Shown in pieces: positions 1 to 28,141 of a stretch of 28,141 bases of DNA (position 1 is its first letter; every line of letters starts with the position of its first letter). A model generated the notes under the pieces. That model was not told the DNA's origin and did no database searches. It saw only the letters and a program-made list of their open reading frames with translations. The translations under genes were made by a program, and so were the position numbers. The stretch spans positions 1-28,141 of the forward strand of contig JBGTHM010000113.1 of NCBI GenBank assembly GCA_041746255.1, in the 5' to 3' direction. This stretch comes from Fibrobacteria bacterium (GTDB lineage Bacteria > Fibrobacterota > Fibrobacteria > UBA11236).

Positions 1-131
1 CCCAGGCAGTCAAGATGTATGTAAAGGTCTCAGCTTGGTCCAACGGTGAATACCGGTTGCTGGCGGCCTATAACGCCATTGTTGCGGCCCAGGAACTTGT
101 GAGAAAATCCCAAGGTGGGCAAAATGAATAA
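1..131 (+). CDS. 3' end of an upstream gene, probably a TPR protein (partial)
   Basis: Frame 3 is open from the window edge and reads QAVKMYVKVSAWSNGEYRLLAAYNAIVAAQELVRKSQGGQNE*. Its TAA at 129-131 overlaps the next ATG at 124. The helix pattern is TPR-like. Confidence 0.6.
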   Translation, partial: QAVKMYVKVSAWSNGEYRLLAAYNAIVAAQELVRKSQGGQNE

Positions 132-2601
132 TCTAGCGACCTTTACCCTATTATTTACAGCAGCCCTGTTTTGGGCGGGGTGCGCAGGCCCAAAACCCAA
201 GGAGACCATCGCTCAGATTTCCGGCCCCGACACCTTGCTGACCGTGCCTAAGGGTGATACCGTTGGAACGATTATACTGGAATTGGGAAAACTCGATTCC
301 ACCGCTCGGCCGGAAGAATACGCCGCGGACCTTTATGACCTGGCCTTGGCAAACTTTCTGAAACTTGCGCCGGACGATGAACGGATTCCCGAGATCATGT
401 TTTGGAAGGCAAATAATCACTACAACCGTGGACTATGGAATGAAGCGGTGGAAATCTATTCCCGCCTTCGCAAGGAATTTCCCGCGAGCGACTATTACCA
501 GCAGGCCGGTCAGATGATGGCGCAGGCTTACATGCAAACGGGAAAAAACCGGGAAGCCGAGGGGATTTTCCGGGGGATGCTCGAAAAAGGCGAAGTCAAA
601 ACGCCTGAGGCCCGCATGAAAGTGGCGCAAGCATTGTACTTACAGGGTCAGAATCTGGAAAAGGATTCCCTTTGGGATAGGGCTTCCGAGGTTTACATCG
701 GACTCGCGAAGGAATTTCCCGAAGTGGAAATCGCGCCGGCGGCGTTGTATAACGCCGGTGTGCTGCAGGAAAAGCGCGAAGATTGGCGTAAAGCCATATC
801 CATCTACCAATCCTTTTTTGAAGGATTTTATACTTCCGACCTCCTGCCGAAAGTCTTATTCCGTGAGGCGAAGAGCAGGGAAAAAGTGGGTGATTGGAGC
901 GTGGCCGCGCAGAATTACCTCAACTTGGTGCGCGCCCACCCGAATTCATCTGAGGCGGAACCGGCGCTATACAATGCGGGTTTCGCCTGGTTGAACGGCC
1001 AGGAAAAGGAAAAGGCCGCCGAGACTTTCTCCCTATACGCCCGAAATTTCCCCGATAAACCCGAGGCGCCGAACCTTCTCTTTCGCGCCGCCGAAGCCTA
1101 TATGGAATCGCAAAACTGGGCCCGAGTGGAAGAGTTACAGACGGAATTCGTTAAACGATACGGTACGGATAAGCAGAGGCTCATTCAAGCGCTGTGCATG
1201 GGTGGAACGGCTGCGTTTCATCAGAAGAAATATGGCGAGTCGGCGGATTTGATGCGCAAGGCCATCGCTCAATTCATCCGCTTGGGCTCGGATAATCCGG
1301 GTGGCCGCTATTATGCGGCGCAGGCGCAATTCACCTTGGGTGAGATTAAGGCTTTGGACCTGGCCAAGGTCACCTTCGATAGGGGAAGCTATGAGCAGAA
1401 CCTCGGGAAAAAAACCGGCGCCCTTCGGTCGGCCTTGGAAGAATACGCCAAGGTTTTTGAATTCCGCATATCGGATTGGGCGTTACGCGCGAGTTTTTCC
1501 ATTGGAGAACTGTTCACGCAATTTGGGGAGGAAGTCTACCTTGCAGCGCGTCCCGGCACACCTCAGGCTGCTCTCGATAGGGAGACGGACGCCTTGTCAG
1601 CGCTTGCCGCGGCACAGGAGAAGGCCGTACAACAATATCTGCAGGTCATTACCTTGGCTAGGCAACAGGAAATCAATAACCAATGGGTGGAGCGGGCGCA
1701 TAGTCGTTTGGTAAGTGGAACCAATCGATTTCGCCAAGGATATGCCGACAGTCGTACCCAAATTTTCCGGCAGTTGGCGGCGCCGGTCGGCAACATGGAA
1801 AAAGCCATTGCGGTGGGGCTGGAACGTGCCGGCTATTTGGAAGTTTTACATGCCGAGGGCATCAAATTCTTCCGGCAATTCTCGGATTCCACTTTAAGGA
1901 CTCTGGTGGGTCCCACCTTGGATTCGTTAGGAACGGATGTGTTGAACGGCAGCCTTCGCCTGGGCAGACTTTACTTCAGCGCTGCGGAACTGGCGAGGTC
2001 CGCTCCCATACCGGAAAATTTTTCAGCCACCGAGCGATTCTACTATAAGGTGAAACTGGTGCAAGAGGGAATTCCAAAATTGGAAAGCCAGGGAATGGAA
2101 CGTTTCGAAGAGGGATTGGGATTATCCCATGACTTGCGTTTGAAGCTTCCCATGACCGATTCCCTTTCCGATGAATTGGGGCGCACACTTTTCGTTCAGG
2201 CGCGGTGCTTTGATTTGTTGGCCCGCGAAGCCCTGGTCGCGCCGCCTATTCCACCCGGTACGGCCCAATCGGACCTTGCCCAGTTTAGGGATCGTTTCGA
2301 TGATGTGGGAATGAATTTGCAGGATGAGGCCATCATCCGTTATCGCTCGCTGGTGGAGAAGGCCTCCCAGGGCGCAATCCCTCTGGTTTGGGGTGAATTC
2401 GCCTGGGTTCGCCTGTACGAAGTGGAGCCGGATAAATGGTCGCGGGACGAAGGCGACGAAAGAATTGTCTTTGCTCCTTGGAAGTTGGGCGGTCTTTCAC
2501 GGGAAGAAGTGGAAGCCATTCAAACCCGGGTGGAAGGGTTTACCATCACAAATTTTCCGGATGTGGCGAAGCATTCCGCGCCTTCGCCAGGAGGAGGATA
2601 G
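124..2601 (+). CDS. Large TPR-repeat lipoprotein, GltD/AgmU-like
   Basis: Signal peptide with lipobox (ALFWAG-C). Many BamD/YbgF-type TPR units (e.g. FPEVEIAPAALYNAG, HPNSSEAEPALYNAG, FPDKPEAPNLLFRAA). C-terminal segments (YAKVFEFRISDWALRASFSIG; APPIP...WGEFAWVRLYEVEP) resemble the GltD C-terminus as I recall it. ATG at 124 is preferred over GTG at 115. Confidence 0.75.
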   Translation: MNNLATFTLLFTAALFWAGCAGPKPKETIAQISGPDTLLTVPKGDTVGTIILELGKLDSTARPEEYAADLYDLALANFLKLAPDDERIPEIMFWKANNHYNRGLWNEAVEIYSRLRKEFPASDYYQQAGQMMAQAYMQTGKNREAEGIFRGMLEKGEVKTPEARMKVAQALYLQGQNLEKDSLWDRASEVYIGLAKEFPEVEIAPAALYNAGVLQEKREDWRKAISIYQSFFEGFYTSDLLPKVLFREAKSREKVGDWSVAAQNYLNLVRAHPNSSEAEPALYNAGFAWLNGQEKEKAAETFSLYARNFPDKPEAPNLLFRAAEAYMESQNWARVEELQTEFVKRYGTDKQRLIQALCMGGTAAFHQKKYGESADLMRKAIAQFIRLGSDNPGGRYYAAQAQFTLGEIKALDLAKVTFDRGSYEQNLGKKTGALRSALEEYAKVFEFRISDWALRASFSIGELFTQFGEEVYLAARPGTPQAALDRETDALSALAAAQEKAVQQYLQVITLARQQEINNQWVERAHSRLVSGTNRFRQGYADSRTQIFRQLAAPVGNMEKAIAVGLERAGYLEVLHAEGIKFFRQFSDSTLRTLVGPTLDSLGTDVLNGSLRLGRLYFSAAELARSAPIPENFSATERFYYKVKLVQEGIPKLESQGMERFEEGLGLSHDLRLKLPMTDSLSDELGRTLFVQARCFDLLAREALVAPPIPPGTAQSDLAQFRDRFDDVGMNLQDEAIIRYRSLVEKASQGAIPLVWGEFAWVRLYEVEPDKWSRDEGDERIVFAPWKLGGLSREEVEAIQTRVEGFTITNFPDVAKHSAPSPGGG

Positions 2602-2604
2602 ACC

Positions 2605-2898
2605 ATGGGAAAGCGAAGAAATTGTCTAGGAATCACCCTGGCCGTGATGACGGTGGTGGGCTTGACCTATTCTCCCGTACTCGCGCAGGACGAGCAGGGC
2701 TCCGTTGCACCCGGCAAGGAAATGCCGTACATGTTCGAGGAAATCCAGTTCGAAGAAGGCCTGGTGGTGGAAGGTACCGTGGAAAAACCCCAGGTGCAAT
2801 TTCCGCTGCTTAAAGAAGCCCCACCGATTCCGGAGGTGGAATTCCAGGCCGGTTTTTTACCGCAATTGCTGGAGCTGGAACGGGAAAATACTTTTTAA
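2605..2898 (+). CDS. Small exported protein, GltF/CglF-like
   Basis: RBS GGAGGA upstream. Sec signal ending VLA-Q. The motif IQFEEGLVVEGTVEKPQVQF...GFLPQL resembles the IxF..vEGxxxKP...FxPxL pattern of CglF/GltF. Directly follows the TPR gene. Confidence 0.6.
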   Translation: MGKRRNCLGITLAVMTVVGLTYSPVLAQDEQGSVAPGKEMPYMFEEIQFEEGLVVEGTVEKPQVQFPLLKEAPPIPEVEFQAGFLPQLLELERENTF

Positions 2899-2911
2899 TG
2901 TTCCAGCCTGC

Positions 2912-4552
2912 TTAGCGGAGGCGAAGCATTCCCGCGTCCCAGATTTCCGGAGCTTCGTAGCCGAGCAAAGTGGCGGTAGTGGCAGCAATATTGGAAAGCC
3001 CATAATCACCCTTCACGATTTCATAAGCGTTGGAGTGATGATTGTCGTAAAAAATACAGGGTACGGGACTGAGCGTATGGCTGGTCTTGGGCTTTTCCCG
3101 GCCGGCCTTATCTTTTTTCGGTTTCCCATCCTTGTCCAGTTCCAACATTTCGTCGGCGTTGCCATGGTCGGCGGTGATGATGGCCATGCCTCCCAAAGCA
3201 TCCAATACCGGAAGCAGGCGGGCCAGGCAGAGGTCCACCGCTTCGACGGCCATGGTCGTAGCACGGAAGTTACCGGTATGTCCGACCATGTCTCCGTTGG
3301 CGTAATTGACGCGCGCGAAACGGAAATTTCCCGTCATAAGTTGGCGGATAAGTTCATCGGTGATTTCAGCGGCTTTCATCCATGGCCGCTGTTCGAAGGG
3401 AACCCGGTCGGAGGGGACCTCGATATAATTTTCCGTTTGGGAATCGAATTTACCGCTGCGATTACCATTCCAAAAATAGGTGACATGCCCGTATTTCTGG
3501 GTTTCGGAAATGGCCAGTTGGCTGACTCCCGTACCGGCTAAAAACTCCCCCAGGGTATAGCGGATAAGCGGCGGCGTCACCAGATAACGTTTGGGTATAT
3601 GCAAATCGCCGTCATACTCAAGCATGCCCGCGTAACAAACCCGCGGCTTGCGGACGCGGTCGAAATAGGGAAAATTTTCCTCTTCGAAGGCCCGGGAAAT
3701 CTCGATGGCCCGGTCTCCGCGGAAATTGAAAAAGACCACGCTATCTCCGTCGACGATAGGACCGACGGGCTCTCCGTTTTCGGCGACGACAAATGCGGCT
3801 AAATCCTGATCGATAACGTCTTTTTCCGAGCGGTAGGTCAGGACCGCCTCTTCGGCGCTGGCGAATTGACGCCCCTCACCCAGCACATGGGTTTTCCATC
3901 CCCTTTCCACCATGCTCCAATCGGCTTCGTAGCGATCCATGGTGATATTCATGCGGCCTCCGCCGCTGGCGATGCGGGCGTCGAATGCGTCGGAATTGAT
4001 TTCATCGAGGAATTGCTCGAAGGGTAGGAGATACTCCAACGCGGATCGTTCTCCCACGTCGCGTCCGTCGAGCAGGGTATGGATGCGAACCCGGGGTATC
4101 CCCTCTGCTTTGGCGCGTAGTATCAGTGCGCATAAATGATTGACATGCGCATGCACATTCCCGTCGGAAAAGAGGCCGATAAAATGCAGTGTGGATTTCC
4201 GGTCACGGGCGTTTCCGCTGATTTCCTTCCAGGCGGGCCGTTCGAACAGGGATTGATCCGCAATGGCCTCATTAACCAAAAGCGCGCCCTGATTATACAC
4301 CTGCCCCGAACCGATGGCGTTATGTCCAACCTCCGAGTTTCCCATATCGTCATCCGACGGCAACCCGACGGCCTTGCCATGGGCTTTGAGCAGTACATTG
4401 GGATAGGCTTTCATCAGCCGGTTTAACAAGGGGGCATTGGCGGCTTGTACGGCGTTCCCGGCAGCGATGGGACTGATGCCGATTCCGTCCATGACGATTA
4501 TTACGACGGGACCTTTATAAAGCGGCGAATTGGAAATTGGGTTCAGGTGCAT
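2912..4552 (-). CDS. gpmI: 2,3-bisphosphoglycerate-independent phosphoglycerate mutase
   Basis: Motifs VMDG, MGNSEVGH (catalytic Ser), SDGNVH, DGRD, FNFRGDRA, ETQKYGHVTYF, NGDMVGHTG, TADHGNA and TSHT. Confidence 0.97.
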   Translation of the reverse strand: MHLNPISNSPLYKGPVVIIVMDGIGISPIAAGNAVQAANAPLLNRLMKAYPNVLLKAHGKAVGLPSDDDMGNSEVGHNAIGSGQVYNQGALLVNEAIADQSLFERPAWKEISGNARDRKSTLHFIGLFSDGNVHAHVNHLCALILRAKAEGIPRVRIHTLLDGRDVGERSALEYLLPFEQFLDEINSDAFDARIASGGGRMNITMDRYEADWSMVERGWKTHVLGEGRQFASAEEAVLTYRSEKDVIDQDLAAFVVAENGEPVGPIVDGDSVVFFNFRGDRAIEISRAFEEENFPYFDRVRKPRVCYAGMLEYDGDLHIPKRYLVTPPLIRYTLGEFLAGTGVSQLAISETQKYGHVTYFWNGNRSGKFDSQTENYIEVPSDRVPFEQRPWMKAAEITDELIRQLMTGNFRFARVNYANGDMVGHTGNFRATTMAVEAVDLCLARLLPVLDALGGMAIITADHGNADEMLELDKDGKPKKDKAGREKPKTSHTLSPVPCIFYDNHHSNAYEIVKGDYGLSNIAATTATLLGYEAPEIWDAGMLRLR

Positions 4553-4562
4553 ACATTGTCCT

Positions 4563-5927
4563 TTAATGTGCCGGGGGAACGCGCGGCGCCACCCGGTTTA
4601 ATAGTCCATATTGATCGGGCATCAGGAGCACGAGAACCTCCAGTTTGTCGGTTCCCGGGAAAAAATCCATGGGAATGACTTTGCCCACCATATATCCGTT
4701 CTGTCTCCAGGCGCGCAAACTGGCAGGGATATTGTCGGTATTGCAGAAAACATGCAATACCCGTTTGGGAGCCCGGCCGGCCAGCGCCTTAATCACACCC
4801 GATTCCACTCCCTGACGGGGAGGGTCGAGAACTACCGATTCTTCCAGGGTTGGATCCCCGGGCATTCTTTTTTCCAGCACCGAGGCATTGATGGGCGCGC
4901 TGAAAAGGTGGATGGGGGGTAAAGTCTTATCTCTCTGGGCATTAGAGCGAGCCGAAGCGATGGCTTGCGGCGCCGCGTCCACGCCCACTATTTCGGCGTA
5001 GTCCTTGCGTAGGCCCAGCCCGAACAACCCGTATCCGCAATAGAGGTCGAGCAACCGCTGGGTGGTTCTGGGTTTCAACAATTGCCTGGCTTTTTCCAGC
5101 AGGTTTTCCAGAATGGAGGCGTTGATTTGTGAAAAGGCGGTGGGATCGTATAGAAATTTATTCTCGCCGACTTTAAGGAACAAATTGTCGCGGCCGAAAA
5201 GTTTTTTCAATTTCCACGGCCCCGCGCTTTCTTTATTGTCGAGGTAATAGGCGGATCGGCTGGCGTCGAGGAAGAGGAAACCCGCAATCACCGACTGGGG
5301 CAGTTTCTGCAAATGGTCGCCCAAGGCTTTCATCTTGCGGACTATGAGCGAGTTGACCCGGGCCAGATTGAAAATGACGCAGAACTCGGTATAGCTTCCG
5401 CGGATAATCACATAGTTCAGGGCTGAAGCGATTACGGCATAGGAAGTATTCAGTTTTTCCGCGAGAAAGGCGTAGATGGCTGCATGGGCTTCCGGTTCCA
5501 ACAGGCTTTGCGAAACGTAAGGCGGTTCCTTGGGTAACTGGGAAGTTTCCCTTTCCTCGAGCACCAGGTAGGTTTTGCCGGCCCGCACCAGGACTTTGCG
5601 CTTGGAAGTGGTCCGATAGGCGCGTTGCAGAGGCGATGGCACAATCAAGGTCGGCTTGTCAGGAAGCTTATGGCTGCTCCAGAATTCGCGAAAAGCCTTG
5701 TTCTTGACGGCCAGTTCTTTGGAATAGGGAAGCTCGGCCAAGGGCTCGCTGGAGCGGCCCAGGACGGCGGGAAATCCTTTTTCGACCAGGGCTTCCGAAA
5801 GACACAGTGCGAACAGCTTGCCTTCCGGAGCCGTGGCTCCGGGTTTTTTCGGCCGCCGCACAGGCGCTCGCCTGGGTTTAGGGGCTGCGGGACGGTTGGT
5901 TCTCATATTTTTGATTTTGCGATTCAT
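4563..5927 (-). CDS. RlmD/TrmA-family RNA (uracil-5) methyltransferase, atypical N-terminus
   Basis: Motifs AFSQIN, LLDLYCGYGLFG (SAM binding), VVLDPPRQG, HVFCN (catalytic Cys) and DFFPGTDKLE. Start reassigned to ATG at 5927, which forms an ATGA overlap with the stop of the upstream cbiX-like gene. Confidence 0.85.
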   Translation of the reverse strand: MNRKIKNMRTNRPAAPKPRRAPVRRPKKPGATAPEGKLFALCLSEALVEKGFPAVLGRSSEPLAELPYSKELAVKNKAFREFWSSHKLPDKPTLIVPSPLQRAYRTTSKRKVLVRAGKTYLVLEERETSQLPKEPPYVSQSLLEPEAHAAIYAFLAEKLNTSYAVIASALNYVIIRGSYTEFCVIFNLARVNSLIVRKMKALGDHLQKLPQSVIAGFLFLDASRSAYYLDNKESAGPWKLKKLFGRDNLFLKVGENKFLYDPTAFSQINASILENLLEKARQLLKPRTTQRLLDLYCGYGLFGLGLRKDYAEIVGVDAAPQAIASARSNAQRDKTLPPIHLFSAPINASVLEKRMPGDPTLEESVVLDPPRQGVESGVIKALAGRAPKRVLHVFCNTDNIPASLRAWRQNGYMVGKVIPMDFFPGTDKLEVLVLLMPDQYGLLNRVAPRVPPAH

Positions 5928-6304
5928 GGTGTTTTCCACTCCCGCCATTTTTCGACGGTGAAGGCGGCCAGAGACGGCGCCGAGCCGATATGGGGGAGTA
6001 TTTGGATGGGGATATGTGGATAGCGCATCTGCATTTCGCGGCCGAGATCCGGTATATCGCGGAGCACATGGGAGCCTGAGAAGAGGAAAATCGGAAGAAT
6101 GTCGATGGATACGGCCCCGTCTTGCAAGCTCCTTTCCACCACTTCGCTTAAATTGGGCGAACCTAGGGAGAGAAATGCGGGGTAGACTCGGTTTTTTGTA
6201 GGAATCTGCGGCATATGCTGCAAAACAGCGGCTGCGAAGCGCTCCAGGTCCACGGTAGCGGCGGGTTCGCGACTCCCATGGGCTAATAGGATTAAGGCGT
6301 GCAT
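5924..6304 (-). CDS. Small single-domain CbiX/SirB-type class II chelatase
   Basis: LILLAHGSR, AFLSLGSPNL, PIFLFSGSHVLRDIP and ILPHIG. Both metal-binding His residues are present. About 126 aa. Confidence 0.88.
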   Translation of the reverse strand: MHALILLAHGSREPAATVDLERFAAAVLQHMPQIPTKNRVYPAFLSLGSPNLSEVVERSLQDGAVSIDILPIFLFSGSHVLRDIPDLGREMQMRYPHIPIQILPHIGSAPSLAAFTVEKWREWKTP

Positions 6305-6482
6305 CAAGGGGACTTTTCAGAGTGGTTGATGGAATTTCCCTATAAGGTAAAAATCCCTGGGGATTCGCGTGGATTCCGGGTTGGCATTCCCGGAAAATGG
6401 GGATACAATCAAGCGAGGGCCATCGATTTTCCGGAGCGAAGTTTCGCTGAGACGGATTGAACGGCTCCGCCAAAGGAATACA

Positions 6483-6791
6483 GTGACCCTCAGCATTCAC
6501 ACGGGATTACATGGTGTTCATCCCTGCCTCAGCATCAAAGGTTCCTGCAATCAACGGGATTTGGAGCCCCTGGTGCGTGCCTTCAAGGAAATTTTACCGA
6601 AAGTAAGGCATTCCCTCTATTTGCGCTTAAGCGAGGTTCCCTATATGGATAGCGCGGCATTGGGTGTACTTATCTCCAATTTCAACGACCTTCTGCGCCA
6701 AAATCGACGGTTAGTCATTCTAGAGCCTTCAAAGGAGGTCCGTCGGTTGCTGAGTACCACTTCTCTCGATAAAATCGTCCCGATTGAATGA
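6483..6791 (+). CDS. STAS-domain anti-sigma factor antagonist (SpoIIAA/RsbV-like)
   Basis: LSEVPYMDSAALGVLI (phospho-Ser motif) and PSKEVRRLLSTTSLDK. GTG at 6483 with AAGGA upstream gives 102 aa. Confidence 0.85.
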   Translation: MTLSIHTGLHGVHPCLSIKGSCNQRDLEPLVRAFKEILPKVRHSLYLRLSEVPYMDSAALGVLISNFNDLLRQNRRLVILEPSKEVRRLLSTTSLDKIVPIE

Positions 6792-6904
6792 TTCCAGCCC
6801 TTTTGCCGGGTGTTGGAGCTATTTTTACCCTTTTGACCCGATTCAGTGTCCCCACAGCGAATCGCCGCCTGGCCGGTTCGCTTATTTCGGGAAGAGGAGC
6901 TTAA

Positions 6905-8008
6905 GTGCCGGAAATTAAGACCACACCCCTGCATTCCCGCCATCTTGCCTTAGGCGGAAAAATGATCGGTTTTGCGGGATATGACATGCCGGTTCAATAC
7001 AGCGGTATCAAGCAGGAGCATGAAGCGGTGCGGACAAGGGCCGGCTTATTCGACGTTTCGCATATGGGAAACCTTATTTTCCGAGGTCGGGGCGCCCGTG
7101 AATTCCTGAATAGGGCGGCGGTCAACAATGTGGAGAAGCTGGTACCGGGTCAGGTGCAATATTCGGCGTTATGTTATCCCAACGGCACCGTGGTGGACGA
7201 TATTCTCATCTATGCGCTTTCCCAAGATGAATATATGGTGGTGGTCAATGCAGCCAATCGCGAAAAGGATTTGCAATGGCTGTATTCGCTGAAACCCGAG
7301 GCAACCGAAATCGAGGATGCGGGAAACCGGCTGGGAATTCTTTCTTTACAAGGGCCGAGATCAGAGAACATCGCCTCCCGTCTGGTGGAAGACGATTTGC
7401 AAGACTTCGGGTACTATCAAGTGCGTCGGGGCAAGGTAGGCGGTATGCACATGGTTTATAGCCGCACCGGCTACACCGGTGAGGATGGCTTCGAGTTTTA
7501 TCCGGAGAGTTCGGACGCCGGGGCCTTATGGGACGCCCTGTTGGAAGCCGGCGCCGAGCATGATATACTTCCCATAGGCTTGGGAGCGAGGGATACGCTG
7601 CGATTGGAGGCCGGTTATTCATTATACGGCCATGAGATTTCCGATCAAACGAATCTTCTGGAAGCCGGCCTGGGTTGGATCACCGATTTCGAGAAAGGCG
7701 ATTTCATGGGTCGCGAGGCATTGCAAGCCAAGCGGGAGAAAGGGCTGGAGCGTAAGTTGATGGGATTGGAAATGCTGGAGTTGGCCATTCCCCGCGAAGG
7801 TTGCGTGGTAGCCAAGGAGGGTCAGGCAGGCGGGGTGGTTACCTCGGGCACTCTTTCTCCCACCCTGAATAAGGGCATTGCTTTAGCCTATTTGCCTGTG
7901 GCTTGGGCGGCTTCCGATGCCCAGGTCGACGTGGTAATCCGGGGACAAGCCAAACCCGCCCACGTGGGCAAACGTACTTTCTACAGGAGGGTCAAAGTTG
8001 CCGGTTAA
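6905..8008 (+). CDS. gcvT: Glycine cleavage system aminomethyltransferase T
   Basis: KTTPLH, FAGYDMPVQY, GLFDVSHMG, SRTGYTGEDGFE, GLGARDTLRLEAG and LYGHE. RBS GAGGAG. Confidence 0.96.
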   Translation: MPEIKTTPLHSRHLALGGKMIGFAGYDMPVQYSGIKQEHEAVRTRAGLFDVSHMGNLIFRGRGAREFLNRAAVNNVEKLVPGQVQYSALCYPNGTVVDDILIYALSQDEYMVVVNAANREKDLQWLYSLKPEATEIEDAGNRLGILSLQGPRSENIASRLVEDDLQDFGYYQVRRGKVGGMHMVYSRTGYTGEDGFEFYPESSDAGALWDALLEAGAEHDILPIGLGARDTLRLEAGYSLYGHEISDQTNLLEAGLGWITDFEKGDFMGREALQAKREKGLERKLMGLEMLELAIPREGCVVAKEGQAGGVVTSGTLSPTLNKGIALAYLPVAWAASDAQVDVVIRGQAKPAHVGKRTFYRRVKVAG

Positions 8009-10613
8009 AACCTCCCCTAAAGCCAAAGGCAAATCCAAGGCACGTGCTAACGTGGATACCGGGACCGACGGCGAAAACTTCTTCGGCTTGGAAGTCTGGG
8101 GTTTAATATTGCTTTCGGTGGCGCTTATCAGCGTCATCAGCCTTATTTCCGAATTCGTAGCCGTGGGGGAGGAAAACCTGCTTGGCCCCTACCTGGGAAA
8201 TTGGTGGGCTTTCCACTTGAACCTATTCGCAGGAAGCCTTCCCGTCCTTTTGCTTATATCCGCCGTGAGTATTCTCGGTTTCAAATTATTGCAGGGCCGG
8301 CGCGAAATGAGTTTGCAGCTGGTCTTTGTCTTCACATTGCTCTTTGTAATGACTTCGGTACTTCTGAGTATCGGGAATATCGGTAAGTTGGAGCTGCAGC
8401 CGTCGGACTTTCAGGACTCAGGCGGGTATCTCGGTAATTTTCTGGTGCGGAATTGCTATGTGCCGGTTTTCGGCATGAGCCGATTCGGTCCCTACTTCGT
8501 AAGCGCGCTGGCTATTCTCCTGATTATAGTCTGGGGATTTAAAATCACCCTCGCCCGTGTGGTTGAGCAGGGAACGATACTCATGGGAACCCTGGTTTAT
8601 CCCGTATTCGACGGCTTGGCGCGCCTAAAGAGCCGTCGTGCCGAGCGGCAGCTCCAATCCGGCTTGGCATTAACGGCTTCCAAAGGAATTCACTCCCCGG
8701 GCGAGCCCAAATCGAGGGCTCGAAAAGGGAAGGTAACCTCTCTTCCGGCTCCATTGGGTTTGGATTCGCTGTCTGAGTCGGATGTTGAAAGCTTAGTTGC
8801 AGTTCCGACGGATTCTCGGATTGCCGATAGCGACGACACCTATGCAGAGGATGACAACGATCCCTTCACCGTGCGCAAACGGCGCGATTTGGATTTGCAT
8901 CGTAAGCGTGTCTCCGATTTGAACGATTGGGAGTTGAAAAAGCAAAACCCCGAAATTGCGGGGATGTTGCAAAAGGAAAAGCTGGGCAAAGAGGAGGCCG
9001 CCGAAAGGCGCGGCTACAGCCTGGTACCCCGTAAGGAGGATAGCAAGCTGGAGGCCGCGTCGGCAAACGATGCGGAGGAACAGCTCGAGCGATCATACGA
9101 TGATTCGGCGGAGGCGGGAGAGAAGCGCGAAGTCAAATATGATACCTATCGCATTCCTGCTTTGGACGAGATTTTCGAAGAACCCCCTGAGCAACCGCTG
9201 GAGTTCACCGAAGAAGAGTTGCGCACGCAATCCAAAGCCTTGGAGGATCAGCTCATCAATTTCAAGGTGATGGGCAAAGTGGTGCAAATCTGTCCCGGCC
9301 CGGTGATAACCCGCTATGAAGTGGAATTGGCCCCGGGCGTCAAAGTCAACCGCATTTCCAATCTCTCCGACGATTTGGGGCTGGCTCTCAAGGCCAAAAG
9401 CATTCGGATTCTGGCGCCCATTCCCGGCAAATCGCTGGTTGGCATCGAGGTTCCCAATCGCAAGGCGCAAATCGTCTACATCAAGGAAATCCTGCAATCC
9501 GATTTATTCGACAGCGAAGGGGATACCCTTAAAATCTGCCTGGGTAAGACCATAGCCGGCGATCCCTATGTCATGGATTTGACGCGCGCACCGCATTTGC
9601 TGATAGCCGGCCAAACGGGATCAGGAAAATCGGTTTGCATCAACAGCATCATGGCTTCATTTTTATGCTCGCGCACCCCGGATGAACTGCGTATGCTGCT
9701 AATCGACCCCAAAGTGGTGGAACTCAAGCCCTATGACAGCATCCCGCATTTACTCTATCCGGTGATCACCCAACCGGAAACGGCCGTACAGGCGTTAAAA
9801 TGGGCGACTTTCGAAATGGATCGCCGCTATGAAGTGTTGGCGCTTTCGGGGGTGCGCAATATCAAGGGCTTCAACATGAAGTTCCGCGAGGGGAAGCTGG
9901 ACGAAAAGCTGGAGCCCGAAGACAACTTGCTGATGCCGTATATCGTGATCATCATTGACGAATTGGCCGACCTCATGATGGTAGCGGGCAAGGAAGTAGA
10001 AACCAATATCGCGCGAATCGCCCAGAAGGCGCGCGCCGTGGGTATTCATCTCATTCTGGCCACGCAAAGGCCTTCTACCAATGTCATCACGGGCACCATC
10101 AAGGCCAATTTGCCTACGCGTATTTCCTTCCAGGTTGCCAGCCAAATCGACGCCCGTACCATTATGGACCGAATGGGAGCGGAAAAATTGTTGGGCCGTG
10201 GCGACATGCTGTTTCGCCCCATCGAGTTTCCGGAACCCATGCGCCTGCACGGCTGTTTTTTGGACGACGAGCAGGCGGAAAAAATCGCCGAGGTCTGCTC
10301 CGGACAATTCGTTAATTACCCGCAATTGCCCGGATTCAATCTCGACGAAGATTTGGCGGGCGCTGGAGTCAATGACGAGCCTCGCGACGAGAAATTCCGC
10401 GATGCCGCAGAATTGGTGGTTTCGCTTAAACAGGCCTCGGTTTCCCTTTTGCAACGTAGATTGGGGATCGGCTATGCCCGCTCGGGCCGCCTGGTGGATC
10501 AATTGGAGCGTGCGGGCATCGTGGGTAGGGAGCGGGGAAGCAAGCCTCGCGAAGTACTCATGGACGAAGATGAATTGACTTCGTTCCTCTCCTCGGGCTT
10601 GAATGACGACTAA
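7998..10613 (+). CDS. ftsK: DNA translocase FtsK
   Basis: N-terminal TM domain, charged linker, Walker A GQTGSGKS, IIIDELADLMM, LATQRPS, GAEKLLGRGDML and gamma domain SVSLLQRRLGIGYARSGRL. TTG start with AGGAGG upstream. Confidence 0.96.
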   Translation: MPVKTSPKAKGKSKARANVDTGTDGENFFGLEVWGLILLSVALISVISLISEFVAVGEENLLGPYLGNWWAFHLNLFAGSLPVLLLISAVSILGFKLLQGRREMSLQLVFVFTLLFVMTSVLLSIGNIGKLELQPSDFQDSGGYLGNFLVRNCYVPVFGMSRFGPYFVSALAILLIIVWGFKITLARVVEQGTILMGTLVYPVFDGLARLKSRRAERQLQSGLALTASKGIHSPGEPKSRARKGKVTSLPAPLGLDSLSESDVESLVAVPTDSRIADSDDTYAEDDNDPFTVRKRRDLDLHRKRVSDLNDWELKKQNPEIAGMLQKEKLGKEEAAERRGYSLVPRKEDSKLEAASANDAEEQLERSYDDSAEAGEKREVKYDTYRIPALDEIFEEPPEQPLEFTEEELRTQSKALEDQLINFKVMGKVVQICPGPVITRYEVELAPGVKVNRISNLSDDLGLALKAKSIRILAPIPGKSLVGIEVPNRKAQIVYIKEILQSDLFDSEGDTLKICLGKTIAGDPYVMDLTRAPHLLIAGQTGSGKSVCINSIMASFLCSRTPDELRMLLIDPKVVELKPYDSIPHLLYPVITQPETAVQALKWATFEMDRRYEVLALSGVRNIKGFNMKFREGKLDEKLEPEDNLLMPYIVIIIDELADLMMVAGKEVETNIARIAQKARAVGIHLILATQRPSTNVITGTIKANLPTRISFQVASQIDARTIMDRMGAEKLLGRGDMLFRPIEFPEPMRLHGCFLDDEQAEKIAEVCSGQFVNYPQLPGFNLDEDLAGAGVNDEPRDEKFRDAAELVVSLKQASVSLLQRRLGIGYARSGRLVDQLERAGIVGRERGSKPREVLMDEDELTSFLSSGLNDD

Positions 10614-10614
10614 C

Positions 10615-10665
10615 TAGCGAATATTTCGATGGAGGCGAAAACGCCTTCTCGGGAAAACCTCGCTG
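10615..10665 (+). terminator. Stem-loop immediately after ftsK (possible terminator or 3' stabiliser)
   Basis: GGAGGCG-AAAA-CGCCTTC core at 10631-10648, extended by TTTCGA/TCGGGA and AGCGA/TCGCT. No clean U-tract follows. Confidence 0.35.
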
Positions 10666-10808
10666 CGGACCGGCGCCCGAAAAAACAATCGCGTTTTATT
10701 ATCTGAACGCTTTTTCTTCCTTCCAGTGGATCGGCCGTGTTCAAGAATTTATTTCCAATTTAGGCAGCGTCTCCAGGCATTGGCGGGATTCAAAAAATAT
10801 CCGAATGG

Positions 10809-12794
10809 ATGGACCGCAACGGGGGAGTATGGATGCTTGGAAACAAGCCCAAATCCAGTGAACCATCATTGACCGAAGGTTTACAGGACTATCATTTCCA
10901 TCGCATGGTGGATATCTTGAGCGATGTGGCATTGTTCGGTATCGATGCAGCTGGGAACATCATCAGCTGGAATTTGGGTGCAAAACTCTTGCTCGGGTAC
11001 GAAGCCCGGGAAATTCTGGGTAAGCCCTTCCATTGGCTTTTTCCGGTTGATGAGGGTGAAGAGTCCGCTGCCTTTGAATTACGGGAAGCCCGGCGTCTGG
11101 GTCGAGCCGATGATAATCGTTGGCATCGGCGCAAGGACGGCAGCCTGATGTGGGCCATGGGGATTACGGAGAAACTGGACGAGAATTTTTTCCACCCCTT
11201 GGCCTATGTGAAAGTGATTCGCGATCATACGGAGCAAAAGCGCTTGATGGATGAGCTGGAAGAACGCGCTTCCGAATTGGAGGCCGTATTCCAAAGTATT
11301 CCCGACGCTGTGTATATCGGTAGTGAAGCGGCTATCAAATTGGCCAACCGGCAAGCCTTGGAAATGCTCGGATTCGATAATATTGAACAATTGCGGAAAA
11401 ATATCGGCGCACTGTCGGAAGAAATCCAAGTCCGCTCCCTGAATGGCGCTCCTGTGCCCATTCTCGAACAGGCATTTGCGCGCGCACTGACTGGAACATC
11501 CCTCGAAACCGAGGTTATCGTTCGCAATATCAAAACCGGCCAGGACTTGATTGTCCGTTCCGCGGCTGCGCCGATTCGAAGGGGAGGGGAAATAGTCGGT
11601 GCGGTAGCGGTCAATACGGATATCACCAATAAGAAGCTGATTGAAGGCGCTTTGCGGGAAAGTGAGGAAAAATTCCGGCTTTTGTTGGATTCTACCCAAG
11701 AAGGGATTTGCGGAGTTGACTCCAACCTGATTTGCACCTTCGTAAACCAAGCGGCCGCGAAACTTTTAGGATATGCCTCCAAGGAGGATCTTCTAGGGAA
11801 GGATTTTCACCGGATAGCCCTGCATCCTCTCGGAGGGGATGAACCCGACGGTAAATCACCATGCCCCTTGTTGAAAGCGGTTCGGGAGGGGCAAGCGGTT
11901 CGGCTGGATAAGCAGCTCATGCATAAATCCGATGGCAAAACTTTGTGCGCCGATGTCCGAGCCTATCCATTTCTGGGGTGGAATAAGGATAGAAAGGGAG
12001 CCGTCATTGTTTTTTCGGATATCGAGGAAAGGCTGAAAACCGAAAGAATTCTGGAAAAGGCCCAAGAACATTATTTCCAAGCCGGCAAAATGGAGGCCAT
12101 AGGAAGGCTTGCCGGAGGGTTGGCGCATGAATTCAACAATATGATGACGGCCGTGCTGGGCAACACCCATTTGATCCTGTCCGAAGGCAAGTTGGACGGG
12201 CAATCGCGCGAATGTTTGGAGGAAATCCGCATCGGCGCGGAACGAGCGGCTGAGTTGACGCGCAAGTTACTGGCCTTCGGTCGGGGTCAAATGTTGATCA
12301 ATCGATTTCTGGATGTGAACGAATTGATTCGGAGATTAGAGCCGATTTTGAAACAGTCTTTGGGCGGAACCATCCGATTGGAACTCGTATTGAATTCGGA
12401 AATACCCCTGATCGCCGCAGACGCCGCAAAAATGGAATTGGCGCTGATGGAGTTGACCCTCAATGCCCGCGAAGCCATGCCTAAAGGAGGAGCCGTGACC
12501 ATCACCACCGAAAGGGTTCGCAAGGATGAAAAAAGCGACCGGGTGCGATTAGTGGTCTCGGATACGGGAAGGGGGATGGACGAAGAGACGGTGAAAAAAG
12601 TGTTCGAGCCCTTTTTTACCACCAAGGGACAGGTCTCCTCCGGAATGAGTCTGGCGAGTATTTATGGATTCGTGCGTCAAAGCGGCGGGGAAATCCAGGC
12701 AAAGAGCAAACCCGGAGAGGGCACGCGATTCGAAATTGACCTGCCGATTGCCGAAGGCGCGACCGAGGAAATCGGCTCGCGTCAGGTTGATTAA
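10809..12794 (+). CDS. Cytoplasmic multi-PAS sensor histidine kinase (no receiver domain)
   Basis: Three PAS/PAC segments ([39 protein letters not shown]). H-box [14 protein letters not shown]-box LNAREAMP, G1 DTGRGM and F-box FEPFFTTK. Alternative start at 10833. Confidence 0.92.
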
Positions 12795-13822
12795 AGCAAG
12801 TCTTGCTGCAAGGCCGAATCGGATGGCGATGGCGGAATCAAACCGAGATGCCGATAGGCACCTGTGGTGGCTTGTCTGCCCCGTGGCGTCCGTTTCAGAA
12901 AACCGCATTGAATGAGAAAGGGTTCGTAAACCTCTTCCAAGGTTTCCAGCTCTTCTCCAATGGAGGCGCCCAGGGTGGAAAGCCCGACCGGTCCGCCGTC
13001 GAATTTTCCGATTATCGTTCTTAAAATCGTGCGGTCCATCTCGTCCAGGCCGATTTCGTCAATGCCCAACATGGATAGGGTTTTGACCACGATTTCGGAG
13101 GTGATGCCGCCGCCGCCTTTGACCTGGGCCACGTCGCGGCAGCGCCGCAATACGCGATTGCCGATACGGGGAACGCCCCGGCAGCGGTTGGCCAACAGGT
13201 TGGTGCCTTCAGGGCTCAATTCGGTTTTGAGAATGCGCGCCGAGCGAGTGAGTATTTGCCGCATCTCGCTTTCGGAGTAAAGTTCCAGGCGGAAGCTCAT
13301 GCCGAATCGATCGCGCAGGGGAGAGGTCAGCATGCCGGCGCGAGTAGTGGCCCCCACCAGGGTGAACCGTTTCAGGGGAAGGTTGATGCATTTGGCGGCC
13401 GGACCGGATTCCAGCATGATGTCGATTTTGTAATCCTCCATGGCGGGATAGAGAAACTCTTCCACCACCCGGCTAAGCCGGTGGATTTCATCGATGAAAA
13501 GCACGTCTCGCTCTTCGAGATTGGTCAAAATCCCCGCCAGCTCCGAGGGCTTATCCAGGGCGGGTCCGGAGGTGATTTTGAGATTGGCTCCCATCTCACG
13601 GGCGATGATATGCGCCAGGGTGGTCTTGCCCAAGCCGGGTGGGCCGGCGAAGAGGATGTGATCGATGGGTTCGTTTCGCTCGCGGGCAGCCTGTAAAAAT
13701 ACCTGCAGGCTTTCCTTCAGTTTCGCCTGGCCGACGAAATCGGCCATACGCTCGGGCCGGAGCGAAATATCCTGCTCGGAGTCGTCACCGAATTGCTCCG
13801 GGGCTATGATTCTATCCGTCAT
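12791..13822 (-). CDS. ruvB: Holliday junction branch migration helicase RuvB
   Basis: [35 protein letters not shown] and RTPRGR. Confidence 0.98.
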
Positions 13823-13840
13823 GGCCTATAAAATAGATAA

Positions 13841-14437
13841 TCACACTTCCTGCAAGGCCAGGGCGATCAATTGGCCGGCGGTAGCCTTATCACCGGTTTT
13901 CTGGACCGCTTTGCGAACAGCCGCTTCCGCCTGGGCTTCTTTGACCCCCAGGGTGACCAGTCCCATTATGGCGTCGCGTAGCGCATCGGATTCCGCCGTG
14001 GAAAAGTTGGTTTCGGAACGGGTTTCCCAGGACATTTTCGCAATGGACGAGCGCAGCGAGGCTACCATTACCTCGGCGGTTTTTTTGCCGATGCCTTTGA
14101 GCAGCATCAGGGAACGGATATCCCCTCCCGAAATCATGCGTCCCAGGTCGGCGGGTGTGGTGGAGGAAAGAATTCGCAGCGCCAGGCGAGGGCCGATCCC
14201 CGAAACGCTGAGCAACATCAGGAACAGGGTTTTTTCCGTACTGTCCCCGAAGCCGAACAATTCCATGGCCTCTTCGCGAACATGCAAATGCGTAATAATG
14301 CCTATTTCAACGCCTTCGGGTCCGGCGAGTTCCGAGGTGCGCAGGGAAACGTTCACGGCATAGCCCACGCCGCCTACATCGATAAGCAATTGGGCCGGGC
14401 TGCGGCGAAGCAGTTTTCCACGGAGGAATTCAATCAT
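13841..14437 (-). CDS. ruvA: Holliday junction branch migration protein RuvA
   Basis: MIEFLRGK, DVGGVGY, HVREEAMELFGF, VSGIGPRLA and KGIGKKTAE. Start at 14437 overlaps the ruvC stop (ATGA). Confidence 0.96.
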   Translation of the reverse strand: MIEFLRGKLLRRSPAQLLIDVGGVGYAVNVSLRTSELAGPEGVEIGIITHLHVREEAMELFGFGDSTEKTLFLMLLSVSGIGPRLALRILSSTTPADLGRMISGGDIRSLMLLKGIGKKTAEVMVASLRSSIAKMSWETRSETNFSTAESDALRDAIMGLVTLGVKEAQAEAAVRKAVQKTGDKATAGQLIALALQEV

Positions 14438-14928
14438 TTTGTCATATCCATAATGGAGTTTTTTATTTGGATGAGATGGCAATAAGCGATAGCCAAGGCG
14501 TCGGCTGCATCTACGGGCGTCGGAGCCTGCTTCAAATGGAGGTGTGATTGGATCATCTGTCCTACCTGGCTTTTGGAAGCGCCTCCCCAGCCTACCGCCG
14601 CTTGTTTCACGGTTTTGGGGGAGTATTCGGCGACGGGAATGCCTAAGCTATGTGCGGCGACCATTATCGCTCCCCGGGCATGCCCCAAAACCAGCGCGGA
14701 GCGGGGAAATTTCGCAAAGAAAATACTTTCCAGGGCCAACTCGGAGGGGCGATAGATTTCCAGTAAGGCTTTCAATTCGGAATGGATTTTCCCCAAGCGC
14801 TTATCGAGGGGATCGGAAGTCTTACAGCGGATTACGCCATATTCCAAAACTTTGAGGGCATGGCTACCCTGTTCAAGAAAAGCGTATCCCGTTACGGCTG
14901 ACCCGGGATCGACTCCCACCACTATCAC
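14434..14928 (-). CDS. ruvC: Crossover junction endodeoxyribonuclease RuvC
   Basis: GVDPGSAVTGY, ALESIFF, LGHARG, EYSP, GASKSQV and DAADALAIA. Confidence 0.97.
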   Translation of the reverse strand: MIVVGVDPGSAVTGYAFLEQGSHALKVLEYGVIRCKTSDPLDKRLGKIHSELKALLEIYRPSELALESIFFAKFPRSALVLGHARGAIMVAAHSLGIPVAEYSPKTVKQAAVGWGGASKSQVGQMIQSHLHLKQAPTPVDAADALAIAYCHLIQIKNSIMDMTK

Positions 14929-14964
14929 GGTTGCGAACGTTTTCGAATTGACCTGAACCCGGTG

Positions 14965-15711
14965 TTATTCGGCCGCGTCCAAGTCCTGTTGTTCAAATTC
15001 GGCATTGGTGCTCACATTCTGTACGTCATCAAGTTCGTCCAGCATATCCAATAGGCGCAAGGCCTTCTCCGCGTCTTCTCCGGTTACCTTTACGGGGTTT
15101 TCCGGAATCCAGGACAATTCGGAGCTGCTGAGTTCCAATTTTCGCTCTTGCAACTTCTCCACTACTTGGTTGAAAGTTTCGGGAGCGGTTCGCACCTCGT
15201 ATTCTTCACCCGAAACATCCAAATCCTCGGCGCCGGCTTCGGTTACCAATTCGAACAATTCTTCCTCTCCGATAGCGTCTTTAGGTAAAGTGATAATGCC
15301 TTTGGACTTGAACATCCAGGCTACCGACCCCGCCTCACCCATATTGCCGCCGGATTTACTGAAGGCGTGGCGAACCTCGGCCACGGTACGGACGCGATTG
15401 TCGGTCATGGTCTCCACCAATATGGCCGTCCCGCCGGGTCCGTAACCTTCATAGGTGATTTCCTGGTAGGTCACGCCCTCCAACTCTCCCGCGCCCTTGG
15501 CGATGGCGGTTTCGATATTCTTGGCGGGCATGTTCGCGCTTTTTGCCTTGAAGACGGCCGCGCGGAGGCGTGGATTGCCTTCGGGATCGGAGCCTCCCAG
15601 CCTGGCGGCGACGGTGAGTTCCCGGATGATACGGTTGAATACTTTGGCCCGGGCCGTATCCACCTTGGCTTTCTTGCGCTTGGTGGTGGCCCATTTGGAA
15701 TGTCCGGACAT
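14965..15711 (-). CDS. yebC: YebC/PmpR family protein
   Basis: MSGHSKWAT, NPRLR, YEGYGPGG and TDNRVRT. Canonical position upstream of ruvC. Confidence 0.96.
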   Translation of the reverse strand: MSGHSKWATTKRKKAKVDTARAKVFNRIIRELTVAARLGGSDPEGNPRLRAAVFKAKSANMPAKNIETAIAKGAGELEGVTYQEITYEGYGPGGTAILVETMTDNRVRTVAEVRHAFSKSGGNMGEAGSVAWMFKSKGIITLPKDAIGEEELFELVTEAGAEDLDVSGEEYEVRTAPETFNQVVEKLQERKLELSSSELSWIPENPVKVTGEDAEKALRLLDMLDELDDVQNVSTNAEFEQQDLDAAE

Positions 15712-15728
15712 GGGTCTCCTCGGTTGAA

Positions 15729-17264
15729 TCAGTTCTTGTCGTAGGCGATGATGGCCTGGGTCAGCCGATCGGCGATTTCTTTCTGGCCCGCTTTCGACTG
15801 CATGACGCGTCTATCATGGTCATTGGTCATAAAGCCCATTTCAAAAAGGACTGCCGGCATATAGGCTCCTACCAGAACATAGAAACCGGCTTGACGGGCG
15901 CCCGTGGAATATTTTTTGATTTTGAAATTTTGGAAGGCGTCCACGATTTTTTCCGCGAAACCCTCGCTTTCCTTACTGTAAAGGTTGAGCTGGTGCTCGA
16001 GCAGAATCCACTCCACGGGAGAAATATCGGATTTAGATCTTACTCCGCCCTCGCCGTTCAGCACCTGGTTTTCACGCCGTGCCAAGGCTTTGTCTTCTTC
16101 GCTTTCGCCTTCACGCAAAATATAAACCACGAATCCATTCACCGACTTTTTCCGCTGCGGGGTGCCATCGATGGCATTGCAGTGCAGGCTTATGAAAAGG
16201 TCTCCCCCTTGGGAGGATGCGAATTTGGGCCTTTCGTCCAAGGTCAGATAGCGATCGTCGGTACGGGTCAATATGGCCTTATACCCGGCTTTTTCCAGGG
16301 ATTTTTTCAGTTCGATGCCTACGGCCAGGGTAATTTCCGCTTCCTTGCCGTCTTTGTAAACCGCCCCCGGGTCACGCCCCCCATGGCCGGGATCAATGAT
16401 AATGGTGCGGATGGCCCGTTTGGCTCCATGCACATGCCCGGTCCCTGTGGCTGCCGGGGTTGGGGATGGATTGGATACTTTCACCGCTTTCGCTTTCGGA
16501 GCGCGCACGGTAATTCTATAAGCCTTGGCCTGGGTATCGTATTGAGCTTGCACCGTATCAATGGCGCCGGGAATCTCCAAGGTTACCTGAGCGAGATTCT
16601 TCTCCTGGATGCCGATGGTTTTTTTTACCAGCCCTTGACCGGATTTTTCCCCCAGCACGGCGGGAGCGGTACGTCCATGCTGGAATCGCAGAATGAAATG
16701 GGGTGGAACCCAGAATTGTTGAAAGGCTAAGGCCTCGGGTGCGCCGATGTGAAGCAAAGTGCCGTTGTCCCTGACTTCGAATTGCAGGGAGGTCAGATTG
16801 GGACCCTGCGTGGAAGTGGTTTTCGAAATTATAGCCGGCGCGGAGAAGTCGAAATCATAGCGAAGTGTGTGTCCCAAGCGATGGTTTAACACCGAAACCA
16901 GGGCGGGTACGGGTATGAAGAGTTTTTCAGGACCGCGTCGAACCGGGTAGATGAGGTTATAGGGTTCGTCGTCGATGATTAAAAACGGGTTGTCGAGGGT
17001 GAAAAACCAGGCGGCTCCGGTACCGTCCACGATACGGTATTTTTGCCGGTCCGGAATCCACACGCCACGCTGCCCGAACACGCTTTCCAGGATTGCCGGA
17101 GAAACATAGGGAATGCCTTCGAATACCGTATCGGGAAAGGTTCGCTGCTTGAACTCGAAGCCATTCTCCGATTGGGAGGGGTTGCTGTTCCCGGAAAAGG
17201 CCACCTGGCTTTTCGCATCAACGAAAAGGAATCCGAGCGATAAAATCAAAAGCAGTGATTTCAC
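15729..17264 (-). CDS. N-acetylmuramoyl-L-alanine amidase (Amidase_3) with N-terminal accessory domains
   Basis: Signal peptide. IIIDPGHGGRDPGA, LTRTDDRYLTLDER, FISLHCNA, ALARREN (regulatory helix region) and AVLFEMGF. Confidence 0.92.
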   Translation of the reverse strand: MKSLLLILSLGFLFVDAKSQVAFSGNSNPSQSENGFEFKQRTFPDTVFEGIPYVSPAILESVFGQRGVWIPDRQKYRIVDGTGAAWFFTLDNPFLIIDDEPYNLIYPVRRGPEKLFIPVPALVSVLNHRLGHTLRYDFDFSAPAIISKTTSTQGPNLTSLQFEVRDNGTLLHIGAPEALAFQQFWVPPHFILRFQHGRTAPAVLGEKSGQGLVKKTIGIQEKNLAQVTLEIPGAIDTVQAQYDTQAKAYRITVRAPKAKAVKVSNPSPTPAATGTGHVHGAKRAIRTIIIDPGHGGRDPGAVYKDGKEAEITLAVGIELKKSLEKAGYKAILTRTDDRYLTLDERPKFASSQGGDLFISLHCNAIDGTPQRKKSVNGFVVYILREGESEEDKALARRENQVLNGEGGVRSKSDISPVEWILLEHQLNLYSKESEGFAEKIVDAFQNFKIKKYSTGARQAGFYVLVGAYMPAVLFEMGFMTNDHDRRVMQSKAGQKEIADRLTQAIIAYDKN

Positions 17265-17266
17265 GA

Positions 17267-17719
17267 TTACCTATTGGCCGCTCTCAGGGCCCTTGCCATT
17301 TCGCGATTGGCTTCCTGTTTGATTTTGGCCTGCCTCTTGTCGTAGTTGGCTTTGCCTCGACAGACGCCCAGTTCGATTTTGAGTACGCTGCCCTTGAAGT
17401 AGGCTTTGAGGGGAATCAAGGTAAGTCCATCCATGGCCGTGGCATTATGCATTTTGATAATTTCGCTTTTATGGGCCAGTAGCTTGCGTTCCCGGGACGG
17501 GAGATGGTTGAAGATGTTGCCCCGGGAATATTCTTCGACATGCGCGTTGGCTAAAAACAGTTCGTTATTTCGAACTATGGCAAAAGCCTCGGAAAGAATC
17601 AGTTTTCCTTCCCGGATGGATTTGACTTCGGTGCCTCGCAACATGATACCCACTTCGTAGGTGTCCAGTACTTGGTAATTGTGGCGCGCCGCGCGATTGT
17701 TGATTACCGGCGTTTGCAT
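17267..17719 (-). CDS. smpB: SsrA-binding protein
   Basis: NRAARHNY, GIMLRGTEVKSIR, RERKLLAHKSEI and RGKANYDKR. Confidence 0.98.
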   Translation of the reverse strand: MQTPVINNRAARHNYQVLDTYEVGIMLRGTEVKSIREGKLILSEAFAIVRNNELFLANAHVEEYSRGNIFNHLPSRERKLLAHKSEIIKMHNATAMDGLTLIPLKAYFKGSVLKIELGVCRGKANYDKRQAKIKQEANREMARALRAANR

Positions 17720-17785
17720 AATATTCTCCGGATGCCGTCGACGGTTTCAGCGAAGGTATAAATTAGCTGGGGAAAAGGCCGGATC

Positions 17786-18172
17786 CTAGGCCCGGTAGTC
17801 GCGGCCGGGATTTCGGGAATCGCGGTCATCCTGGCCTTGAAGCGAGTCCGTCAATTTAGCCTGCATCTCTTCAGCGGCCTCTTCGACCAATTGGTTCAAG
17901 ACCAACTTGAGTTCCTTGCTGGCTTCAAAAATCGGTTTCAAGCCGGCATCGATTTGCACGATCTCCCCGGTGCGGGGATTCCGCGCCGTCCGCGCTTTTT
18001 TCTCTTTGACCTTAAAACGGCCAAATCCACGGATTTCGATATTCTTACCCTGTAAAAGTGACTTCGCGATGGAATCGAGAAAGCATTCCACGATGATTTT
18101 AGTATCCACCTGGGTCAACCCGGTACGCGCGGCGATGGCATCAACGATGTCTTTTTTGGTGACGTTCCCCAT
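17786..18172 (-). CDS. HU/IHF-family DNA-binding protein with C-terminal extension
   Basis: TKKDIVDAIAARTG, IEIRGFGRF and ARTARNPRTGE. Confidence 0.93.
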   Translation of the reverse strand: MGNVTKKDIVDAIAARTGLTQVDTKIIVECFLDSIAKSLLQGKNIEIRGFGRFKVKEKKARTARNPRTGEIVQIDAGLKPIFEASKELKLVLNQLVEEAAEEMQAKLTDSLQGQDDRDSRNPGRDYRA

Positions 18173-18241
18173 AACTCCGTTTCGCTTCGGCTGTAAAAAA
18201 TGCCGCTTTCAACTAGGCGATAATTCTATGTAACAACAGGT

Positions 18242-18270
18242 ATAATAACACTTTAGCCGGGTCGGAGCAA
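18242..18270 (-). promoter_or_regulatory. Putative sigma70 promoter of the HU-family gene
   Basis: On the minus strand: TTGCTC-N17-TATTAT with a TGn extended -10. Confidence 0.5.
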
Positions 18271-18317
18271 GCCTGATTCCGGTAAGTTTGATAAATTCGC
18301 CTCGCAGGGGCGGAAAG

Positions 18318-19607
18318 TCAGGAAATACCCTTCTCGGAGAGTTTACGCAACTTGAAAATGACCGTGGTGTTGAGCGGATCGATGTCGAAGGCCTTTAACA
18401 ACTGTTCTCGCGCATCGTCATAGAGCTCGAGGCGTTCATAGGCCAGGGAAAGTTGGATGAGTGCGGACACGCTGGAGGGATCCCGCTCCAGCGCATGTTG
18501 CAGGTACCGGATGGCTTCCTTATATTGCCCGTTTCCGTTCATTAATACGCCGATACGATAGTGCGCGGGCCCATGCGGGGGATAAAGTTCCACGGCCTTT
18601 AGGTAACAAGCCATGGCCTCATGTCTGAATTGACGATGGTCGGTGGGTGACTTGCCCTGATAGGTTTTGGATAGCCACAATTCACCCAGATTATACCAGG
18701 TGTTGAAGTCGGTAGGGTTGAGCGCCAAGGCCTTTTCAAACTGTTGTTGGGCCTGCGGGGTTTCTCCGAGATGGTAATGGACGATTCCCAGTTGACCTCG
18801 CGCCTTGGCATTGTCGGGTTCCACCTCCACCAGCCGCTTAAAACGGACCAGTGCATCCAGGAAGTTTCCCTCCAATTGGTTTTTGCGGCCGAGCTGATAA
18901 AGTGCTGGAGGAAAATCGGGCCGGATTCGCAGCAATTTTTCCAGGGCGCCCGGCGAGGGCAGGCCCAGTTCGGCTTCCATTATTCCCAATGCCATGAGGA
19001 GGTCGGGGTTTTCGGGGTTTTTATCCAATGCCAGTCGGATATTCTTCAAAGCTTCGTCTACCCGGCCCTGACGATACTCCGCTGTAACCGCTACCGCCTG
19101 CGCCTTGGAATTGCCTGGGGCCAAAGCCAGACAGTTCTGAGCGGTTTCCCAGGCCCGGGAAAACCTTGCCGCACCCAAATACATCTCCGCGGCCTTTACC
19201 AGAAATTCCGGATTACCCCGGTGCTTAGGCATCAGCCTTTCCATATGCGGAATGGCTTTATCCGATTCCCCTGTCGCCAAAAACATCTCCATCAGGCGCG
19301 CATGGGCTTTCAAATCTTCGGGAGCTACCGTGAATCCGGCGCTAACCGATATGGGCCCTTCGATTTCCTTCGGATCGGCCGAACCTCGCGATAGCTCGGC
19401 TTGCGTAGAGTCAGTAGCCGAGTTTTCTATCGATTCCGACCCATCTCCCGTGAATTGAAAAAAAGCAATGGCCCCTAGAGCCATTGACCATTGCACCAGC
19501 GAAGCCCAAAAAATCCCCATCAGCACCTTGCGGGTCTTTAGCAAACCGACAATCTTCTGCTTCAGAGGTTCTTTCGTAGCGGTTTTTTCTGGAATTTCCG
19601 TCGACAT
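18318..19607 (-). CDS. Membrane-anchored TPR protein
   Basis: N-terminal hydrophobic segment followed by many TPR units (ALYQLG, ARGQLGIVHY, TWYNLG, AHYRIG). ATG at 19607 is preferred; GTG at 19622 is possible. Confidence 0.85.
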   Translation of the reverse strand: MSTEIPEKTATKEPLKQKIVGLLKTRKVLMGIFWASLVQWSMALGAIAFFQFTGDGSESIENSATDSTQAELSRGSADPKEIEGPISVSAGFTVAPEDLKAHARLMEMFLATGESDKAIPHMERLMPKHRGNPEFLVKAAEMYLGAARFSRAWETAQNCLALAPGNSKAQAVAVTAEYRQGRVDEALKNIRLALDKNPENPDLLMALGIMEAELGLPSPGALEKLLRIRPDFPPALYQLGRKNQLEGNFLDALVRFKRLVEVEPDNAKARGQLGIVHYHLGETPQAQQQFEKALALNPTDFNTWYNLGELWLSKTYQGKSPTDHRQFRHEAMACYLKAVELYPPHGPAHYRIGVLMNGNGQYKEAIRYLQHALERDPSSVSALIQLSLAYERLELYDDAREQLLKAFDIDPLNTTVIFKLRKLSEKGIS

Positions 19608-19707
19608 ATTTGCGAAACGCACCTAAGGCCACGCCTTAGGATTTCCTTATTCTGATTTTAGGGGGTGGATGGGGGCGGAGGCAATCCCCAAAAGGGCGAG
19701 ACGCGTG

Positions 19708-20484
19708 TCAGGCGTGTAGGCGGGCGAATTCCTGTTGGCGGTTGATTTCGTAAAGCAGCAGGGCAAGGGCGATGGAGGCATTGTACGAATGGGCTCCAGG
19801 GCCTATGGGAAGGCTCAGGGTGACGGAGCAATTGCGGGCGATATGGGGTGGGATTCCTCTATCCTCTCCACCGATTACGGCGACTACGGGGCCCGTAAAG
19901 GCGTATTCAGCGACGGTTCTTTCCACTCGGCCGTCCAACCCGACTACGGCGAACCCTTCTTCACGAAGTAATTGCAATTCCCTATCCAAGGCATTTACCC
20001 GGCATACGGGAATTTTTTCCAAACTTCCTGCCGCCGCTTTGGCCACCGTGGGAGTGATGCCGGCGCCTCCTTTGGCGGGTAGCATAATTGCGTCAACCCC
20101 CATACCGGCCGAGGTGCGTAAAATCGCGCCCAGGTTACGTGGGTCTTCAATGGCGGCCGGAAGCACGATTAGGGGAGAGCCGCCGTTTTGCGCCGATTCG
20201 ATGAGACGAAGGCGAACTTCTTCCCAGGCATCGAGCGGGCGGCTGTGTTTGAAGGCTAAAACCCCTTGATGAACGCCTTTGAACCACTCGTCCAATTGGG
20301 ATTTGGGCAGTTGCTGAACGCGAATACCCAGTGCCTCGGCATTTTTCTGCATGGTATACAGACGGGGATTGCTATGCCCGAGCGCGAACACGATATGATT
20401 GACCAGTTGGGGGTTTTCTTCCAACAAGGTCTGGACGGCATTGATACCGGCTATCAAGGCATCCGTATCGACTCGGGCTGGCAT
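19708..20484 (-). CDS. rlmB: 23S rRNA Gm2251 methyltransferase (TrmH/SPOUT family)
   Basis: GINAV, HQGV, IEDPRNLGAILRT, KAAAG, IGGEDRGI and SYNASIA. Confidence 0.92.
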   Translation of the reverse strand: MPARVDTDALIAGINAVQTLLEENPQLVNHIVFALGHSNPRLYTMQKNAEALGIRVQQLPKSQLDEWFKGVHQGVLAFKHSRPLDAWEEVRLRLIESAQNGGSPLIVLPAAIEDPRNLGAILRTSAGMGVDAIMLPAKGGAGITPTVAKAAAGSLEKIPVCRVNALDRELQLLREEGFAVVGLDGRVERTVAEYAFTGPVVAVIGGEDRGIPPHIARNCSVTLSLPIGPGAHSYNASIALALLLYEINRQQEFARLHA

Positions 20485-20485
20485 A

Positions 20486-21646
20486 TCAAATCTCCGCTTG
20501 GGGATGTTTATTACGACGGGCGGTCACCTGGGCCTTGAATTCTTCAAAGAGGTAATGGGAATCCTTGGGACCCGGAGAGGCTTCGGGATGGTATTGCACG
20601 GAGAATACGGGAAATTCCCGATGCCGCAATCCGGCCACGGTTTTATCGTTGAGATTGATGTGGGTTATCTCGACCGTCTTTTTATCCAGGCTGTCGGGAT
20701 CCACGGCGAAGCCATGGTTTTGTGAGGTTATTTCCACTTTGCCGGTGCGTAGGTCCTGCACGGGATGGTTGGCCCCGCGATGCCCGAATTTAAGCTTATA
20801 GGTTTTTCCGCCCAAGGCTCGAGCGATTATCTGATGGCCCAGGCAAATTCCGAACATGGGGCGATAACCGAATAGATCGCGGGCCGTGTTGACGGCATAG
20901 TCGAGAACAGCGGGATCGCCCGGCCCATTCGACAAAAAGACGCCGTCCGGGTTGAGGGCTTTGATATCGGCGGCTGTAGCCGTAGCGGGGAATCTTACCA
21001 CCCTGGCGCCCAGGCTTCTCAGCTTACGCAGGATATTGTATTTGGCGCCGAAATCGATGGCTGCTATCAGCAATTCGCGCCCGTTGTCTTCCATGGGACG
21101 AAAGCAGAGCTCATGTTCGATTTGTTCCCAGTCGCTTTGATTCTCTACACTGACTTCCGCCACGAAATCGGTTTCATCAAGCGACGGGACCTTTTTCACT
21201 CTTTCGCGCAATTCGGTCAAATCGTATTCCCCGACCACGATAATTCCGTTCATCGCTCCTTTTTCACGGAGAATGCGAACCAGTTTGCGGGTATCTATAC
21301 CCTGGATTCCGGGTATGTTGTTGTGTTGTAAATATTGTGAAAGTGTTTGCAATCGATTGCCGTCACTTTTGCCTCGCCAATTGGAGGGGTTTTCGCAGCA
21401 ATTTTTAACTACTAATCCGCGGACCTGGATGCCTTTGGATTCGACATCATCCAGATTGATTCCGTAATTGCCGATTTCGGGATAAGTAAGGGTGACGATT
21501 TGACCGGCATACGAAGGGTCGGTCAGAATTTCCTGGTACCCGGTCATCGAAGTATTGAAACAGACTTCCCCCTGGCAATGAGTTTGCGCCCCGAATCCGA
21601 TTCCCTCGAAAAAAGTGCCATCTTCGAGCATTAAGACGGCTTTCAT
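20486..21646 (-). CDS. carA: Carbamoyl-phosphate synthase small subunit
   Basis: GEVCFNTSMTGYQEILTDPSY, LSNGPGDP, GICLGHQ and QYHPEASPGP. Confidence 0.98.
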   Translation of the reverse strand: MKAVLMLEDGTFFEGIGFGAQTHCQGEVCFNTSMTGYQEILTDPSYAGQIVTLTYPEIGNYGINLDDVESKGIQVRGLVVKNCCENPSNWRGKSDGNRLQTLSQYLQHNNIPGIQGIDTRKLVRILREKGAMNGIIVVGEYDLTELRERVKKVPSLDETDFVAEVSVENQSDWEQIEHELCFRPMEDNGRELLIAAIDFGAKYNILRKLRSLGARVVRFPATATAADIKALNPDGVFLSNGPGDPAVLDYAVNTARDLFGYRPMFGICLGHQIIARALGGKTYKLKFGHRGANHPVQDLRTGKVEITSQNHGFAVDPDSLDKKTVEITHINLNDKTVAGLRHREFPVFSVQYHPEASPGPKDSHYLFEEFKAQVTARRNKHPQAEI

Positions 21647-22509
21647 ACCTGATTCTCCTTATTTTCCGCCTTTAACACTCCTTGTTCCGAAATGATAAAG
21701 TCCATTTTCTGGTCGTGAGGCTGCAAAGGTAAATTAAATTCGGTTACCTGCACCGCGAAGCAAAGCGCAGCGCGGATTCCCGGCATTCGGTTTAAGAGCC
21801 GGTCGTAAAATCCCATTCCCTTGCCGATACGGCCGCCCTGGGTGTCGAATACCAGGCCAGGGACTAAGTGTAAATCGGGCACGAATTGCCGGTTTTCGAC
21901 CGCGACGCGGAGATCGGCTCGTGGCTCCCGAATACCGTAGCGTCCCTCCACCAAGTCCGCGTCAAAATTCTCAACCGGTGCCAAGCCCGGCGTAAAGTCA
22001 ATGGGTAGGGGCGGAGATTCCGGTTCGCGGCTGACGGAGTTGGCGGGTTCCGCAGGGTACGGGTGCTCAGCAGGAATAAAGGGCACGAGTAGAACCTTTT
22101 CGTCCGCCAATATCTTTCGGGCGATGGCTTCCGTGTCGATTTCTCCGTCTATACCTATAAAACAACTTACCACTCGGGCATTCTGATAAGGCTCCCAATT
22201 GGAAAGGGCCGTAAGAATGGCGCGAGAGCTTTGGGCCCTTTCCATCGAAGGAATGCGATGGATGTGGTCCCGGAATTTACTGCGTAAATCACTCGGATTA
22301 TCCACGGCGGTTTCCTTGAGTTCCCGGTTCTCCTGCTCCAAAATCAATTCATCCAAGCGGTTACGCATATTATGTTGAAAGTTCATGGCTTTACGTTTGT
22401 ATTTCTTGGCTTCCCGAATAAAATGCCCGACTTTTTTCGGTTCGACAAGCAGCAGAATCAGCACGGCGATTATGCCCAATTCTCCCAAGCCCAAGGAATC
22501 GAAAATCAT
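21643..22509 (-). CDS. Fusion of an N-terminal TatB/TatA-like segment with 5-formyltetrahydrofolate cyclo-ligase
   Basis: Residues 1-~60 are MIFDSLGLGELGIIAVLILLLVEP plus an amphipathic helix. Residues ~70-288 carry GEIDT, GRYGIREP, VPGLVFD..GGRIGKGMGFYDRLL and PHDQKMDFIISE. ATGA overlaps with tatC upstream and carA downstream. Confidence 0.85.
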   Translation of the reverse strand: MIFDSLGLGELGIIAVLILLLVEPKKVGHFIREAKKYKRKAMNFQHNMRNRLDELILEQENRELKETAVDNPSDLRSKFRDHIHRIPSMERAQSSRAILTALSNWEPYQNARVVSCFIGIDGEIDTEAIARKILADEKVLLVPFIPAEHPYPAEPANSVSREPESPPLPIDFTPGLAPVENFDADLVEGRYGIREPRADLRVAVENRQFVPDLHLVPGLVFDTQGGRIGKGMGFYDRLLNRMPGIRAALCFAVQVTEFNLPLQPHDQKMDFIISEQGVLKAENKENQV

Positions 22510-23279
22510 GCTTTGGCTTCCTGCTTAGCGGGTTTTTTTGCGGGTTGGGAATCCTTGTCGCCCCGGTAGGCCAAGGCACAAACGCCAATGGAAACGAAAT
22601 ATAAAAAGCACATGGGGATAGCCATCAGTAATTGTGAGACGGGATCGGGTCCCGGGGTGAGAACCGCCGCTATAATGAAAATCAGGATGATGGCATAACG
22701 GAAAAAGGACCACATTGCGCGAGGAGTCACGAGTTCCAAGCGGCCGAGTACAAAGGCGATAACCGGCAGTTCGAAAATCACTCCGAAAGCCAAGAGGAAT
22801 TGGCCGGTAAAGGCAGCATAATCCGATTGCTTCCAATGCTGTTCTACGGCGCCTTCCATATAGGTGGCCAAAAAGCCCAAACCGGCGGGTAGTACCACGA
22901 AATAACAGAAGGCCGCTCCAATGGCGAACATCACGACGGAGCCACTGAAAGCGGTAAGAAAAAGTTTTTTTTCGCGTTCGAAAAAAGCCGGTCCAAAAAA
23001 CAGCCAGGCTTGCCACATCACCCACGGAAAGCCGAGCAATATACCGGAGATTACCGATATTTTTACACTCACCAATAATGTTTCGAGGGGGGAGATGGCG
23101 ATTAGATTCACCGCCAGGTTTTGCTTGCCCAAGGGGTAGACAAGTATGGCCCAGATTTTTTCCCATTGGGAATAGGCGAGCAGGGACGTAATGACCACCC
23201 CCACTATGGCTTTTATCAGCCGGGAGCGAAGCTCGTCGAGATGGTCCCAGAAATTCTGTTGTGTATCCAATGGATTCAA
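22506..23279 (-). CDS. tatC: Twin-arginine translocase subunit TatC
   Basis: DHLDELRSRL, WQAWLFFGPAFFEREKK, FGVIFELPV and AAVLTPGPDPVSQ. Multi-TM. Confidence 0.96.
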   Translation of the reverse strand: MNPLDTQQNFWDHLDELRSRLIKAIVGVVITSLLAYSQWEKIWAILVYPLGKQNLAVNLIAISPLETLLVSVKISVISGILLGFPWVMWQAWLFFGPAFFEREKKLFLTAFSGSVVMFAIGAAFCYFVVLPAGLGFLATYMEGAVEQHWKQSDYAAFTGQFLLAFGVIFELPVIAFVLGRLELVTPRAMWSFFRYAIILIFIIAAVLTPGPDPVSQLLMAIPMCFLYFVSIGVCALAYRGDKDSQPAKKPAKQEAKA

Positions 23280-23318
23280 GGGTGGACGGACCGGATGGTC
23301 CCGGCCAAATTATAGCGC

Positions 23319-23528
23319 TTAGGCGCGATCTTTTTTTCCGATTTCGGGAGAGGATTTCGTGTCGGAAACGACTTTGCCTTCTTCCACTTCGCTCTTTCCT
23401 TCAAGAGAAGCTTTGAAATCCCGGATTCCTTTTCCCAATCCTTTGGCAATTTCAGGAATTTTTCGTCCCCCGAAGAGCAGAATAACGATAAGAAAGATGA
23501 TGATAAGTTCGGTGGGCCCAACTGGCAT
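23319..23528 (-). CDS. tatA: Twin-arginine translocase subunit TatA
   Basis: GPTELIIIFLIVILLFGGRKIPEIAKGLGKGIRDFK. ATG at 23528 with GGAGGT RBS. Confidence 0.95.
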   Translation of the reverse strand: MPVGPTELIIIFLIVILLFGGRKIPEIAKGLGKGIRDFKASLEGKSEVEEGKVVSDTKSSPEIGKKDRA

Positions 23529-23565
23529 ACTACCTCCGGACAAGAAAATGTTTAGAACTACTTCT

Positions 23566-23574
23566 AATATAGCA
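23566..23574 (-). promoter_or_regulatory. Putative extended -10 promoter of the tat operon
   Basis: TGcTATATT on the minus strand, about 40 nt upstream of the tatA start. Confidence 0.4.
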
Positions 23575-23666
23575 CAATACCGACATCAGAGTGGTTTCTC
23601 TACCTCTTAGCGGACAAGTTTCGGTTGTCTATTTTGGCAAAGTGAGGAGATACCTGCAACCCTGCC

Positions 23667-24836
23667 TTAATTTAGTGGATTGCTCTCGCTTTTCGCGGTG
23701 TTATGCATTTCTACCCAAGCTTCCAAAAGCAGGGCTTCTTGCCATTGCATCATCCCAGCCGAAGACTTGATTTGGGAGAGGCTTTTCAAGCCGGTTTGAG
23801 CGACGGCAATCAGGATGGACTTGGGAGCCAGTAGGGAGGGGTCCAGTTGCAATTCGGTGGCGATACGGTCGCGAACCGTTTTTAGATTGGCAAGAACTCG
23901 GGAGTCGGGAATTTTGGGAGGCTTTCGCACGCTTTTTAATTTTTCCGGCCAAAGAGAGGCGGGAAGTTCCAGGCTTCTCTGGAAATTCTCCATGATCTGC
24001 CGTTTGAATTCCGGGTCCAACCGACCGGGTAAACCGGGAATTTGCTCCGGTTCCCCTTCCGGCGGCGCCACTTGAGCCAGTCGCATCAATAAATCGGTGG
24101 GCAAAATTCGATAAGGCGGCAGATCAAGCCGCTGTGCGGTGGCCTCCCGCCATTCCCATAGATTTTTCAAAACCGCCAATTGACGGGGCAATAAGCGAAA
24201 TGAACCCTCAACTCTCCAAAGGTTTTCTTTGTCGATTTCCTTGGATTTGGCTGTGTTCTCAATCAGCATGCGACAGGATTCCGCATGCCAGTTCAGGCGG
24301 CTTTTGAGATTCAATGCGGCCGTCATTTCGATATGTAATTTGGGGAGGAAAAACGTATCCTGTGCCGCATAGGCCAACATCTCAGGGGATAACGGTCTTC
24401 TGGACCAATTGGCTTTTTGGTGCTCTTTATCGAGGGTGATGCCGCAATAATGGTTTACCAGTGCGGCGAGGCCGATGGAGTTGAGGCCGAGCAATTGCGC
24501 GGCGAGCATGGTGTCAAAGATTTCGCGGGGGCGAAACCCGAAGAGTTGGTAAAGCATGCGTAAATCATAGTCCCCGCCATGAACCACCAGTTTTTTATCG
24601 GTCAAAGCCTCAAGCATTTCCGGTACGGGAATATCCGCCAGCGTATCCACCAGGTAACAGGTGTCACCAGCCAGAAGCTGCACCAGGCAAACTTTGGCGT
24701 AGTAGTGATACATGGAATCGGCTTCGAGATCGAGAAAGACGGTTTCGACGTCGCCCAGTTTTTCCAGCATGCGCCGGAATTCATTTATCTCATGGACATA
24801 AATGACATGATAGGGATTAGGTTTGGTTTCAGTCAT
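23667..24836 (-). CDS. rnd: Ribonuclease D
   Basis: DEDDy motifs FLDLEADS, HGGDYDL, FDTMLAAQ, NWSRRPL and YAAQD. HRDC region WREATAQRLDLPPYRIL. Confidence 0.92.
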   Translation of the reverse strand: MTETKPNPYHVIYVHEINEFRRMLEKLGDVETVFLDLEADSMYHYYAKVCLVQLLAGDTCYLVDTLADIPVPEMLEALTDKKLVVHGGDYDLRMLYQLFGFRPREIFDTMLAAQLLGLNSIGLAALVNHYCGITLDKEHQKANWSRRPLSPEMLAYAAQDTFFLPKLHIEMTAALNLKSRLNWHAESCRMLIENTAKSKEIDKENLWRVEGSFRLLPRQLAVLKNLWEWREATAQRLDLPPYRILPTDLLMRLAQVAPPEGEPEQIPGLPGRLDPEFKRQIMENFQRSLELPASLWPEKLKSVRKPPKIPDSRVLANLKTVRDRIATELQLDPSLLAPKSILIAVAQTGLKSLSQIKSSAGMMQWQEALLLEAWVEMHNTAKSESNPLN

Positions 24837-24974
24837 GAAAAAATTGATTACCAGTAAAGGGTTCGGACCGGGTCGAATGCGAAACGTGGGACGTTGCCCG
24901 CTAATGTATTAAATTTAACGAAATTCTTCCCATTCACCGGGTTGCAGTAACCCCCCTTTCCGGAGGCTGAACGT

Positions 24975-25970
24975 ATGAAATCGAGGGCCTTGACGGGTAT
25001 TAAGCCCACCGGCGACCCCCACCTGGGAAATTGGCTGGGAGCGATTCGCCCCGCCCTGTCTTTGTCCGGTGATTATCAAACCTTCTATTTCATCGCGGAT
25101 TATCACGCCTTGACCGCGGTCCACGTCGCTACGGAGCTGCGCGAGCATACATATGCCATCGCAGCCACCTACTTGGCCTTTGGATTGGATCCTCAAAAAT
25201 CCGTTTTCTACCGCCAAAGCGACGTGCCGGAAATTTTCGAATTGGCGTGGGTCCTCGCCTGTTTCACGCCGAAGGGATTCATGAACCGGGCCCATGCCTA
25301 TAAGGACAGAGTCGGAAAGAATTCGGAAGAAGGCCGCGACCCTGATCAAAACGTGAATATGGGTCTGTATTCCTACCCGGTTTTGATGTCGGCCGACATC
25401 TTGATGTTCAAGGCCGATTTGGTGCCGGTGGGACAAGATCAAAAACAGCATGTGGAATTCGCCCGGGATATAGCCGAACGCTTCAACCATAATTATGGGT
25501 CACCAATCTTTACGCTTCCGGAACCCCGTATCGCCGAGGAGGTGCGGACCGTGGTGGGCCTGGATGGGCGAAAAATGAGCAAGAGTTACGGGAACACCAT
25601 TCCTTTGTTCCTGGAAGGAAAAGCCCTGCAGAAAAAGGTGAATCAAATCGTCACCAATTCCCAATCCCCCGACGAACCCAAAGACGCGGACGCCAGTCCC
25701 GTTTTTTCCCTGCATCGTTTGCTGCTGAATGAAGCTGAGGAACAAGTCGTGCGGGAGAAATACCGGGCCGGAGGCATGGGTTGGGGGCAGGCCAAAAAGG
25801 ATTTGGCGGAAACTTTGAATGAACATTTGCGGGGTCCCCGCGAAGAGTATTTTAAACTGATGGGCGATAAAGGCCATATCGACAAAGTCTTGCGCGAAGG
25901 CGCGCAAAAGGCCCGTGCCGAGGCGACGCCCTATTTGGAGAACATCAGGCGCGCGGTGGGAATACGCTAA
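24975..25970 (+). CDS. trpS: Tryptophan--tRNA ligase
   Basis: TGIKPTGDPHLGN (HIGH), YPVLMSADIL, VPVGQDQKQH and KMSKS. Confidence 0.97.
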   Translation: MKSRALTGIKPTGDPHLGNWLGAIRPALSLSGDYQTFYFIADYHALTAVHVATELREHTYAIAATYLAFGLDPQKSVFYRQSDVPEIFELAWVLACFTPKGFMNRAHAYKDRVGKNSEEGRDPDQNVNMGLYSYPVLMSADILMFKADLVPVGQDQKQHVEFARDIAERFNHNYGSPIFTLPEPRIAEEVRTVVGLDGRKMSKSYGNTIPLFLEGKALQKKVNQIVTNSQSPDEPKDADASPVFSLHRLLLNEAEEQVVREKYRAGGMGWGQAKKDLAETLNEHLRGPREEYFKLMGDKGHIDKVLREGAQKARAEATPYLENIRRAVGIR

Positions 25971-25988
25971 ACGAGAGGAAGGAAACAA

Positions 25989-26615
25989 ATGAACCTTACA
26001 TTGAAACCCGGGGCCAAGGCCATTGATTTTGAATTGCCGGGAAGTGACGGCAACAAATATTCCTATTACGGATTGCCTTCCGTGCGGGGAGATAAAGGAA
26101 CGGTGGTTTTTTTCACCTGTAACCATTGTCCTTACGTTGTGGGAAGTGAAGACAGGATGAAAGCCTTTTTCGAGAAATGCGCCGCGCAGGGGGTATCCAT
26201 GGTCGCGATTCATTCAAACGAAACCAAGGACCATCCCGAAGACGGGTTCGAACAGGTCAAGGAGCGCATGGAGGAGAAAGGGTTCAAATGGTTGTCATTG
26301 CATGATGAAAACCAACTCGTGGCGCGGGCTTATGGAGCGGATCGCACCCCGCATTATTATCTGTTCGACTCTAATGACATCCTGGTATATACCGGCCGTA
26401 TGGACAATAGCCCGCGCGACGCCTCCAAAGCGGAAACCCATGAGCTGGAAGACGCGCTGGACGATATGGTAGCCGGGCGCCCGGTTCGGCTAGCGGCCAC
26501 CGACGCCATTGGTTGCAATATCAAGTGGTGGGACAAAGAAAAACATTGGATGCCGGCGGATTTCTGCGATCTCGATTATCTCTATGAACGCACCAAGCAG
26601 CCTGGCGAGTCGTAA
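25989..26615 (+). CDS. Thioredoxin-fold / AhpC-TSA (PRX-like) protein
   Basis: FFTCNHCPYV, HPED, ARAYGADRTP, YTGRMDN and AIGCNIKW. RBS GGAAGGA. Confidence 0.9.
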   Translation: MNLTLKPGAKAIDFELPGSDGNKYSYYGLPSVRGDKGTVVFFTCNHCPYVVGSEDRMKAFFEKCAAQGVSMVAIHSNETKDHPEDGFEQVKERMEEKGFKWLSLHDENQLVARAYGADRTPHYYLFDSNDILVYTGRMDNSPRDASKAETHELEDALDDMVAGRPVRLAATDAIGCNIKWWDKEKHWMPADFCDLDYLYERTKQPGES

Positions 26616-26653
26616 TGGGTGGATTTGATCACAGGTTGTGAGGGTAGGCCGTA

Positions 26654-27712
26654 ATGGGTGCTCGATTCTCCTCCCGGGATAGGCGAAATCCCGACAATCG
26701 CTTCGAACCGGTTTCGATTGAATGGGAGGAAGGATATGCGCAAACCCAGGCCTTACGTTTTCGCGAAGAGCAGGCCCGCACTATTCTCACTGAAAACGAT
26801 AGCCCCGACATCCCTTTCCGCTATAGCGTCAATCCCTATCGGGGTTGCACGCATGCTTGTGCCTATTGTTACGCCCGGCCCACCCACGAATACCTCGGGC
26901 TCGGAGCGGGAACGGATTTCGATACCCAGATTCAAGTCAAGGTAAACGCGCCCGAATTACTGCGCAAGCGTTTCGCTTCCAAGAGTTGGAAAAAGGAAGT
27001 GGTGGTTTTTTCGGGCATCACCGATTGTTACCAGCCCGCCGAGAACCGCTTCCGCCTCACCCGTCAATGTCTGGAAGTTTGCCTGGAAGCCGCAAATCCA
27101 GTGTCCATTATTACTAAATCGAATCTGATCCTGCGTGATCTGGATGTGCTGCGGGCGCTATTGGGTAAGGCCGGCGTGACGGTGACCTTTTCCATTCCCT
27201 TTCTCGATGCAACGATTGCGCGGGCGATGGAGCCCTTCGCTCCTCCTCCGGAGGTTCGTTTCAAAGCCCTGCAAACCCTTGCCGAATGCGGCATTCCCAC
27301 GGGCATATCTTTGGGGCCGGTGATTCCGGGGCTCAACGACGCGCATATACCCGAATTGCTGCGCAGGGCCAAGGCCGGTGGAGCGCGTTTCGCTTTTTAT
27401 GTGATGTTGCGGCTTCCGGGAGCAGTACGCGGGATTTTTCTGGAGAGACTGAAAAGGGAGCTGCCTGAGGTTGCGGGGAAGGTGGCGCATCATTTAAGTG
27501 AAGTGCGGGGAGGGAAGGGGAATGATGCCCGTTTCGGTTCGCGCATGACGGGCGAAGGGAAGATGGCGGAAATGGTGGCTAAGGTGTTCGAGCTGCATTG
27601 CCGGAAGTTGGGTCTGGAGATGTCGGAGGACAAGGCGTTGTATGAAATGCGCCTGCCCGCGGCGGGCGGCGGCACCGAAGATGCAATTCAGATGGGTTTG
27701 TTCAACGTTTAG
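26654..27712 (+). CDS. Radical SAM protein, PA0069/Rv2578c (SplB-like) family
   Basis: SPDIPFRYSVNPYRGCTHACAYCYARPTHEYLG (CxxxCxxC), TDCYQPAE, ITKSNLILRDLD and PVIPGLND. Confidence 0.93.
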   Translation: MGARFSSRDRRNPDNRFEPVSIEWEEGYAQTQALRFREEQARTILTENDSPDIPFRYSVNPYRGCTHACAYCYARPTHEYLGLGAGTDFDTQIQVKVNAPELLRKRFASKSWKKEVVVFSGITDCYQPAENRFRLTRQCLEVCLEAANPVSIITKSNLILRDLDVLRALLGKAGVTVTFSIPFLDATIARAMEPFAPPPEVRFKALQTLAECGIPTGISLGPVIPGLNDAHIPELLRRAKAGGARFAFYVMLRLPGAVRGIFLERLKRELPEVAGKVAHHLSEVRGGKGNDARFGSRMTGEGKMAEMVAKVFELHCRKLGLEMSEDKALYEMRLPAAGGGTEDAIQMGLFNV

Positions 27713-27932
27713 ATGAAGCGCATTGCAATGGGGGTTTCCCCTTCATTGAAGACGAAAAACCATTCGTCCAGCCCATGGTACTTTTATGGGTAACCATTCA
27801 GGATGGTTTTTCTTCTGCCGTAGGGCTTTTTCCATGCACCCAAAATCAGGTTTTAACGGATTTCTCCCAGCCCCTTTCGGGCCAATATTCCTACAGATAA
27901 AAGTTATTTATGTCAATTATTGGTATTTAAAA

Positions 27933-27960
27933 TTGACATTTTTATAAAAAACCGTATTAT
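27933..27960 (+). promoter_or_regulatory. Near-consensus sigma70 promoter in an AT-rich tract
   Basis: TTGACA (27933-27938)-N16-TATTAT (27955-27960), with AT-rich upstream sequence. Confidence 0.55.
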
Positions 27961-28024
27961 AAAATCAAATAGGATTGGAAATTTGGTGCTAATTGTGCCT
28001 AACAGAATAGGACAATCTTGAAAC

Positions 28025-28141
28025 TGCAGAATCCGGTGAAAGTGACCGGGCGATCCGGTTCAAAGTGACCGACAGCCACCCTTGTCATAGCCGGTCACCA
28101 TGGACCGGATTTCAACCGATTAGAAGTTACTCATTGCCGGT
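28025..28141. mobile_element. Terminus of an IS21-family insertion sequence (element continues beyond the window)
   Basis: Begins with TG. Tandem repeats ATCCGGTGAAAGTGACCG (28031-28048) and ATCCGGTTCAAAGTGACCG (28053-28071) plus an inverted copy CGGTCACCATGGACCGGAT (28092-28110). There is an abrupt AT-to-GC shift at the boundary. Multiple subterminal repeats with 5'-TG are characteristic of IS21 ends. Confidence 0.75.

Follow-up and report, generated by a model that had tools for sequence, protein, structure and literature searches.

The gene that directly follows tatC in this Fibrobacteria bacterium raises a question: does one protein serve both as the TatB of the Tat translocase and as a 5-formyltetrahydrofolate cyclo-ligase (5-FCL), and does the fusion tie folate metabolism to Tat? 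The original prediction was made from the window, i.e., the whole stretch of 28,141 nucleotides analysed here (contig JBGTHM010000113.1 of assembly GCA_041746255.1). It held that a TatB-like membrane segment runs in frame into a complete 5-FCL within a tatA-tatC operon, and that the enzyme physically links folate salvage to the translocase. The gene lies in a cluster ordered rnd-tatA-tatC-fusion-carA-SpoU methylase:

19708..20484, minus strand: SpoU-family RNA methyltransferase, after carA (PF00588, PF08032); a neighbour that recurs in relatives
20486..21646, minus strand: carA, carbamoyl-phosphate synthase small chain (PF00988, PF00117); its start overlaps the fusion stop
21643..22509, minus strand: tatB::ygfA fusion, 288 aa, TatB-like N-terminus and 5-formyl-THF cyclo-ligase
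22506..23279, minus strand: tatC (PF00902, E = 1e-62); its stop codon overlaps the fusion start
23319..23528, minus strand: tatA, 69 aa, with an F-G hinge and the FK motif (PF02416, E = 9e-17; passes the TIGR01411 cut-off)
23667..24836, minus strand: rnd-like RNase D gene, first in the cluster (PF01612 and PF00570); a neighbour that recurs in relatives

The tatB::ygfA fusion is a single stop-free ORF of 288 aa at 21643-22509 on the minus strand, as had been predicted. It is coupled to both of its neighbours by ATGA overlaps: its ATG (22507-22509) overlaps the TGA of tatC (22506-22508), in agreement with the prediction, and its own TGA (21643-21645) overlaps the ATG of carA. The predicted order, tatA-tatC-tatB-like, can be read directly from the cluster. 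A scan for promoters and terminators gave no excess over shuffled sequences (6 vs 5.9 and 12 vs 9.4, respectively), so the operon structure rests on gene overlaps and synteny. At the junction, one contig of sequencing run X1 covers 21500-23600 with 0 differences, and X1 may itself be the source of the sequence; a second run, X2, gave no coverage there; the main safeguard against an assembly artefact is the conservation of the fusion in at least 112 genomes (see below). The genome is 100% complete and encodes one 5-FCL, one TatA and no TatB candidate besides the fusion. Whole-genome searches matched PF02416 above cut-off at tatA only, TIGR01410 at the fusion ORF and tatA only, and PF01812 at the fusion ORF only; the statement that no second tatB accompanies the fusion, originally made for the window, thus extends to the genome. 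The Tat-signal profile PF10518 had one match above cut-off in this genome, and is too insensitive for listing substrates.

The AlphaFold2 model of the fusion, computed from 29 aligned sequences, has a mean pLDDT of 85.8. It consists of a helix of 14 residues (8-21), a second helix (24-66), a short linker and the enzyme domain. The N-terminal part comprises two elements:

22447..22488, minus strand: short transmembrane helix, residues 8-21 (AlphaFold2 helix H8-21; aligns to TatB)
22312..22440, minus strand: long amphipathic/cytoplasmic helix, residues 24-66, following the V22-E23-P24 hinge (AlphaFold2 model)

These helices agree with the short Tat-type transmembrane segment and amphipathic helix that had been proposed. 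The polar Glu of the segment, E10 (codon 22480-22482, minus strand), is the equivalent of E8 of E. coli TatB, and both G7 and E10 are invariant (29/29 aligned fusions). Of the two domains expected from profile searches, PF01812 was found on the remainder of the protein, and the N-terminus of the window protein itself had no match to PF02416 in a Pfam search. Its best NCBIfam matches are TatB models (TIGR01410, E = 5.5e-5; NF047941, E = 2.6e-5), both below cut-off. For TIGR01410, the score of 23.6-26.4 bits is under the curated cut-off of 56.5 bits, which was passed in just 3 of 14 control genomes. The orthologous fused N-termini (n = 28) are matched more often, by TIGR01410 in 24 cases, by PF02416 in 14 and by TIGR01411 in 13. 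A profile made from these 28 sequences had as top match the solved TatB homolog 9e02_F (E = 9e-11, 62 positions) and matched 11 solved TatA/B chains at E ≤ 0.005. It reached TatA chains only to position 36-42, with the exception of the chloroplast TatA 7b7o (4-52). By its short transmembrane helix, its amphipathic helix and its homology, the N-terminus of the fusion belongs to the TatA/B (MttA/Hcf106) family.

The assignment to TatB within this family is less straightforward. In the text available to us, PMC5201420 characterises TatB by Glu8, a normally present X-G-P hinge, L-P at positions 25-26, the lack of F39/G33, and an amphipathic helix longer than that of TatA; it also states that no motif sets TatB apart unambiguously. 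In the window protein the hinge reads V-E-P instead of X-G-P, confirming that it departs from the usual G-P, and V27-G28 stands where TatB has L-P. The F39 and G33 of TatA are absent (A41 and K35 instead). Among the 28 orthologues, the hinge has a Gly in 13 (G-P in 1), a Pro without Gly in 12 and neither in 3, a second Pro occupies the L-P site in 10, and a Phe is found at the F39 column in 3. The orthologues with a hinge Gly or a second Pro all belong to other classes than that of the window. Since the scores of the lone protein are weak and its motifs mixed, and since its orthologues are supportive, we name the segment TatB-like and place it outside the TIGR01410 equivalog.

The cognate TatC has invariant F94, E103 and T208, a nearly invariant Q216 (27 rows), and an Ala at the position of M205. 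T208 and Q216 are the partners of E8 of E. coli TatB in the accessible part of bioRxiv 10.1101/2025.09.16.676506. A prediction of the complex between TatC (5-242) and the fusion (1-282) scored 0.00 in two runs in which the controls did not fold either, so the score speaks neither for nor against binding. We regard the N-terminus as the cell's TatB on the strength of its homology, its sole copy and its joint retention with tatC, and it likely works as such in spite of the E-P hinge. The alternative put forward in the original prediction, a degenerate subunit that acts as an anchor, is disfavoured by the invariance of E10, by the Gly in the hinge of 13/28 orthologues, and by the loss of the segment along with tatC.

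The rest of the protein is a complete 5-FCL with an intact catalytic loop, as the original prediction had it:

21670..22296, minus strand: 5-formyltetrahydrofolate cyclo-ligase (YgfA/MTHFS) domain, residues 72-280 (PF01812, TIGR02727, Foldseek)
21799..21831, minus strand: R-x-G-x-G-x-G-F-Y-D-R loop, residues 227-237; agrees with solved enzymes
22000..22059, minus strand: Pro-rich insertion of about 20 residues (pLDDT 52-54 at residues 151-170)

PF01812 matches residues 73-275 (E = 3e-32; 112.4 bits for a cut-off of 27) and TIGR02727 scores 114.6 bits for a cut-off of 84.9. The best 12 Foldseek matches are all structures of the MTHFS/5-FCL family (E between 1e-16 and 9e-10), among them 2jcb_A (E = 1.3e-16, target TM 0.81). 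The loop, R227-x-G-x-G-x-G-F-Y-D236 followed by the last Arg, is one that we take to bind ATP/phosphate; R227, G229, G231, G233 and D236 are invariant (29/29 aligned fusions). In the N-terminal K...R pair of 5-FCL, R76 is intact and the Lys is replaced by Pro72 (Thr in the congener G001). This Lys, four residues before R76, presumably takes part in ATP binding. The Pro-rich insertion varies among relatives and corresponds to a gap in most aligned rows. The ordinary job of 5-FCL is the disposal of inhibitory 5-formyl-THF, according to the parts of PMC1971073 and PMC3223725 that we could access.

As to the conservation of the fusion across genomes, at least 112 of the 296 genomes of the phylum, from 17 of 21 families, carry it intact and in a single frame (a hand count, matched by contig and ORF length and supplemented by direct reading of loci). 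The count includes G000 and the unpublished genome G021, on which no conclusion hinges; it leaves out G277, G286, G252 and G042 (unverified), G125 (contig end), G015 (stop codon) and G274/G275 (loop-dead). Of the 296 genomes, 101 are from genus g16. Since the genomes are related, the counts are not independent. PF01812 was found in 286/296 genomes, TatC in 235/296, and the N-terminal profile, which catches TatA too, in 232/296. The fusion occurs in the class of the window and in other classes. In a library clustered at 50% identity, 39 of the best 150 matching clusters align from the N-terminus. The named relatives in databases are Fibrobacterota. Most of the 28 full-length fused clusters that were looked up (30 identifiers, two of them dead-domain proteins) carry no taxon name, and the fusion may also occur outside the phylum. 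In one genome (G085), tatA and the fusion were kept together and tatC is on a separate contig. Judged by parsimony only, a single early origin within Fibrobacterota is the most likely history of the fusion.

The two halves are also found apart. Four genera (g23, g40, g48 and g51) encode a free TatB-type gene of 53-54 aa directly after tatA-tatC; the three of these that were scanned had TIGR01410 as best match (E from 1e-10 to 7e-8). The enzyme of these genera is encoded elsewhere, free or, in g23, as a fusion behind RNase D. The four mini-TatB cassettes look alike, and may represent one transferred event rather than four. We also inspected seven genomes outside g16 in which TatC was not found (G038, G055, G082, G095, G123, G128 and G264; 85-98% complete): the enzyme lacks a TatB segment in 7/7, and G055, G082, G095, G128 and G264 encode it as a free protein. 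In family f6 the enzyme is joined to a membrane protein.

In other genomes the fusion is kept and the catalytic loop is not. Full-length domains with a decayed loop sit on TatB in three lineages, P0195/P0196, P0084 and P0065. The decay is common to P0195 and P0196, which both retain the whole domain at 63-64% identity; the decays of P0084 and P0065 are separate. The first 55 residues of P0195 and P0196 are identical at 49/55 positions (hand count); the dead domain thus diverges more rapidly than the TatB segment. G274 and G275 encode a fused domain without the glycine loop and a second 5-FCL match, which in G275 is an intact free copy before carA. In G015, a TAG within the loop truncates the domain (a single genome, possibly an error). 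The whole sample of dead domains amounts to 5 sequences.

The largest genus, g16, which is presumably Fibrobacter, has yet another arrangement. In 100 of its 101 genomes the enzyme carries a short hydrophobic N-terminal segment that ends in F/L-G or a variant of it, and that differs from the TatB-like segment. No NCBIfam model matched this segment, which is possibly derived from TatA, given a resemblance seen by eye. Two genomes of the genus, G035 and G037, have no tatA/tatC between rnd and the enzyme, and three others, G159, G205 and G228, keep the segment although TatC was not found in them. TatC was found in 68/101 genomes (encoded away from the enzyme locus in the one that was inspected), which rules out a complete loss of Tat in g16.

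In summary, a lone TatB gene beside tatC and the absence of the segment in the inspected genomes outside g16 in which TatC was not found show that the N-terminal module tracks TatC and not the enzyme, as expected of a functional TatB. The splits, the losses of Tat and the duplications show that neither half requires the other, and that the enzyme readily fuses to any neighbour brought adjacent by rearrangement.

We think that the fusion is a working TatB carrying an active 5-FCL as a passenger in place of its tail (probability around 60%). In this scenario, residues 8-21 would insert N-out, E10 would pair with the polar cluster of TatC (T208/Q216) at TM5-6, and the helix 24-66 would form the cytoplasmic TatB triangle. 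Each subunit would carry a folded 5-FCL in the cytoplasm, converting 5-formyl-THF and ATP into 5,10-methenyl-THF. We infer the topology, the binding to TatC, the activity of the enzyme, the single early origin and the lack of coupling to Tat; the single ORF, the homologies, the sole copies, the distribution and the splits are observed directly. The part of the original prediction that placed the enzyme in lieu of the TatB tail is supported by the homology, the sole copy and the co-retention with tatC, and an enzyme replacing the tail would sit on the TatBC complex. Such an arrangement seems compatible with what is known of the tail in E. coli. Export does not require it, some 50 residues of TatB being enough (accessible parts of PMC9436932 and PMC13186574), it is not resolved by cryo-EM (same parts of bioRxiv 10.1101/2025.09.16.676506 as above), and TatB bearing parts of YFP at its C-terminus can still assemble with TatC (PMC2821923, in the portion available), a finding on assembly and not on transport by these fusions on their own. 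The fusion most likely originated when neighbours in a housekeeping cluster rnd-tatA-tatC-tatB-ygfA-carA were joined. It would have been retained since TatB copes with an added tail and the enzyme with a partner at its N-terminus, the two halves being selected separately. One stop codon and an internal start could undo it.

Some observations fit poorly with a pure passenger. Its retention spans several classes, a long time for a neutral fusion, full-length dead domains are kept on TatB in three lineages, and g16 keeps its anchor in 100/101 genomes with TatC found in 68/101. Against a true TatB one can hold the missing X-G-P and L-P and the score under the TIGR01410 cut-off. The dead domains could be accounted for if the 5-FCL fold had been co-opted as the cytoplasmic domain of TatB, besides or instead of catalysis, where it would stabilise the TatB3C3 triangle or do the substrate-holding and proofreading job of the tail; a non-catalytic job of this kind would explain why the domain is kept when catalytically dead, as in the P0195/P0196 pair. 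It is in line with this that no aligned fused protein retains a conventional long TatB tail, and that the extrinsic domain of E. coli TatB has chaperone-like quality-control activity (PMC9436932, accessible part). Yet, the TatB genes of four genera do without the domain, TatB is better conserved than the dead domain, the stop codon of G015 truncates it (if it is not an error), and the dead cases are few, which makes co-option unlikely in our view. We would be slightly less sceptical of a wider conjecture: the fold would be the working cytoplasmic domain of TatB across Fibrobacterota, with three domains flanking the mouth of TatB3C3 for holding, proofreading or nucleotide sensing, a role outliving catalysis since loop-dead versions are kept at full length, and g16 would represent a second tethering, possibly by a TatA-derived helix. 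Even so, it remains rather doubtful.

Selection could also have favoured 5-FCL being held at the membrane, with the Tat-like segment serving mainly as an anchor and Tat functioning as TatAC or using the segment incidentally. The hydrophobic segment of g16, kept even in the three genomes where TatC was not found, the membrane-protein fusion of f6 and the loss of the hinge Gly in the class of the window go in this direction. However, the anchor was dropped in the five genomes with a free enzyme listed above, E10 is invariant in the fusions, and the TatB segment survives beside tatC without the enzyme; we hold this reading for improbable. A functional coupling, whereby the enzyme held on TatB would relay folate or ATP levels to Tat or act in some Tat-dependent pathway, is very improbable, and folate-Tat coupling is the least supported idea. 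The catalytic loop is widely kept intact on TatB, but the repeated splits, the partner swaps and the decay of the loop on TatB beside a free copy speak against the originally proposed link of folate salvage to the translocase. A folate-dependent Tat step is absent from the portions of Tat reviews at hand ('folate' occurs 0 times in that of PMC13673990), and an obligatory folate-Tat link is not supported. Finally, it is hardly conceivable that an assembly or frameshift artefact joined two genes, or that one frame yields two proteins through an internal start. There is an in-frame GTG (V69, 22303-22305, minus strand) 7 nt after an AAGGA, but V69 is not conserved among the aligned fusions and differs even in the congener G001, and this start was set aside. 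The single frame recurs in the genomes and 50%-identity clusters counted above.

Compared with the TatB of TatABC systems (E. coli TatB 2MI2/9DZZ; homolog 9E02; TIGR01410, PF02416), the fusion shares the transmembrane Glu at position 8(+2), the long amphipathic helix, the lack of a TatA-type F39/G33, the adjoining tatA and tatC genes, and a cognate TatC in which T208/Q216, F94 and E103 are present. It differs by its V-E-P in place of X-G-P, its V-G in place of L-P, its TIGR01410 score below cut-off, the order tatA-tatC-tatB, and the folded enzyme domain instead of a flexible tail. Compared with 5-FCL enzymes (PF01812, TIGR02727; PDB 2JCB, 1SOU and 3HY6), it has the whole domain, the same fold and the conserved loop, but it is predicted to be tethered to the membrane through TatB, and has an insertion of about 20 aa and Pro72 for the usual Lys. 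A natural fusion of Tat subunits is described in the accessible text of PMC13673990: the 14-TM tandem TatC of haloarchaea, in which a gene fusion has likewise lengthened a Tat subunit, but with TatC joined to TatC.

The fusion is real and widespread, and its parts are known. In most Fibrobacterota families, each TatB of the Tat receptor appears to carry a folded enzyme of roughly 22 kDa. The phylum offers a natural series, from intact and loop-dead fusions to the mini-TatB of 53-54 aa and the free or re-fused enzyme, with which the function of the TatB tail and the tolerance of the receptor mouth to bulk can be tested directly. Should the enzyme be no more than a passenger, the fusion would be of use mainly as a phylum-level signature and a fix to annotations. 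Among the fused database proteins looked up, those with a name are all annotated as 5-FCL, except two with dead domains that are hypothetical, and none is named TatB; TatB may thus be missed in Fibrobacterota genomes. The claim that the fusion is undescribed holds in part. We found no description of a TatB/5-FCL fusion in the literature searched, subscription journals and supplements lying outside its scope, and the available text of PMC13673990, a review from 2026 on how Tat evolved, has no fusion of a Tat subunit with a metabolic enzyme and 0 occurrences of 'Fibrobacter'. On the other hand, the architecture is already visible in the ESM Atlas as a cluster of 72 members (score 0.94), which goes by the automatically assigned name '5-formyltetrahydrofolate cyclo-ligase family/mttA/Hcf106 family domain'. 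PF01812 is found in 100% and PF02416 in 97% of this cluster, and its commonest phylum is Fibrobacterota.

Genes for a TatB-like protein of about 53-54 aa, lacking an attached enzyme domain, are found naturally downstream of tatC at the following loci of the Fibrobacterota genomes compared:

L085:1554-1718, mini-TatB gene
L088:2159-2320, mini-TatB gene
L093:2348-2512, mini-TatB gene
L090, C-terminal end of the ORF 2195-2596, mini-TatB

These genes are spread over three families and resemble one another, which hints that the loci could represent a transferred cassette. In the window, the fusion contains a possible internal start:

22303-22317, minus strand, in-frame GTG (V69) located 7 nt downstream of AAGGA, at the domain boundary

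Relatives do not conserve this codon.

Other fusions retain TatB and a full-length 5-FCL domain in which the glycine loop (R-x-G-x-G-x-G-F-Y-D-R in the window protein) has decayed:

L094:856-1644, loop-decayed fusion
L104:562-1347, loop-decayed fusion
L119:3001-3783, loop-decayed fusion (protein P0084)
P0196, loop-decayed fusion
P0065, loop-decayed fusion

The fusion of genome G015 (L105:300-1136) has a TAG within the catalytic loop, which is either a truncation sparing TatB or an assembly error. Shortened fusions of 229-242 aa occur in genera g15 and g24 (L076:3076-3804, L077:2652-3380, L070:2935-3624), and in them most of the enzyme domain's first helix is absent. When compared by eye with the window TatC, the product of the tatC adjoining P0084 (L119:2268-2999) apparently has no counterparts of H13, E16, and E103, and for this reason the locus may represent a second Tat locus of non-canonical type. 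In genome G085, tatA and the fusion are together (L092:1549-2674 and L091:1623-2405 are the two loci concerned), and tatC is alone on a different contig.

The 5-FCL domain is also joined to partners other than TatB. In genus g23, genome G131 encodes an in-frame fusion of RNase D and 5-FCL of 584 aa (L066:2141-3895). Long open frames of 584-695 aa enclose PF01812 in five genomes (G131, G132, G139, G140, and G141), a hint that this fusion is common among members of the genus. In family f6, a polytopic membrane protein of 784 aa has 5-FCL as its N-terminal part (G123, L064:4229-6583), and PF01812 lies inside an 815-aa frame in G124; a search for TatC found none in either genome. The 5-FCL of G038 (L116:672-1865) carries a long low-complexity N-terminal extension without a TatB segment, and TatC was not found in this genome.

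In genus g16, 5-FCL bears a short hydrophobic N-terminal segment (L074:2649-3239, L075:2785-3375) and sits immediately after rnd, the position of tatA in sister genera. By eye, the segment resembles the TatA transmembrane segment and hinge minus the Glu; a profile search with it gave no match. TatC is patchy in the genus (68 of 101 genomes), which suggests that a two-component Tat was gained, or lost repeatedly. A stand-alone tatA-tatC pair occurs in G037 (L086:1726-2985), with no tatB-like ORF seen adjoining it.

Finally, an ORF with long tandem Pro/Gly/Gln repeats, in units of 8 and 7 residues, adjoins the SpoU methylase gene in G055 (L098:3449-4321).
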